Shown: positions 1 through 40,956 of the stretch, in pieces
Position numbering within the stretch: the first letter of the stretch is position 1
How the letters are laid out: every line of letters begins with the position of its first letter
Source: an uncultured Candidatus Saccharibacteria bacterium
GTDB taxonomy: Bacteria; Patescibacteriota; Minisyncoccia; Minisyncoccales; JANBVM01
Direction of reading: 5' to 3'
DNA length: 40,956 bases
Assembly: GCA_964566875.1 (NCBI GenBank)
Contig: CAZMJM010000002.1
Coordinates: forward strand, 5,324-46,279
Made by a program: the position numbers and the translations under genes
Notes under the pieces: generated by a model
The model's input: the letters and a program-made list of their open reading frames with translations, nothing else
What the model was told of the DNA's origin: nothing
Database searches by the model: none

Positions 1-60
1 ATAGCTCTGTTTCTCCATTATACATTATACTCAAGTTATTCTACAGAGAGATTTTCAAGG

Positions 61-99
61 ATAAAAAAAACACTTTTAGATTAAAGAAAAAAAGTGTTT
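61..99 (-). terminator. Intrinsic terminator after the 116..322 ORF
   Basis: Inverted repeat aaacactttt (68-77) / aaaagtgttt (90-99). On the minus strand the stem is followed by a T-run. Confidence 0.55.
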
Positions 100-115
100 A
101 GAATCTTAAGGGATC

Positions 116-322
116 TTATTCCCATTTTTTTTGTATTTCATTTAAGGTTTCTCTAGCATCGTGGGAGTACATCGGATCTGGGCTATAACACATGCCTTGC
201 AGACACATGCAATGCATTCTTTTCCCCCAGCCGGATACTACTTGGTTGTTTCTAGCCAATTCATTCAATTCCTTCGTAGAGACCCATATGTTTTTCCGTG
301 GTATGAAAAAGAATGGTTGCAA
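116..322 (-). CDS. Hypothetical small protein (68 aa)
   Basis: ORF bracketed by a -10-like GATAAA about 40 nt upstream (complement of 364-369) and a terminator hairpin downstream. No recognisable family. Confidence 0.4.
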   Translation of the reverse strand: MQPFFFIPRKNIWVSTKELNELARNNQVVSGWGKRMHCMCLQGMCYSPDPMYSHDARETLNEIQKKWE

Positions 323-467
323 ATACTCCCGTAAAAGTAAGCATCTCTTCCTGCTTTTCTATCTTTATCACCTATTTATTTTTAAAATAGCTTTTTAGTT
401 AGATTTCATATACACTTTGCGACATTAATTAATGTTTGTCAGTGCAATCTATAGGAAACTTACTCTG

Positions 468-478
468 TGTGATAAAAT
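468..478 (+). promoter_or_regulatory. Extended -10-like element TGTGATAAAAT upstream of the HD hydrolase gene
   Basis: TGTGATAAAAT lies 20 nt before the ATG at 498. The same motif recurs upstream of dnaB, tRNA-Glu and ftsI. Confidence 0.4.
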
Positions 479-497
479 TAAGCAATAATCTATTTTT

Positions 498-1124
498 ATG
501 GAAGAGCAGAAAAATTTGAAAAACTTTATACCTTTTTTAATCCAAGCCGGCAAATTAAAGAAGATTAATAGAAAGGGATGGCTGCTGAGGCAGATTGAGA
601 GACCAGAGTCCGTGGCTGACCACAGCTTTCGAACGGCCCTGATGGCAGCTTTTATTTGCGGTGACAGAGATTTGGATACCTCCAAGTTGATAAAGATGGC
701 TCTTATCCATGATTTGGCAGAAGTTGAGGTTGGAGATATTACTCCCTATGATAAGGTGCTAAATGATCAACCTTCCGGAGATGCCAGGAAAAGAGCTCTC
801 GAAGATTGGCCCGGTAATGATTATAGGAATGAGAAAAGCAAGAGAGAGAAAAAGGCTGTCCTAAAGATTGTCAAAGAGCTTCCCGAGGTTACGGCCAAAG
901 AAGTGGTTAGTCTCTGGGAAGAGATGGAGGACGGCAAGGGTCCGGAGGCTGAATTTTTAAGGCAAATAGATAAAATGGAGATGCTCCTGCAGGCTTTGGA
1001 ATATAAAAAAGAGGGGTTGGATTTCCCCTTAGAGCCTTTCTGGCGAGATGTTTCCGAGAGCGTGAAGGATGAAGGATTAAAAGAGATACTTCAAAACCTC
1101 AAGGATTATTTTTCAGCCGGTTGA
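498..1124 (+). CDS. HD-domain phosphohydrolase (YfbR/HDDC2-like 5'-nucleotidase family)
   Basis: Motifs ESVADHS and ALIHDLAEVEVGDITPYD (H...HD...D signature). Size is about 200 aa. Confidence 0.8.
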   Translation: MEEQKNLKNFIPFLIQAGKLKKINRKGWLLRQIERPESVADHSFRTALMAAFICGDRDLDTSKLIKMALIHDLAEVEVGDITPYDKVLNDQPSGDARKRALEDWPGNDYRNEKSKREKKAVLKIVKELPEVTAKEVVSLWEEMEDGKGPEAEFLRQIDKMEMLLQALEYKKEGLDFPLEPFWRDVSESVKDEGLKEILQNLKDYFSAG

Positions 1125-2245
1125 TTTCCTTCTTCGCAGATTTCCACTATCGCCAGCTCCAGAGGGAGCTGGGGGATGGGAGAGCGGCGCATTTTATTCT
1201 GAGCTGTCAAAAAGATATCAACCACTTTCTTTAATTCCTCTTCGCTGAAACATGAGGCCTGTTTGATAAGAATCTGAACCTCCTCCTTGGTGAGGCCGGA
1301 AAGATATTTCTGCAATTCCGCGCCCTTGCTCTTTTCGCCCATTATCTTCACAATGAGGGCTTTCCGCAGATAACTGATGAGTGTTTTGGAGAATTCTTCC
1401 ATATCCATTCCCTTCTGGCCGACATCGTTGAGATAATCGATGGCTTGCATGGTTGCCTTCTCGCACAAGAAACCGGCCAGCTTGCTTACCATCTCCATCT
1501 CTACCAGTCCCAGCAGGTCTTTGATGTCCTCTGCCTTTATCTCCTTTTTGGAATCTCGGTAAAAAGTGGCTATCTGATTGAGCAGGCTCTCCGCGTCCCT
1601 GATGGCGCCTCCGGCATTGATGGCGATAAGTTCTTCGGCGGTCTTTTCAATCTTTATTTTTTCTTTCTTGACCACGGTATCTATCTTTTCCATTATCTCG
1701 GGCACCGTGAGCTTGCGGAAATCGAATCTCTGGCATCTAGAGATTATGGTGGGAATCATTTTGTGTATTTCCGTAGTAGCCAGTATGAAGATGGCGTGTT
1801 CCGGAGGTTCTTCCAGGGTTTTCAATAAGGCGTTGGAGGCCTCCTTGGTCAGCTGATGAGATTCGTCAATGATGAATACCTTGTGTTTGGATTTGGTGGG
1901 AGAAAACCTTATTCCATCTTTCAGCTCTCTGATGTCGTCGATTCCCCGGTGGGAGGCGGCGTCTATTTCCAGCAGGTCTATGGCATTTCCCTCGGTTATC
2001 TCCCGGCACGAAGAGCACTTGTTGCACGGCTCATACTCCCCTTCCTTCCTGTTCTTGCAGTTGACGGACTTTGCCAGGAGTCTGGCCAGAGTGGTCTTGC
2101 CGGTACCCCTGGGACCGGAAAATAAATAAGCATGGGAAACCCTTCCCCTGGCGATGGCATTGGTAAGGGTTTTGACGATGTGCTCCTGGCCGATGAATTC
2201 CGCAAAGCTCTGCGGCCGATATTTACGATATAATACTAAGCTCAT
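1106..2245 (-). CDS. dnaX: DNA polymerase III subunit gamma/tau (short form)
   Basis: N-terminus YRKYRPQSFAEFIGQEH, Walker A GPRGTGKTT, zinc module CNKCSSC, SRC motif ISRCQRF. Confidence 0.92.
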   Translation of the reverse strand: MSLVLYRKYRPQSFAEFIGQEHIVKTLTNAIARGRVSHAYLFSGPRGTGKTTLARLLAKSVNCKNRKEGEYEPCNKCSSCREITEGNAIDLLEIDAASHRGIDDIRELKDGIRFSPTKSKHKVFIIDESHQLTKEASNALLKTLEEPPEHAIFILATTEIHKMIPTIISRCQRFDFRKLTVPEIMEKIDTVVKKEKIKIEKTAEELIAINAGGAIRDAESLLNQIATFYRDSKKEIKAEDIKDLLGLVEMEMVSKLAGFLCEKATMQAIDYLNDVGQKGMDMEEFSKTLISYLRKALIVKIMGEKSKGAELQKYLSGLTKEEVQILIKQASCFSEEELKKVVDIFLTAQNKMRRSPIPQLPLELAIVEICEEGNQPAEK

Positions 2246-2311
2246 GGACTCGAAACCAATACACTAATTTAACACTAATGACACGAATAAATAGGATTGG
2301 TGTCGTGTTGG

Positions 2312-2926
2312 TTATTTTTTGAAGACGATGAATTTATATCCCAGGAAGTTCCAGGCAAATCCTGCTATGGCTGCCGCTATTCCTCCTACGCTGGCCCAGA
2401 TTTTGGGGGTCAATCCGAACTGAGGGCCTAAAGCGTTGACTACCAGGGAGGCTACTCCTACGTTTATTCCCAGACCGATAAAGGTAACGATAAAAAACTG
2501 GGCGAATTCCTTTTGTACGCCGCTCATTTCCTTCTGTTCGAAAGCCAGGAATTTATTGGCCCAGTACTTGGCAAAGGTTGCCACCAAAAAGGATATGCCC
2601 TTGGAAACGCTGAATATAAGCCCCTCCGCTTTCTGGAAGATAGTTATTAATAAATTGAGGACTCCCAAATCCAGAAGCGTAGCCAGAGCTCCTATCAGCA
2701 GGAATTTAGCCAACTGGAAGACGAAAGGAAATCTCTTTCCTATTAATTCGGCTATCCAGAGGCCGAGAACAGCCAAGACCGGCAGAGCTAAAAATAAAAT
2801 CCAGGTTAAGATCCCTATGCCAGTACCCATTACCTGATTGACGCCGGCGCTTTTGATGAGGCCTATCATAAACCAGGCCAGGACCAGTCCCGTTATGATG
2901 GCCAAAATGGTGTCTGTTTTTTTCAT
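2312..2926 (-). CDS. GtrA-family membrane protein with extra N-terminal TM helices
   Basis: Polytopic hydrophobic profile. GtrA-like motifs FAKYWANKF and WNFLGYKFIVFKK. Confidence 0.7.
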   Translation of the reverse strand: MKKTDTILAIITGLVLAWFMIGLIKSAGVNQVMGTGIGILTWILFLALPVLAVLGLWIAELIGKRFPFVFQLAKFLLIGALATLLDLGVLNLLITIFQKAEGLIFSVSKGISFLVATFAKYWANKFLAFEQKEMSGVQKEFAQFFIVTFIGLGINVGVASLVVNALGPQFGLTPKIWASVGGIAAAIAGFAWNFLGYKFIVFKK

Positions 2927-2963
2927 ATTGAATCATTTTAACACGGACAATTAAGAAATCAAC

Positions 2964-2992
2964 TTGACGGAGAGAGTCGTCTGTTGTAATTT
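2964..2992 (+). promoter_or_regulatory. Candidate sigma70-type promoter for the cysK leader
   Basis: TTGACG (2964-2969), 17-nt spacer, TAATTT (2987-2992). Confidence 0.4.
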
Positions 2993-3005
2993 GGAAAGCA
3001 GATTT

Positions 3006-3095
3006 ATGAAAAACCTAAACGCCTTTCCATTAATGGTTTGCTGCTGTTGTCAGTGTAACTGTCTCGTAAACAGGGAGGGGGTTTGGTTTAATTAA
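3006..3095 (+). CDS. Cys-rich leader peptide MKNLNAFPLMVCCCCQCNCLVNREGVWFN (29 aa, below the ORF-track cutoff)
   Basis: ATG 3006, TAA 3093-3095. Six Cys codons within eight consecutive codons (3039-3062). Lies in the leader of cysteine synthase. Confidence 0.6.
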   Translation: MKNLNAFPLMVCCCCQCNCLVNREGVWFN

Positions 3096-3158
3096 ATAAG
3101 AAAGTCGAAATAACCTTGAACTCGATACCGCCCCTTCCCAAGAAGGGTTTTTTATTTT
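3073..3158 (+). promoter_or_regulatory. Candidate attenuator: antiterminator GGGAGGGGG (3073-3081) competing with the terminator left arm
   Basis: 3073-3081 can pair over 9 bp (one G-U) with CCCCTTCCC (3131-3139). That segment overlaps the terminator stem arm 3132-3137. Confidence 0.5.
3132..3158 (+). terminator. Intrinsic terminator abutting the cysK start codon
   Basis: Stem cccttc/gaaggg, loop ccaa, then TTTTTTATTTTT running into the ATG at 3160. Confidence 0.6.
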
Positions 3159-3159
3159 T

Positions 3160-3996
3160 ATGAATATTCTTAAAACCATAGGTAATACCCCCTTAATAGA
3201 GGTGCAGGGCGTATTCGCAAAGCTGGAAACGGTTAATCCCTCGGGCTCCATCAAGGACCGGATGGCCAAATTCATGGTGGAAAGGGCTGAAAAAACAGGG
3301 AAATTAAAGCCCGGTTACCGCATAATCGAGGCCACCTCCGGTAACACGGGAGTGAGCTTTTCTCTCGTTTCGGCAGTTAAGGGATATAAGTTTACGGCCG
3401 TAGTACACGAGAGCACCAGTTCCGGGAAAAAAGATTTGATGAGGCTTTTGGGGGCTGAATTGGTGTTGGTACCTGATGAATGGGGCTTTCCAGAGCTTAT
3501 CGCCAAAACCGAAGAGTTGGCAAGGGAACGCCGTCGTAAGGTATGGCTGCCCAAACAGTTCGCCAACCCAGATAACGTAGAAGCGCACAGGCTAGGCATG
3601 GGACGGGAGATAGCGCGCCAAACTAAGAAGATAGATGCTCTCGTGGCCGGTATCGGTACGGGAGGGACACTGATGGGGGCTGCCAAGGCGCTGCGGGCCA
3701 AATTCCCGAAGATAAAGATTTTCGGCGTGGAACCTGCCGAATCCCACCACCAGATAGAAGGAATTTCCGACGGCATTGTGCCCGATATTCTGGAGGAAAG
3801 ATTGATTGATGGGATGATTAAGGTTAAGAGCCGCGATGCATTGAGAACCGCAAGGAAACTGGCTGAAGAGCATGGTCTGCTGGTAGGTATTTCATCTGGG
3901 GCCAACTTCATGGCTGCCCGGCAGCTTAAAAGAAAGTACCAGAATGTGGTTACGGTTTTCCCGGATAGGGCCGAACGCTATCTGGAAAAGCTATAG
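3160..3996 (+). CDS. cysK: Cysteine synthase family PLP enzyme (O-acetylserine or O-phosphoserine sulfhydrylase, short 278-aa form)
   Basis: IGNTPLIEV, PLP-lysine motif NPSGSIKDR, TSGNTG, GIGTGGT glycine loop. Confidence 0.85.
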   Translation: MNILKTIGNTPLIEVQGVFAKLETVNPSGSIKDRMAKFMVERAEKTGKLKPGYRIIEATSGNTGVSFSLVSAVKGYKFTAVVHESTSSGKKDLMRLLGAELVLVPDEWGFPELIAKTEELARERRRKVWLPKQFANPDNVEAHRLGMGREIARQTKKIDALVAGIGTGGTLMGAAKALRAKFPKIKIFGVEPAESHHQIEGISDGIVPDILEERLIDGMIKVKSRDALRTARKLAEEHGLLVGISSGANFMAARQLKRKYQNVVTVFPDRAERYLEKL

Positions 3997-4003
3997 TTTT
4001 TTT

Positions 4004-4030
4004 AAAAAAAGAGAGCAGATTAACTGCTCT
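4004..4030 (-). terminator. Intrinsic terminator of the TFB-like gene (overlaps its stop codon)
   Basis: Stem agagcag (4012-4018) / ctgctct (4024-4030), 5-nt loop. On the minus strand it is followed by T7 (complement of A7 at 4004-4010). Confidence 0.6.
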
Positions 4031-4958
4031 TCATAGTAATTATTATCTCAGGGAAAAACTTGCATATTTCCTTGTGCCTGTTCCTTAAGGTCACTTCAGT
4101 GACGTGTACAATTTCTGCAACCTCTTTCTGCGTCTTGGAAATGCCTTCACTTTCTTTGCAGATGCCGTATATCAGGCCCGCCAATACTCCGCTTGGGTCT
4201 TTTCCTACAAACTTACCGCTCTGCATTATTTCTTTAAAGGCAGGGAAAATTTTTTTCTTGATATTCATGGGTAATTCGAGTGCGGTTGCATAGCGATATA
4301 CAAAATCTTTCATATTTTCTCTGTCCTCCGCGTTAAAGAATGATTTTATCTCATCAGAAAGTACCAACTTTTGATAATCTTGGAAAATCCTTTTTTGCGT
4401 AAAACCGACAAGTTCTGACAATTCTTTAATCGGATTTTTGCCTAAATTGTTCCTGTATACAAGACAAAAGACAGCAGTAGCTAAGCATTTCCAATCTTTC
4501 CAATGGATGTTGGTGTCGACAGCTTTTTTCATTGCTTTCTTCATCTCTTTTTTGATAGCCTGGGATAGCGTAAAATGAGGATAAGCTCTCCTGATTATTT
4601 CATTTATGCAAATCGCTGCCGTCATATTGTGCTTTTCTTCCGGTGGCCTGAACCATTTTTCCGTTCTCCTTAAATTCCTTGCTTTTAAAGCGGCGGCGGG
4701 GTCTAGTTTTCTGCCAGAATCGTCCCTGTTGTTCATCCTTATTCTGGTCCCTTTACCGCCGGAATATTTCTCAACCGGAACCCTGGGATATGTGGGGTTG
4801 TCTTCGGGATAAAAGTTAACGCCTCCCTCGTGGTCAAAGCAGCGTTCTTCCAGAACGAGGCCGCAGTCCAGGCAGACAATTTCTCCGTTCTTCTCATCAT
4901 AGGTTGTATTCTTATGGGCGCATTCTGGATATTGATAATTATGATTATTAATTATCAT
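4020..4958 (-). CDS. TFIIB/TFB-like transcription factor homologue (zinc ribbon plus two cyclin-fold repeats)
   Basis: N-terminal ribbon PECAH...YDEKNGEIVCLDCGLVLEE. C-terminal GKDPSGVLAGLIYGICK...TQKEVAEIVHVTEVTLRNRHKEI closely resembles archaeal TFB (GKSPAGL...TQREVAEVARVTEVTVRNRYKEL). The first ATG at 4958 is preceded by SD AGAGGTG (complement of 4965-4971) at 6-nt spacing. The ORF-track start 4967 is GTG. Confidence 0.85.
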   Translation of the reverse strand: MIINNHNYQYPECAHKNTTYDEKNGEIVCLDCGLVLEERCFDHEGGVNFYPEDNPTYPRVPVEKYSGGKGTRIRMNNRDDSGRKLDPAAALKARNLRRTEKWFRPPEEKHNMTAAICINEIIRRAYPHFTLSQAIKKEMKKAMKKAVDTNIHWKDWKCLATAVFCLVYRNNLGKNPIKELSELVGFTQKRIFQDYQKLVLSDEIKSFFNAEDRENMKDFVYRYATALELPMNIKKKIFPAFKEIMQSGKFVGKDPSGVLAGLIYGICKESEGISKTQKEVAEIVHVTEVTLRNRHKEICKFFPEIIITMKSS

Positions 4959-5018
4959 ATCATTCACCTCTTTTTAAACGAGCTTTTTATATTCAAAATC
5001 TTAACAGAATTTCACCCT

Positions 5019-5046
5019 TTGTCAAAATGGCTTTAAAGAATAAAAT
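5019..5046 (+). promoter_or_regulatory. Candidate cysS promoter giving a leaderless or near-leaderless mRNA
   Basis: TTGTCA (5019-5024), 16-nt spacer, TAAAAT (5041-5046). The ATG at 5055 is 8 nt downstream and has no SD. Confidence 0.4.
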
Positions 5047-5054
5047 TTATTATA

Positions 5055-6467
5055 ATGAATAAATCCATGCTCAAACTGTACAACACCTTAGCCAGGAAAA
5101 AACAGGTTTTCAGGCCCATTAAACCTAAGAAGGTCAACATTTTTGTTTGCGGACCGACCGTCTATGATTTTTCTCATATTGGGCATGCAAGGACCTACAT
5201 TTCTTTTGACGTAATCGCCAAATACCTGAGGGAAAAGGGGTACGAAGTCTTTTATTTGCAGAACATTACCGACATTGACGACAAGATTATAAAAAGAGCG
5301 CGGGAAAAAAAGGTTTCCTGGAAGAGTTTGGCCAGGAAATTTGAGGAAGAATATCTCAAGGATATGAAAGTTCTTGGGGTAGACAGCGTTACCAGGTATG
5401 CCAGGGCCACCGATCACATCAAGGAAATCATTTCTCAGGTGGGGAGATTGGAGAAAAGAGGTTTTGGTTATAAGACCACCAACGGTATTTATTACGACAT
5501 AGCCCGTTTCAAAGAATATGGAAAACTCTCAGGGAGAACGGCGGTAATGGCAGAGGATTCCCTCTCGAGGATAGACGAGGGAGGGGAAAAAAGAAATGCC
5601 GGCGATTTTTGCCTGTGGAAATTCTCAAAGAAAAACGAGCCAAAGTGGAAGAGCCCCTGGGGAATGGGAAGGCCGGGTTGGCACATTGAGGATACGGCCA
5701 TTACCGAAAAGTATTTCGGGGCCCAGTATGATGTTCACGGCGGTGCCCGAGACCTGATTTTCCCGCACCATGAAGCGGAAATCAGCCAGATGGAGGCCGT
5801 TTCCGGGAAATCTCCATTGGTAAGGTACTGGCTTCACACCGGATTCCTGGTCATCGAAGGCCAGAAGATGTCAAAGTCTTTGGGTAATTTCATTACCATA
5901 AGGAAGCTCTTGAAGAGGGTATCTCCCAGAACCCTGAGGCTTTTGGTGGTAAAGACTCATTACCGCTCCCCTATTGATTTCAGCGAGAGATTACTCCTGC
6001 AGAGCAGAAAAGAAATTGAGAGGATGGATGAATTCCTGGGGAAAATAAAAAAGCTTGCTCAAGAAAAATCGGGGAAAAAGGTGAGAATGAAATTGATTAA
6101 AGATGCAGAGAAAGAATTTGACCGGGCCATGGAAGACGACCTCAATACTCCTTTGGCCGTCGCGGCAATTTTTAAAGTGATATCCGAAGGAAATAAGCTT
6201 CTGGATAAGGGCGGTCTGAATTCAATAGAATCTAAAAGGATTCTGGCCTTTTTTGAAAAAGTAGATAGAATCTTCAGCCTTGATTTGGCGAAGGTAAAAA
6301 AAATAAAAATCCCTCAAAAGATAAGGAATTTAATGTACCAGAGAGAAAGGTTAAGGCAGGATTCTCTATGGGATAAAGCTGACGACATCAGAAAAGAGAT
6401 TGAAAGAGCAGGCTACCAGATTGAGGATACGTCAGAGGGCCCCAAAATCGTTAAGCGGACGAAATAA
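5055..6467 (+). CDS. cysS: Cysteine--tRNA ligase
   Basis: HIGHAR and KMSKS motifs. MLKLYNTLARKKQVF matches the canonical CysRS N-terminus, so the second ATG at 5067 is an alternative start. Confidence 0.95.
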   Translation: MNKSMLKLYNTLARKKQVFRPIKPKKVNIFVCGPTVYDFSHIGHARTYISFDVIAKYLREKGYEVFYLQNITDIDDKIIKRAREKKVSWKSLARKFEEEYLKDMKVLGVDSVTRYARATDHIKEIISQVGRLEKRGFGYKTTNGIYYDIARFKEYGKLSGRTAVMAEDSLSRIDEGGEKRNAGDFCLWKFSKKNEPKWKSPWGMGRPGWHIEDTAITEKYFGAQYDVHGGARDLIFPHHEAEISQMEAVSGKSPLVRYWLHTGFLVIEGQKMSKSLGNFITIRKLLKRVSPRTLRLLVVKTHYRSPIDFSERLLLQSRKEIERMDEFLGKIKKLAQEKSGKKVRMKLIKDAEKEFDRAMEDDLNTPLAVAAIFKVISEGNKLLDKGGLNSIESKRILAFFEKVDRIFSLDLAKVKKIKIPQKIRNLMYQRERLRQDSLWDKADDIRKEIERAGYQIEDTSEGPKIVKRTK

Positions 6468-6468
6468 A

Positions 6469-7596
6469 TCAAGCCTTATTCTTCTTACAGGTTTCGTAAA
6501 AAGACAGTACTCTGTCTGCCACCTTTTTCCAGGAATATTCTTTTACTTCTTCTAAGCCCATTCGGGCTGTTTTATTTCTTAAAGACTTATTCTCAATAAG
6601 CAAGGATATATTTTTCGCAAGCTGGCGGAAGTTCTTGGGCTTGGCAAGGAATTTTCCGCAGGCTTTCTCCTTCAGTAGTTGGGCGTAGCCCTTGTTGGCA
6701 AAGGCTACTACCGGCGTTCCGCAGGCCATGGCTTCCAATAAGACCAGGCCGAAGCTTTCCCCGAAGATAGCTGGACTGATGAAGATATCGGCCGTTCGAT
6801 AATAAGAAGCCACCTTTCCTTCTACCTGGCCTACGAAGACGACCTCCCGGAGATGATTTTTCTTTACGTATTCCCGGCATTCCTCTTCCAGGGGGCCGGA
6901 ACCAACTATTATCAGACGGAGGTTGGAAAATTCTTTCTGTAGGATTTTTAGCGCCTTCAAAAGATATATCAATCCCTTTCTTTCTTCCATTCTTCCCACG
7001 AACAAAAGATTCGTCTTCCCGTCAAAGAATTTCTTTATTTTGGGTCCCTTGGTATTGAAACGTTCCAGATCGATTCCATTGGGGATAACGGTCTTTGGCC
7101 CGTCATATTCCTTGAAAAATTCTAAAATAAGCGGCGCTACCCCTATCACTCCGTCTATCTTCCACTGGCATATTTTATCCAGGGTATAGAGGAAGGTGGG
7201 AAAGTTTTGTATGAACTTACTGCCTTCCACGTTGGAATGGAAGGTAAGGATTTTAAGGGCGTTGTCGGCCGAAGGACTGAGGAGAATCTGGAGGGCCGAG
7301 GGGAATCCGAAGTTGTGGAAATGCAGTACGTCAAACTTTTCTTTTTTTAATGCGTCTTCCAGCGCCAGAGGGTTGAAGTTAATGTTAAAGTCGGCCTGGC
7401 TGCCTCCGAAATTGATGGGAAACGAAGTGCCCAGCAAGATGACGTCTTTGCCGTAATTCTCCGACATCTTTCTCCTGGGAACTATTATTTTTGTCTCCAC
7501 CCCCTTTTTCCTGAATTGCTGAAACAGGCCCAGGATGTGCCTTTTGACCCCCCCTGGGTTGGCAAAAGAGTGGAAAGAAACGAGGCCTATTTTCAT
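6469..7596 (-). CDS. Glycosyltransferase, GT4 (GT-B fold) family
   Basis: C-terminal ESFGLVLLEAMACGTPVVA motif and typical N-terminal GG(V/A) region. Confidence 0.85.
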   Translation of the reverse strand: MKIGLVSFHSFANPGGVKRHILGLFQQFRKKGVETKIIVPRRKMSENYGKDVILLGTSFPINFGGSQADFNINFNPLALEDALKKEKFDVLHFHNFGFPSALQILLSPSADNALKILTFHSNVEGSKFIQNFPTFLYTLDKICQWKIDGVIGVAPLILEFFKEYDGPKTVIPNGIDLERFNTKGPKIKKFFDGKTNLLFVGRMEERKGLIYLLKALKILQKEFSNLRLIIVGSGPLEEECREYVKKNHLREVVFVGQVEGKVASYYRTADIFISPAIFGESFGLVLLEAMACGTPVVAFANKGYAQLLKEKACGKFLAKPKNFRQLAKNISLLIENKSLRNKTARMGLEEVKEYSWKKVADRVLSFYETCKKNKA

Positions 7597-7657
7597 ATTG
7601 TAACTAAAGAGATTCCAGTTTTTTGAACGCTTTCCATTCTATCAAAAACCTCTAATC

Positions 7658-7686
7658 TTGCCAATCATTTTTCCGTGTGATAAATT
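7658..7686 (+). promoter_or_regulatory. Candidate dnaB promoter with TGTGATAAAT extended -10
   Basis: TTGCCA (7658-7663) and TGTGATAAAT (7676-7685). The ATG at 7696 has no SD. Confidence 0.45.
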
Positions 7687-7695
7687 GGATTTAGC

Positions 7696-9051
7696 ATGGC
7701 TAACGAAGTTTCAGAAAAGCTCCCTCCTCAATCCGTCAAGGCAGAACAGGGGCTGTTAGGATGTTTGATGCTTGATAAATCAGCCATAATTAAGGTGGCT
7801 GATTTTTTAGTACCGGAAGACTTCTACCGGAAGATACACCAGGAGATATATGAGTCTTGTATTGAATTATTTAAAAGGGGCGAACCCATAGACCTTCTGT
7901 CCGTTGCCAACCGATTGAAAGAGAAAAACCTTCTTGAGGAAGTGGGAGGCAACGGCTATCTGACCGAACTGATGAACTCTGTACCTACTCCGCGCCACGT
8001 TCTGAATTATGGAAAGATAGTCCACAACAAGAGGATTTTGCGTGACATGATAGATGCTTCCCAGGAAATAGCCGAGCTCGGTTATAACGAGAAGGAAGAC
8101 ATAGATAAATTGCTGGACCAGGCCGAAAGGAGGATTTTCAGTATTGCTCAGAGGGGTCTTTCCCAGGAGTTCGTGCTGGTCAAGGATACTTTGGAAGAGG
8201 CATTTGAGAGAATAGATAAGCTCTCCAAGCACCAAACAGGATTGCGGGGCGTCCCTACTGGATTCAGCGAACTGGACAACATGTTGGCGGGTTTTCAGAA
8301 GTCCGACCTGATAATATTGGCCGCCCGTCCCTCTTTAGGTAAGAGTGCGCTGGCGCTCAACTTTGCTTCAAACATAGCGGTTAACCACAAGATACCGGTG
8401 GGCATATTTTCTCTGGAAATGTCCAAGGACCAGATAGTGGATCGGCTGATAGCAAGTTATTCCGGTGTTGACCTGTGGAGGTTGAGGACGGGTCGCCTTT
8501 CCGGAGAAGGAAAAGAAGATGATTTCAGCAGAATACAGCATGCTCTGGGGATTCTCTCCGAAGCTCCGATTTACATTGATGACGCCTTTTCTTCAACCGT
8601 GCTTCAAATGAAAGCCATGTCCAGGAGGCTCCAGGCGGAAAGCGAATTGGGCCTTATCATCATAGACTATCTTCAGCTGATGGAACCCCTCAATCCGAAT
8701 GCCAGCCCGGTGCAGCAGGTGTCGGAGAACTCCCGCGCCCTTAAGGGTCTGGCCCGAGAACTGAACATCCCGGTTCTGGTAATTTCCCAGCTCTCCCGGG
8801 CCGTAGAGCAGCGTTCTCCGCAGATACCGCGTCTCTCAGACCTGAGGCAGAGCGGCACCATTGAGCAGGACGCCGACGTGGTTATGTTCATCTATCGGGA
8901 AGACCGCTACCGAAAAGAAACCGCCAAAAAGAATATAGCGGATATTATTGTTGCCAAACATCGCAACGGTCCGGTGGGAGGAGTGGAGGTTTATTTTGAC
9001 GAGAGGAGGGTTTCTTTCCGCAATCTCGATAAGAACTTTGAGGACTATTAA
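7696..9051 (+). CDS. dnaB: Replicative DNA helicase DnaB
   Basis: N-terminus PPQSVKAEQGLLGCLM, Walker A ARPSLGKSALAL, IIIDYLQLM, SQLSR. Confidence 0.95.
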   Translation: MANEVSEKLPPQSVKAEQGLLGCLMLDKSAIIKVADFLVPEDFYRKIHQEIYESCIELFKRGEPIDLLSVANRLKEKNLLEEVGGNGYLTELMNSVPTPRHVLNYGKIVHNKRILRDMIDASQEIAELGYNEKEDIDKLLDQAERRIFSIAQRGLSQEFVLVKDTLEEAFERIDKLSKHQTGLRGVPTGFSELDNMLAGFQKSDLIILAARPSLGKSALALNFASNIAVNHKIPVGIFSLEMSKDQIVDRLIASYSGVDLWRLRTGRLSGEGKEDDFSRIQHALGILSEAPIYIDDAFSSTVLQMKAMSRRLQAESELGLIIIDYLQLMEPLNPNASPVQQVSENSRALKGLARELNIPVLVISQLSRAVEQRSPQIPRLSDLRQSGTIEQDADVVMFIYREDRYRKETAKKNIADIIVAKHRNGPVGGVEVYFDERRVSFRNLDKNFEDY

Positions 9052-9054
9052 GAC

Positions 9055-9660
9055 ATGAAGTATTCACCCGCCATCCAAAAACTGATAGGGGTTTTTGGCA
9101 GATTTCCGACGGTCGGTCCTAAAACGGCCGCTCGTTTTGCTTTTCATCTGCTGAGGTCGGGAAAGAAAGAGACAGAGGCGCTGGAATCTGCCCTTGAGGA
9201 CCTGAAGAAAAAAGTTAAAATTTGCAGTCTTTGTTTCAAATCTTTTGAAGGGTCTTCTGCAGAAAAGTTATGTGAAATCTGTTCTGATAAGAGCCGGAAT
9301 CGTGGCCTGCTGTGTATTTTAGAAAACGAGATAGACCTGCAGGCTTTAGAGAACACCAGAAAATATCGGGGCCTTTATTTCATTTTGGGAGGCCTTATCT
9401 CCAGCCTGAAGAGAGAAGATTTTCAAAGGATAAGAAATGAGGAATTGAAGACAAGAATCAAAAATCATCCTGAGGTGAAGGAAATAATCATCGCCACAGA
9501 CTTTACCGCCGAGGGAAGGGCCACCGCTCTTTATCTGAAGAGAATGCTCTCAAGTCTCAAGGTCAAGGTTACCCAGCTGGGACAAGGGCTTCCGGTAGGA
9601 GGAGAGCTTGAGTATGCCGATGAAGAAACTCTTTCCAGCGCCCTGGAGAGCAGGAAATAG
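9055..9660 (+). CDS. recR: Recombination protein RecR
   Basis: HhH N-terminus FPTVGPKTAARFAFHLL, C4 zinc finger CSLC...CEIC, Toprim region. Confidence 0.9.
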   Translation: MKYSPAIQKLIGVFGRFPTVGPKTAARFAFHLLRSGKKETEALESALEDLKKKVKICSLCFKSFEGSSAEKLCEICSDKSRNRGLLCILENEIDLQALENTRKYRGLYFILGGLISSLKREDFQRIRNEELKTRIKNHPEVKEIIIATDFTAEGRATALYLKRMLSSLKVKVTQLGQGLPVGGELEYADEETLSSALESRK

Positions 9661-9718
9661 AAACACGTATAAGCGGATCTACGCAGGTATTATCCGCAGA
9701 ACTACGCGGAAACATAAA

Positions 9719-9748
9719 CACCCCTTGATTACAAGGAGTGCTTTTTTA
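9719..9748. terminator. Bidirectional terminator between convergent recR and rplU
   Basis: Stem cacccctt g / caaggagtg with one mismatch, loop atta. TTTTTT follows on the plus strand and TTTATGTTT on the minus strand. Confidence 0.6.
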
Positions 9749-9808
9749 TTCGCGTTTATCCGCTTCTACGAAGTTAATCTGCGTGTATCAGCGCCCGTCA
9801 ATCCTCTT

Positions 9809-10123
9809 CTACACACCCTTTATCTCTTCAATCTGAACTTCTGTAAATTGCTGCCGATGGCCTTTCTTGACTTTATATCTTTTACTGGCTCGATACTTGA
9901 AGACGATAACTTTCTTAGCTTTCCCCTGGCGGATTACCTTTCCGGTTACCTTAACGCCTTTGACCTGCGGTTTGCCGATTTCCAGCTTCTTTCCTTTTTC
10001 TAAGAGCAGAACCTGGTCGAAGGCCACCTTGTCCCCCTCTTTCTTGTCTAATTTTTCCACCTTTAACCTGTCTCCTTCTTTGACAAGGTATTGTTTTCCT
10101 CCTGTTTTGATTACGGCTAACAT
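9809..10123 (-). CDS. rplU: 50S ribosomal protein L21
   Basis: MLAVIKTGGKQYLVKEGD N-terminus and about 104 aa, typical of L21. Confidence 0.92.
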   Translation of the reverse strand: MLAVIKTGGKQYLVKEGDRLKVEKLDKKEGDKVAFDQVLLLEKGKKLEIGKPQVKGVKVTGKVIRQGKAKKVIVFKYRASKRYKVKKGHRQQFTEVQIEEIKGV

Positions 10124-10140
10124 ATGATATTGGCTTTATA

Positions 10141-11142
10141 TTATTCCGGTTTTTTTAATTTTTTATTCTCTCTTATCTCCAGCAATTTGTCCACTCTTTC
10201 TGAGAATAAACTGAGCCTTTTCTCAGAATGGTCATAGGCGGAAACGGCATTCTTCAAGTGGCCACCCAGTTTCCGAAAATTGTTGTTCAGCTTTTCGGCG
10301 TCCCGGCTTATTCCGTTTAACTTTTTTAATGTCTCCTGGGTTTGTTTGGATATCTGCGTGTCCTGGAACCAATGAGCGATGGTTCTCAGGGTAAGATAAA
10401 TGGTGTTGGGCGACGTGAGAACCACCTTGTTGTTCCAGGCATAACTGGCTATATCTTTTTCTCTCATCCCAAACATGACTTCGTAATAGATGGCTTCGGC
10501 CGGGATATACATGAGGGCGAATTCAATGGTTCCCTCGGAAGGTTTTATGTATTTGGAACTTATCTCGTCTATTCTGGCTTTCAGGTCCCTGAGAAAGTCT
10601 TCCCTGAAGCGCTTCTTTTCTTCCTCGGAATCCGCATTTATCATCCGCTCAAAGTTTTCCGAAGAAAACTTGGAATCGATGGGCAGTACCTTCTGATTGG
10701 GCAGTTTGAGGATAGCGTCTACCGTCTCTCCCGAAGAAAATGAGTATTGTCTTTTCCACAGTTCCTGGGGAAAATGCTGGGACAGGATATACTCTAATGA
10801 AGCCTCTCCCCACTGTCCTCTCAGTTTCGGCGATTTGAAAATTTTCTGGAATGAGGAAACGTCTTGCACCTTTTCCTGAATCTGTTTCAGGTTCTCCCTC
10901 ATTTCGGTGGTTTCCTTGGTAAAGGACCTCATCTGTTCGTTGAGCTGCCTGGAGGCACCATTCTGGCTGTCCCTTATCTCTTTCATCTGGTCGCGCATCA
11001 AGTCGGTAAGGCGCCTTTCCAGGTCCCTGATGGATTCATTCTGTACCCGGTCGGTCTTGGATTTTGCGTAAATATAAAAAATAATAAGGGCTGCTCCTGC
11101 CCCTACTATAAAGGCAATTGCAATGGACAGCGTTTCAGGCAC
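10141..11142 (-). CDS. rmuC: DNA recombination protein RmuC
   Basis: N-terminal TM helix, long coiled-coil, and C-terminal RmuC nuclease-like region (ALMYIPAEAIYYE, VVLTSPNT). Confidence 0.85.
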   Translation of the reverse strand: MPETLSIAIAFIVGAGAALIIFYIYAKSKTDRVQNESIRDLERRLTDLMRDQMKEIRDSQNGASRQLNEQMRSFTKETTEMRENLKQIQEKVQDVSSFQKIFKSPKLRGQWGEASLEYILSQHFPQELWKRQYSFSSGETVDAILKLPNQKVLPIDSKFSSENFERMINADSEEEKKRFREDFLRDLKARIDEISSKYIKPSEGTIEFALMYIPAEAIYYEVMFGMREKDIASYAWNNKVVLTSPNTIYLTLRTIAHWFQDTQISKQTQETLKKLNGISRDAEKLNNNFRKLGGHLKNAVSAYDHSEKRLSLFSERVDKLLEIRENKKLKKPE

Positions 11143-11194
11143 GGATTTATTTTAGCCGATTAGCAGCTTAAAGTCAATTGACAGAAAGAGGCGG

Positions 11195-12151
11195 TTAGAA
11201 TATTTCCGCCGCCAAAAATGCCAGATAAACCAGCACCAGGAAGGCTCCTTCTTTTCTGGATATCTTTTTGTCGGTGGCGGAAAAAATTACGAAGAACAGG
11301 CAGGTAGCTACGGTGAATATGTAACCCTTAAAATAAACAAAAAATTGGGAAACGTCAAACGGCGAAATAAGGGCCGCTAATCCCAGCACGCAGGCCGAAT
11401 TCACCACCACCGAACCCATGACGTCTCCCAGTATCATGCTTTCGTGGCCCATAGTGATGGACCTGATGCCGAAAGTTAATTCGGGCAGAGACGTCCCCAG
11501 AGCTACCAATACCGCCCCCATGATAATTAGCGAGAAATTGAGATCAACCGCCAGCTGGGTGGAAGAATAAACGATTCCTTCCGCACTAATCAGCAGGCAG
11601 ATTACTCCGAAAGAGAATATAACAAGGTTCTTTAAAAATAGTTTGAAGTGCATCCAATCTCTCTGGAAGTGTCCACTGAAAACTTTGGTAAACCTTTCCT
11701 CCTCCGACAGCAGCTGCCCAAAATAGAAAAACAGGGCGATTATGAGAATGATTCCGTCTCCGCGGGAAACATAGCCGTCCGACATCAGCAGGATGGGCAG
11801 TAAGCCGTAGATGCCCGCATAACTGCTGGCTCTCTGTAAGGTGGTACTCTCAAATTTCAATCCCCCCTTCTTGGAAAGAAAAGTGGCGATTCCCACTACC
11901 AGTGTCAGGGCCACTATGTTGGAACCCATTACTACTCCGAAAGAAAGTTGGGGTTTCCCCTGTAGGGAAGAGGTAATACTGACGAATATTTCCGGCAGAG
12001 AGGTTGAGAAGGCCATCAAGACGGAAGAAACTATAAATTTTCTCCACTTCAAAAATTGGGCTATTCTTACCAGGGACCTGACCACCCAGACTCCGGAACG
12101 GATGAGGAGTAAGGAGGAGGCAGCGAATATTAAGAGGTTAAGCCAGAGCAT
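11195..12151 (-). CDS. Ca2+/Na+ antiporter (YrbG/CaCA family)
   Basis: Two alpha-repeats with STSLPEIF and GTSLPELT. Polytopic membrane protein. Confidence 0.8.
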   Translation of the reverse strand: MLWLNLLIFAASSLLLIRSGVWVVRSLVRIAQFLKWRKFIVSSVLMAFSTSLPEIFVSITSSLQGKPQLSFGVVMGSNIVALTLVVGIATFLSKKGGLKFESTTLQRASSYAGIYGLLPILLMSDGYVSRGDGIILIIALFFYFGQLLSEEERFTKVFSGHFQRDWMHFKLFLKNLVIFSFGVICLLISAEGIVYSSTQLAVDLNFSLIIMGAVLVALGTSLPELTFGIRSITMGHESMILGDVMGSVVVNSACVLGLAALISPFDVSQFFVYFKGYIFTVATCLFFVIFSATDKKISRKEGAFLVLVYLAFLAAEIF

Positions 12152-13291
12152 TTAATTTAAGAAAGATATTATTTGCAGGGCCAATCCCAGGACAAAGACG
12201 GAAACCAGGACAAGGGCCAGGACCTGGCCGGGCTTGTTACCTTTCTTTTCAGCCATCCTTCGGTACATCAACAGGATAAGAGTGCCGTCGACACCCAGCA
12301 TAACTCCTCCTCCCAGGCTGATTACGGTGATAAAGCTCTTCAGTCCCAGGAGGAAAATAGCCAGAGGAGGCAGACAGGTAAGCGCCCAGGCCTTGTTCTT
12401 ACTTATATTTAAATCATACCAAAAAACGCGTTTCAGGGTTAGCCCCAGGGTGATAAAGGAGGTGAATGTAGTCAGGATTCCCAGCAGCAGGATCAGGGTG
12501 AACATTCCCTCACCCAGAAAACTTTCAAGGCCCGTCAGGGCAGACTCTGTGGTAGCCGGTCCCGTCATGCCCAGTATCAGGTACACGAAGAAGGCATATA
12601 TAAGAATGGGGACCAGGGTGGCGACGGGTATCACCTTTTTTAATAAGGCTTTGTCTTCGCCTAGCATTTCTTCCACTTCCGGTATCAGGGCGGCTCCCCA
12701 TAAGGAAAACAGGATGGCGCCGTAAGGCAGGAAAAAATTAGAGAGATTAAGGGGTTCGGCGGGGGCAATCAGATATTCCATCCTGATGGCAGGGTGAACG
12801 CGCAGGAAAACCATAATCATGACGGCGAAAAAGAAAACCAGAGACCAGGTTTCTACCTGGGCTATTATCTTGATTCCCAAAAAAATCATCAGGGCCCCGG
12901 CGGCAAAATAAAGGAAGGTATAGAAATCGGCATTTTCTATCTTCAGGAAAGGATAGAGTACGCTTTTCAGAAAGTCCCCTCCCACTATGATGTAGGCTAA
13001 AATGGCCCCGTAGGTTCCCAGAAGGGAGGAAAACAGAGAAACCCTTTCTCCCCACTTGCCCAGATGAACCTTGGCGAAACCGGGCAGCCTTTTAAAGTCG
13101 GGAGTAGCCACGGCTAACCGGCCGAAGATTATGTGGATTATTCCTACCAAAACTCCGAGAACCGCAAAGTAGCCGAGCATGACCGGAAACCCCACCCTGG
13201 AAGCCAGGTAGGGCAGAGAAAAAATACCAACCCCTATGGTGGTGCCGGAGATGGTAGCTACCGAATAAATGAATTTTTTAATCTTAGGCAA
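12152..13291 (-). CDS. Amino acid permease (aromatic/HAAAP-like transporter)
   Basis: About 11 TM helices. N-terminus SGTTIGVGIFSLPY is typical of amino-acid transporters. Confidence 0.7.
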   Translation of the reverse strand: MPKIKKFIYSVATISGTTIGVGIFSLPYLASRVGFPVMLGYFAVLGVLVGIIHIIFGRLAVATPDFKRLPGFAKVHLGKWGERVSLFSSLLGTYGAILAYIIVGGDFLKSVLYPFLKIENADFYTFLYFAAGALMIFLGIKIIAQVETWSLVFFFAVMIMVFLRVHPAIRMEYLIAPAEPLNLSNFFLPYGAILFSLWGAALIPEVEEMLGEDKALLKKVIPVATLVPILIYAFFVYLILGMTGPATTESALTGLESFLGEGMFTLILLLGILTTFTSFITLGLTLKRVFWYDLNISKNKAWALTCLPPLAIFLLGLKSFITVISLGGGVMLGVDGTLILLMYRRMAEKKGNKPGQVLALVLVSVFVLGLALQIISFLN

Positions 13292-15917
13292 ATTCTTTTT
13301 TGGCTATAAAATGCCATTTTGTTATTTCAATCAACGCTACCTCCAGCAACCCAAGACCCAGTATCAACCCCCAATCAATCAATGCCAGGGGAACGGTTTT
13401 CAGAAGGGTTTGCAGCACCGGTACGTATATGGCCATCCCCAAAGCCAGCAGTCCCATTATCAGCGCTATTACCAGAAATTTATTGGAAAGGGGGTGGATG
13501 TGCCAGAGGTTTTGTCTCAGACTCTTGCAGGAAAAGGCATAGAAGAGAGAATCCACCGACAGGGCTGCGAAAATCATTGTTCTTATGTGGTCAATGTCAT
13601 GGTCGTTGCGTAGCAGCCAGAAAAATATTCCCAGCAGCATGAAGTCCGTCAACAGACCGATAATGAAGATTATTACTTTCATTTCCCGGGTCAAAAGGGG
13701 AATCTTGTGGCCGGCCGGTTTGCAGGACATCAGGTCTTTTTCCTCCGGTTCAAAGGCCAGGGCAATGTCGGGGAGGCCGTCCTCAATCAGATTAACCCAA
13801 AGAATCTGCACTGCCGAAATAGGCAGAGGAACTCCTGCCAGAATGCTGAAGGATATTAATATCACCTCGGTGAAGCTGTCCGAGAGAAGATAGGTAATTA
13901 CTTTTCTGATATTGTCCAATATAGCCCTTCCCTCCTCTACGGCTTTAATGATGATGGAAAAGCTGTCGTTTAAGAGGATGAGGTCTGAAGTTTCCTTGGC
14001 CACTTCCGTGCCCGAGCCTAGAGCTACTCCGATATCGGCTTTCTTAAGGGCGGGGGCGTCGTTGATGCCGTCTCCGGTCATGGCTACCACCTCTCCCCTG
14101 TCCTGCCATGCCTGAATAATCCTGGTTTTGTGTTTGGGTTCCACCCGGGCATATATCTGTATCTTTTCCAGGACCTGGTCGAAATCGCCGGCGGACATAG
14201 TTTCCAACTCTCTTCCTTCTAAAATATTCTCCTCTTTTATTTCAAACCCCAGTTCTTCGGCTACCGCGAGAGCCGTCAGTTTATGGTCTCCGGTAGCAAT
14301 AATAGGCTTCATGCCGGCTCTCTTACAAACCTCAATAGCTTCTCTTGCTTCCTTCCTGACCGGGTCTTTGATGGTGACGAAACCGGCGAAAACCAAGTCC
14401 TGGATTTCCGACTGTAGGTCTTCTCTGGCAGAAGAAATTCTAACTTTTTTAAAGGCCGAGGCCACTACCCTTAATCCCTGGCCGGTCAGATCCTGCAGTT
14501 TTTTCTCTATCTTATTAAGAACCGCCTTGGAGATTTTTATCTTCCTGGCTCCCTGCTTGATATGGGTGCACTTACCTATGATTCTTTCCGGAGCCCCGCA
14601 CAGATAAAAATTGTGACCGCTTCCCTCTTTAATCACGGCCCCTACATACTTATTGACAGTGGTAAACGGAAGCTCCATTACTTTTTTAGCTCTCTTGTAG
14701 AGTCTGGACATCCCCATTCTTATGGCTTCTTCCATGATAGCTTTATCGGTCGGTCTGCCCCTTACTACCCAATTGCCGTTCTCATCTTTTTGTTCCTCCA
14801 CAAAGGCTTCTGAGGTCAAAACCGCCACCTTCAGGGCAAAGGCATCATTTTTCTTAAGGGGTCTTCCGTTTATTTCTTCGGCTGAAATTATTCCGCTTAC
14901 CTTCATTTTTCCCTCGGTCAAAGTACCGGTTTTGTCCGTACATATCACGGAAGTGCTTCCCAGGGTTTCCGCGGACGAAAGTTTCCTTACCAGGCCTCCC
15001 GCCTTAAGGATTCTCTGCATCCCCAGAGCCAGTATTACCGTCATGGCTACCGGCAGTCCCTCGGGAATAGCGGCCACCGCCACGGCCACGGCCGTAATGA
15101 ACATTTCTTCAAATTCCCCGCCTGTAGCTATTCCCTCGAGAAAAATAGCAAAGCAGATAACGGCGACAACGATACCGATGAGGGAAGAAAAAGTGGAAAG
15201 TTTTTTCTGATAGGGCGTCTTTTCTTCTTTTGACTCCTTAATCATTTTAGAGATTTGGCCTATCTCGGTATCTTCTCCCGTTGCCGTAACGATTATTCTG
15301 CCCTTGCCGTCCTCTACGATGGTTCCCATATAAACCATGTCGTCCCTGTCAGCCAGGGGGGTTGTGGGAATGAGGATGTCGGTTTTTTTCTTGGAGGGCA
15401 GCCATTCTCCGGTCAGCGACATCTCGTTAATCTTCAGGTTGCTGTTGTAGAAAATCCTGCCGTCGGCCGGAACCTTGCTCCCCGGGTTCAATACTGCAAT
15501 GTCTCCGGGCACCAAATCTTCGGAATCCACTACTTTCAGGTTTCCATCCCTCAGTACCTCGGCCTTGTATTTAACGGTCTCCCTGAGCCGTCTCAATGTT
15601 TGAGAGGCTTTATTTTCCTGGACAAAACCGACCAACACGTTCAATAAGACCGCTCCAAAAACCACCACGGCATCCGTGGACTCTTTCAATATTAGAGAAA
15701 CGACGCCCGCTATCAGAAGTATGTAGATAAGAGGGCTCTTAAATTGCTCGAAGAAAATATTGAGGCTTGAGAGGGGCTGTTCTGCTGGCAGTTCATTCCT
15801 GCCGAAACTTGTCAGGCGCTTTTCCGCCTCTTTCTGGGTCAGGCCCTTGGCCCTATCAACGTTCCACGCCCTTTCCACCTCGTCAATTTTTAAACTGTGC
15901 CAGATGAATTTAGACAT
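13284..15917 (-). CDS. P-type ATPase, type II (Ca2+-transporting, SERCA/PMCA-like)
   Basis: Cation_ATPase_N-like start, PEGLP, ICTDKTGTLT, TGDGINDAPALKKADIGVA. Confidence 0.9.
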   Translation of the reverse strand: MSKFIWHSLKIDEVERAWNVDRAKGLTQKEAEKRLTSFGRNELPAEQPLSSLNIFFEQFKSPLIYILLIAGVVSLILKESTDAVVVFGAVLLNVLVGFVQENKASQTLRRLRETVKYKAEVLRDGNLKVVDSEDLVPGDIAVLNPGSKVPADGRIFYNSNLKINEMSLTGEWLPSKKKTDILIPTTPLADRDDMVYMGTIVEDGKGRIIVTATGEDTEIGQISKMIKESKEEKTPYQKKLSTFSSLIGIVVAVICFAIFLEGIATGGEFEEMFITAVAVAVAAIPEGLPVAMTVILALGMQRILKAGGLVRKLSSAETLGSTSVICTDKTGTLTEGKMKVSGIISAEEINGRPLKKNDAFALKVAVLTSEAFVEEQKDENGNWVVRGRPTDKAIMEEAIRMGMSRLYKRAKKVMELPFTTVNKYVGAVIKEGSGHNFYLCGAPERIIGKCTHIKQGARKIKISKAVLNKIEKKLQDLTGQGLRVVASAFKKVRISSAREDLQSEIQDLVFAGFVTIKDPVRKEAREAIEVCKRAGMKPIIATGDHKLTALAVAEELGFEIKEENILEGRELETMSAGDFDQVLEKIQIYARVEPKHKTRIIQAWQDRGEVVAMTGDGINDAPALKKADIGVALGSGTEVAKETSDLILLNDSFSIIIKAVEEGRAILDNIRKVITYLLSDSFTEVILISFSILAGVPLPISAVQILWVNLIEDGLPDIALAFEPEEKDLMSCKPAGHKIPLLTREMKVIIFIIGLLTDFMLLGIFFWLLRNDHDIDHIRTMIFAALSVDSLFYAFSCKSLRQNLWHIHPLSNKFLVIALIMGLLALGMAIYVPVLQTLLKTVPLALIDWGLILGLGLLEVALIEITKWHFIAKKEFA

Positions 15918-16080
15918 GCCTATATCTATATTCTAACGGAAAAACCCCTTTCTTTAAATGTGGACAGTTTCTAATTTCTAATAACTCTTAATTACGCAGT
16001 AATTACAAGGAGCGTAGTGACTGGTTCTTATTACTAAAAAGTCGCTTTATTGTTTCTAACAACTCATAAACTAATAACTA

Positions 16081-16104
16081 AAACCACTCTTTGCAGAGTG
16101 GTTT
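16081..16104 (-). terminator. Hairpin downstream of tRNA-Glu
   Basis: Perfect 10-bp stem aaaccactct/agagtggttt with loop ttgc. The U-tract on the minus strand is weak. Confidence 0.4.
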
Positions 16105-16133
16105 TAATGCTTGCCCTGAGCGTAGTCGAAGGG

Positions 16134-16206
16134 TGGCCCCACCGGGAATCGAACCCGGGTTTTGAGGTTGAGAACCTCACGTCCTCGGCCACTAGACGAT
16201 GGGGCC
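16134..16206 (-). tRNA. tRNA-Glu (anticodon CUC), 73 nt, no encoded CCA
   Basis: Manual cloverleaf: acceptor GGCCCCA/TGGGGCC, D stem GTCT/GGAC, anticodon stem TGAGG/CCTCA with loop TTCTCAA, T arm CCGGG-TTCGATT-CCCGG. Confidence 0.88.
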
Positions 16207-16216
16207 TGATTATAAT

Positions 16217-16227
16217 AATTTATCACA
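16217..16227 (-). promoter_or_regulatory. TGTGATAAATT extended -10-like element upstream of tRNA-Glu
   Basis: Complement of aatttatcaca, about 11 nt upstream of the tRNA 5' end. Confidence 0.35.
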
Positions 16228-16240
16228 AAAGGCGCTTTTT

Positions 16241-16810
16241 TCAAGAATACGACCGCAAGAGCTGGGAAACCCGAAAGGCATTGAGGCCCAACGTCAGGGC
16301 CGCACTCACGGCGGCCAGAACGGCATAGAGGCTCTTTTCGCCCGGAGGTAAGGCTATCCAGATTGGTATTGAGTTGCCTTTATAGTTAATCTTGAAATTC
16401 GTTTTCCCATTCCGTTTCAAATCGCTCACCCTCAGGTTGGCGCCTTCCTGAAAACCGAAGGTAAAGGTTTCGGCCTTTGATAATTCAAATATCTTTTTTA
16501 ATTCTTCCTGGTCGTAGCAGAAAATAATCCTTGCTTTTTCCGGGAGGGTTTTAACAGAATCCAGAAAATCGGCAGGCTCCCCCTCCATTATGCTGGTTAT
16601 CAGCACTGCAATATTCTGCTCTTCCTCAGCGGGTATTTCCGCCAGGCTTTCCTTTAAGGAAGCGGATTCAAGGGCAGTTAAAAACTTTTCTTTTCCGCTT
16701 TTCTCCATGAGATAAGAGAGTAGTCTTGAAGCAAAATTTCTCTCCTCACCCATAATTATGACGGTCGTGGAGCCGCTTTCTCCATCTTTTATTTCTGATT
16801 GTTTGGTCAT
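16241..16810 (-). CDS. Degenerate Mur-ligase central-domain-like protein (189 aa)
   Basis: C-terminal FGFQEGANLRVSDL...GEKSLYAVLAAVSAALTLGL resembles the end of the MurE/MurF central domain. The position of the GxxGKT P-loop reads IIMGEERNF. No N- or C-terminal Mur domains. Confidence 0.5.
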   Translation of the reverse strand: MTKQSEIKDGESGSTTVIIMGEERNFASRLLSYLMEKSGKEKFLTALESASLKESLAEIPAEEEQNIAVLITSIMEGEPADFLDSVKTLPEKARIIFCYDQEELKKIFELSKAETFTFGFQEGANLRVSDLKRNGKTNFKINYKGNSIPIWIALPPGEKSLYAVLAAVSAALTLGLNAFRVSQLLRSYS

Positions 16811-16816
16811 ATCTGG

Positions 16817-18457
16817 TTATTCCTGATAATCAGGAGGTATTTCGTAAAGGTGGATGATAAAATCCGCCATCTGCTTGAAAATCGGCACTGCGGAATATTC
16901 GGCCGTATTGGTATTAGGATTGTCCAGCTTTACCATAATCAGGAATCTTGGATTGAAGGCCGGAGCAAATCCGACAAAACTCTGGACGGTCTTTTCGGAG
17001 TATCCTTCTTTGGCAATTCCTAAGGCACCGTAGGAAACCTGGGCGGTACCGGTCTTACCGGCCACAAAGTATCCAGGCACGCCGGCCGCCTTGGCATAAC
17101 CGTTTTTTACCACGCTGATAAGCATGGCTGTCAGGTCAGATGCCGTTTTGGGGGAAATAATGCGTTCCCCCCGCGCAATCTGTTCGTTCCCTATAAGATT
17201 GTCCTGAGACGAAACCTTTTGTACCAGATAAGGGGTAATGAGCTTCCCTCCGTTGGCAATGGCAGAATAAGCTCTTATCAGTTGAACAGGGGTCATTTCA
17301 ATTCCTTGTCCAAAGGAGGCTGTGGCGAAGTTTACCTCCCGGCCATTTTTCAGTTCCTTGTTTGAAGAATAGGTTTCCTGGATATCTATTCCGCTTGGTT
17401 CAAAAAATCCGAACTTTTCGATATATTTCATGAAAGAACTGGGGCCCAACCTTTTTTCGACAAAAACAGCTCCCGTGTTTATGGACTTTTCCAGGACATT
17501 GGTCATGGTCAAAGGTCCCCCATAACTCCTCTGTCCGTAATTATAAATAGTTTCTCCGGAGACAGTCACCGAGCCCTCATCAAAATAGGTGGTGTCGGGC
17601 GTTATTCTGTTTTCCTCCAGGGCGGCTGCCATGGTTATGGGTTTAAAAACGGACCCCGGCTCAAACAGATTTTGAGTGGAGGGATTTCTGAATATCTCCA
17701 GGTTTCCCTCTTTGGCGTATTCTTCGTAATTGTTGGGGTTGAAATTTTCCAGATTGGCCATGGCCAGAATTTCTCCAGAATTCGGTTCCACGACAATTAT
17801 CTGGCCTCCTTCTATCGCCAGGTTCTCGGCTGCTTCTTTCAGCATCTGTTCGGCTTTAAACTGGATGTCATAATCCAGGGTCAACGTAAGATCGCTTCCC
17901 TTTGTCTGTTCCGTCAGGCTGGGCTCTCCTTCCAGGGTCTCATTATAGAACTCCTCGAGGCCGTACTGGCCTTTCTGTTCTGCCCCCATAAATCCTATTA
18001 TCTGGGAAGCCAACTCTTCCTGCGGGTAGTATCGGCCTTCTTCCTGAGCCAGGTAGATTCCGTCGATATCAAGCTCCCTGACCTTCGCCACCTCTTCTTC
18101 CGTTAACTTTCTCTTCAATAGGGCGTAGAAATTGTTCTGGCCCATCCTTTCCAGAAGGAAATTTTTATCCAATCCCAGCGCTGGGCTCAGTTTTTCTGCG
18201 GCATCATTCAGGTCGGTTATCTCTTTTGGCTGAGCAAAAACCAGGAACCACTCCATGTTGATGGCCAGGGACTTGCCGTCCCTCAGAAAGATCTCTCCTC
18301 TCTCCGAACCTTCTTCGGCAAAGCTTATGTGCAGTCCTTGAGAGAGGGCTCTATAAAAGTCTCCGTCGCGTATTTGAATAAAAACCAAGCGACCGGTGAT
18401 AGTCGCTGAAATGAGAAGGAAAACAACAAAAATGAAATTAATCCTCAAATTTTTCAT
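16817..18457 (-). CDS. ftsI: Penicillin-binding protein 2 / FtsI-type transpeptidase
   Basis: N-terminal TM helix and PBP dimerisation region. SxxK (SVFK), SxN (SIN), KTGT. Confidence 0.9.
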   Translation of the reverse strand: MKNLRINFIFVVFLLISATITGRLVFIQIRDGDFYRALSQGLHISFAEEGSERGEIFLRDGKSLAINMEWFLVFAQPKEITDLNDAAEKLSPALGLDKNFLLERMGQNNFYALLKRKLTEEEVAKVRELDIDGIYLAQEEGRYYPQEELASQIIGFMGAEQKGQYGLEEFYNETLEGEPSLTEQTKGSDLTLTLDYDIQFKAEQMLKEAAENLAIEGGQIIVVEPNSGEILAMANLENFNPNNYEEYAKEGNLEIFRNPSTQNLFEPGSVFKPITMAAALEENRITPDTTYFDEGSVTVSGETIYNYGQRSYGGPLTMTNVLEKSINTGAVFVEKRLGPSSFMKYIEKFGFFEPSGIDIQETYSSNKELKNGREVNFATASFGQGIEMTPVQLIRAYSAIANGGKLITPYLVQKVSSQDNLIGNEQIARGERIISPKTASDLTAMLISVVKNGYAKAAGVPGYFVAGKTGTAQVSYGALGIAKEGYSEKTVQSFVGFAPAFNPRFLIMVKLDNPNTNTAEYSAVPIFKQMADFIIHLYEIPPDYQE

Positions 18458-18504
18458 TACGGCAGTCTTTATCAGAATTTCATTGCTTTAGGGAATTTTA
18501 ACAT

Positions 18505-18515
18505 ATTTTATCACA
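18505..18515 (-). promoter_or_regulatory. TGTGATAAAAT extended -10-like element upstream of ftsI
   Basis: Complement of attttatcaca, about 50 nt upstream of the ftsI ATG (18457). Confidence 0.35.
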
Positions 18516-18544
18516 GAATTTTACTCAAACTCCAGAAAAAATCA

Positions 18545-18841
18545 TTATTTGCTGGCCACCGACCCTGCCAGTACCTGAACGTATCTTATGTTGGTGGACT
18601 TTATGAATTCTCCGCCGGCCAGATACTGGTCTACCCGGGAGAGAGAATCCATTTTTGAGAGATTAATGTTCAACAGATCGTTTTTCTCAGCCAGAAATTG
18701 TAATTTTCTTTGATATTCGGTGAGCAGATATTCCTGTTGGGCCAGATTGCCTATCTGGAAGATATAAAAAGCCGCCAGTAGGAAAAATAAAATGACAGCG
18801 GGTACCCAGACGAGATTGACGGTTAAAGTTTTGGTTCTCAT
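18545..18841 (-). CDS. ftsL: FtsL-like cell division protein
   Basis: 98 aa with a single TM helix plus a coiled-coil. Sits between rsmH and ftsI as in dcw clusters. Confidence 0.6.
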   Translation of the reverse strand: MRTKTLTVNLVWVPAVILFFLLAAFYIFQIGNLAQQEYLLTEYQRKLQFLAEKNDLLNINLSKMDSLSRVDQYLAGGEFIKSTNIRYVQVLAGSVASK

Positions 18842-19716
18842 AATAATTTTACTGCCGCCCTGAGCTTGGCGCTTCGCGAGCGGGGGTTGTTAATAATTTC
18901 CTCCCTAGATGGGACTATTGGTTTCTTTGTTAAAATTTTTATGGTGCCTTCCCGCGACTTTTCTCTGAAATAGTTTTTAACTATCTTGTCTTCCAGCGAA
19001 TGAAAAGAGATAACCACCATTCTTCCTCCCTCCTCCAGTATGTCCTGGGCTTGCGGCAGAGTCTGTTCCAATGCTTCCAGTTCTCCGTTGACGGCTATCC
19101 TCAGGGCTTGAAAGGTCTTGGTGGCAAAATGCCTCTTTCGGTAGCGGTACCAGGGCGGAACGCTCCTTTTAATGGTTTCGGCTAATCGGGCGGTGGTCAC
19201 AATGTTCCCCTGTTTCCTCTCTCTTGCTATCCCGCGCGCTATGCTCCTGGCAAACCTCTCCTGGCCGTAGTTCCTCAGTATCCCGGCAATATCTGCAGCT
19301 GGCCATCCATTTATTATATCGGATGCGGTCTTGTCGCTGAATTCTTTGTTATACCGCATGTCAAGGGGTTCATCTTTCTGGAAAGAGAATCCCCTTCCGC
19401 TTTCCTCCAGATGCCAGCTGCAGATGCCGAGGTCGAACAGGATACCGTGCACGGAACTGAAGCCTTTTTCTCTTATTATCTTTTTCAGATTAACGTAAGA
19501 GTCGTTAACCAATATCAGTCTTTCCCTATTAAGTTTTTTTAACCCTCTGTAAATTTCCGGGGTCAATTCGATTCCCAATACCTTTCCTCGAGGTTTGATT
19601 TTTTCGAGGATGGAGAAGCTGTGTCCCGCCTCTCCAATTGTAGCGTCGACAAAATTTTGATTGGATTCAGGGTTTAAAAATTCTATAACCTCTTTTTTAA
19701 AAACGCTCGTGTGCAT
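18838..19716 (-). CDS. rsmH: 16S rRNA (cytosine1402-N4)-methyltransferase RsmH
   Basis: MHTSVFKKEV...DATIGEAGHS and DLGICSWHLE motifs. The ATG at 19716 overlaps the mraZ stop (TAATG). The ORF-track extension to 19791 is unlikely. Confidence 0.9.
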   Translation of the reverse strand: MHTSVFKKEVIEFLNPESNQNFVDATIGEAGHSFSILEKIKPRGKVLGIELTPEIYRGLKKLNRERLILVNDSYVNLKKIIREKGFSSVHGILFDLGICSWHLEESGRGFSFQKDEPLDMRYNKEFSDKTASDIINGWPAADIAGILRNYGQERFARSIARGIARERKQGNIVTTARLAETIKRSVPPWYRYRKRHFATKTFQALRIAVNGELEALEQTLPQAQDILEEGGRMVVISFHSLEDKIVKNYFREKSREGTIKILTKKPIVPSREEIINNPRSRSAKLRAAVKLL

Positions 19717-20147
19717 TAAATTCCCAACTCCTCCAGCCGGTCGGGCATATCCTCTATCTCCTTCTCCTTCTTCTGTCTGTATTGTTTCCATTTGGCCTCA
19801 TCCCAGACTTCAATCTTATTGGAAAGCCCTATGACCACTACGTTTTTCCTTAAAGAGGCATATTCCTTTAAATAATCGGGTATTAAAATTCTTCCCAGCT
19901 TATCCAGGGTGACGTCTACCGCCCCGGAAAGAATCATCCTGACAAATCCCCTGGCGTCCATCTTGGTGCTGGGCAGATTCTCCAATTTTTTAGCTAAGTT
20001 CTTCCATTCCACCATCGGATACAGGGTGAGACAGCTGTCTATGCCGCGAGTCACCACGGCTTTTTTGCCTAAATCCCCTCTGAATTTGGAGGGTATAGCC
20101 AGTCTTTTTTTGCTGTCTATGGTGTGTGAGTATTCTCCTATAAACAT
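19716..20147 (-). CDS. mraZ: Transcriptional regulator MraZ
   Basis: MFIGEYSHTIDSKKRLAIPSKFR and a second SpoVT/AbrB-like repeat LDKLGRILIP. The ORF-track start at 20192 is GTG and adds 15 non-conserved residues. Confidence 0.9.
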   Translation of the reverse strand: MFIGEYSHTIDSKKRLAIPSKFRGDLGKKAVVTRGIDSCLTLYPMVEWKNLAKKLENLPSTKMDARGFVRMILSGAVDVTLDKLGRILIPDYLKEYASLRKNVVVIGLSNKIEVWDEAKWKQYRQKKEKEIEDMPDRLEELGI

Positions 20148-20152
20148 GCGGG

Positions 20153-20305
20153 TTATCCACAGTTGGAGGGGGTTATTAACATAGTTATCCACAATCTCCC
20201 ACCTCTAATCACATTATCTCCACTTTTAGGGTTATAGTCAACTGTTTATACCACTCATCGCTAAAATAAGTATAAAAATCAATAGTTGTCCACAGGAAAT
20301 CCACA
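20153..20305 (-). promoter_or_regulatory. Four co-oriented TTATCCACA-type boxes flanking the mraZ promoter
   Basis: TTATCCACA at 20153-20161 and 20185-20193 (both perfect), TTGTCCACA at 20286-20294, AAATCCACA at 20297-20305. Confidence 0.5.
20213..20241 (-). promoter_or_regulatory. Candidate dcw/mraZ promoter
   Basis: On the minus strand: TTGACT (complement of 20236-20241), 17-nt spacer, GATAAT (complement of 20213-20218). Confidence 0.6.
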
Positions 20306-20340
20306 GTCATCCCCTTATAAATATTACTTTTATTTCCAAT

Positions 20341-20370
20341 AAAAAATAAAAAACTCCCATTGTCAGGGAG
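20341..20370 (-). terminator. Intrinsic terminator after the Clp-like ATPase gene
   Basis: Stem ctccc/gggag (20354-20358/20366-20370). On the minus strand it is followed by TTTTTTATTTTTT. Confidence 0.55.
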
Positions 20371-20402
20371 CTGCCATATAAAACCTTATTAATGCCTATG
20401 CA

Positions 20403-22994
20403 TTAAGGGTTTATTATTAATTCAAAGTTTTCCGGGTTAATTTTTATACTGTCCCCTTTCTTCACCTTGTTGGAGAGTAAGGCCCTGGCCAGGGCATTGC
20501 CGACCCTGTCCTGAATAACCCTGCTCATTTCCCTGGCTCCGAATTTCGGATTATAGCTCAGGTCCACTATTTTTTCTTTAAGCTCGGGAGTGATGATAAG
20601 AGCGATCTCTTTTTGTTTGAGGTTTCTCTTTATCTTGCCCAATAACAGCTCTGAGATATCAATCAGGTTCTCGCGGGTCAAGGACTTGAAAAGAACCACG
20701 GCATCGAAACGGTTGATGAATTCGGGTCTGAAAAGCCCTTCTTTAAAGAGGTATTCAAAGAGTTCTTCCTTTACCTCTTCTAATTCCCTGTTGCGCTTCA
20801 GCGCTTCAAGGATGATTAAATAACCGGCGTTGGAGGTGGCTATGATAATGGTGTTTCTGAAATCTACTTTCCTCCCCAGGCCGTCGGTAATGTGGCCTTC
20901 GTCCAACACCTGTAGGAAAAGATTCAGGATGTTGGGATGGGCTTTTTCTATCTCGTCCAATAAGATGAGAGAAAAGGGATTCTCTCTGACCCTGGTGGTT
21001 AGCAGCCCTTCTTCTCCGCTTGAACCTATCAGTCTCGGAATGTCTGCTACATCCTGGAACTCCGACATATCCAATCTTATCATTCGCTCCTCGGAACCGA
21101 AATATATGGCCGCCAGTGACTTTGAGGTTTCAGTCTTCCCCACTCCGGTGGGGCCTAAGAACAGAAAAGAGCCCATTGGAGCCTTCCTGATGCTTATCTC
21201 AGACCTCGCTCGCCTCAGGGCGTTGGATACTTCTTTGATAGCTTCTTCCTGGTTGACTATCCTTCTATGGAACAGCTCTTCCAGATTCAACAATATTTCC
21301 TTCTCTTTCTTTTCCACTTCTCCCACCGGTATTTCCGTCTTATCGGAAAATACCTTGGCTACCTGCCTGGGCAAGAGCAGTTTTTCCTTTTTCTGGGATA
21401 TGTAGACCATAGTTTCGTCCAAAAGCTCTATGGCTTTCTCCGGGAACGGAGTGCCCTGGAGATATTTTTCGCAATAAGAAAATATATCCCGCAGCGCCTG
21501 ATAAGAAACGAATTTGTCGTACTTTAATTCAAGACGCACGGCTAAATTTTCCAGGATGGCAAGAATTTCCCGCCGTGAAGCTTCCTCAACCTCAACCTTC
21601 TCGAAAAGATTAAGCAGCCCGGGGTTTTCTTCAATATATTTGTGGAGTCCCCGGTAATCGGTGACCGCAATTATCTGAAACTGGGGCATGCTGAGGTACG
21701 AAGCCAGTACTCCAGAGAGGTCCATTACTCCGGGCCGGCTGGGTCCTCCCACAAAGTTATGGAAGTCGTCTATCATCAGAATGACATTGCCGGCTGAAAC
21801 CGCCTCACTGAAAATTATCTCAAACATATCCCCGGATCCCTTTATGGTGTCGGCGCGGCTGATGAGACCCGCCACATCCAGCCTGAGAACCCTCTTATAA
21901 TTGAGTCCGGGCAGGCTCTGCCCCAGGGCGCTTCGTTCTATAAAGGCCTGGACTATGCTTTTACGGCCGCTTCCCGGTTCCCCTACTAAAAGGACATTGT
22001 TATCCTGTTCCCTGGATAATACCCTTTCCACCTCCTCGATGGATCCTTGATGCCCGACCACCTCTGGAAACCCCAGCGCTTGGTACTGTGTGGTCAGGTC
22101 GGTAGAGAATTTATCCAGCGTTATGGTGTACCCTGCGGCCCACTCTCTCCCCAGAGAACCGATTTTGAGCAGGTTTTTCATCTCCCAAAACTTCCTCAGG
22201 CTCTGCCTCGTTTCCTGAAGCCGTTCCAGCCAATCTGTGATGTTGTCTATGTCCTCCGGTTTTAAATTGGCATTGAGCATTATTTTTTTGAGAATGGGGT
22301 CTACGGAAGCCAATCCGCAAAGGGTATCCCCGCAGCTTATCCGCTGGTGTCCCTTATGAGAAGCAGCATCAAGTGCTTTCAATATTACCTGCTCCAGGTC
22401 GGGGGAAAGCTCTGGCTTTCCGTCCGATTCCTTGCTTTTATTAAGAGGTGAATTTTTATCTATCTTGTTTATGGTCTTCAGGTTATCTTTCAGTATTTTC
22501 TTCACCTGTTTGACATTGATAAGAGCGCGATGAAAAACAAAATTGAGCTCGGGGTTATCTCTTAACAGGAAAAAAAACAATACCGAAGAATCGACATAAG
22601 ATATTTTTTTAGATCGACTGTATCTTTCGGCCTCAAAGAAAGCGCAGGCAGCCTCAAACCCCAGGAATTCTGCCAGGTTAAAATTATGAGGGTCTTCCGC
22701 CGCTACTCCCAGGTTAACGGAAAGGTCAGGATGTTTCAGTCGGGTTAGGAAAAATAACTCTTTCACCCAGGCCGCCAGCGTCAAGACCAGGAATATCAGA
22801 GTTGCGCCCAATAGCTTTCGGTTGAGCGGTTCGTTAAAGTTTGAAAATAGAAATCCGTAAAGGAAAGAAAAAAGGCTGATAAGATAAAGCAGAAGAAAAA
22901 CCTTTTTGAAAATTCCTGCATAGCCCAAAAGCATGTTCCTTTTCCAGAGGACCGCTTTTACGATGGGGGTTTTTTCCAACTGGAAATTGAGCAT
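20403..22994 (-). CDS. Membrane-anchored two-module Clp/Hsp100 AAA+ ATPase (ClpC/ClpB-like)
   Basis: N-terminal TM helices and a Clp_N-like repeat. D1 P-loop GEPGSGRKS and Walker B MIDDF are both non-canonical. D2 has canonical GPTGVGKTE and LLDEIEKAH. Confidence 0.85.
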   Translation of the reverse strand: MLNFQLEKTPIVKAVLWKRNMLLGYAGIFKKVFLLLYLISLFSFLYGFLFSNFNEPLNRKLLGATLIFLVLTLAAWVKELFFLTRLKHPDLSVNLGVAAEDPHNFNLAEFLGFEAACAFFEAERYSRSKKISYVDSSVLFFFLLRDNPELNFVFHRALINVKQVKKILKDNLKTINKIDKNSPLNKSKESDGKPELSPDLEQVILKALDAASHKGHQRISCGDTLCGLASVDPILKKIMLNANLKPEDIDNITDWLERLQETRQSLRKFWEMKNLLKIGSLGREWAAGYTITLDKFSTDLTTQYQALGFPEVVGHQGSIEEVERVLSREQDNNVLLVGEPGSGRKSIVQAFIERSALGQSLPGLNYKRVLRLDVAGLISRADTIKGSGDMFEIIFSEAVSAGNVILMIDDFHNFVGGPSRPGVMDLSGVLASYLSMPQFQIIAVTDYRGLHKYIEENPGLLNLFEKVEVEEASRREILAILENLAVRLELKYDKFVSYQALRDIFSYCEKYLQGTPFPEKAIELLDETMVYISQKKEKLLLPRQVAKVFSDKTEIPVGEVEKKEKEILLNLEELFHRRIVNQEEAIKEVSNALRRARSEISIRKAPMGSFLFLGPTGVGKTETSKSLAAIYFGSEERMIRLDMSEFQDVADIPRLIGSSGEEGLLTTRVRENPFSLILLDEIEKAHPNILNLFLQVLDEGHITDGLGRKVDFRNTIIIATSNAGYLIILEALKRNRELEEVKEELFEYLFKEGLFRPEFINRFDAVVLFKSLTRENLIDISELLLGKIKRNLKQKEIALIITPELKEKIVDLSYNPKFGAREMSRVIQDRVGNALARALLSNKVKKGDSIKINPENFELIINP

Positions 22995-22998
22995 GTTT

Positions 22999-23412
22999 CT
23001 AATAAAAAAACAGCCGCAGGCCGTTAAAGGATGCCCATACCAAAAATAAAGGCAGTATGATCCAGGCTGTAAATAATAGTAATCCGGCCGCCGCTATCAG
23101 GATTTCCACCGCTATCCCGGCCACTATCATAACGCTTCGGAAGAGTGCTCCCAATATTCGAAAAATGAGATTGGAGAAGAAGGACTCGAAATAAGCCCAG
23201 GGGTCAAATCCTCTTGGGTAACCCCAATAGTATCTTCTCCACGGCGCAAAAAAAGTCTTAAACAGCAGGGGGACGGAAAAATAATTCATTCCAAACCTCA
23301 AAAAATTACCCCACGCCTTAAGAATGAAAAGCGGAGCTTCCCAAAACTGCCATATCAGCCATTTCCAAATGGTATTTTCCGATATTGTTTCCATGGTTCC
23401 ATTATAACACAA
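22999..23412 (-). CDS. Hypothetical membrane protein
   Basis: Hydrophobic helices, tight spacing with neighbours, no recognisable family. Confidence 0.5.
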   Translation of the reverse strand: MCYNGTMETISENTIWKWLIWQFWEAPLFILKAWGNFLRFGMNYFSVPLLFKTFFAPWRRYYWGYPRGFDPWAYFESFFSNLIFRILGALFRSVMIVAGIAVEILIAAAGLLLFTAWIILPLFLVWASFNGLRLFFY

Positions 23413-23435
23413 ACGCTTTTTGCCGCGCCTGAGGT

Positions 23436-23792
23436 TTATTTCCGTATGAGCTTGACGCCTAATTCCGCTATCTTGGAGCCGCCGAAGATGAGAACGCTGG
23501 CTCCGATGGCCCAGGTTGCCAGATTGAAGGTTTTAAACAGGGACTCTTGCGATATCATTTCATTCAATTGGTCTTTCAGCTGTTGGGATATCATTTCCTG
23601 CACTTCCTGCGCACTGGTGGGGAAACCCGATGGGGTGGCAGTGGGAACGCCAGTCTCAGCGGCTTTCACCTCAAAGATTTGAGGTACTTCAAGCTGTCCG
23701 GTAAAAACGTTATAGGAATAATAGAGAGTAAAAAGGATAATTGATATGCCGGCCGCGAAGGTGACCCAACCTATAATATTTGAAGATTCCAT
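23436..23792 (-). CDS. Hypothetical membrane protein (two TM helices)
   Basis: TM helices at the N- and C-termini, no recognisable family. Confidence 0.5.
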   Translation of the reverse strand: MESSNIIGWVTFAAGISIILFTLYYSYNVFTGQLEVPQIFEVKAAETGVPTATPSGFPTSAQEVQEMISQQLKDQLNEMISQESLFKTFNLATWAIGASVLIFGGSKIAELGVKLIRK

Positions 23793-23827
23793 ATTTTTAT
23801 ATGTTGAATTTTTGACCTTTAATAATG

Positions 23828-24496
23828 TTATTTTCTAATCTCAACCCAGCGGTATTTGCCGAATTGGTCTTTATAGAACTTGAATGAAGAATATTTGTCC
23901 CGCAGAACGTCTTTGAGGTATTCCTTTTGGAGAGGGTCAAACTCCAGGAAAACTATCCCCTTTCTCTTTAAAAATCCCCTCGCCTCCTTAAGGAATCTTG
24001 TTATGTGCCCCAGCCCCTTTTTGCCGGAAAAAAGAGCTTCTTTGGGTTCGTATTCCAGGGCAGAATCCTCCACCTCTTCCTTCCTTTCTTCCGCCACATA
24101 GGGAGGATTGGCCAGGATTACCTCATACCTTCTTCCCTTCTCTATTCCTTCGAAAAATTTCGACCTTATTATTTTATACCGCCCGGCAGGAATTTCATTG
24201 ATTCTCAGATTGATTCTTATCTGAGACAGAGCCCTTTTGCTGCTCTCAGCGAAATCGATTCTCTCACAGAGTGTGGGAAGGGCTTTTGCCACCGCTATCC
24301 CTATGCATCCGCTTCCCGCAAACATATCCAGCGCCTGGAAGGGTCTGGGGAAAGACTCTCTTATCTTCTTTATTGCCGCTGCCACCCAGTATTCCGTTTC
24401 CATCCTGGGGATGAAAACTTTCCTGGATAAGTCTATGCGGCAGCCTAAGAAATGGGAAACCCCTGACAGATATTCTTCTGGGAGAGGAACCTTCAT
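23828..24496 (-). CDS. prmC: Release-factor glutamine N5-methyltransferase (PrmC/HemK family, no N-terminal helical domain)
   Basis: DMFAGSGCIGIAVA SAM motif and NPPY motif (ILANPPYVA). The ATG at 24496 overlaps the upstream stop as ATGA. Confidence 0.8.
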   Translation of the reverse strand: MKVPLPEEYLSGVSHFLGCRIDLSRKVFIPRMETEYWVAAAIKKIRESFPRPFQALDMFAGSGCIGIAVAKALPTLCERIDFAESSKRALSQIRINLRINEIPAGRYKIIRSKFFEGIEKGRRYEVILANPPYVAEERKEEVEDSALEYEPKEALFSGKKGLGHITRFLKEARGFLKRKGIVFLEFDPLQKEYLKDVLRDKYSSFKFYKDQFGKYRWVEIRK

Positions 24497-24834
24497 TCTT
24501 TTAAGAGTTTTTCGAGTTCCCACAGCGTATCTTCCGGTATGGGGGGCGCTTCCCCTTTCGGGCTGATTCCGGGATAACGCCAGGCGCTTATTATCTTAAT
24601 GTTTTTATTACCCGCCGACAGAACCTTCTGATACATCATCCATATTTCGGTGGGGTGTTTTTTGGTGCCTGCTCTCTGCATGGCGGCTACGGTCTGGGGG
24701 GCGATACCCAGTTGTTTTCTGTCAGGGTCTCTCATGACCCTTTTGACCCGGCTTTTGGATAAGCCGTAATACTTCATTTTCCTTTCCGAATGCCTGGTCC
24801 AAACTATTTTATCGGCAGGCTTTATCAGTTTCAT
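24493..24834 (-). CDS. Small protein, DUF4258-like (toxin-like fold suspected)
   Basis: IVWTRHSERKMKYYGLSKSRVKRVM resembles the DUF4258 H-x-x-x-R-x-x-x-R-G-I motif. Weak, by eye only. Confidence 0.4.
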   Translation of the reverse strand: MKLIKPADKIVWTRHSERKMKYYGLSKSRVKRVMRDPDRKQLGIAPQTVAAMQRAGTKKHPTEIWMMYQKVLSAGNKNIKIISAWRYPGISPKGEAPPIPEDTLWELEKLLKE

Positions 24835-25679
24835 TATTCTAAGAGAAGCCCTGCTTCTTCCCGCAGTTTTTCTATTTCTCTTGGCGAAATCTTCAGCCTG
24901 CTGGCCAGACTCTTGGTGGAGAATTCCAAAATATCCCGCGCCATCATTATTCTTTCTCTGGCGAAAATTTCCTTAAAGTACCTCTTGAACGAAGGGAGGA
25001 TGGTAATGGGATAGAGATTTTGTTTCTCTATCATTTTTTCCAACCCCCTCCTTGGAGGAAATTTCCAGCCCAGGAGGTCTATATCAGTGCATCTGGCGTA
25101 TCTTTTAATTTCGGAAGTGAATTTGACATTGGTAACTATCAGCGGTCTCACCTTCTGTCTCTTAAAATAGGTTCCCTTCTTTATGTCCAGGAACCTGGCG
25201 TAGCTGATCAGGCCTACTTTCAGGTCCACCCGGTTGCCGGCCTGGTGATGATATTTGCACTCAGCCAGGTGGACAACCCCGCCCTTTTTGGCGACAAAAT
25301 CTATTTCATAAGAGCCTATGCAGAAACCGGGGATTAGCTGGTTCATTTCCACTTCAAATCCGTTTCTGGTGAAGACTTCCCCTACATATTTTTCAAAGTC
25401 AAATCCGCTGGGTCCCAGCTTCCTCATGGCGTCTTTCAGGGAAAATTTGATTCCCGAACGAAAGGAGGTTCCTATGAGCCGCTGTTTTACGGAATTGAAT
25501 ATCTCCGAAGTCTCAATGCCCGGATACACCTCGCTCCTTATCTGTTCGGCGATATCCCTGGCCAATCCCTTGGAAGCGCCTATCCTGCGGCACGAATTAT
25601 AAACCTTACGAAAGGAAAATGGCTCTCTTTCTCCCCTATTGTTTATGACGTAAATCTTTTCTTCGGCCATTATAACCAT
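24834..25679 (-). CDS. ATP-cone domain fused to a PD-(D/E)xK (Mrr_cat-like) restriction-endonuclease domain
   Basis: N-terminal ATP-cone pattern (KIYVINNRGEREPFSFRKV...). Nuclease core YEIDFVAKK...VHLAECKYH. Confidence 0.78.
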   Translation of the reverse strand: MVIMAEEKIYVINNRGEREPFSFRKVYNSCRRIGASKGLARDIAEQIRSEVYPGIETSEIFNSVKQRLIGTSFRSGIKFSLKDAMRKLGPSGFDFEKYVGEVFTRNGFEVEMNQLIPGFCIGSYEIDFVAKKGGVVHLAECKYHHQAGNRVDLKVGLISYARFLDIKKGTYFKRQKVRPLIVTNVKFTSEIKRYARCTDIDLLGWKFPPRRGLEKMIEKQNLYPITILPSFKRYFKEIFARERIMMARDILEFSTKSLASRLKISPREIEKLREEAGLLLE

Positions 25680-25719
25680 TGTAAAAGAAATTCTTCCTCT
25701 TTGGAAGTATGTTTTCTCT

Positions 25720-25755
25720 AAAATAAAAAAAGAGAAAATAATTTATATTTTCTCT
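25720..25755 (-). terminator. Intrinsic terminator after the zinc-ribbon miniprotein genes
   Basis: Stem agagaaaat/attttctct (25731-25739/25747-25755). On the minus strand it is followed by TTTTTTATTTT. Confidence 0.6.
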
Positions 25756-25761
25756 AAAAAA

Positions 25762-25893
25762 TTAATATAGAGGTTCATTGCAGTTGATGCAATGTTGACC
25801 CCTGTCCCATCTTATTGAATTAATGGGATTCGCTTCGCCGCAATTCGGGCAGTAACAGACCGATTTTTTTCCAATCGATTCCATAGGCGGCAT
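25762..25893 (-). CDS. Zinc-ribbon miniprotein MPPMESIGKKSVCYCPNCGEANPINSIRWDRGQHCINCNEPLY (43 aa, below the ORF-track cutoff)
   Basis: CPNC...CINC knuckles. Starts 19 nt after the upstream ORF and is followed by a terminator. Confidence 0.5.
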   Translation of the reverse strand: MPPMESIGKKSVCYCPNCGEANPINSIRWDRGQHCINCNEPLY

Positions 25894-25912
25894 TCTAACG
25901 GGGACCAGACCC

Positions 25913-26134
25913 TCATTCAAAGAGCGTTGCAACAAGAGAAATCACCCTTCCTTCGTTTTTAATAATATCTTTGGGACGGACATAACCGTTAACCGATTCC
26001 GAGTTCCATGGGTTTTCCTTTTTTCTTTGAATGGCTGGTGCCAGGTTCTGAAAATTTCCGCATGCTCGACATTGGGCAGCAAATCCCAAATTCCTTCTGA
26101 AATTACCTCCACACTCACATTTCTGTTCTGACAT
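25913..26134 (-). CDS. Cys-knuckle small protein (73 aa)
   Basis: CxC...CxxC pattern (CECGG...CRACG). Good SD AGAGGT 7 nt upstream of the ATG. Confidence 0.55.
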   Translation of the reverse strand: MSEQKCECGGNFRRNLGFAAQCRACGNFQNLAPAIQRKKENPWNSESVNGYVRPKDIIKNEGRVISLVATLFE

Positions 26135-26168
26135 TTTTTATACCTCTTTATTTTTTAAGGTACGATGC

Positions 26169-26213
26169 GAGGCTTTTGCCTCACCCTCTCCCTCTTCGGG
26201 AGAAAAGAGAGGG
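26169..26213 (-). promoter_or_regulatory. Structured 5' leader (two hairpins) ahead of the 73-aa gene
   Basis: GAGGC-TTTT-GCCTC (26169-26182) and an imperfect hairpin at 26184-26213 around CTCCC-TCTTC-GGGAG. Confidence 0.3.
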
Positions 26214-26220
26214 GGTCGGA

Positions 26221-26252
26221 CAAAAATAAAACTCCCAGGTCTTGTCTGGGAG
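26221..26252 (-). terminator. Intrinsic terminator after the 33-aa peptide ORF
   Basis: Stem ctcccag/ctgggag (26232-26238/26246-26252). On the minus strand it is followed by TTTTATTTTTG. Confidence 0.6.
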
Positions 26253-26278
26253 GTAAGGTGTTGCGGGTATTCTCTAGT

Positions 26279-26380
26279 CTATCTGTGTCTTACTCTTTCA
26301 AGCTTCAAACCTCCCAGGAAACCTAGGATAATAAATAGGACAAAAATAATCTGAGAAGTTGTGAAGTTTGAATTATTCAT
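26279..26380 (-). CDS. Small hydrophobic peptide MNNSNFTTSQIIFVLFIILGFLGGLKLERVRHR (33 aa, below the ORF-track cutoff)
   Basis: One predicted TM helix plus a basic tail. Has its own promoter-like element upstream and terminator downstream. Confidence 0.4.
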   Translation of the reverse strand: MNNSNFTTSQIIFVLFIILGFLGGLKLERVRHR

Positions 26381-26403
26381 AAAATCGTGAATCCTATTAA
26401 TTT

Positions 26404-26432
26404 AAGATAACGGCAACCGTCCGAACTGTCAA
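26404..26432 (-). promoter_or_regulatory. Candidate promoter for the 33-aa peptide ORF
   Basis: On the minus strand: TTGACA (complement of 26427-26432), 17-nt spacer, TATCTT (complement of 26404-26409). Confidence 0.45.
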
Positions 26433-26548
26433 GTGGAAAACCCTATTTGCCTCTCCTGTGCGCTGAGACTTGAATCCGTACGGAACAACTCATCATCTTT
26501 CAGTGTTTTAAAATATTCGTGTGAAGACGGCCGATTACAATCTACCTG

Positions 26549-26800
26549 TTAATTTAAGGCCCCCTCTTTTTTGAGTAGCGCCCTCTTCTTGGCAGCCCCG
26601 CCCCTGAACCCTCCGATTGTGCCGTCTGCGCGTATTACCCGATGGCAGGGTACTTTGGTGCTTCTGTTTTCGTGCATGATATTCCCTACCGCCCGCCAGG
26701 CATGGGGGGAACCGGCCTTTTCGGCCACCTCCTTGTAGCTTAAAGTCTTTCCCCTGGGGATTTTAGCCACTACCCTATTAACTTTGTCTCTGAAAGTCAT
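26549..26800 (-). CDS. ogt: MGMT-family protein (O6-alkylguanine-DNA alkyltransferase DNA-binding/active-site domain only)
   Basis: IPRGKTLSYKEVA...RAVGNIM...PCHRVI active-site motif. Homology starts at MTFRDKV (ATG 26800). The ORF-track extension to 26842 translates a repeat region. Confidence 0.8.
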   Translation of the reverse strand: MTFRDKVNRVVAKIPRGKTLSYKEVAEKAGSPHAWRAVGNIMHENRSTKVPCHRVIRADGTIGGFRGGAAKKRALLKKEGALN

Positions 26801-26887
26801 AGAACACATAGCATAAATCACATAACACGGATTGCATAACATGGATCACATAACACATAGATATTATTTTGCATGCTAGTGCTTTGA

Positions 26888-26923
26888 TACGCCATAATTC
26901 AACATATGTTTAGTTATGGCGTA
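26888..26923. repeat. 36-bp imperfect palindrome
   Basis: tacgccataa (26888-26897) / ttatggcgta (26914-26923) flank the inner perfect palindrome aacatatgtt (26901-26910). Confidence 0.8.
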
Positions 26924-26930
26924 TTCATTT

Positions 26931-26992
26931 AAAACCTCTAAAACCTCTAAAACCTCTAAAACCTCTATAACCTCTATAACCTCTATAACCTA
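26931..26992. repeat. 9-bp tandem repeat, about 6.8 units
   Basis: aaaacctct x4, then ataacctct x2, then a partial ataaccta. The minus-strand units read AGAGGTTTT/AGAGGTTAT. The last unit overlaps the MBL gene stop. Confidence 0.9.
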
Positions 26993-27516
26993 AAGGCGGG
27001 GCCGTGACCGGGAAAAACTTTGAGGCCGGGTTTTAATACGGTTTTCAATTTTTTCAGGGAAGAATCAAGCTGCGCCGCTGACCCGCCAGCCAGGTCCGTC
27101 CTCCCTACCCCTCCGTAAAAAAGGGTATCTCCGGTTATGATGAAATCCTTGGCCAGGAGGCAGATGCTTCCTTCTGTATGGCCCGGCGTATGGATAACTT
27201 TTAATTCCTCACTCCCTAATCTTATCACGTCTCCTTCTTTAAGAAACCTGTCGACCTCAAAATCAATGAAGTCTTTTTCCTTTTCGTGTATCAGGATTGG
27301 GGCCCCTGTGCCTTCTTTTATCTTCAGAACCGCATCTGTGTGGTCGTCGTGATAGTGGGTACAGAGAATGAATTTGAGAACCTTCCCTGACTTTTTTATC
27401 AGCCGCAAGATTCTTTCGGCATTCCCACCCGGGTCCACCAGGGCAGATTCTCTATTTGAATTTAAGAAATAGCAGTTGGTCTGCAAGAGGCCAACTGCCA
27501 AACTCGTGACATCCAT
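26983..27516 (-). CDS. MBL-fold metallo-hydrolase (glyoxalase II-like)
   Basis: THYHDDHT (HxHxDH), a downstream TPGHT His, and FYGGVGRTDL. Confidence 0.85.
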   Translation of the reverse strand: MDVTSLAVGLLQTNCYFLNSNRESALVDPGGNAERILRLIKKSGKVLKFILCTHYHDDHTDAVLKIKEGTGAPILIHEKEKDFIDFEVDRFLKEGDVIRLGSEELKVIHTPGHTEGSICLLAKDFIITGDTLFYGGVGRTDLAGGSAAQLDSSLKKLKTVLKPGLKVFPGHGPAFRL

Positions 27517-27519
27517 GAA

Positions 27520-28323
27520 TCAGTCTATTTCGTAAACGATGTTCACGTTGACGGTTATCATGTTCTCCCCGGTTTGGACCTGAGGAGCCGCTTCCTCCAC
27601 TCCCCCTCCCATACCGTAAGCTGCCTGGTCCATCTTATAAAAAGTGGGGTAAACTCCGCTTTCGCTGAAACTGGTGATTCTTACCAATTTTACTCCCAAC
27701 TGTGAGGCTAAGAGATTGGCCTTTGCCTTGGCCTCGTCGATTGCTTCCTTGCGGGCGTCGTTCTTGGCGGCCTCCTCATCATCAGGGTCCATGGTAAACT
27801 GGAGAGACCCTACCTGATTGGCTCCCTGGTCGGCAGCACCCTGGATGATATCCCCCACCTTGGTCAGGTCCCTGATTTTCACCTGGAGAGACTGGTCAAC
27901 CTCATACCCAACCAGAACCCTCTGTCCTCCGGGAGGATACCTGCCGTAGATATCCGGCTGTCGGTATTCATACCTGGGGTAGATGTTGAAGGCTGTGGTC
28001 TTCAGGTCTTTTTCCTCGACACCCTGGCCCTTGATGAATGCTATGACGCTGTTCATCTTGGCAGTGTTTTCGGACATGGCTTCGGCTACCGTTTTCTTTT
28101 CGGTCTGCACCGAAACGGTGGTAACCGCCAGGTTCGGCTTTACGAAAACCTCCCCGGAGGCCGAAACGTTAATGGTGTTCCTGCTCTCGATGTCCTGGCC
28201 GATGTATTTGCCCTGTTTGAATTCATTGACGGCTTTCACACCCACAAAAACTATCGAAACCAGCAGAAACAGGTTGAATATCTGGGAAACCGATGATAAA
28301 ATTTTTTCCTTTTGTTCGTCCAT
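27520..28323 (-). CDS. SIMPL/DUF541-domain secreted protein
   Basis: N-terminal TM/signal anchor. Pattern V.A.PD.A......VGYEV...V.......GAN....L.F....EEAAKNDARKEAIDEAKAKA is typical of SIMPL. Confidence 0.78.
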   Translation of the reverse strand: MDEQKEKILSSVSQIFNLFLLVSIVFVGVKAVNEFKQGKYIGQDIESRNTINVSASGEVFVKPNLAVTTVSVQTEKKTVAEAMSENTAKMNSVIAFIKGQGVEEKDLKTTAFNIYPRYEYRQPDIYGRYPPGGQRVLVGYEVDQSLQVKIRDLTKVGDIIQGAADQGANQVGSLQFTMDPDDEEAAKNDARKEAIDEAKAKANLLASQLGVKLVRITSFSESGVYPTFYKMDQAAYGMGGGVEEAAPQVQTGENMITVNVNIVYEID

Positions 28324-28360
28324 ATTGCTATGAATTGAATAATAACGGCGACCTTTTTAC

Positions 28361-28969
28361 TTACCACGTGATAAGGAATTCGTGATGTCCATCGCCTTTA
28401 TGGCTGCATTTGACTTCCTTACAATCCAGATTGTCTTTTTTCAGCACCATTTTGGCTATGGAGGCAAAGTAGCCTTCCATACACCTGCAGAAAATCGGAT
28501 GGAGATTAAATTCTTTTATTTTCATAATGATGTATCTTTTTTCTTCGTTATATTCTGCAAATTCCAGCTCTCCCTCAGTCCAATAGGTTCTCCACATCTG
28601 CTGGGCCTTTTTCATGACTTCGGGCAGAGAATATATGTATTTTGAGAAAAGCCTGACAATTAAAGATATTCTGGGGTGAAAATAGCATACGTTCCTGATT
28701 TCCTCATCACCAGAATTAAGAACCTTTTTAATGGCCAACAGAGATACCGCTCTCATACCGCCGGGAATGAATTCCATCTCCTTTATCTCCCGGTATTTTA
28801 TGGGATACCCCAGCCTTTCCCATTCCTTTTCTACTTTTTCCAGGACTTGTTTTCCCTTAGTCTTTATAATATATTCCCCGTCGTGCTTGACATTAAAACC
28901 CCTTGTTTCAAAGGAGGTGTTTTCAATCAGGCTTTTAGCTTTTGCGGGGTCGATTGTTGCTTCTGTCAT
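28361..28969 (-). CDS. H-NOX/V4R-fold (DUF2378-like) paralogue P1
   Basis: Shares the family pattern ETRG...LGYPIKY.EIKEM.F.P...HP..C...GYFAS...CKEVKC..KGD..HEF.ITW with P2-P5. Confidence 0.6.
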   Translation of the reverse strand: MTEATIDPAKAKSLIENTSFETRGFNVKHDGEYIIKTKGKQVLEKVEKEWERLGYPIKYREIKEMEFIPGGMRAVSLLAIKKVLNSGDEEIRNVCYFHPRISLIVRLFSKYIYSLPEVMKKAQQMWRTYWTEGELEFAEYNEEKRYIIMKIKEFNLHPIFCRCMEGYFASIAKMVLKKDNLDCKEVKCSHKGDGHHEFLITW

Positions 28970-28976
28970 AATTTAT

Positions 28977-29591
28977 TTACCAGTTTAATACAAATTCGTG
29001 ATATTCGTCTCCTCGAAAGACGCATTTTTCTTCCCGGCAGGTCACGGGTTTTCCAGTAATCATCTGGACTACGCTGGCGAAATATCCTATCAAATTCTGA
29101 CACTGCAGGGGATGAAGCTTGAAATTTTTGAGGCGGACAACAGCTTCTCTGTTTTCCTGGTCGAATTTCACAACCTCCAGGTCTCCGACGGTATAACTCT
29201 CCCTCCATATCTTAGGAGCTTCTCTGGCTACTATTTCCGGTGAGAAGAAGTACTTCATAAACATTCTTATCAGGAAGGATACCTTGGGTTCGAACCTTCC
29301 CATTTCCTGGAATTTTTTCGTGTCATAGTGGAAAAGTTTCTCAGCGCCGCACAGCACCAGGGCTTCCAGCCATACGGGATAAAAATCCATCGTCTTTATC
29401 TCTTTTAGTTTTATCGGGTAGCCCATATCGTTTATTTTTTTCTCCAGCTTCTCGACCCCCTCATCTCCCTCTTGTTCAAGAATAAAGTCAACCTCCCCTT
29501 TAATGGCGATCCCTCTGGCTTCCCCGGATATACTCCTCAATCCTTCAAATTCTTCTTTGGAGAATATTGGCTCTTCCATGTTATTATCCAT
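28977..29591 (-). CDS. H-NOX/V4R-fold (DUF2378-like) paralogue P2
   Basis: GEARGIAIKG, MGYPIKLKEIKTMDFYP, FMKYF, HPLQC..LIGYFASV, CREEKCVFRGDEYHEFVLNW. Confidence 0.6.
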   Translation of the reverse strand: MDNNMEEPIFSKEEFEGLRSISGEARGIAIKGEVDFILEQEGDEGVEKLEKKINDMGYPIKLKEIKTMDFYPVWLEALVLCGAEKLFHYDTKKFQEMGRFEPKVSFLIRMFMKYFFSPEIVAREAPKIWRESYTVGDLEVVKFDQENREAVVRLKNFKLHPLQCQNLIGYFASVVQMITGKPVTCREEKCVFRGDEYHEFVLNW

Positions 29592-29596
29592 TATTT

Positions 29597-30205
29597 TTAC
29601 TTTCCCCAGCTTACCAGAAATTCATGATATTCGTCTCCGCGGGACATGCATTTTCTTTCTTCGGATTTGACTTCTTTATTGACAACCATCTTAACGATGC
29701 TTATGAGATAGCCTTCAACGGTGAGACAATGGATGGGATGGAGCTCGAAGTCGTTTATCCGGACAACGATGTACCCTTTTTCTTTGTTGATTTCCGTAAC
29801 CCTCAGATTTCCTTTGGTATAATACTTTCCCCAGAACTTTGGCGCCTCTCTGGCGATGGTTTCCATGGAAACGAAATATTTCATAAACAGCCGCACTATC
29901 AGCGAAACCTTGGAATTAAACTCTCCCATCTTGATAAAATCTTCCTGCGAAAAATGGAATAATTCCTCCATCAGGAGAAAGGCGATGGCTTCCAGGCCCA
30001 CCGGATAAAAATCCATTTCCTTGATTTCCTCGTACCTGATGGGAAACCCCAATTCTGCGGCTCTTTCTTCTAATTTCGCCAGGGCCTCCTTCCCTTCTCT
30101 GTAAAGAATGTATTCCAGATCGCCCTTGATGGAAATTCCCCTTGTTTCTCCAGGAACTTTCATCAGCTCCCCGGCTTTTTCTTTTGTAAGTTTTTCAGGT
30201 TCCAT
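29597..30205 (-). CDS. H-NOX/V4R-fold (DUF2378-like) paralogue P3
   Basis: GETRGISIKG, LGFPIRYEEIKEMDFYP, FMKYF, HPIHC..VEGYL, ERKCMSRGDEYHEFLVSW. Confidence 0.6.
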   Translation of the reverse strand: MEPEKLTKEKAGELMKVPGETRGISIKGDLEYILYREGKEALAKLEERAAELGFPIRYEEIKEMDFYPVGLEAIAFLLMEELFHFSQEDFIKMGEFNSKVSLIVRLFMKYFVSMETIAREAPKFWGKYYTKGNLRVTEINKEKGYIVVRINDFELHPIHCLTVEGYLISIVKMVVNKEVKSEERKCMSRGDEYHEFLVSWGK

Positions 30206-30273
30206 CTTTTAAAACGTAGTTTCAAAGATAAGGTACTTATTTTATAACGTATTAGAGTTTATTTTGTGACAAA

Positions 30274-31071
30274 TTAGGAATTGAGAAGTTCCAACTGGAA
30301 CTGTTTGGTCCCGATTTCGGAAAATTTATCCTTTTCAGGATAATTGTCAATCTGCGAAAGCCAATGGCGGTTGGAAAACTCCCATAATTTTTTAGCGGTC
30401 AGAAAAGCCTCCACGTAGAGCTCTTTTTTCCCGGTTTCATAGAGTTCGCATACTCCCGCAGGTTTTTCCCACTTATGGGTGCAGCCTCTTTTGTTCTTAT
30501 TTATCTTTACCTCTCCCGATTTGACCCTCCGCTCGGCGCCGCACAGCTTACAGGATTGAAATTGGTCCACCCTCATTATCCAATAGGTTTTAGCCTTCTT
30601 CCTGGCGGTCTCGTTATAAGCGTTAAAATAAGCTGCCGTCTGGATGAAATAGTCGTCCCATATTTCCCGGCTGGTTTTCAGGTCCAATATCCCCATTTTC
30701 CCGTCTATTTCCGCCAGGACATCGAGGGTCCCGCTGTAAGAATGGTCTTTACTAAAAACCCTCTTCTCTATGCCGTGCAGTTTAATCTTGTGCGACCTGA
30801 ACCAGTTTAAAAAAGCATCCACGGACGGCTTGACGTCGGCGGACGTTTTCGGGATTCTTCCCATCAGTATCGTTTCAATAATATCGTGAACGTCATTGCC
30901 CCATTCCGTAAGTTTCTTTCTTTTCCTCTGCATGGAGGCAAAGCTTGCCTGATTAGCCAGCCATCTCTCCAGGCCGGGCTTGGCGATTATCTTGCAAATC
31001 GAAGTTACCCTTGGGTACCAAAAACCCTCCACTTCATAACCGTTCTTTTTCTTAAAATAATTGGCCGACAT
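30274..31071 (-). CDS. PD-(D/E)xK nuclease, Cas4/RecB-like
   Basis: GTLDVLAEIDGKMGILDLKTS (D...D-x-K) followed by QTAAY (QxxxY). C-terminal Cys cluster CKLCG...C...C. Confidence 0.7.
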   Translation of the reverse strand: MSANYFKKKNGYEVEGFWYPRVTSICKIIAKPGLERWLANQASFASMQRKRKKLTEWGNDVHDIIETILMGRIPKTSADVKPSVDAFLNWFRSHKIKLHGIEKRVFSKDHSYSGTLDVLAEIDGKMGILDLKTSREIWDDYFIQTAAYFNAYNETARKKAKTYWIMRVDQFQSCKLCGAERRVKSGEVKINKNKRGCTHKWEKPAGVCELYETGKKELYVEAFLTAKKLWEFSNRHWLSQIDNYPEKDKFSEIGTKQFQLELLNS

Positions 31072-31106
31072 ATTGTTATTTTAGCAGAAAACTGCTTCTT
31101 TGGCGA

Positions 31107-32120
31107 CTATGATTTCCCCTCTTTTTCATCGGCCGCCAGCTGCCCGCAGGCGGCGGCTATGTCTTGCCCGAACCGGAACCTTTCCGTCACCGCTATCCCT
31201 TTGCGCTGAAGCGTTTCTTTGAATTTCCTGACCTTCGCCGCTGGAGAAGGCGCAATGCCCCGGACCGCCGGGTTATAAGAGATAAGATTAACGAAATAAA
31301 GCGGTTTTTTCATCAATGAAGCCAATTGCACAGCACATTTTTCAGAGTCGTTGAAATCCTTTATCATTATGTATTCAAACATAACCCTCCTATTTGTTGT
31401 TTCAGCGTAAGATTCGACCGCCTCCAGTATCCGGGAAATGGAGTACTTTGCATTGACGGGCATCAGGCGGCTTCTCAATTCGTCCGTTGGGGCATGGAGC
31501 GAAATGGCCAGATTAACCTCCAGTGGTTCTGCGGCCAGCTTCCTGATGCCATCCGTGATACCGACGGTTGATATGGAAAACCTCCGTGCTCCCATATTGA
31601 ATACTTCCGGCTCATGCATCGTTTTCACCGACTCCATGACGTTTTCGTAATTGAGGAATGGCTCCCCCATCCCCATGAAAACTACGTTGGTTACCTGCTT
31701 TTTCGATTTTTTTAAATACCGAGAGAAAAGCAGCACCTGCTCTACTATTTCATGAGACTTAAGGTTCCTCTCAAATTTCATCTTTCCCGTAGCACAGAAA
31801 AGACACCCCAGCGGACATCCGACCTGCGAGGATACACAAACCGTATTTCGCCCGTCCTTATGCCTCATCAAGACAGATTCTATCTTCAGGCCGTCCTCCA
31901 ATGTGATAAGCGCCTTGGCCGCCTCGGTCTTCTTGGACCGGAAAAGGCGGTGCTCGATGTTAAGCGGACATGCTTCATTCAGCCTTTCCCGCAAAGAAAA
32001 AGGGAGGGTGGTAGCCCCCTTCCAGTCGTCTATCAGGTCATGGAATATCGCTTTTTTTACCTGATGGGCGCGGTATTCAGGCTCTTTCTCCAATATTTTT
32101 TCAAGATTAGCCAGGTTCAC
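31107..32120 (-). CDS. rlmN: 23S rRNA/tRNA (adenine-C2)-methyltransferase RlmN (radical SAM)
   Basis: SSQVGCPLGCLFCATG radical-SAM motif, MGMGEP, C-terminal catalytic Cys (AAACGQL). Confidence 0.9.
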   Translation of the reverse strand: MNLANLEKILEKEPEYRAHQVKKAIFHDLIDDWKGATTLPFSLRERLNEACPLNIEHRLFRSKKTEAAKALITLEDGLKIESVLMRHKDGRNTVCVSSQVGCPLGCLFCATGKMKFERNLKSHEIVEQVLLFSRYLKKSKKQVTNVVFMGMGEPFLNYENVMESVKTMHEPEVFNMGARRFSISTVGITDGIRKLAAEPLEVNLAISLHAPTDELRSRLMPVNAKYSISRILEAVESYAETTNRRVMFEYIMIKDFNDSEKCAVQLASLMKKPLYFVNLISYNPAVRGIAPSPAAKVRKFKETLQRKGIAVTERFRFGQDIAAACGQLAADEKEGKS

Positions 32121-32129
32121 TTAAATTTA

Positions 32130-32351
32130 TTATTCCATTATTTCAAAAATTTTATTAGGCTTTTTCGAGCCGCGTACTAAACGCACCTTTGACGGGTCGA
32201 CTCCCAGATGGGAAGCCAGGATTCTTGCTGCAGCCTTGTTAGCTTCGCCCCGTAAGGCTTTTTCCCTGACCTCTATATTGTAGCTTTCCTTCGTCTTGCA
32301 GGTTACTTGATTCCTTTTTGAGTCCGGGAAAACCCTGACCTTGATAAGCAT
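32130..32351 (-). CDS. DUF167 (YggU) family protein
   Basis: IKVRV.P.SK.N.....G......V...A..GEAN.A....LA..LGV....V.LV.G..S..K pattern. The ATG at 32351 lies 1 nt after the upstream stop. The ORF-track extension to 32492 overlaps the upstream gene. Confidence 0.7.
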   Translation of the reverse strand: MLIKVRVFPDSKRNQVTCKTKESYNIEVREKALRGEANKAAARILASHLGVDPSKVRLVRGSKKPNKIFEIME

Positions 32352-32352
32352 G

Positions 32353-32679
32353 TCAGCGAATGGTCGTTCCCGAAGGGACCTCCCTGTCCGGCTGCAGCAG
32401 TACGGGTTCCCCGTCCACGTTAGCCGCCAGAAGCATGCCGCGGCTCTCCAGGCCGAAAATCGTTTTGGGTTCCAGGTTAGCCACCACGACAATGTCCCTT
32501 CCTATCATTTCTTCGGGCTTGTAGTATTTGGCGATGCCGGCCACCAGCTGCCTCTTTTCCCCGCCCAATTTTATCTCCAGCCGGAGAAGCTTATCGGAAC
32601 CTTCCACCCTCTGGGCGTCTGCGACCTTGGCGGTTTTCAGCTCTATTTTTTGAAAATCCTCAAAACTTACCATACTCAT
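32353..32679 (-). CDS. tRNA-binding domain protein (CsaA/EMAP-II-like OB fold)
   Basis: FEDFQKIELKTAKV.....VEGSDKLLRLEI.LG.E.RQLVAGIAKYY.PEE..G...VVVANLEPK. Confidence 0.8.
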   Translation of the reverse strand: MSMVSFEDFQKIELKTAKVADAQRVEGSDKLLRLEIKLGGEKRQLVAGIAKYYKPEEMIGRDIVVVANLEPKTIFGLESRGMLLAANVDGEPVLLQPDREVPSGTTIR

Positions 32680-33182
32680 AAGTCTTTTAGTTTATTAATG
32701 ATTAGCCTGAACCAATAGGCGTACTTTGCCGGATTTTCTCCCACGTCTTTCTCCAATTCTTTCAGGTCCATCCATTTCCATTCCGCTACCTCCTGAGGAT
32801 CTGGAGAAGGGGTCCCATCGAATTTACCGATGAAGACATGGTCGAATTCGTTTTCAATCAGGTCTCCTACCTTACTCTTATAGATAAAGCTGAAAGCCTC
32901 CTTCAGTTCGCAGGAAATACCCATCTCTTCCTTCAATCTCCTCCTGGCTTCGGAAACGATGTCGTGGTTTGGCCTCGGGTGAGAGCAGCAGGTATTGGAC
33001 CAGAGGCCAGGAGAATGATACTTGGTGTCTGCCCTCTTCTGCAGCAGTACCTCACCCTTATGATTGGAGACCAGGATAGAAAAGGAACGGTGCAGTTTTC
33101 CTTCCTTGTGAACCTGCATCTTTCCCCCCACTCCTATCTGGTGATTTTCTTCGTCAACTATGATTATTTCCTTTTTTTCCAT
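32676..33182 (-). CDS. idi: Isopentenyl-diphosphate delta-isomerase, type 1 (Nudix)
   Basis: LHRSFSILV, WSNTCCSHP (catalytic Cys), ENEFDHVF (catalytic Glu). The ATG at 33182 (MEKKEIIIVDE) lies 8 nt after the P4 stop. Confidence 0.85.
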   Translation of the reverse strand: MEKKEIIIVDEENHQIGVGGKMQVHKEGKLHRSFSILVSNHKGEVLLQKRADTKYHSPGLWSNTCCSHPRPNHDIVSEARRRLKEEMGISCELKEAFSFIYKSKVGDLIENEFDHVFIGKFDGTPSPDPQEVAEWKWMDLKELEKDVGENPAKYAYWFRLIINKLKDL

Positions 33183-33190
33183 AATCTTTT

Positions 33191-33799
33191 TTACCAGCTT
33201 ATTACAAATTCGTGGTGGCTGTCTCCCCTGTGAATGCATTTTTCTTCCCGGCATGAGGCTTCACTGCCCACCACCATCCTTACCACGCTGGCAAAGTAAC
33301 CTTCCAGGCTGATACAGTGGTCGGGATGGGCTACAAAATCTTCCAGCACCATGATTCCCCGCCTGGTCTCATTATTGATTTCCCTGACCTCAAGGTTGCC
33401 TACGGTATAATTTTTCTTCCACATTTTGGAAACCTGTTTGGCGGCCACTTCAATGGAAATAAAATACTGCATGAATACGCGTACCAGAAGAGAAGTCTTC
33501 GACTCGAATGCCCCCATCTCCCTTATCTTCTCGTCATCAAAATCAAATATCTTTCGGGCAGCAACAATGGTGGCGGTTTCCATACCTAAGGGGTAAAAAT
33601 CCATTTCCCTGATGCCCCTGTAGTCTATAGGGTGGCCCGCTTTCTTCATTGCCTCCTCCAATTCACTCAATCCCGCCTCGTTCTTTTCCTTAAGAACGAA
33701 TCTGCCGTGGCTTTTAATGGCAACTCCCCTGCTCTCTCCGGAAATTTTCATTATCTCTCCGATTTCTTTTGCCAGCTCGTTGAATTTGCTTTGTTCCAT
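33191..33799 (-). CDS. H-NOX/V4R-fold (DUF2378-like) paralogue P4
   Basis: GESRGVAIKS, AGHPIDYRGIREMDFYP, FMQYF, HPDHC..LEGYFASV, CREEKCIHRGDSHHEFVISW. Confidence 0.6.
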   Translation of the reverse strand: MEQSKFNELAKEIGEIMKISGESRGVAIKSHGRFVLKEKNEAGLSELEEAMKKAGHPIDYRGIREMDFYPLGMETATIVAARKIFDFDDEKIREMGAFESKTSLLVRVFMQYFISIEVAAKQVSKMWKKNYTVGNLEVREINNETRRGIMVLEDFVAHPDHCISLEGYFASVVRMVVGSEASCREEKCIHRGDSHHEFVISW

Positions 33800-33803
33800 A
33801 AAA

Positions 33804-34403
33804 TCAAATTTTTTTGGCCTTGATCAGGCAAAGAAAACTGTTTAAATATTCGGATGACTCTATATTTAATTTATGTTTTTTTATGATTATTGGCAACCCT
33901 CCCTCATCCAGGTAATCCTTAAAAGATTCGTAGTTTTTCCTGCCCGCCAGATACTCAACCGTCCGCAATAAAAAGGATGGAAGGTCTTTCGGTAGAGGAG
34001 ATATAAAATCAACGAAAATCAACACCCCGTTCTTATTAACCACTCTTTTCATTTCGCCCGCCGCCGCACTTCTCTCTTCCCTTTCCATTTCATGGAGCCC
34101 CAGGGAAACTGAAACGACATCAAAAAAATTGTCGGCAAATGGCAGACAGACGGCATTCGCCTTTTTAAAAGAGGCATTTTCCAGCCTCTCCCTGGCCTTT
34201 CTGCTTTTCGCTTCGGCGATCATGCCCGGTCTCTTGTCTACCCCCACGGCTTCGGCCCCTGTTCTCGCGTAGTAAAAAACCTGATCGCCCGTCCCGGAGC
34301 AGACATCCAGCACCCTCTTGCCTGGCCCTGCTCCGGAGACCTCAGCTACCCTCTTCCGGGCATCAGACAGCAGCGGGTCTATAATAACAGAGTACTTGCT
34401 CAT
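33804..34403 (-). CDS. Class I SAM-dependent methyltransferase (UbiE/Methyltransf_11-like)
   Basis: VLDVCSGTGD motif I and FDVVSVSLGLH motif. Confidence 0.8.
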   Translation of the reverse strand: MSKYSVIIDPLLSDARKRVAEVSGAGPGKRVLDVCSGTGDQVFYYARTGAEAVGVDKRPGMIAEAKSRKARERLENASFKKANAVCLPFADNFFDVVSVSLGLHEMEREERSAAAGEMKRVVNKNGVLIFVDFISPLPKDLPSFLLRTVEYLAGRKNYESFKDYLDEGGLPIIIKKHKLNIESSEYLNSFLCLIKAKKI

Positions 34404-35017
34404 GCCTTTCCATCGATTACTATCAGGGCGTGAAAATCCTGATAGAGCCTGTAGTCTTTCGGCATGCTGGACTCAAACAGGTTCTGCAGTGCAGAATAGG
34501 AAAGCTCTTTCGCCAGTCCAAGTTTTTCTATCAGCCTTTTCGTATAGGCATCTGTCACAAAGACCGGTTTGTCCAGAGCGTAGAGTATGATGCTGTCGGC
34601 CGTTTCCCTTCCCAAGCCTTTGACGGCCGTCAGCTCTTTTTTCAAGAAGCGAAGATTCTTTTTTTTAAGGTTTTTTAAGCCGCCGCAGGCTTTGTTGATG
34701 AAACTTGCAGTTTTTTTCAAGTAGTCTGTCTTCTGGTTGTAAAACCCGGATGGTTTTATCAGGCCTCGCAGCCTTCTCTTGTCAATCTTCACTATTCCCT
34801 CTAGAGAACAAAAACCCTCTCTTTTCAAATTGCTTACGGCGTATTCCACGTTCTTCCAGTTCGTGTTCTGAGTCAGTACCGCCCCTACCACAACCTCTTC
34901 CCTCTCCCTGAGGGTTTTGGGCCTTTTACACCACATCTTCCACTGTCCTTCGGGTTTTCCGTATTCTCTCCTAAGCCTTTTGTATAGTCGGACTATATTA
35001 TTGTCAGCCATTATCAT
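34400..35017 (-). CDS. HhH-GPD superfamily DNA glycosylase (endonuclease III-like, no Fe-S cluster motif seen)
   Basis: VLTQNTNW, HhH LKGLGRETADSIILYAL, catalytic-Asp context VFVTDAYTKR. Confidence 0.72.
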   Translation of the reverse strand: MIMADNNIVRLYKRLRREYGKPEGQWKMWCKRPKTLREREEVVVGAVLTQNTNWKNVEYAVSNLKREGFCSLEGIVKIDKRRLRGLIKPSGFYNQKTDYLKKTASFINKACGGLKNLKKKNLRFLKKELTAVKGLGRETADSIILYALDKPVFVTDAYTKRLIEKLGLAKELSYSALQNLFESSMPKDYRLYQDFHALIVIDGKA

Positions 35018-35256
35018 TCCCTCTGTCTTCTCAGCAGCGTATAGGTCCCTTCTCCCTTGTTATAAATCAGGGTCCAATCGCGGTCCTGGTCATCTTCAAA
35101 TTCCGCCGTTCCCCTGAGATGGGCGGCATCGAACATGGTCTTGGCTTCTCCGTACTGCAAATCATCCCTGAGATACCTGATTCCTTCCCTGGCTCCGTCA
35201 TCAAAAATTACCCAGAAACCGTGAATCCTTTGCTTGTTGACGCTTTTATTGTTCAT
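35014..35256 (-). CDS. Hypothetical protein (80 aa)
   Basis: ORF with a 4-nt overlap to the downstream gene. No recognisable family. Confidence 0.45.
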   Translation of the reverse strand: MNNKSVNKQRIHGFWVIFDDGAREGIRYLRDDLQYGEAKTMFDAAHLRGTAEFEDDQDRDWTLIYNKGEGTYTLLRRQRE

Positions 35257-35328
35257 ATTTTTTTGTCTTAATATTATGTTTATTAATCAACCACATAATG
35301 ACAGAGGACGGGCCTCTGCAACTTTGGG

Positions 35329-35949
35329 TTAGGTGATGAATTTTTGTGTTCTTTCGATGTGCTTTATTATTACCAGAGCCAGACCTCCTGAGATTATTAT
35401 AAGTACCGAGGGATTGAATACTTCGAGATAAACGATGGACAGCCCAATGCCCACCATCCTTCCGGCTACCTGGGAAGTCATTGTCGGAAGCAGCGATTCT
35501 GATTCTTTACTTAAAGTCCTCCATCTTCCTGTCAGCCGGTCCATCAGTAGGATGGACAAGATTATTATTATCAGGGATGTGCCCAGCTCCCTCCAGTTGA
35601 GGATTAACAAGGCGCCTCCCAGGGTGGCCAGTCCCCGACCGCCGCGGAATCCAAGAAAAACGGGCCAGTTATGGCCGGCTACGACGAAAAAAACAGCTAG
35701 GGCTAAAGCTGCTTGAGAACCGGAGGTCATTTTTTGCGTCATTATAACGGCGAGCGCCCCTTTTCCCATATCCCCTATTAAAGCTAAGAGAGCCGCCTCT
35801 ATCCTTCCGGTAGCCCGGTATACGTTAGCCGTCCCTATGTTGCCCGTACCCATCTTCCGGAGGTCCTTCTTATAAAGAGAGGCGATAAACATACTGAAAG
35901 GTATAGACCCTAGAAGGTAGCTGATTGCGGTGACTATGGCAAGCGGCAT
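35329..35949 (-). CDS. plsY: Glycerol-3-phosphate acyltransferase PlsY
   Basis: YLLGSIPFS, GTGNIGTANV, HNWPVFLGFRGGRG motifs. Confidence 0.9.
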   Translation of the reverse strand: MPLAIVTAISYLLGSIPFSMFIASLYKKDLRKMGTGNIGTANVYRATGRIEAALLALIGDMGKGALAVIMTQKMTSGSQAALALAVFFVVAGHNWPVFLGFRGGRGLATLGGALLILNWRELGTSLIIIILSILLMDRLTGRWRTLSKESESLLPTMTSQVAGRMVGIGLSIVYLEVFNPSVLIIISGGLALVIIKHIERTQKFIT

Positions 35950-35956
35950 GATTGAT

Positions 35957-36112
35957 TTATTTTCCTAATTCCTTGGCTTTCTTCCTGGTCTCTATCTTCT
36001 TTAATCGCAGCATCTGTTCTCTGGCCTGATTGGCGCTTCTGTAGGTATGCTTCTTGCTCCATTTCCCTTTTTTCTTCTCAAAAAGGGTTTTTCTGAATCT
36101 TTTATAAGGCAT
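35957..36112 (-). CDS. Small basic protein MPYKRFRKTLFEKKKGKWSKKHTYRSANQAREQMLRLKKIETRKKAKELGK (51 aa, below the ORF-track cutoff)
   Basis: ATG at 36112, TAA at 35957-35959. Lys/Arg-rich. Its stop is 7 nt before the plsY start. Could be S21-like or another RNA-binding protein, not established. Confidence 0.4.
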   Translation of the reverse strand: MPYKRFRKTLFEKKKGKWSKKHTYRSANQAREQMLRLKKIETRKKAKELGK

Positions 36113-36207
36113 GTTTATTTGTTTGATAATTTATAACCCTAAAATGCTAGGAATACCAATTATAGTAATAATGCGAATTATTTTCAAGGAGAGAAGGAAA
36201 ATTTCCC

Positions 36208-36765
36208 TTATTGGCGCAGATAGGTTCCTATCAAGTCTGTCCAATCCAAGACGTGACCTTTCATCGCCGCCTCTACGTCGCTCTTTCTGGATGAGGGGTC
36301 TAAATCCAAATCCGTATCAAGAGCGTAAAGCTTGAAATGATAGTGATGGGTTCCCGAAGGCGGGCAGGGACCGATGTACTTTCTGCTGTTGGAGCTGTTG
36401 GTGCCCTGCACCGCACCCGCGGGCAGAGAATTTTCTGCAATGGTTTCAGTCCGCGGATCAATGTTCCAGACTACCCAGTGATCCCATACGCCCATCGGAG
36501 CATCGGGGTCATCTACCAGCAGAACCAATGCTTCGGCGCCTTCCGTCACCTGACTGATTGCCAAAGGAGGGTTAATATTTTCACCGTCGCAGGTAAACCT
36601 TTGCGGGATAGGCCCGTTGTTGGTGAAGACCGGGCTTGAGAGTTCCATGGTCTTTTTATCAGGTAGTTCTAAACGCGATGTTTGCCTCGACCTTTGTGAA
36701 AAGTAGCAAAGTAATAATAGGGCTGCCGCCAAAACAATCAGGAATAATTTAACGTAAACGCTCAT
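36208..36765 (-). CDS. YbhB/YbcL-family PEBP (Raf kinase inhibitor-like) protein with signal anchor
   Basis: FTCDGENINPPL, DDPDAP, WDHWVVWNI, GPCPPSGTHHYHFKLYALD. Confidence 0.85.
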   Translation of the reverse strand: MSVYVKLFLIVLAAALLLLCYFSQRSRQTSRLELPDKKTMELSSPVFTNNGPIPQRFTCDGENINPPLAISQVTEGAEALVLLVDDPDAPMGVWDHWVVWNIDPRTETIAENSLPAGAVQGTNSSNSRKYIGPCPPSGTHHYHFKLYALDTDLDLDPSSRKSDVEAAMKGHVLDWTDLIGTYLRQ

Positions 36766-37460
36766 TTCCGTTTTAACAGCCGCCCCTCCGTATCGATTTC
36801 CCCATCAATTATCCTGGTGGAAGAAATGGGTCGCCCGTCATCGGCCGCCACCCAGTCAATCCTGACGATTTCTAAAGGTTTCCTGCCTGTCTCCTTTCTT
36901 TTATCGTTTATCAATTCCGCCGTCGCCAGAGTTTCGGGAGAAACTACCATATAATCGAAATCTTCTTTTAAGGTAGGACCGAATTTATCGTCTATTTTTA
37001 TTATTCTTGCCCGTTTTCTCCACTCCTTTAAAATTTTTTCTAAAAAACCCCTACGCTCCGCAAAGGGAGAAACCCGCCTCTTTTTCAGGCTGGAGGCGAA
37101 AGAATCGGAGGTAAGGCCAATAGTAACCTCTCCCAGACTCAAAGCCTTCCTTAGAAGGGCCCTGTGGCCCTTATGCAGCGGGCTGAAAGTACCTCCCAGG
37201 ACCACTCCAGGTTTTTTACCGTACAGCCTGGGCCACCAGTAATTTCCCTGCCACAGCCCAAAAGCGATTCCTAAAACGAGTAGGGCAACGGTGAAAACGA
37301 GGTGTATCGTATACCACTGGTGCCAGGAAAATCCCAGGCCGTAAACCGCAAAATTACCAATCAGCAGCCCTGTGTACCAGATCTCCAGGGCGGCGTGCAG
37401 CAGGAACTGCATCAGAATGCCCAGAACGACGAAAGAAATGATATAAATTATCTTTTTCAT
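36762..37460 (-). CDS. Archaeal-type phosphopantetheine adenylyltransferase-like cytidylyltransferase with an N-terminal TM domain
   Basis: About 85 hydrophobic N-terminal residues, then GGTFSPLHKGHRALL (GxFxxxHxGH), IGLTSD, VVSPET, ISSTRI. Confidence 0.72.
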   Translation of the reverse strand: MKKIIYIISFVVLGILMQFLLHAALEIWYTGLLIGNFAVYGLGFSWHQWYTIHLVFTVALLVLGIAFGLWQGNYWWPRLYGKKPGVVLGGTFSPLHKGHRALLRKALSLGEVTIGLTSDSFASSLKKRRVSPFAERRGFLEKILKEWRKRARIIKIDDKFGPTLKEDFDYMVVSPETLATAELINDKRKETGRKPLEIVRIDWVAADDGRPISSTRIIDGEIDTEGRLLKRK

Positions 37461-37467
37461 TTTTTGT

Positions 37468-37848
37468 TTATTTTTTCTTTTCCACCCTCACGTTCACCTT
37501 CCGCAGATTCGTAAGAAATTCCAAACTTTCCGCCTCGTTTATTTTTCCCACTACGGTCACCGGACTGGCCGGCTTCGGTTCCTCACCCTTACTGGCCGGA
37601 GTCTGGCCGAAAAAAATGCACAGAGCATTGCCCGGGGGCCAGTAAGCCAGGTCTCCCACCGACAGTTTCAATGTCGGCTTTTCGTTGGGCTCGGCCATAT
37701 TTATGCTGAAGTAGATTTCATTCCCCCAGAAATTAGCTTCGGCCTCAATAGGCAGGATATTATAGATGTTTTTGGCGGTTTTTGTACCATTGAGAGAAGC
37801 CTCCATCTTTTTGCCGCCGACCGTGATGATTATCTTCTTCATCTTCAT
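37468..37848 (-). CDS. Cyclophilin-like fold protein (PF04126-like)
   Basis: NGTKTAKNIYNILP...WGNEIYF...VGDLAYWPPGNALCIFFG pattern. The ATG at 37848 overlaps the P5 stop as ATGA. The ORF-track start 37854 is GTG. Confidence 0.7.
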   Translation of the reverse strand: MKMKKIIITVGGKKMEASLNGTKTAKNIYNILPIEAEANFWGNEIYFSINMAEPNEKPTLKLSVGDLAYWPPGNALCIFFGQTPASKGEEPKPASPVTVVGKINEAESLEFLTNLRKVNVRVEKKK

Positions 37849-38447
37849 TCCCACTCAAATAAGAATTCGTCGTAAGGTTCCCCTTTGAGAGAGCACTTCA
37901 CTTCCCGGCACTTCCCCCTGGCTCCCACCACCATTTTGGCTACTCCTCTGAAAAATCCCCTAACTACCTGGCAGAGCAGCGGAGTAGTGTGAAATTCGGT
38001 AAGTCTGAGGGAGATATACTTTTTCTCTTCGTCGTAATCGGTCAGTTCGATTTCCCCGACGGTAAAGTATTTTCTCCAGACCTTCGGGGTTACCTCGGCC
38101 ATCCTCTTGATGGAGACGAAGTTTTTCATGAACAACTTGATAATCAAGGACATTCTGGAATTAAAATCTCCGATTTCGCAAAACTTATCATCCTGGTAGT
38201 TGAAAATTCTTTTGATGGCTAATAAAAGGATACAGTAGAAATTCAGGGGGTAAAACCCCATCACTTTCACGCCTTTGTATTTAAAAGGATATCCCAGCTT
38301 CTCCATTTCCTCTTCTATTCTTTCCAGGGAACCCTCCCCCTGTTCTTTGAGGATAAATCGGGAGTGGTTTTTCATGCTTACTCCCCTTATTTCTCCAGGA
38401 ATCTTTTTAAGCTCCTGTAATTCCTCTTGTGATATTAAAGGCGGCAT
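37845..38447 (-). CDS. H-NOX/V4R-fold (DUF2378-like) paralogue P5
   Basis: GEIRGVSMKN, LGYPFKYKGVKVMGFYP, FMKNF, TPLLC..VRGFF, CREVKCSLKGEPYDEFLFEW. Confidence 0.6.
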   Translation of the reverse strand: MPPLISQEELQELKKIPGEIRGVSMKNHSRFILKEQGEGSLERIEEEMEKLGYPFKYKGVKVMGFYPLNFYCILLLAIKRIFNYQDDKFCEIGDFNSRMSLIIKLFMKNFVSIKRMAEVTPKVWRKYFTVGEIELTDYDEEKKYISLRLTEFHTTPLLCQVVRGFFRGVAKMVVGARGKCREVKCSLKGEPYDEFLFEWE

Positions 38448-38468
38448 AATATTTATTTTGTTGCTTTA

Positions 38469-39725
38469 TTATTGGAATAACTGTTCAAGGCAGTCCGACT
38501 CAGAAAACAGGCCCAGGAATTCCCCCACCCGGCACAATTCTTCTTTTCCTTCAACCCCCTTATCAACGGTATCGTCGCAGAGGGTTTTCCATTCCTCATC
38601 CTCTATCTGTTTGCAGACGGAGGGGTCTCCTTCCTCTGAAGCCACAATAAGATAACATCCTTCCCTTCCCTCTTCAATATAACTGCATATGTCTGGGTCT
38701 CCCTCCAGACCGGCGAAGAGGAGATAACACCCTATGGCAGATTTTTTGGTGGGCGCCTGTTGGCAGAGCGTCGGGTTTCCGTTTAGCTGGGCAAAAGAAC
38801 CATAACAGGCAGCCAGCATAATGGTGGAGGCTCCCTCCGAAGGGATGAGAGAGAATTGGCTGCACAGCTCAGAACTACCGACTGCCGCAGCCACTCCTCC
38901 GTAACAGCTGCTTATACCGGCAATGTCTCCTGAAGCCTGGCACAAATCCACATTGGCGAAACTTCTGCCCATTTCCTTATAACATTTTACCAGGCTGAAA
39001 ACGTCGGAATGTTCAATAAATTGGCAGGCCGTCAAATGGGATTGTTCATCGGCGGTAAACCGAGACTGGGCGGTTTCCTGAGACTCTTCCGTAGAAGAGG
39101 CCTCTGTGCTTCCGGGAGATTCTCCTTCAATAATTTCCTCCTGTAACTGCGGCTCCGCAACCCGAGAGCTCAATCTCAGTTGTTGCTCTTTTATGTTATC
39201 CTGTTGGTTTTCCGATATTAATGGCATCAGTTCAGCCACCTTTTGGGCTGAAGTATCTATCGTTTCCTGTACGATTTCTTCATTTTTTCCCTGGTCCTGT
39301 CCTCCTCCCCGCCAATTGTCCAGAATAAAGTTTTCGTAGTCTAAAATCCTTTCCGCAACGGATTCTGCCCTTAAATTCCTATCTTCTTCGTAAGGCAGCA
39401 TTTCTACCTGCCTGATGCAGATGGAGGTATAACTCTGATAATTTTTAAAAGCTTTCTCCGCCATTTTCGTTTTCCCTTCGGCTATCATCTTATCCATTTC
39501 GGCCAATTTCTCCTCGGCATATTGCATGCTCTTCTCAATCTTCTTCTCACGCTTGAAGGCGAAGAAAAGAACTATTTTTTCCCCCAACACATCCAGAGGG
39601 TAATATATGCTGTCCGGAGTAATGCCCGGGGCCGGCAATTCGAAAGCAGCCCCTGCTGCAAACGAAATACTTAAAAGAAAAACGACGCAAAGTAAAATTT
39701 TAATTTCTGGATTCCTTTTATTCAT
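38469..39725 (-). CDS. Secreted protein: DUF5667-like N-terminal domain plus C-terminal Cys-pair repeats
   Basis: Signal peptide. PGITPDSIYYPLDVLGEKI is DUF5667-like. Five to six repeats of CY-x7-9-(G)(D/N)P-x2-C in the C-terminal half. Confidence 0.7.
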   Translation of the reverse strand: MNKRNPEIKILLCVVFLLSISFAAGAAFELPAPGITPDSIYYPLDVLGEKIVLFFAFKREKKIEKSMQYAEEKLAEMDKMIAEGKTKMAEKAFKNYQSYTSICIRQVEMLPYEEDRNLRAESVAERILDYENFILDNWRGGGQDQGKNEEIVQETIDTSAQKVAELMPLISENQQDNIKEQQLRLSSRVAEPQLQEEIIEGESPGSTEASSTEESQETAQSRFTADEQSHLTACQFIEHSDVFSLVKCYKEMGRSFANVDLCQASGDIAGISSCYGGVAAAVGSSELCSQFSLIPSEGASTIMLAACYGSFAQLNGNPTLCQQAPTKKSAIGCYLLFAGLEGDPDICSYIEEGREGCYLIVASEEGDPSVCKQIEDEEWKTLCDDTVDKGVEGKEELCRVGEFLGLFSESDCLEQLFQ

Positions 39726-39728
39726 ATT

Positions 39729-40946
39729 CTAAGGAAACACGCGGAACCACTGTCTTTTCCCTACCTTCAGGACTACCCCGTCCCTAACCAGTTTTACCTT
39801 TTCTTTCGGCTCCTCCACTGTTTTACCGTTGACTTTGATGGCTCCCTGCTGGAACAGCCTCCTTATCTGGCTGTTACTTTTCTCCTTGGAAGAAAAGCAC
39901 TTTCTTACCAGGTTGAAAGCTGCGGCTTCCTTCTTGCCGAATTGAATTTTAGGTATCTCCTTGGGAGTTTTTCCTTCACTGAAAGTGTTCTGGAACCATT
40001 TTTTCTCTTCTGCGGCGGTTTTCTGTCCATGGTACCTTGCCACTATCGCCGCAGCTAATCTGAGTTTGGCTTCCATGGGATGGGCTGGCATATCTTTTTC
40101 TATTTTCTCAATTTCTTTTAAGGGAAGCTCCGTGTAAATCTTGAAATAATCTATGATTAGATTGTCGGGAATGCTCATTACCCGGCCGAATTTTTCTCTG
40201 GCAGAGTGCTTCAATCCTATGTAATTCCCCAGGCTCTTGCTCTGTTTTTCTCTTCCATCTATACCGGGGGTAATCTTGGTGGTCAGTACTACCTGGGGCG
40301 GCTGCCCGAATTTCTCCTGGAAAAATCTCCCCATCATTTCGTTGTATAGTTGGTCAGAGCCCACGATGGTCAGGTCTGACTTCAACATAACAGAATCGTA
40401 ACCCTGTAAGATTGGATAGACCAGCTCGTGTTCATATATCTCCCGTTGTTCTTTCACCCTCTTCTGGAACATGTCACGCGTGAGGAGCCTGTTGTGGGTT
40501 ACCAGAGACATGAGGGAAAGAAGCTGTTCTGCCGACATCTTGTCGTACCATTCGGAATTCCTCCTGACCTCCACAAGTTTCGGGTCGTCCCTCAAAACCA
40601 TCATGGCCTGCCTTATGAACTCTTCGGAATTTTTCTTTATTTCCTTCTCCGGGATTATCGGCCTGGTTTCGCTTTTTCCGGTAGGGTCCCCTATCTTGGT
40701 GGTAAAATCACCCACCAGAAAAACCATCTTGTGCCCCAGATCCTGGAGCTTTCTGTACATCCAGAAATTCACCGCATGCCCGATGTGAAGATTGGCCGCC
40801 GTTACGTCCATTCCGAATTTCATGCGCAACTGCCTGCCGGAAAGGAGCATTTTCTTAAATTCGCCCAGGGAGAAAACCTCATCGGTGGTCCGTGAAAAAT
40901 ACTTTAAAAGTTCCTCTACTGACTTTTTATCGCTCTTAATTTTCAT
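39729..40946 (-). CDS. tyrS: Tyrosine--tRNA ligase
   Basis: HIGH (LHIGHAV), KMSKS-like KQSKSLGN, C-terminal S4 domain (SNSQIRRLFQQGAIKVNGK). Confidence 0.9.
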   Translation of the reverse strand: MKIKSDKKSVEELLKYFSRTTDEVFSLGEFKKMLLSGRQLRMKFGMDVTAANLHIGHAVNFWMYRKLQDLGHKMVFLVGDFTTKIGDPTGKSETRPIIPEKEIKKNSEEFIRQAMMVLRDDPKLVEVRRNSEWYDKMSAEQLLSLMSLVTHNRLLTRDMFQKRVKEQREIYEHELVYPILQGYDSVMLKSDLTIVGSDQLYNEMMGRFFQEKFGQPPQVVLTTKITPGIDGREKQSKSLGNYIGLKHSAREKFGRVMSIPDNLIIDYFKIYTELPLKEIEKIEKDMPAHPMEAKLRLAAAIVARYHGQKTAAEEKKWFQNTFSEGKTPKEIPKIQFGKKEAAAFNLVRKCFSSKEKSNSQIRRLFQQGAIKVNGKTVEEPKEKVKLVRDGVVLKVGKRQWFRVFP

Positions 40947-40956
40947 AATGATGTTC

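Follow-up and report, generated by a model that had tools for sequence, protein, structure and literature searches.

Classical leader-peptide attenuators comprise trpL, hisL, leuL, thrL, pheL, and ilvL of Enterobacteria as well as the trp and ilvB systems of Actinobacteria. In Firmicutes, Cys T-box and SAM (S-box) riboswitches sense uncharged tRNA or SAM via large conserved folds, for which translation is not needed. Cysteine leader peptides were predicted in Actinobacteria in 2005 (Seliverstov et al., PMC1262725), and polycysteine leaderless sORFs of Mycobacterium smegmatis (Ms5788A, "Cys ribulon") were shown to be functional in 2020 (Canestrari et al., bioRxiv 10.1101/834739, Mol Microbiol 114:93). 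In addition, the uORFC-8-2 motif found 5' of cysS in Rhodobacterales is predicted to be a terminator-type Cys uORF attenuator (Brewer et al. 2021, PMC8632094). Given these actinobacterial, mycobacterial, and Rhodobacterales precedents, the sequence-only reading of the present locus, according to which no well-characterised Cys leader-peptide attenuator was known, had set its novelty too high. What appears to be undescribed so far is the family of leaders in Patescibacteria-type genomes to which this locus belongs.

The element is located in the window, which is the whole stretch of 40,956 nucleotides that was analysed, and probably represents a leader-peptide transcription attenuator that would sense Cys-tRNA(Cys) and control a gene of the cysteine synthase family. 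With the classical attenuators it shares a promoter-proximal mini-ORF with a codon run for the amino acid of the pathway itself, four RNA regions with the alternatives 1:2, 2:3, and 3:4, among which the position of the ribosome would select, and a predicted intrinsic terminator right before the first structural gene. Unlike them, it would sense cysteine, its mini-ORF is near-leaderless and devoid of a Shine-Dalgarno sequence, region 1 is bipartite in most of its relatives, and there is neither sequence homology nor an Rfam match. Cys T-box and SAM leaders, too, end transcription conditionally at an intrinsic terminator 5' of cysteine-related genes, as is predicted here, but a conserved fold of their kind is not detectable in the window leader with Rfam.

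In common with the mycobacterial sORFs, a Cys-run sORF is found at the predicted mRNA 5' end of a cysteine-metabolism gene; it contains at least two consecutive Cys codons, is apparently leaderless or nearly so, and a stall of the ribosome on these codons is proposed to relieve repression. The mycobacterial sORFs, however, have no intrinsic terminator and unmask the Shine-Dalgarno sequence of the next gene, whereas the window element has a hairpin with a U-run and no Shine-Dalgarno sequence, and hence not the terminator-free, Shine-Dalgarno-sequestering duplex of the mycobacterial type; moreover, the two come from different phyla and are not homologous. Shared features with uORFC-8-2 are the Cys codons in a uORF, the terminator stem with U-run, and the link to cysteine and tRNA(Cys) charging. 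In that motif, a tandem of only two Cys codons (positions 14-15) is enclosed in the first stem, as opposed to four to seven in the window family, which in the relatives of the window are placed in a loop between paired segments. The motif occurs only ahead of cysS and only in Alphaproteobacteria, not ahead of cysK in Patescibacteria-type genomes; sequence and structure also differ, so that the description given for uORFC-8-2 (PMC8632094) sets the window element apart.

Leader ORF, promoter, and downstream gene

The intergenic space of 233 nt between a divergent GtrA-like ORF (2312-2926, minus strand), which borders the leader gap, and cysK contains on the plus strand a leader ORF of 29 codons plus stop (3006-3095; ATG at 3006, TAA at 3093-3095), encoding the peptide MKNLNAFPLMVCCCCQCNCLVNREGVWFN. 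Codons 3039-3062 on the same strand read TGC TGC TGT TGT CAG TGT AAC TGT, i.e., six out of eight specify Cys, with TGC and TGT mixed; the clustered codons of this putative regulatory run thus correspond to the product of the cysteine-synthase-family gene downstream. When every coordinate of the originally claimed ORF and its Cys run was re-read, all were found to be correct. The Cys run is not due to chance. Cys accounts for 0.92% of the 7846 codons in the long ORFs of the window, and this codon frequency translates into a probability of 1.6e-11 per 8-codon window for at least six Cys in eight codons. When the window was randomised 200 times with a first-order Markov model, runs of at least four Cys were expected 0.025 times and clusters of at least five Cys in eight codons 0.015 times per 41 kb, the former in six frames; the real window contains one of each, and both are the leader ORF.

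The predicted promoter of the leader consists of the -35 hexamer TTGACG (2964-2969, plus strand) and the -10 hexamer TAATTT (2987-2992, plus strand), the latter 13 nt 5' of the leader ATG. In all 11 related leaders, TTGAC(A/G) takes the corresponding position and is followed after 16-17 nt by a TAAnnT hexamer; the -10 versions of the relatives are TAAGAT, TAATCT, TAAACT, TAAAAT, and TACGAT, at 6-18 nt ahead of the ATG. Since the window -10 hexamer fits the consensus at only three of six positions, the leader promoter was not called in the window by a consensus promoter scan. A promoter downstream of the hairpin, which had been named as evidence that would speak against attenuation, is not what the comparison revealed; the conserved one lies upstream of the mini-ORF. 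Judged from the promoter positions, the 5' UTR would comprise only about 5-7 nt in the window leader and 0-10 nt across loci, the transcription start and the translation of the mini-ORF being deduced from sequence. A short ORF with its own start near the putative transcription start, 5' of a biosynthetic gene, is also present in 11 relatives. No Shine-Dalgarno sequence was found ahead of the mini-ORF, cysK, or most genes in the window; translation of the mini-ORF would, therefore, have to be leaderless or Shine-Dalgarno-independent.

The putatively regulated gene cysK (3160-3996, plus strand) encodes a 278-amino acid protein of the cysteine synthase family (PALP; Pfam 2.8e-67), which scores 305 bits with the NCBIfam cysKM model, under the cut-off of 344 bits. 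The gene order of the relatives is mostly dnaX-GtrA-leader-cysK-cysS-GT4-dnaB, with cysS immediately 3' of cysK in most of them; in the window, a TFIIB-like gene sits between the two. The cysS gene of the window (5055-6467) is served by a promoter of its own and lacks a Cys uORF, and a second Cys leader ahead of cysS, which was considered as a candidate, is present neither in the window nor in locus L112.

Predicted alternative folds of the leader RNA and their conservation

Four regions of the plus-strand leader RNA are relevant. Region 1 (3011-3028), the 5' strand of the predicted anti-antiterminator, pairs with 3073-3089 in an unconstrained fold. The latter stretch is region 2, which by folding is the partner of either region 1 or region 3 and forms the 5' strand of the antiterminator. 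Region 3 (3127-3139), the 3' strand of the antiterminator, was defined by folding and by its co-evolution with region 2, and overlaps the left arm of the predicted terminator. This terminator, the region 3:4 hairpin CCCUUC-CCAA-GAAGGG (3132-3147), has a short stem of 6 bp (-7.7 kcal/mol), with the arms CCCTTC at 3132-3137 and GAAGGG at 3142-3147 and the loop CCAA, and is also reported by a terminator scan. The U-run TTTTTTATTTTT (3148-3159) follows and adjoins the cysK ATG at 3160, so that a hairpin with U-run, the sequence signature of an intrinsic terminator, is placed between leader ORF and cysK; because the upstream gene is divergent, the hairpin is not the terminator of another gene. Region 4 (GAAGGG/AGAGG) had also been considered as a cysK Shine-Dalgarno sequence hidden by the terminator; this candidate was rejected, as Shine-Dalgarno motifs are practically absent from the genome and its spacing would amount to 12-25 nt.

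The stretches GGGAGGGGG (3073-3081) and CCCCTTCCC (3131-3139) can form 9 bp, one of them G-U, and the coordinates given originally for this pairing, for the 6-bp hairpin, and for the U-run reaching up to the cysK ATG all proved accurate. The full antiterminator helix joins 3073-3082 with 3130-3139 and 3085-3087 with 3127-3129 (13 bp). With a ribosome on the last Cys codon it folds at -23.7 kcal/mol versus -7.7 kcal/mol for the terminator, with which it is mutually exclusive; the antiterminator, once free, is thus more than competitive in the predicted folds, contrary to what the sequence-only reading had listed as a possible refutation. That reading had recognised terminator and antiterminator and had overlooked the fourth element, i.e., region 1 with its pairing to 3073-3089. 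The 5' part with the 1:2 pairing, folded alone, reaches -23.3 kcal/mol, and the untranslated RNA is therefore predicted to terminate as well. The unconstrained minimum free energy fold of 2993-3175 already joins 3073-3082 to 3130-3139; it is only mildly better than shuffled sequences (z = -1.76), which is why the case is built on conservation rather than on the single-sequence fold.

The comparison set was made up of the 11 distinct loci whose cysK genes are the closest relatives (53-80% amino acid identity, Patescibacteria-type synteny) and, in addition, L006 and L108/L109; some 70 further homologous loci (P0003-P0069; 58-69% identity) lay outside the compared leader set. All 11 closest loci share the TTGACA-17-TAAnnT promoter and, behind it, a Cys-run mini-ORF that is near-leaderless; an antiterminator as well as a terminator with U-run complete the set. 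Counterparts of the leader ORF occur in L001, L112, L095, L097, L100, L104, L106, L102, L005, L114, and L006, with peptides such as MKNRNTFPLTICCCCCQRNCFLSRKGFWFN, MESQKSLKFNCCNCNCCASLKEVDF, MKSKNLRNNCCACCTCCCTSF, MKKKTNLIICCNCCNCCTSLKEVVSFINS, and MKKFLSLNYCECCCASF. The twelfth locus, L006, whose cysK is 43% identical, encodes MTKLKITVAVSIRVCCCPLFLSGGPFG and has CGGAGGGC/GCCCUCCG plus a GC-rich terminator. Mini-ORF and Cys run are thus retained in 12 of the 13 distinct related loci, and the suspicion that they might not be conserved in relatives is not borne out; in L108/L109, a clade member with 60% identical cysK in another gene context, no Cys ORF was found. Six Cys codons in eight in the window compare with four to seven in the leaders of the relatives. 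The peptide (17-30 amino acids) is conserved solely at the Cys run and in the parts involved in RNA pairing; number and spacing of the Cys residues vary, TGT and TGC are exchanged between loci, and the leader stop is located 5' of region 2 in some loci and 3' of it in others. Regions 2 and 3 are kept apart by an AT-rich stretch that is unconserved and differs in length between loci. Hairpin and U-run occupy the same place in 12 of 12 loci, with 5-8 U directly after the hairpin, and the terminator stem of L114 is very weak (-1.4 kcal/mol).

A set of 88 more distant cysK loci (at most 49% identity; among the matches listed), obtained from a metagenome scan with the generic CysK patterns EATSGNTG and TVxPDRxER, served as negative control. 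In about 12 of these, a short ORF 5' of cysK has two Cys codons near each other, the attenuator architecture being found in none of the 12 or so; the covariance model R1 gave no match on the distant cysK loci, among the matches listed, except for L006.

Regions 2 and 3 co-evolve across loci, as judged from their sequences. Cognate region-2/region-3 duplexes average -17.2 kcal/mol versus -13.5 kcal/mol for non-cognate ones, and the cognate mean was reached by none of 20000 permutations. In the alignment fitted to the model, pairing is seen in 78% of cells versus 50-63% when the partners are slid, and 15 double-change cells were observed versus 8.5 +/- 2.4 in shuffles; since the helices are not in the same register in all loci, this formal covariation is modest. 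Shifting registers and the variable spacer between the two regions also made the MAFFT alignments (A2, A3) and the RNAalifold consensus of the leaders poor, and the R1 realignment was better only in part. Per-sequence constrained folds and the test of cognate versus non-cognate duplexes were therefore relied on.

In folds masked with a ribosome footprint, the one situation in which no helix adjoins the U-run is, in all 11 leaders, a ribosome with its A site on the last Cys codons, and the compact terminator comes back once the masked ribosome has passed them; the switch holds with leading-edge offsets from +10 to +16 nt. Counted from the first base of the final Cys codon in the run, region 2 starts after 13-14 nt in 11 of 11 leaders, and the folds predict that a ribosome on the Cys codons disables region 1, the anti-antiterminator. 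Terminator and antiterminator are equally stable in L006, which is the reason why equilibrium folds of this leader never predict read-through. In most relatives, region 1 is bipartite around the Cys run, with 1a as partner of the distal half of region 2 and 1b as partner of the proximal one; 1b has region 4 as a further possible partner, and the free RNA folds as a long composite stem, in which 1b:4 closes 2:3, rather than as 1:2 plus 3:4. The motif CCUCUUU is found immediately 3' of the Cys run in the relatives, while the window and L001 use the upstream part of region 1 only.

Proposed mechanism and competing explanations

The elements described above, conserved as they are, with regions 2 and 3 co-varying and each state thermodynamically preferred in its turn, can be combined into a switch of which termination at the U-run and a response to cysteine would be the outcome. 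Transcription would start from the sigma70-type promoter a few nucleotides ahead of the leader ATG. In a ribosome-free leader, region 1 would bind region 2, leaving region 3 free to form the 3:4 hairpin before the U-run, and transcription would halt just short of cysK. With ample Cys-tRNA, the ribosome would pass the six Cys codons, proceed to the stop at 3093, and mask region 2, again resulting in the terminator. With Cys-tRNA in short supply, it would stall within 3039-3062 with region 1 covered or unpaired; region 2, beginning right at the leading edge of the stalled ribosome, would be free to join region 3 in the 13-bp helix. This 2:3 pairing would bar the terminator, and RNA polymerase would continue into cysK. 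The trp-type logic proposed originally is, thus, supported by conservation, co-variation, and footprint folds, while remaining a conclusion drawn from sequence.

The strongest competitor, although an improbable one, is translational attenuation, in which the 3:4 hairpin and its flanks would hide the cysK start 12 nt downstream, the U-run would serve as an unstructured landing pad, and a ribosome stalled on the Cys codons would open the structure. This is the mode of action of the experimentally proven Cys leader system (bioRxiv 10.1101/834739), and the hairpin is only 12-14 nt away from the ATG in the window, L001, L112, L102, L005, and L106. There is, however, no Shine-Dalgarno sequence to be sequestered at cysK, nor at most genes of the window, and every locus has the hairpin followed by 5-8 U that is the signature of an intrinsic terminator, even where, as in L097, L100, L104, and L095, the cysK ATG is 20-35 nt further on. 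Translational and transcriptional attenuation could also operate jointly.

Much less credible than translational control is a riboswitch, T-box, or protein-dependent antiterminator acting on the same hairpin pair with the Cys ORF untranslated. Alternative terminator and antiterminator folds are common to all such mechanisms, but with Rfam covariance models no match to a T-box, SAM, or any other leader was obtained in the window at the gathering threshold, and even at E <= 10 only unrelated families appeared (E >= 0.7). Furthermore, the AT-rich spacer between regions 2 and 3 is unconserved and varies in length, whereas start codon (ATG), reading frame, and Cys codons, the latter with synonymous changes, are conserved. 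Conservation of the ORF and its richness in Cys would also suit the expression, together with cysK, of a functional micropeptide that binds metal, is redox-active, or serves as RiPP precursor, with incidental hairpins. That reading is slightly weaker still: outside the Cys run, the peptides have no common sequence save for the RNA-pairing codons, their length, stop, and Cys spacing vary, and no modifying enzyme or transporter was found near the leader in the window or in the loci of the relatives. The last reading, a chance ORF beside a constitutive terminator (or an insulator) that separates two divergent promoters, might quote the single-sequence fold that barely beats shuffles (z = -1.76). 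It deserves hardly any credit, as the Cys run has odds of about 1e-11 per 8-codon window and 0.015-0.025 per 41 kb, the element is kept in 12 loci, the comparative data make chance very unlikely, and a constitutive terminator placed ahead of the sole gene behind the promoter would shut that gene off.

Archaeal loci and biological meaning

All four DPANN loci (Woesearchaeota, Micrarchaeota, and unclassified; CysK 53-58% identical) possess a uORF with the motif ...R/Q-x-S-C-C at or near the C-terminus of its peptide, namely MIMRQPTTLIKQNKVLLARAVSCCC, MNTQVLLKFGLKNILLLKRISCC, MMTPTPIANGKNVSLLGRLSCCWLYC, and ...AVNCQVSCCIM, each followed by a stop codon. This uORF is located at the predicted 5' end of the cysK transcript, about 25 nt past a TTTATAA box, and is apparently leaderless. 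A hairpin/U-run attenuator was found in none of the four loci, and no secondary structure shared among the archaeal leaders was seen in these four sequences. Three of the loci (L002, L004, L110) have a second uORF, preceded by a Shine-Dalgarno sequence and rich in Lys, in which a single Cys codon occurs and whose frame, different from that of cysK, runs across the cysK start. The possibility that ribosomes make a programmed +1 shift at this Cys codon was considered and rejected, as re-pairing in the P site (UGG or CGG to GGU) would work poorly.

It is a tentative suggestion that sensing by Cys-codon uORFs may extend beyond bacteria to DPANN archaea. No report of ribosome-mediated amino acid sensing in archaea was found in the literature, and, if true, its occurrence there would be more surprising than the bacterial element. 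The sensing principle would then either have been carried along with a cysK common to CPR bacteria and DPANN archaea or have arisen on it anew, with its read-out rebuilt in the archaea for a different transcription machinery.

Summarizing, the leader family of the window would add a terminator-based cysteine attenuator to a class that textbooks know for Trp, His, Leu, Thr, Phe, and Ile/Val; the sole experimentally tested Cys example, from mycobacteria, acts on translation. It would represent a conserved cis-regulatory switch in Patescibacteria/CPR, i.e., uncultured bacteria with tiny genomes in which gene regulation is almost uncharted, and would imply that these organisms keep sensing by coupled transcription and translation, sigma70-type promoters, and intrinsic terminators. 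With about 150 nt the design is compact, and RNA polymerase and ribosomes appear to be all that it requires. Its regulatory logic would be functional evidence that the short CysK-family enzyme, despite its below-cut-off score, supplies cysteine, and supposedly auxotrophic cells would tune this enzyme to the charging of Cys-tRNA.

Cysteine-rich leader in front of cysK and its conservation

The 233-nt gap between the divergent GtrA-like ORF (2312-2926, minus strand) and the PALP/cysteine-synthase-family ORF of 278 aa (3160-3996; cysK) contains a leader ORF starting with ATG (3006-3095), the product of which is MKNLNAFPLMVCCCCQCNCLVNREGVWFN. Six of the eight codons at 3039-3062 are Cys codons. 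Between the hairpin CCCTTC-CCAA-GAAGGG (3132-3147) and the ATG at 3160 stands TTTTTTATTTTT, and GGGAGGGGG (3073-3081) can base-pair with CCCCTTCCC (3131-3139). A cysteine attenuator had been proposed here in a sequence-only reading, whose coordinates were all correct when re-read on the window sequence. Judged from comparative sequence data, the element is probably a trp-type, ribosome-mediated transcription attenuator specific for cysteine; the remaining doubt concerns its read-out, which would be termination, translation initiation, or both.

Runs of at least four Cys occur 0.025 times per randomised 41 kb (six frames), while the real window has exactly one, namely the leader ORF. With Cys making up 0.92% of the 7846 codons in the long ORFs of the window, an 8-codon window would have at least six Cys with a probability of 1.6e-11; chance falls far short of accounting for the Cys run. 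The single-sequence fold is weakly better than shuffles (z = -1.76), so the case must rest on comparison.

DNA around CysK homologues was drawn from a species-level genome collection and from assemblies encoding selected homologues, yielding 11 distinct loci (the window and the related cysK loci L001, L112, L095, L097, L100, L104, L106, L102, L005, and L114), with CysK 53-100% identical to that of the window. The gene order dnaX-GtrA-[leader]-cysK-cysS-GT4-dnaB is kept in most of them. All 11 loci have a promoter (TTGAC(A/G), 16-17 nt, TAAnnT), a leader ATG 6-18 nt past TAAnnT, a mini-ORF of 17-30 codons with 4-7 tightly clustered Cys codons, a purine-rich region 2 (GAGG, GGGAGGGG, and the like), an AT-rich spacer of variable length followed by the complementary region 3, and a hairpin with 5-8 U. 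The leader peptides are alike only in the Cys cluster and in residues encoded by paired RNA (e.g., ...CC-TSL(K/R)E...), TGT and TGC swap among them, and the leader stop codon lies upstream of region 2 in some loci (L095, L102, and L005) and downstream in others. An Rfam search of the leader returned no matching family. This conservation pattern, the chance statistics, and the lack of an Rfam match jointly disfavour a functional micropeptide as the purpose of the ORF, a riboswitch or T-box as the identity of the leader, and a chance origin of the ORF.

R1, the covariance model built from the 11 leaders, recovered all of them and one further locus, L006, on a contig binned 'Gammaproteobacteria' (1009-1145). 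There, a cysK that is only 43% identical follows a similar leader encoding MTKLKITVAVSIRVCCCPLFLSGGPFG, with CGGAGGGC/GCCCUCCG and a GC-rich terminator GCCCUCCG-GAAA-CGGAGGGU with U6. As this leader stands outside the close clade, either the element extends beyond that clade or the contig is mis-binned. Upstream of 80 more distant cysK loci listed from a metagenome scan, R1 found no match, and a search for Cys-Cys upstream ORFs at distant metagenome cysK loci gave scattered matches, none with the architecture. One clade member (L108/L109; cysK 60% identical) has a different gene context and no Cys ORF. Its cysK has a tRNA upstream and Aminotran_5, DUF4395, and a histidine kinase after it; the leader (L108 1180-1420, identical in L109) carries another hairpin and U-run, AUAUCUCUC-N-GAGAGAU...UUUUUUU, possibly a different regulator.

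In the model-fitted alignment, 78% of the cells of regions 2 and 3 pair, versus 50-63% with partners slid; double-change cells number 15, against 8.5 +/- 2.4 when shuffled (at least 15 in 6 of 500), and the covariation score is 0.301 versus 0.240 (7 of 500). This covariation is modest because helix registers differ among the loci, and therefore a register-free test was run, in which every region 2 was paired with region 3 of its own locus and with that of each other locus, and the duplex energies were compared. Cognate duplexes average -17.2 kcal/mol and non-cognate ones -13.5, with 0 of 20000 permutations attaining the cognate mean. The distal helix shows matched changes, for instance UAGAUUU/AAAUCUA (L112), UAGGUU/AACCUG (L095), GGCUAG/CUAGCC (L005, L102), UUAGUUUU/AAAACUAU (L100), and GUUUGG../..ACCG.. 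(window).

Predicted switching

In the unconstrained fold of the window RNA up to the U-run, the Cys codons are enclosed by a pairing between region 1 (3011-3028) and region 2 (3073-3089); the terminator at 3132-3147 forms as well. The earlier interpretation of competing antiterminator and terminator is supported; it had overlooked region 1 as the 5' strand of an anti-antiterminator. With a ribosome placed on the last Cys codon, 3073-3082 pairs with 3130-3139 and 3085-3087 with 3127-3129; this pairing of regions 2 and 3 (-23.7 kcal/mol) precludes the terminator (-7.7). Moved on to the stop codon, the ribosome covers region 2, and the constrained fold again contains the terminator.

The A site was then scanned through every position of the 11 leaders, everything being masked up to the leading edge of the ribosome. 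Only when the A site occupied one of the last one to three Cys codons, or in the window any of the Cys codons, was the U-run without an adjacent helix; immediately past them the compact terminator was back. Varying the leading-edge offset between +10 and +16 nt left this outcome unchanged. Counted from the first base of the final Cys codon of the run, region 2 begins 13-14 nt downstream in all 11 leaders, precisely where the edge of a stalled ribosome would lie. Region 1 is bipartite in most relatives: the distal half of region 2 has as its partner a 5' segment of the ORF, and the proximal half has CCUCUUU, which immediately follows the Cys run and can also pair with region 4. The free RNA of most relatives is predicted to fold into a long composite stem still abutting the U-run; if this stem terminates, the sensing positions would be the last Cys codons only.

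Downstream genes, translation starts, and archaeal upstream ORFs

In most relatives cysS follows within 10-20 nt of cysK on the same strand and may thus come under the influence of the leader as well; yet a -10-like TAAAAT/TAGAAT lies in the final part of cysK, directly ahead of the cysS ATG. In the window and L112, a TFIIB-like gene on the minus strand lies between cysK and cysS, and cysS has its own TTGTCA-N16/17-TAnAAT promoter without a Cys upstream ORF. The window protein (4020-4967, 315 aa) contains a TFIIB zinc ribbon and a TFIIB cyclin repeat (Pfam) and scores 121 bits, below cut-off, against the NCBIfam 'transcription initiation factor IIB'. The syntenic L112 copy (1722-2594, minus strand) is only 26% identical to it, and in the other relatives cysK and cysS are adjacent with no such gene between them. 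A homologue of an archaeal-type transcription factor is an unexpected find in a CPR bacterium, on a contig that is otherwise bacterial. The space between cysK and the convergent TFIIB-like gene holds a hairpin AGAGCAG-TTAAT-CTGCTCT (4012-4030) with flanking A-run and T-run that looks like a terminator of the minus-strand gene; on the plus strand no T-run follows the stem. Elsewhere in the window, four paralogues of about 202 aa (28361-30205 and 33191-33799, minus strand; 34-40% identical, with conserved Cys/His positions) show a weak V4R-domain match, three of them in tandem beside a radical-SAM gene (31107-32120).

The window is bacterial, given that it carries dnaX, dnaB, recR, rmuC, and cysS. 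Its closest relatives are Patescibacteria/CPR metagenome-assembled genomes, namely a 'Candidatus Saccharibacteria' genome (CysK 80% identical), Parcubacteria GBS-2 (64%), and a 'Patescibacteria group bacterium'. Shine-Dalgarno motifs are almost absent from the ORF starts of the window (e.g., 2926, 5055, 7696, 38469-39725), and many ORFs have a -10-like or TAnAAT-like hexamer 6-13 nt before the start codon. This suggests that leaderless or Shine-Dalgarno-independent initiation is widespread in the lineage, so that a near-leaderless mini-ORF with no Shine-Dalgarno motif is normal for this genome. Back to back with the leader promoter is a promoter-like site for the GtrA-like gene (2935-2962, minus strand; TTGATT-16-TAAAAT with upstream TG); the ATG at 2926 follows its -10 by 8 nt, so that this mRNA, too, would be leaderless.

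Four DPANN archaeal loci (L002, L003, L004, and L110) encode CysK 53-58% identical to that of the window, the L110 neighbours being archaeal (e.g., geranylgeranyl reductase and DTD2). A first upstream ORF (L002 2800-2877; L004 2777-2848; L110 2817-2897; L003 about 20-75) has (R/Q)-x-S-C-C at or near the C-terminus in all four, the peptides ending, before the stop, in ...LLARAVSCCC, ...LLLKRISCC, ...LLGRLSCCWLYC, and ...NCQVSCCIM. It appears to lie at the transcript 5' end and, starting about 25 nt after a TTTATAA box in L002 and L110, would be leaderless there. No hairpin/U-run attenuator and no shared fold were evident in the four leaders. A second, Lys-rich ORF preceded by a Shine-Dalgarno motif (L002 2958-3020; L004 2931-3011; L110 2979-3020; MKAKRMKMKGDYWCNRKINW, MKNKEKANKNKTRLNKGNSRCLREYF, and MRIKQTKGDYRCS, each to the stop) has one Cys codon and overlaps the cysK start in a different frame; in L004, cysK has no in-frame ATG, GTG, or TTG before the GNTP motif. 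This arrangement may reflect translational coupling or reinitiation, but also a frameshift or a non-canonical start. The first ORF is possibly a Cys-sensing element, a lead drawn from four sequences; literature searches turned up no archaeal case of ribosome-mediated amino-acid attenuation.

Relation to known cysteine attenuators

The earlier claim that no Cys leader-peptide attenuator is known falls, with precedents in mycobacteria and Rhodobacterales. Such attenuators were predicted in Actinobacteria by Seliverstov et al. in 2005 (PMC1262725). In M. smegmatis, polycysteine leaderless sORFs are cysteine-responsive attenuators that work by unmasking a downstream ribosome-binding site (Canestrari et al. 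2020, 10.1101/834739). In Rhodobacterales, cysS is preceded by the uORFC-8-2 motif, a presumed attenuator that combines two Cys codons with a terminator (Brewer et al. 2021, PMC8632094). The window element shares the principle with all three reported systems and is a member of neither Cys family: it differs from the mycobacterial type in having a terminator and lacking Shine-Dalgarno sequestration, and from uORFC-8-2, by the description of the latter, in its position before cysK, its 4-7 Cys codons, its fold, and its phylum. No report of such elements in Patescibacteria was found in the literature. While the mechanism is orthodox and Cys-specific precedents exist, the attenuator family is apparently undescribed, and it is testable, in a poorly understood bacterial radiation.

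Follow-up and report, generated by a model that had tools for sequence, protein, structure and literature searches.

The stretch of DNA analyzed here, referred to as the window, spans 40,956 nucleotides and carries a gene for a homolog of archaeal TFB and eukaryotic TFIIB, transcribed divergently from cysS. The two genes and the predicted expression signals of the first are located as follows.

4020..4958, minus strand: TFB/TFIIB-like coding sequence, 312 aa, ATG start, TAA stop (equals P0001)
5055..6467, plus strand: cysS, the invariant divergent neighbor, which adjoins the TFB-like gene in every locus examined
4965..4971, minus strand: Shine-Dalgarno site AGAGGTG, with a 6-nt spacer to the ATG
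4998..5025, minus strand: predicted sigma-70-type promoter (consensus match), with TTGACA at 5025-5020, a 16-nt spacer and TG-TAAGAT at 5003-4998
4002..4030, minus strand: intrinsic terminator, with a hairpin at 4030..4012 (7-bp stem AGAGCAG/CTGCTCT) followed by a T-run

The open reading frame covers 4020..4967 on the minus strand and would encode 315 aa from a GTG. As this GTG (4967) is part of the Shine-Dalgarno site, we take the ATG at 4958 as the true start, which yields a protein of 312 aa and the same gene span, 4020-4958, that the original prediction had given. The bacterial-type Shine-Dalgarno site and the rho-independent terminator proposed there are also seen here (the former at 4971..4965), and both recur in relatives: an A-rich stretch plus GGAGG/GGGTG upstream of the start is common to loci L004, L007, L010, L012 and L013, and L004 has an identical terminator hairpin. 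The terminator overlaps the stop codon of the TFB-like gene and separates it from the convergent PALP gene. The predicted promoter shows 10 of 12 consensus matches and an extended −10 TG; its TTGACA is invariant across six divergent loci, and the window, L004 and L007 share 90% identity over the intergenic region (96 bp in the window). On opposite strands, the predicted −35 elements for the TFB-like gene and for cysS overlap. The gene thus appears to be expressed through bacterial signals, namely a predicted sigma-70-type promoter, a Shine-Dalgarno site and a terminator.

The protein is a true TFB/TFIIB homolog with a zinc ribbon, a partly kept B-linker and two cyclin folds. Profile-profile alignment with archaeal TFB by hhalign gave 286 collinear columns (probability 100%, E = 8e-44), and in NCBIfam residues 7–303 align to positions 10–304 of the 312 positions of NF001658 with 120.9 bits. 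This score lies under the curated family cut-off of 384 bits, indicating that the protein is divergent. Two Pfam families score above their cut-offs: Zn_Ribbon_TF (PF08271; residues 14–47, 37.2 bits versus 29) and the TFIIB repeat (PF00382; residues 218–302, 56.9 bits versus 23.6, E = 2.2e-15). The best relative of solved structure is the Pyrococcus woesei TFB (1ais_B, E = 1e-16). In the AlphaFold2 model, the helices of residues 106–301 have pLDDT values of ~90, and a Foldseek search returned TFIIB, TFB or Brf1 for all of the top 35 matches. End-to-end homology by all of these methods bears out the original description of a full-length TFB/TFIIB homolog. The two cyclin-fold repeats of that description are likewise present, repeat 2 being recognized by Pfam and repeat 1 by hhalign, NCBIfam, the AlphaFold2 model and Foldseek. 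Homology to sigma factors was considered and rejected, since both relevant scores are under threshold: Sigma70_r4 matches marginally over the C-terminal helix-turn-helix (Pfam E = 0.022, 14.7 versus a cut-off of 24.1 bits), and TIGR02937 reaches 14.6 bits versus a cut-off of 42.9 in NCBIfam.

From N- to C-terminus, the parts of the protein are encoded as follows.

4848..4937, minus strand: zinc ribbon, residues 8–37 (PF08271), with candidate ligands C13, C29 and C32
4779..4838, minus strand: degenerate B-reader region, residues 41–60, with EGGVNFY in place of GPEWRxF
4644..4778, minus strand: B-linker-like segment, residues 61–105, comprising a GKGTRIR strand, a NNRDDSGRKLDP insert and a LKARNLRRTEKWF helix
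4344..4643, minus strand: cyclin repeat 1, residues 106–205, placed by hhalign and the NCBIfam alignment, strongly remodeled
4053..4343, minus strand: cyclin repeat 2, residues 206–302 (PF00382), scoring 46.7 bits with repeat 2 of 1ais_B
4065..4100, minus strand: recognition helix of the helix-turn-helix, residues 287–298, TEVTLRNRHKEI, placed by alignment to solved relatives

The N-terminal zinc ribbon is supported by its Pfam score and by model strands at residues 18–21, 26–29 and 35–37, and it matches the 1pft_A ribbon at E = 6e-4. The ribbon retains 0.84–0.91 of archaeal-conserved residues. Its first cysteine is replaced by Tyr10 (Y10-P-E-C13 ... C29-L-D-C32), leaving three cysteines in place of the four-Cys CxxC...CxxC pattern. 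This agrees with the proposed loss of one canonical ligand, as the ortholog P0002, which is 69% identical to the window protein, retains CPEC...CKTC with all four; in the window protein, His15 may stand in for the missing ligand. Four ribbon cysteines are found in 14 of the 17 aligned bacterial members. The exceptions are the window protein (no first cysteine), P0006 (no third) and P0008 (VCEC instead of CPEC).

The B-reader is the most eroded part. Following boundaries set after P. furiosus TFB1 (PMC13502027), this region retains 0.20 of archaeal-conserved residues, and none of the G-P-E-W residues occur in the window protein. Hardly any of these residues survive in a set of 11 bacterial members, the GPEW motif is found in 0/17 aligned members, and residues 42–71 are disordered in the AlphaFold2 model (pLDDT <50). 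The B-linker retains 0.57–0.67 of archaeal-conserved residues. Its parts are recognizable as GKGTRI versus archaeal KGLSTEI and LRRTEKW versus RLRKWQ, with a modeled helix at 87–99; D79, G82 and R97 are near-invariant among bacterial members, and position 95 is Asn in the window protein and Arg in most members. Of the “reader/linker-like region” named in the original prediction, the linker half stands in part, LRRTEKWF being the B-linker helix, whereas the reader half does not, as GPEWRxF is lost in all 17 bacterial members.

Cyclin repeat 1 has no Pfam match, which we attribute to its strong remodeling. It retains 0.21–0.46 of archaeal-conserved residues (21% in the window protein) and carries a family-specific motif, FCLVY...NPIKE, on helices modeled at pLDDT ≥90. 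Cyclin repeat 2 retains 0.54–0.75 of these residues (70% for the segment at 4053..4343). Its C-terminal TEVTLRNRHKE compares with archaeal TEVTVRNRYKE, so that the description of this end as nearly the archaeal TFB signature was accurate. The recognition-helix motif has a described BRE-reading role (PMC6101591). V289 and R292 fall at the positions of V283 and R286 in human TFIIB, both of which contact the BRE, and T290, R294 and K296 do not vary among eight aligned members of the bacterial family. Judged by these alignments, the B-reader is lost and repeat 1 is remodeled, while the protein retains the ribbon, part of the B-linker, two cyclin folds and, in repeat 2, the putative DNA-reading helix.

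The genes around this protein are bacterial, as the original prediction had noted from dnaX, cysS, dnaB and recR. The neighbors also include GtrA, a cysK-like PALP enzyme, GT4, rmuC, mraZ, mraW, a PBP transpeptidase and clpB, and related loci add bL21, GreA and, in L015, an ECF sigma factor. An archaeal (DPANN) contig was rejected on this gene content (mraZ, mraW, PBP, dnaB, dnaX, recR, bL21, GreA, ECF sigma). The TFB-like gene falls into nine orthologue clusters (P0001, P0002, P0006, P0007, P0008, P0010, P0022, P0074 and P0156), all divergent from cysS. The shared block runs P-ATPase, permease, Na-Ca exchanger, rmuC, bL21, recR, dnaB, GT4 and cysS on one side of the TFB-like gene, and GtrA and dnaX on the other. 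The order cysS, TFB-like gene, (PALP), GtrA, dnaX, with the first two genes divergent, recurs in the independent assemblies L004, L007, L020, L008, L009, L010, L011, L012, L013, L015, L016 and L018, all drawn from other samples. A cysK-like enzyme lies beside the TFB-like gene in the window's sub-clade. The syntenic loci include two complete chromosomes, CP179889 and CP179890, of ~0.65 Mb and labeled Candidatus Nealsonbacteria. In broader searches, a GTDB scan with the single window protein gave no match, one with a narrower alignment found two species representatives only, and a metagenome scan found one further locus.

Since both junctions of the gene are repeated in at least 12 independent assemblies, including two complete chromosomes, the locus is not chimeric, and a chimeric assembly or mis-binning was rejected on these identical junctions. 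Together with the conserved expression signals, this adjacency upholds the earlier view of a gene that is domesticated rather than misassembled. What might be read as signs of an artefact or of a decaying pseudogene (a GC of 0.407 and a GC3 that are the lowest among the 17 window genes tested, the lost zinc ligand and the very fast change described below) is outweighed by these junctions, by a reading frame intact in 17/17 aligned bacterial members, by pN well below pS, by the conserved promoter and by codon usage inside the range of the adjoining genes, so that a chimera, a mis-binned archaeal fragment or a decaying relic has a negligible probability and is effectively refuted already.

An origin in a phage, a plasmid or a defense system is also without support: the flanks are housekeeping genes, PADLOC returned no defense-family match for the TFB-like gene, no relatives were found in viral contigs, and neither bacteriophages nor bacterial plasmids yielded a copy. 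Matches on mobile DNA are to an archaeal virus and haloarchaeal plasmids only.

The TFB-like gene is the fastest-evolving gene of its block, with 26–34% identity across loci versus 51–76% for most neighbors. Between the window and L020 its dN is 0.47, compared to 0.035–0.13 for seven neighboring genes, a 4–13 times faster change. Because dS is saturated (pS 0.65–0.78), dN/dS values are rough, and weight was placed on relative dN and on pN well below pS (0.17 versus 0.65 between the window and L004). The gene is still under purifying selection. Within the protein, the zinc ribbon is the fastest-changing part (45% identity between the window and L004), while residues 41–105 are 80% identical in the same comparison. 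In a neighbor-joining tree, monophyly of the bacterial members had weak support, with bootstrap values of 46% for 11 members and 85% for a core of 10. Micrarchaeota were considered as the donor, as suggested by a profile of window-like members, and dropped because a profile of the slower-evolving members ranks other TFBs top, with Asgard, Thermococci and TACK TFBs at similar scores. A single old transfer from an archaeon would be the simplest history. The gene has passed by vertical descent, always at one chromosomal position, through a small-genome CPR lineage whose closest sequenced relatives carry the label Candidatus Nealsonbacteria. We regard the identity of the protein as a TFB/TFIIB-superfamily member and its evolutionary history, taken jointly, as very nearly certain.

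What the protein does is a matter of graded likelihood. The most likely reading, which we hold tentatively and at somewhat short of an even chance, is that it would act inside the bacterium as a sequence-specific DNA-binding regulator. Such a regulator would read DNA through the helix-turn-helix of repeat 2, and its retained ribbon and linker may anchor it on the bacterial RNA polymerase, at the homologous dock and clamp surfaces. Its target could be the divergent cysS/own promoter, a plausible site given the overlapping −35 elements (consensus matches). The B-reader is needed for promoter opening and start-site placement, and from its loss we infer that the role of a standard initiation factor is no longer possible. 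Mutations in the B-reader disrupt promoter opening (PMC13502027). That ~300 residues are all kept in genomes of ~0.65 Mb argues that the whole protein is used. Against this reading, the gene changes faster than any other in its block, which would be unexpected for a housekeeping regulator. The ligand losses in the window protein and P0006, together with the fast ribbon, weaken the idea of RNA-polymerase tethering for the window's sub-clade. Furthermore, TFB binds DNA mainly via the TBP-DNA complex, yet no TBP domain came up when 41 ORFs of the window, including almost every long one, were scanned with Pfam, in line with the original prediction, and no TBP was found in the 12–20 kb flanks of L008, L011, L012 and L015.

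The loss of the opening module in 17/17 members, with the recruiting and binding modules (ribbon, B-linker, cyclin folds and BRE-reading helix) kept, is also what would be seen if the protein were directed at an archaeal host. In that case it would occupy the dock/clamp of the host RNA polymerase and/or TBP-promoter complexes; lacking a B-reader, it could not support promoter opening and would thus have a dominant-negative or reprogramming effect, a natural TFB of that kind delivered to or acting on the host. Fast dN under purifying selection is a pattern common in host-interaction proteins, and TFB genes are mobile in archaea (haloarchaeal plasmids, an archaeal virus, PHROG 20431). The closest complete genomes are labeled Ca. 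Nealsonbacteria; some bacteria so labeled live on methanogenic archaea, among them Ca. Nealsonbacteria DGGOD1a, which is attached to cells of Methanothrix (bioRxiv 10.1101/2022.04.20.488981), and archaeal parasitism by related lineages has been reviewed (PMC13293708). However, this taxonomic label is the sole link of the window organism to archaeal hosts, the DGGOD1a supplementary tables do not mention TFIIB, and the protein has no special likeness to Methanothrix-type TFBs, its nearest archaeal relatives varying with the query. The N-terminus, MIINNHNYQYPEC..., is polar and, by eye, has no signal-peptide-like hydrophobic stretch; no secretion genes adjoin the gene, which sits amid replication and housekeeping genes with an apparently ordinary sigma-70-type promoter. 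The TBP-facing repeat 1 is heavily remodeled in the window's sub-clade. We therefore consider a host-directed role unlikely. The broader idea of a cross-domain mimic, in which a bacterium living on archaea jams or redirects host transcription with a stolen B-reader-less TFB, or else a TFB has been re-fitted to the bacterial RNA polymerase, is doubtful but deserves somewhat more weight.

The invariant link to cysS, joined in the window's sub-clade by the cysK-like enzyme, allows a further reading in which the cyclin folds and ribbon would be reused outside transcription to hold proteins together, perhaps in a process that involves cysteine or cysS. Cyclin folds can bind many kinds of protein, cyclins rank directly behind TFIIB in the Foldseek search (with much weaker E-values), and new motifs specific to the family have become conserved in repeat 1. 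However, the best-kept archaeal-type residues are those of the DNA-reading helix, TEVTLRNR.K, and gene adjacency by itself is no proof of a functional link; this reading seems improbable.

It is quite improbable that the protein is an alternative initiation factor, co-adapted to the bacterial polymerase and bridging it, sigma-like, to promoter DNA at a subset of promoters. TFIIB and sigma do occupy topologically similar places on their respective polymerases in published structures, and a very small genome has held on to the ribbon, the linker and the DNA-reading helix alike. The marginal Sigma70_r4 match over the helix-turn-helix points the same way, although it is far under threshold. However, the protein has lost its B-reader, which corresponds to the sigma 3.2 finger, zinc ligands are being lost in two members, the lineage has ordinary sigma factors (the ECF sigma of L015), and we know of no precedent for a TFB-like initiation factor of a bacterial polymerase.

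TFB/TFIIB is a hallmark of archaeal and eukaryotic transcription initiation, and bacteria use sigma factors. The carrier of the present gene is a small-genome CPR bacterium with a complete, fast-evolving TFB/TFIIB copy that has no known partner or role in bacteria. In the literature searched we found no description of TFIIB/TFB in Nealsonbacteria, Parcubacteria, Patescibacteria or CPR, and the Patescibacteria-archaea papers and DGGOD1a supplements examined contain no mention of a TFB-like protein. A full-length TFB long kept at one locus under purifying selection, in genomes of ~0.65 Mb, suggests that the fold is useful without its usual partners. The system therefore bears on the extent to which the ribbon, linker and cyclin modules lend themselves to new uses, on whether TFB can contact a bacterial polymerase and hence on the debated sigma/TFB relationship, and on the manipulation of host transcription by CPR bacteria living on archaea. 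It is directly testable, consisting of one small protein at a defined locus with complete genomes.

Among known systems, the bacterial sigma-70 family is a functional analog whose C-terminal helix-turn-helix serves to link promoter DNA with the polymerase; it shows no significant sequence match and has another fold, the window protein being built of cyclin repeats. Archaeal TFB (Pyrococcus TFB1; PDB 1AIS, 1D3U) and eukaryotic TFIIB share with the window protein the order of parts (ribbon, B-linker, two cyclin repeats) and a similar length of ~300 aa, and the recognition helix of archaeal TFB is close to its own. The window gene differs from these in residing in a bacterium with predicted sigma-70-type, Shine-Dalgarno and intrinsic-terminator signals, in scoring well under the family cut-off (120.9 versus 384 bits), in having no TBP seen near it and in evolving far faster than its neighbors.

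TFB homologs on mobile DNA, namely PHROG 20431, which aligns with the window protein over its full length (E = 5.6e-23), and those of Sulfolobales virus YNP2 and haloarchaeal megaplasmids, show that the gene can travel. Their hosts are archaeal throughout, whereas the window gene is chromosomal and syntenic.

Two archaeal variants resemble the window protein in lacking part of the canonical factor. Pyrococcus furiosus TFB2 is less efficient in promoter opening. It is a natural TFB variant without the conserved N-terminal B-reader sequences (PMC13502027) and, like the window protein, is full-length, with ribbon and core present and the conserved B-reader/B-finger absent; it differs in still having an archaeal cell around it, where it works with TBP and the archaeal RNA polymerase. 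Sulfolobus TFB3 is a TFB paralog outside the general-factor role, a regulator/activator that, as in the window protein, has no B-finger (PMC6101591; PMC6101594). TFB3 is truncated, without a helix-turn-helix or any DNA-binding domain (PMC6101591), whereas the bacterial protein is full length and has its helix-turn-helix.

The open reading frame of the TFB-like gene runs from 4020 to 4967 on the minus strand when begun at GTG. This GTG at 4967 falls within a Shine-Dalgarno sequence (AGAGGTG, 4971..4965), while an ATG at 4958 follows the same element with a 6-nt spacer and lines up with the start codon of the orthologue in another assembly (locus L004); we therefore place the gene at 4020-4958 (312 aa), as in the original prediction. 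In Pfam, residues 14-47 match the TFIIB-type zinc ribbon (37.2 bits vs a cut-off of 29) and residues 218-302 match the TFIIB cyclin repeat once (56.9 bits vs 23.6), so both predicted elements score above the cut-off, the repeat as a single match. Residues 7-303 align with positions 10-304 of the 312 in the NCBIfam TFIIB model; the score, only 120.9 bits, lies below the cut-off of 384. Among solved structures, Pyrococcus woesei TFB (1ais_B, E 1e-16) is the best match, ahead of human and yeast TFIIB and Brf1. Profile-profile comparison by hhalign aligned the bacterial family collinearly with 15 named archaeal TFBs over 286 columns (probability 100%, E 8.1e-44). In the AlphaFold2 model (mean pLDDT 80.4) the ribbon strands are present, residues 42-71 are disordered, one helix spans 87-99, and a further ten helices lie between 106 and 301 with pLDDT ~90. 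Foldseek searching of the PDB gave TFIIB, TFB or Brf1 for each of the top 35 matches, most spanning about 300 columns, and cyclins rank below all of them. The end-to-end alignments, the structural model and the fold matches agree with the earlier claim of a full-length TFB/TFIIB homologue.

The window encodes dnaX, GtrA, a cysK-like PLP enzyme, cysS, a GT4 glycosyltransferase, dnaB, recR and rmuC, together with mraZ, mraW, a PBP transpeptidase, clpB and tyrS; the bacterial neighbors originally named (dnaX, cysS, dnaB, recR) are all among them. A second sample yielded a 69%-identical orthologue on a 1.2-kb contig, with the cysS start divergent upstream and the C-terminus of the PLP enzyme convergent downstream, and this arrangement is repeated around a 43%-identical orthologue on a short contig and a 61.7-kb contig. 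Members at 26-34% identity occupy a common block (P-type ATPase / permease / Na-Ca exchanger / rmuC / bL21 / recR / dnaB / GT4 / cysS, then the TFB-like gene, then GtrA / dnaX) on a 636-kb contig and CP179890.1 (675,639 bp). The 12.9 kb examined of CP179889.1 (647,540 bp, titled 'Candidatus Nealsonbacteria bacterium ... complete genome') carry recR / dnaB / GT4 / cysS, the TFB-like gene, and GtrA / dnaX, and the block is present in several other assemblies. Nine separate protein clusters thus share one chromosomal position, and the genes are orthologues by synteny and vertical descent. An assembly artefact is ruled out by this recurrence across assemblies, including CP179889.1 and CP179890.1; the same flanks on contigs from other samples bear out the view that the gene is no misassembly, and a reading as artefact or pseudogene is effectively excluded.

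The 636-kb contig, CAYVDD010000001.1 (L019 / L008), bears the title 'uncultured Candidatus Saccharibacteria bacterium'. Its proteins and gene order fit genomes labelled Nealsonbacteria, with 64-65% identity between its TFB-like protein (P0007) and the CP179890 counterpart, and the Saccharibacteria label is probably wrong. The dnaB gene of the block varies: CP179890 encodes an 877-aa DnaB whose intein has a LAGLIDADG domain (L011 4533-7166), two loci encode a 592-aa DnaB with a mini-intein (L015 5437-7215, L016 2808-4586), and the window dnaB (451 aa) has no intein. Elsewhere in the window, a 281-aa protein (24834-25679, minus strand) matches solely an AF1548-like C-terminal domain, named after an Archaeoglobus protein, the remainder being without annotation. 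The 1.3 kb at 25680-26980 lack a long ORF and an Rfam match; they hold two small overlapping zinc-ribbon-like CxxC...CxxC ORFs (25762-25935 and 25913-26134) and a 97-aa ORF (26549-26842) with a PCHRV motif typical of methylated-DNA-protein-cysteine methyltransferases. Five paralogous ~200-aa proteins, three of them in tandem, each match the V4R domain weakly at the C-terminus (E 4e-6 to 1.4e-4, under the Pfam cut-off):
28361-28969, minus strand, V4R-like paralogue
28977-29591, minus strand, V4R-like paralogue
29597-30205, minus strand, V4R-like paralogue
33191-33799, minus strand, V4R-like paralogue
37845-38447, minus strand, V4R-like paralogue

The TFB-like gene is flanked by putative bacterial expression signals:
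5025..4998, minus strand, predicted promoter (TTGACA, 16-nt spacer, TG-TAAGAT; consensus match)
3' of the gene and overlapping its stop codon, minus strand, hairpin with a 7-bp stem and T-run (terminator)

The AGAGGTG with its 6-nt spacer and the 7-bp hairpin with T-run match the bacterial-type Shine-Dalgarno and terminator described from the sequence. Across the three closest loci, the DNA between cysS and the TFB-like gene is 90% identical. In six of six divergent loci compared the TTGACA hexamer is unchanged, and each has, correctly spaced after it, a TAnnnT-like element and A-rich sequence containing GGAGG/GGTG. The predicted cysS -35 (TTGTCA, 5019-5024, plus strand) overlaps the TFB-like -35 on the opposite strand, both promoters being called by consensus match rather than from mapped transcription starts. 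Within 5019-5054, the sequence TTTGACAAA is unchanged across the three closest loci, and its core TTGACAA across the six that were aligned. No Shine-Dalgarno precedes the cysS ATG at 5055, which lies ~8 nt past the predicted -10; this may indicate a leaderless mRNA or a start at the in-frame ATG 5067. cysS itself (5055-6467) occurs in two forms at one syntenic position (window compared with L008, L010, L011, L012, L013, L015 and L020). One has a DALR_2 domain and is shared by the window, L012 and L020, with 68-77% identity to the window copy; the other, with a CysS_C domain, is just 36-44% identical to the window copy, where dnaB, dnaX and GT4 reach ~70%, which suggests in-place replacement or very fast evolution.

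The TFB-like gene changes 4-13 times faster than its neighbors. Between the window and L020, seven neighbor genes retain 77-93% protein identity (dN 0.035-0.13), compared with 43% (dN 0.47) for the TFB-like gene; in deeper comparisons it falls to 26-34% vs 66-76% for dnaB, dnaX, GT4 and rmuC. It is nevertheless under purifying selection (pN 0.17, pS 0.65 against L004), with synonymous sites saturated and dN/dS ratios consequently rough. Against L004, identity drops to 45% in the ribbon and 59% in repeat 1, the quickest-changing parts, and is 78-80% in the ex-reader segment, linker and repeat 2. GC (0.407) and GC3 are the lowest among 17 window genes, and codon usage is within the local range.

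Comparison with canonical archaeal TFBs reveals which modules persist.

Archaeal-conserved residues kept in the bacterial family (reference: 28-43 canonical archaeal TFBs)
Zinc ribbon: 84-91%
B-reader: 20%
B-linker: 57-67%
Cyclin repeat 1: 21-46%
Cyclin repeat 2: 54-75%

Of the 'reader/linker-like region' originally described, the linker is partly kept and the reader is lost: GPEW of the motif GPEWRxF is almost wholly gone from the family, is found in 0 of 17 aligned bacterial members, and has left no residue in the window protein. This loss makes a standard initiation role unlikely. The part closest to archaeal TFB is the candidate recognition helix TEVTLRNRHKEI, where V289 and R292 occupy the alignment columns of human V283 and R286; T290, R294 and K296 are unchanged in an 8-member family alignment. 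One ribbon cysteine is indeed lost, the first being Tyr in the window protein; the third is absent from the member P0006, and the closest orthologue has four. The family falls into two groups, one with a fairly canonical repeat 1 (P0022, P0074, P0272-P0275) and one, including the window protein, with a remodelled repeat 1 bearing new conserved motifs (FC.LYK..GNPNPI). The window protein lacks the B-reader and retains the ribbon, part of the linker, the cyclin folds and the putative DNA-reading helix; judged from its sequence, the gene is an intact, conserved TFB derivative, with bacterial expression predicted from its signals.

Neighbor-joining analysis of 97 sequences groups the bacterial proteins in a single clade (bootstrap 46% with 11 members, 85% for the core 10), sister to the pair P0074/P0075; the P0074 gene is found within the same bacterial synteny. 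The nearest archaeal sequences are Micrarchaeota with a window-like profile and Asgard, Thermococci and TACK lineages with slower-evolving members as query, with a clear score gap beneath the bacterial members in both searches. Thus, no one donor is picked out and the transfer looks old. Archaeal mobile DNA carries TFB genes (haloarchaeal plasmids, Sulfolobales virus YNP2, PHROG 20431). The viral family PHROG 20431 (profile length 293) aligns end to end with the TFB-like protein (E 5.6e-23), indicating that such genes circulate in viruses of archaea, and YNP2 is the sole match in the phage collection. Phage, plasmid and viral-contig searches found no relatives in bacteriophages, bacterial plasmids or viral contigs, and the protein has no defence-system match.

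We tentatively propose that the protein could be a DNA-binding transcription regulator inside the bacterium, where ribbon and linker might tether it to the bacterial polymerase and the shared cysS/own promoter might be its site of action. That it instead acts as a decoy against the transcription machinery of an archaeal host seems unlikely. In its favor, the binding modules are kept and the opening module lost, the gene evolves fast, and Ca. Nealsonbacteria DGGOD1a is reported to attach to Methanothrix (bioRxiv 10.1101/2022.04.20.488981). Against it, the protein is without any secretion signal, its repeat 1 is remodelled, and the organism is tied to archaeal hosts by taxonomic label only. A non-transcriptional scaffold is more doubtful still, and action on the bacterial polymerase in the manner of a sigma factor is the least probable of these.

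Members are labelled 'transcription initiation factor TFIIB' by JGI and 'TFIIB-type zinc ribbon-containing protein [Candidatus Nealsonbacteria bacterium]' by NCBI; we found no mention in the literature of TFB or TFIIB in Nealsonbacteria, Parcubacteria, Patescibacteria or CPR. The gene is real and robust, and of clear interest to studies of how transcription evolved and of symbiosis in CPR bacteria. Its nearest known parallels are TFB paralogues of archaea that no longer serve as general factors: P. furiosus TFB2, without the conserved N-terminal B-reader sequences (PMC13502027), and Sulfolobus TFB3, without the B-finger and helix-turn-helix (PMC6101591). Both of these operate in cells that have the archaeal machinery.

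Follow-up and report, generated by a model that had tools for sequence, protein, structure and literature searches.

Tandem stand-alone V4R-type proteins with a predicted zinc site, possible detachable sensors of a histidine kinase in Patescibacteria

We describe a family of stand-alone V4R-type proteins which, by analogy with H-NOX and HnoK, may act in trans as detachable sensors for a histidine kinase. Three of its genes stand side by side in the window, i.e. the whole 40,956-nucleotide stretch of DNA analysed here. This is the reading we find most likely, as family genes directly precede a histidine-kinase operon in many relatives, and we give it about an even chance of being right.

Patescibacteria (CPR) are host-dependent bacteria with very small genomes, and to our knowledge almost nothing has been established on how they sense their hosts; likewise, we know of no function settled for stand-alone V4R proteins, a question open since 2001. 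The family offers a concrete model, in which a zinc-stabilised sensor of the H-NOX/V4R fold feeds a PAS histidine kinase. If this is true, the logic of a detachable sensor and its kinase, familiar from H-NOX/HnoK, extends to a haem-less V4R branch, stand-alone V4R proteins are tied to two-component signalling, and an uncultivated phylum gains candidate receptors for host-derived signals.

Genes, paralogues and distribution of the family

The triplet is encoded on the minus strand, with P3 (29597-30205, minus strand, 202 aa) as its first gene, P2 (28977-29591, minus strand, 204 aa) in the middle and P1 (28361-28969, minus strand, 202 aa) as the last, and with intergenic gaps of 5 nt between P2 and P3 and 7 nt between P1 and P2; the lengths and gaps agree with those given in an earlier sequence-only reading of this DNA. 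Gene callers place the start of P2 at Met5, which yields a protein of 200 aa. The mutual identity, judged by eye in that reading at about 35-50%, came to 35.1%, 43.4% and 47.5% in pairwise blastp (E 1e-48 to 1e-70), and the duplications are indeed old, since the codon-aligned nucleotide identity is only 52-60%. The motifs described as shared are present, except for the first position of C-x-E-x-K-C, which varies and is Ser in P3. A candidate promoter, TTGACA-16-TAAATT (30323-30350, minus strand, 10/12 consensus), lies inside the 3' end of the gene preceding the triplet. We regard it as suggestive at most, because the region around the triplet holds 10 promoter-like sites against 5.0 +/- 2.4 in shuffles (terminator-like sites, 7 against 5.3); the same scan found no terminator after P1 on the minus strand. 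The window also encodes a TyrRS, an HD protein and a DUF5667 protein.

A census beyond the triplet, which had been proposed as a check, enlarged the family considerably. Two paralogues in the same window had been overlooked, the fourth at 33191-33799 (minus strand, 202 aa; hmmsearch with the triplet HMM, E 2.5e-75) and the fifth at 37845-38447 (minus strand, 200 aa; E 1.6e-69). A sixth (291 bits), at 2410-3006 of L052, a further assembly of this organism, lies some 1.5 kb beyond the window's right end; the locus therefore holds six copies within about 17 kb, the sixth just outside the window. Two related MAGs carry at least 16 copies each, and the genome carrying that many is probably smaller than 1 Mb; as a rough figure, about 2% of the genes in some genomes belong to this family.

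Each of the four copies tested has a syntenic one-to-one orthologue in the related MAG L001, with 76-87% identity: P3 at 5393-6001 (84%, dN/dS 0.05), P2 at 5998-6615 (81%), P1 at 6624-7232 (87%, dN/dS 0.02) and the fourth paralogue at 1810-2418 (76%). Over these four pairs pN was 0.08-0.14 against a near-saturated pS of 0.67-0.74, with dN/dS of about 0.02-0.08. We take the paralogues to be real genes because of these syntenic orthologues and their low dN/dS. As far as seen, the family occurs solely in Patescibacteria MAGs, and essentially all relatives among the matches listed are stand-alone proteins of about 200 aa. Two independent natural doublet fusions, one of them P0121, keep the metal site in each half; AlphaFold run without an alignment gave P0121 a pLDDT of 38.6 and a pTM of 0.24. 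Databases nearly always leave the family unnamed, one source calling P0098 a 'predicted hydrocarbon binding protein', and in the literature on V4R in Patescibacteria, on V4R with histidine kinases and on COG1719, and in the Nealsonbacteria genome paper, we found no account of the family or of an operon joining a stand-alone V4R protein and a kinase.

Family assignment and fold

The V4R model PF02830 matched the C-termini of all five window copies at E values from 4e-6 to 1.4e-4 (P3, residues 160-198, 1.8e-5; P2, 4e-6; P1, 4.3e-5; fourth paralogue, 1.4e-4; fifth, 4.1e-5) and at 22.3-27.3 bits, against a gathering score of 31; the alignments take in only about the final 40 positions of the model. 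The same model was matched by all 42 scanned members at E<=1 (best 8.9e-8), mostly below the Pfam cut-off, and it was the sole recurrent Pfam match among them, while about one-third of the database relatives among the matches listed carry a precomputed PF02830 assignment. By sequence the family appears to be a divergent subfamily of V4R, which supports the earlier association with a V4R-type domain. The kinship with DUF2378 (TIGR02265) proposed along with it did not hold: neither Pfam nor NCBIfam yielded a match for the triplet at a threshold as loose as E<=10, nor did any of the 42 members give one at E<=1, and we rejected this membership. HNOB (PF07700) was equally absent from the triplet at E<=10 and from the 42 members at E<=1. 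XylR_N (PF06505) found no match in the triplet or the 42 scanned members, and with proteins of about 200 aa that stand alone a fused sensor of the XylR type was discarded. No Pfam match to TRAPP/Bet3 (PF04051) occurred among the 42 members, and as the structural likeness is only partial, membership in Bet3 was rejected too; nor did the 42 match ATC_hydrolase or any enzyme family in Pfam. P3 weakly matches the C-terminal model of MsvR (E 8.8e-4).

We modelled P2 with AlphaFold (pLDDT 92.4, pTM 0.88) and compared the model with known structures using Foldseek. The top matches were H-NOX domains, aligned over the full length (188-200 columns), among them the H-NOX domain of sGC beta1 (8hbf_B, E 1e-6) and the H-NOX proteins of Nostoc (3tfd_B, TM 0.68/0.75) and Shewanella (4u99_A, TM 0.68/0.74). 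The V4R protein MJ1460 was matched over about 157 columns (2osd, E 2.9e-4; 2oso, E 4.6e-4), and the alpha/beta fold common to solved V4R proteins is present in the P2 model; TRAPPC3/Bet3 was matched over about 147 columns (6aq3, E 1.3e-4, TM 0.45), and YslB (3njc) ranked after the H-NOX matches. As predicted, the overall fold thus appears to resemble H-NOX, with a helical subdomain at the N-terminus that packs against an alpha/beta subdomain at the C-terminus, in keeping with the H-NOX-like fold that had been anticipated. The accompanying statement that these domains of the H-NOX-like fold have no defined function was too strong: phenols are bound by the V4R sensor domains of DmpR, MopR and PoxR, and haem and NO by H-NOX.

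The predicted zinc site

The segment of P2 that contains the predicted zinc site (28998-29102, minus strand) supplies four candidate ligands, Cys164 (codon 29100-29102), Glu187 (29031-29033), Cys190 (29022-29024) and His198 (28998-29000), all read on the minus strand. They are conserved in 85, 87, 86 and 85 of 89 members, respectively, are the most conserved polar residues of the family, and are kept in all 27 kinase-linked members. PDB sequence searches with profiles of 3 and 42 sequences gave nothing significant; the best relevant match was MopR at E 0.12, weak alone, and we used it for residue correspondence only. In that profile alignment Cys164, Glu187, Cys190 and His198 fall on MopR Cys155, Glu178, Cys181 and Cys189. 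In the family, MopR and DmpR alike, the Cys-Cys spacings are 26 and 8 residues, and the pattern reads C-x22-E-x2-C-x7-(C/H). The zinc cysteines of MopR are C155, C181 and C189, in a site described as structural (PMC9556785), the zinc ligands of DmpR are Cys151, a Glu, Cys177 and Cys185 (PMC7264223), and those of H-NOX are Cys139, His161, Cys164 and Cys172 (PMC7108781). The suggestion that the conserved Cys, Cys and His could ligate a metal is thereby strengthened, these residues and the Glu matching the zinc ligands of MopR and DmpR at equal spacing, and on this alignment the family proteins probably contain zinc. The fifth paralogue has Asp for the fourth ligand (His), and Thr for the His of the H-P motif, in the alignment; a handful of other members also vary the predicted ligands.

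Linkage to a kinase operon in relatives

Examination of gene neighbourhoods, also proposed earlier, showed that family genes lie directly upstream of a kinase gene, on the same strand and mostly within 50 nt, in 17 of 32 assemblies, though not at the window triplet. By strict count, there are 16 loci at which a family gene and a kinase-core gene share a strand and lie within 600 nt of each other (in 13 of the 16 the gap is at most 50 nt or the genes overlap), and L050 adds one more to give 17 distinct assemblies of the 32. Four ORFs of 290-300 aa labelled 'HK' by BLAST (L021 5087-5977, L035 4201-5112 and 5127-6005, and L028 6614-7480) were left out of this count because they have no Pfam domains. 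The linked kinases have the architecture PAS-PAS-HisKA-HATPase_c, without a membrane or periplasmic sensor domain recognised by Pfam, the operons contain one or two regulators, each a single receiver domain, the interleaved short ORFs encode stand-alone PAS proteins, and the sensor genes occur in arrays of 1-5. The sequence-only reading had taken the lack of an attached output domain as the mark of a candidate undescribed system; the proteins do stand alone at about 200 aa, but the further step is in part superseded, as a PAS kinase and receivers adjoin them in 17 of 32 assemblies and would be a likely output in trans, after the model of hnoX-hnoK operons. The linkage could be partly inherited synteny, because at these loci upstream conservation extends to TsaE and a 5'-3' exonuclease, and the 17 assemblies are related.

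In the window itself we found no kinase, receiver or PAS gene. A 7TM histidine kinase is encoded 360 nt (two genes) upstream of paralogue 6, outside the window but in the same organism, with gaps of about 100 nt and a 55-aa ORF in between, and its type differs from that of the PAS-PAS kinases. In an NJ tree of the family (midpoint-rooted, drawn without support values) the deep branches are kinase-linked members, and four of the five window copies, P3 included, fall in a large clade never seen beside a kinase; for this reason these four copies may have a different role. Of the window copies only P1 clusters with kinase-linked members (the L030 and L010 copies), and its best non-orthologous relative, at 49%, is the kinase-linked L021 6001-6606.

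Discussion

We propose that the family proteins are stand-alone cytoplasmic sensors of about 23 kDa. Their C-terminal Cys-Glu-Cys-His site would hold a structural zinc, as in DmpR, MopR, PoxR and some H-NOX proteins, to which the alignment and the identical spacing point. A small ligand, most likely hydrophobic, would then be bound in a cavity between the two subdomains, a step for which the precedents of the fold are the sole guide; alternatively, the Cys pair of the zinc site would be oxidised. Either singly or as a dimer, with itself or with a paralogue (such pairing is possible, judging from the two natural doublet fusions), the sensor would dock on the PAS domains of the soluble PAS-PAS-HisKA-HATPase kinase and alter its autophosphorylation, and the kinase would in turn phosphorylate one or two CheY-like receiver-only regulators, as suggested by the operon structure in relatives and by the analogy with H-NOX/HnoK. 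In the Nealsonbacteria-like lineage of the window the sensor gene has been multiplied, its copies held under purifying selection, and a small set of kinases would thereby have been given inputs of many specificities. The kinase partner of the window triplet would be encoded elsewhere, the 7TM histidine kinase near paralogue 6 being a candidate. A wider proposal, that arrays of haem-less zinc H-NOX/V4R sensors and stand-alone PAS adaptors combine on one or a few soluble kinases driving CheY-like regulators, and so form a lineage-specific 'split receptor' through which Patescibacteria of the Nealsonbacteria/Parcubacteria type chiefly read host metabolites or lipids and control attachment or motility, is speculative and in our view unlikely.

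Two other accounts would also give the conserved site or the expansion a meaning. The proteins may be carriers or buffers of hydrophobic cargo (host-scavenged lipids, fatty acids, isoprenoids or cofactors), like Bet3, which buries a palmitoyl group, and their expansion would then mirror the many cargoes of an auxotrophic episymbiont. The significant match to TRAPPC3/Bet3 with covalently bound palmitate agrees with this, as do the general view of V4R as a binder of hydrophobic ligands (PMC2253512), the position of the majority of copies, four of the five window ones among them, away from signalling genes, and the sheer number of copies, at least 16 being many for pure sensors in a genome probably below 1 Mb; moreover, PlsY, PEBP and a cytidylyltransferase adjoin paralogue 5 and a Nudix/IPP-isomerase-like gene adjoins paralogue 4. 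Such lipid-gene neighbours, however, are not conserved at other family loci, the Bet3 match spans about 147 columns against the full-length match to H-NOX, no member matches the TRAPP/Bet3 Pfam model, and the tight and recurrent position just before a kinase gene in 17 assemblies is left unexplained, so that we regard cargo carriage as unlikely; if true, it would matter for the handling of scavenged hydrophobic molecules by lipid-auxotrophic CPR bacteria. The kinase operon is also compatible with a thiol/zinc redox switch, in which a disulfide between zinc cysteines would remodel or free the zinc, alter the conformation and report oxygen or an oxidant in anaerobes, no ligand being needed. Haem-free H-NOX of Vibrio cholerae senses oxidants via a homologous zinc site and then inhibits HnoK (PMC7108781), and the V4R domain of MsvR, whose C-terminal model P3 weakly matches, is reported to give cysteine-based redox-sensitive DNA binding (PMC3729527); the top rank of the site residues in polar conservation is in line with such a switch. 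Yet two Cys with a Glu and a His are closer to the structural site of MopR (PMC9556785) than to a Cys3 or Cys4 redox site, paralogue 5, like a handful of others, departs from the usual ligands, and one shared stimulus fails to explain from 6 to at least 16 diverged paralogues under purifying selection. We therefore hold a redox switch to be rather improbable.

That the proteins are true haem H-NOX sensors for the gases NO or O2 is the reading to which the fullest and best structural matches, and a kinase-adjacent gene order that mirrors hnoX-hnoK, would lead at first sight, but it failed at several points and was rejected. H-NOX proteins without exception carry the proximal His (PMC7108781), the ligand of the haem iron (His102/103), whereas residues 90-135 of the family contain no conserved His: the highest frequency there is 30% (position 132), and His is well conserved only at 160 and 198, in a comparison for which helix alphaF was placed by secondary-structure order and not by coordinate superposition. 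The haem-propionate motif Y-x-S-x-R is absent from the family consensus, no HNOB match was obtained among the 42 members scanned, and hhalign against Tt H-NOX (1u4h) returned a probability of 0.14%, i.e. no kinship at the sequence level. Membership in haem H-NOX is thus extremely unlikely. Enzymes or structural subunits, with a Cys-cluster activity like that of BchJ or ATC hydrolase, or a scaffold of hetero-oligomeric paralogues like TRAPP, are also very unlikely. V4R does take its name from BchJ. ATC hydrolase has the Cys cluster of the superfamily (PMC5847659), and tandem paralogues with two doublet fusions would suit hetero-oligomers, compare the dimers of the Bet3 family (PMC2253512). Against this, no Pfam match to ATC_hydrolase or another enzyme and no conserved metabolic neighbours were found around the family loci, the predicted metal site accounts for the conserved polar residues, and oligomers are equally expected of sensors, because DmpR sensor domains dimerise.

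The proposal that the family supplies sensors to a histidine kinase invites comparison with systems already described. Proteins of the V4R family proper (PF02830/COG1719, 'predicted hydrocarbon-binding protein', with MJ1460) are likewise stand-alone, similar in size and built on an alpha/beta core. The N-terminal helical subdomain makes the full-length fold of our family more H-NOX-like than that of MJ1460, and the family differs from V4R proteins in scoring below the gathering threshold (window five), in being confined so far to Patescibacteria MAGs and in its kinase linkage. With the sensor domains of DmpR, MopR, PoxR and XylR it shares the spacing of the zinc ligands and a size of about 200 aa, in domains which there bind a small ligand, and also a conserved Trp upstream of the site (Trp128 in DmpR; Trp129, in 86 of 89 members, in the family). 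Unlike these sensors, it carries no fused AAA+ or DNA-binding module, has no XylR_N and uses His, not Cys, as fourth ligand; no counterpart of the phenol-positioning His was identified in the family.

The hnoX-hnoK pairs of Shewanella and Vibrio are like the family in its relatives, a stand-alone sensor of about 190-200 aa lying beside a kinase with separate receivers, and many H-NOX proteins carry a zinc site homologous to the one predicted here (PMC7108781). The family, on the other hand, is without haem ligands or a match to the HNOB profile, its kinase has two PAS domains, stand-alone PAS proteins are interleaved, and its sensors come in arrays of 1-5 and can number 16 or more in a genome. 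TRAPP Bet3/TRAPPC3 shares the alpha/beta core (6aq3) and has paralogues that form homo- and heterodimers (PMC2253512), but is eukaryotic or Asgard, serves in vesicle tethering and matches the family only in part, over about 147 columns. Finally, methanogens have response regulators with an HNOB/V4R-like output domain, MetOD1 (Galperin et al. 2018; PMC5847659), which by its description is like the family in combining an H-NOX-like secondary structure with a V4R-type Cys cluster within two-component signalling. It is archaeal, fused to a receiver as an output and has three Cys, whereas the family is bacterial, stand-alone, a presumed input upstream of a kinase, and has Cys, Glu, Cys and His. MetOD1 is a precedent for this fold in two-component systems (PMC5847659).

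Copies in the window and their maintenance

The three minus-strand ORFs P3 (29597-30205, 202 aa), P2 (28977-29591, 204 aa) and P1 (28361-28969, 202 aa), separated by a 5-nt spacer (P3 to P2) and a 7-nt spacer (P2 to P1), were recovered exactly as the sequence-only reading had placed them, and blastp bore out its view that they are mutual paralogues (35-47.5% identity, E 1e-48 to 1e-70). Their codon-aligned nucleotide identity is only 52-60%, so the duplications are old, as it had held. The motifs it listed are present in the triplet, except that the first Cys of C-x-E-x-K-C is variable, and the copies were under-counted: an HMM of the triplet matched two further minus-strand genes in the window, paralogue 4 (33191-33799, E 2.5e-75) and paralogue 5 (37845-38447, E 1.6e-69), and another assembly of this organism (locus L052) carries a sixth copy about 1.5 kb past the window's right end, which makes six copies in about 17 kb. 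Four window copies have one-to-one orthologues, with gene order kept, in the closest MAG (L001), at 76-87% identity against 35-48% among paralogues. Comparison with these orthologues gave pN of 0.075-0.136 and pS of 0.67-0.74, with a dN/dS of about 0.02-0.08; saturation of dS makes this ratio approximate. These are genuine genes, and each of the compared copies is maintained under purifying selection. The proteins are soluble (GRAVY -0.28 to -0.46; pI 5.2 to 8.7).

Fold and predicted zinc site

In a Pfam scan V4R was the sole recurrent match of the family, covering just the last ~40 residues of each protein; it matched each of the five window copies (E 4e-6 to 1.4e-4), at 22-27 bits where the cut-off is 31, and every one of the 42 aligned members. 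HNOB, DUF2378, XylR_N, TRAPP and ATC-hydrolase gave no match in the family, permissive thresholds included. Of the profile affinities suggested earlier, that to V4R was thus borne out, HNOB went unmatched and kinship with DUF2378 fell away. An AlphaFold2 model built from a 42-sequence alignment (pLDDT 92.4, pTM 0.88) was compared with the PDB using Foldseek. H-NOX domains ranked first (sGC beta1, E 1e-6; Nostoc and Shewanella H-NOX, TM 0.65-0.75 across ~190 columns), followed by TRAPPC3/Bet3, the V4R protein MJ1460 and YslB over ~135-170 columns each, and this ranking established that the H-NOX/V4R-like fold had been read correctly.

The fold by itself would suit a haem H-NOX, and this reading was rejected on the ligands. 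The H-NOX proximal His is absolutely conserved (PMC7108781). No conserved His was found at residues 90-135 in 89 family members, whose only well-conserved histidines are His160 (76%) and His198 (96%); the Y-x-S-x-R motif is absent from the family, and hhalign of the family against Tt H-NOX (its sequence confirmed as that of 1u4h) returned a probability of 0.14%. The 42-sequence profile matched MopR (5kbe) weakly (E 0.12), and in this weak alignment Cys164, Glu187, Cys190 and His198 (P2 numbering) correspond to MopR Cys155, Glu178, Cys181 and Cys189. The zinc cysteines of MopR are C155, C181 and C189, in a site ~10 Å off the phenol pocket that is regarded as structural (PMC9556785); the zinc ligands of DmpR are Cys151, a Glu, Cys177 and Cys185 (PMC7264223), and those of Shewanella H-NOX are Cys139, His161, Cys164 and Cys172 (PMC7108781). 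The family, MopR and DmpR share the same spacings, 26 residues from first to second Cys and 8 from second Cys to last ligand, and each of the four is present in 85-87 of the 89 members and in 27 of 27 kinase-linked ones. Alignment, spacings and conservation together argue strongly that these residues form the zinc site of the superfamily and that the proteins would bind zinc.

Size and spread of the family

When 1.84 billion representatives were searched exhaustively with a profile, 299 clusters (50% identity) matched at E<=1e-30, 521 at E<=1e-10 and 1069 at E<=1e-3, and nearly all members among the matches listed are 195-205 aa long. Two database proteins, P0121 (405 aa) and P0122 (410 aa), are independent fusions of two family domains through short linkers, with the Cys/Glu/Cys/His residues kept in both halves; this is evidence of the Rosetta-stone type that paralogues may pair physically. 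Among species-representative genomes we found family genes at 50 loci in 32 assemblies, counts that are lower bounds as recovery was by one C-terminal peptide pattern. Tandem same-strand arrays of 2-5 copies are common, and each of two MAGs has 16 or more full-length copies; if these MAGs are of the size of the complete Nealsonbacteria genomes recovered (0.65-0.69 Mb), the family would make up ~2% of their genes. Database relatives that carry names are Candidatus Nealsonbacteria or Patescibacteria MAGs.

Linkage to PAS histidine kinases

When neighbours at all loci were clustered, the top two clusters were a PAS histidine kinase, present at 20 loci, and a response regulator, present at 14. They belong to a recurrent same-strand block in which one to five family genes, in some cases preceded by a stand-alone PAS protein and sometimes interleaved with further ones, are followed by a kinase and two receivers. 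By Pfam, the kinases (~500-530 aa) have the architecture PAS-PAS-HisKA-HATPase_c, the regulators consist of one receiver domain each, except for an OmpR-type regulator at L040, and the short interleaved ORFs are PAS-only proteins. Such proteins, 160-190 aa long, lie among family genes upstream of a PAS-PAS kinase at L010 (239-6254), L030 (4176-9071), L033 (274-4299) and L034 (956-5788), which suggests a modular sensor/PAS-adaptor/kinase assembly. A strict count with a kinase-core HMM, admitting only same-strand kinases with a family gene <=600 nt away, gave 16 loci, at 13 of which the two ORFs overlap or lie <=50 nt apart; L050 is a 17th kinase-linked assembly. Kinases account for 21 of 579 crudely called genes at all loci, and ~15 of the 21 are directly downstream of a family array, far more than chance, in assemblies that are phylogenetically non-independent. 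At L021, L030-L032, L038, L042, L045, L046 and L048 the block is directly preceded by conserved genes for TsaE and a 5'-3' exonuclease, so synteny within the lineage explains some of the linkage, which limits what neighbourhood can say about function. Stand-alone H-NOX sensors and their HnoK kinases have the same gene arrangement as this block, and its association with PAS domains is reminiscent of soluble guanylate cyclase, with its H-NOX-PAS architecture.

Five loci (L017, L037, L040, L044 and L047) lie on contigs assigned to MAGs of Aminicenantia, Gammaproteobacteria or Dehalococcoidia. The contig of L044 is 57 kb long, the other four only 2.3-3.8 kb, and for these short ones mis-binned Patescibacteria sequence seems likelier than true presence in those phyla; L040 has the typical family-kinase-regulator block.

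The window itself holds no histidine kinase, receiver or PAS gene. In a neighbour-joining tree of 89 members, midpoint-rooted and without support values, kinase-linked genes form the deeper branches and a large clade never beside a kinase holds four of the five window copies; P1 (28361-28969) and its L001 orthologue cluster with kinase-linked copies of L030 and L010. In the window organism a 7TM histidine kinase (HisKA_7TM/HisKA/HATPase_c) lies two genes upstream of the sixth paralogue on the same strand, and in the closest MAGs L012 and L022 kinases lie 2-4 kb from family arrays. At L052 442-3006, upstream of TyrRS and just outside the window's right end, the order on the window's minus strand is this 536-aa kinase, a 55-aa Glu/Lys-rich ORF and the 198-aa sixth paralogue.

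Proposed role and rival explanations

The best-supported mechanism is that the family protein would be a zinc-stabilised stand-alone sensor, responsive to a ligand it may bind or to redox, and would act in trans on the PAS histidine kinase, by which the signal would pass to CheY-like receivers; duplicated sensor genes would supply many input specificities. The operon linkage in relatives speaks for a kinase partner, with which direct interaction is presumed. For the unlinked clade, which has most of the window copies and whose role is likewise conjectural, a Bet3-like carrier of hydrophobic cargo is a serious rival. The structural match to Bet3 speaks for it, the lack of any match to the TRAPP profile against it. 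A pure thiol/zinc redox switch, like haem-free Vc H-NOX or MsvR, is another rival, against which stands the likeness of the site to that of MopR, regarded as structural. An enzyme or a scaffold is a further rival; no enzyme family, ATC hydrolase included, was matched by Pfam.

Stand-alone V4R proteins, the V4R zinc site and H-NOX-type sensor-kinase operons are already known. In the literature we found neither this Patescibacteria family nor its full-length H-NOX-like fold lacking haem ligands described, and the same holds for its association with a PAS kinase and PAS-only proteins and for its growth to 16 or more copies in minimal genomes.

Other genes of the window

The gene content is that of a typical small-genome Patescibacteria segment (including DnaX, DnaB, RecR, CysRS, TyrRS, PBP2, MraW/MraZ, ClpB, RlmN, PlsY, DUF5667 and SIMPL), and from 10 kb to 41 kb nearly every gene is on the minus strand. 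Directly upstream of the triplet is a 265-aa ORF (30274-31071, minus) with no Pfam match, which is kept beside family arrays in L001, L002, L009 and L012 together with an MBL-fold hydrolase and, in some, a SIMPL protein downstream. Lipid/isoprenoid-related genes adjoin two of the paralogues: those for PlsY, a cytidylyltransferase and a PEBP-family protein lie beside paralogue 5 (35329-37460, minus), and one for a Nudix/IPP-isomerase-like protein lies beside paralogue 4 (32676-33254, minus). In its longest form the Nudix ORF shares 64 nt with paralogue 4, and translation therefore probably begins further downstream. Neighbour clustering found no recurrence of these genes around the family at other loci. 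In a 315-aa ORF (4020-4967, minus) two Pfam models score above their cut-offs, PF00382 (TFIIB repeat, E 2.2e-15) and PF08271 (TFIIB zinc ribbon, E 2.1e-9). It encodes a TFB-like protein of archaeal/eukaryotic type in a window that is otherwise bacterial; as Nealsonbacteria are reported to be ectosymbionts of methanogens, an archaeal host may be its source. A 281-aa ORF (24834-25679, minus) combines an ATP-cone, a Mrr-type restriction-endonuclease core and an AF1548-like C-terminal domain, a predicted nucleotide-sensing nuclease of unusual architecture.
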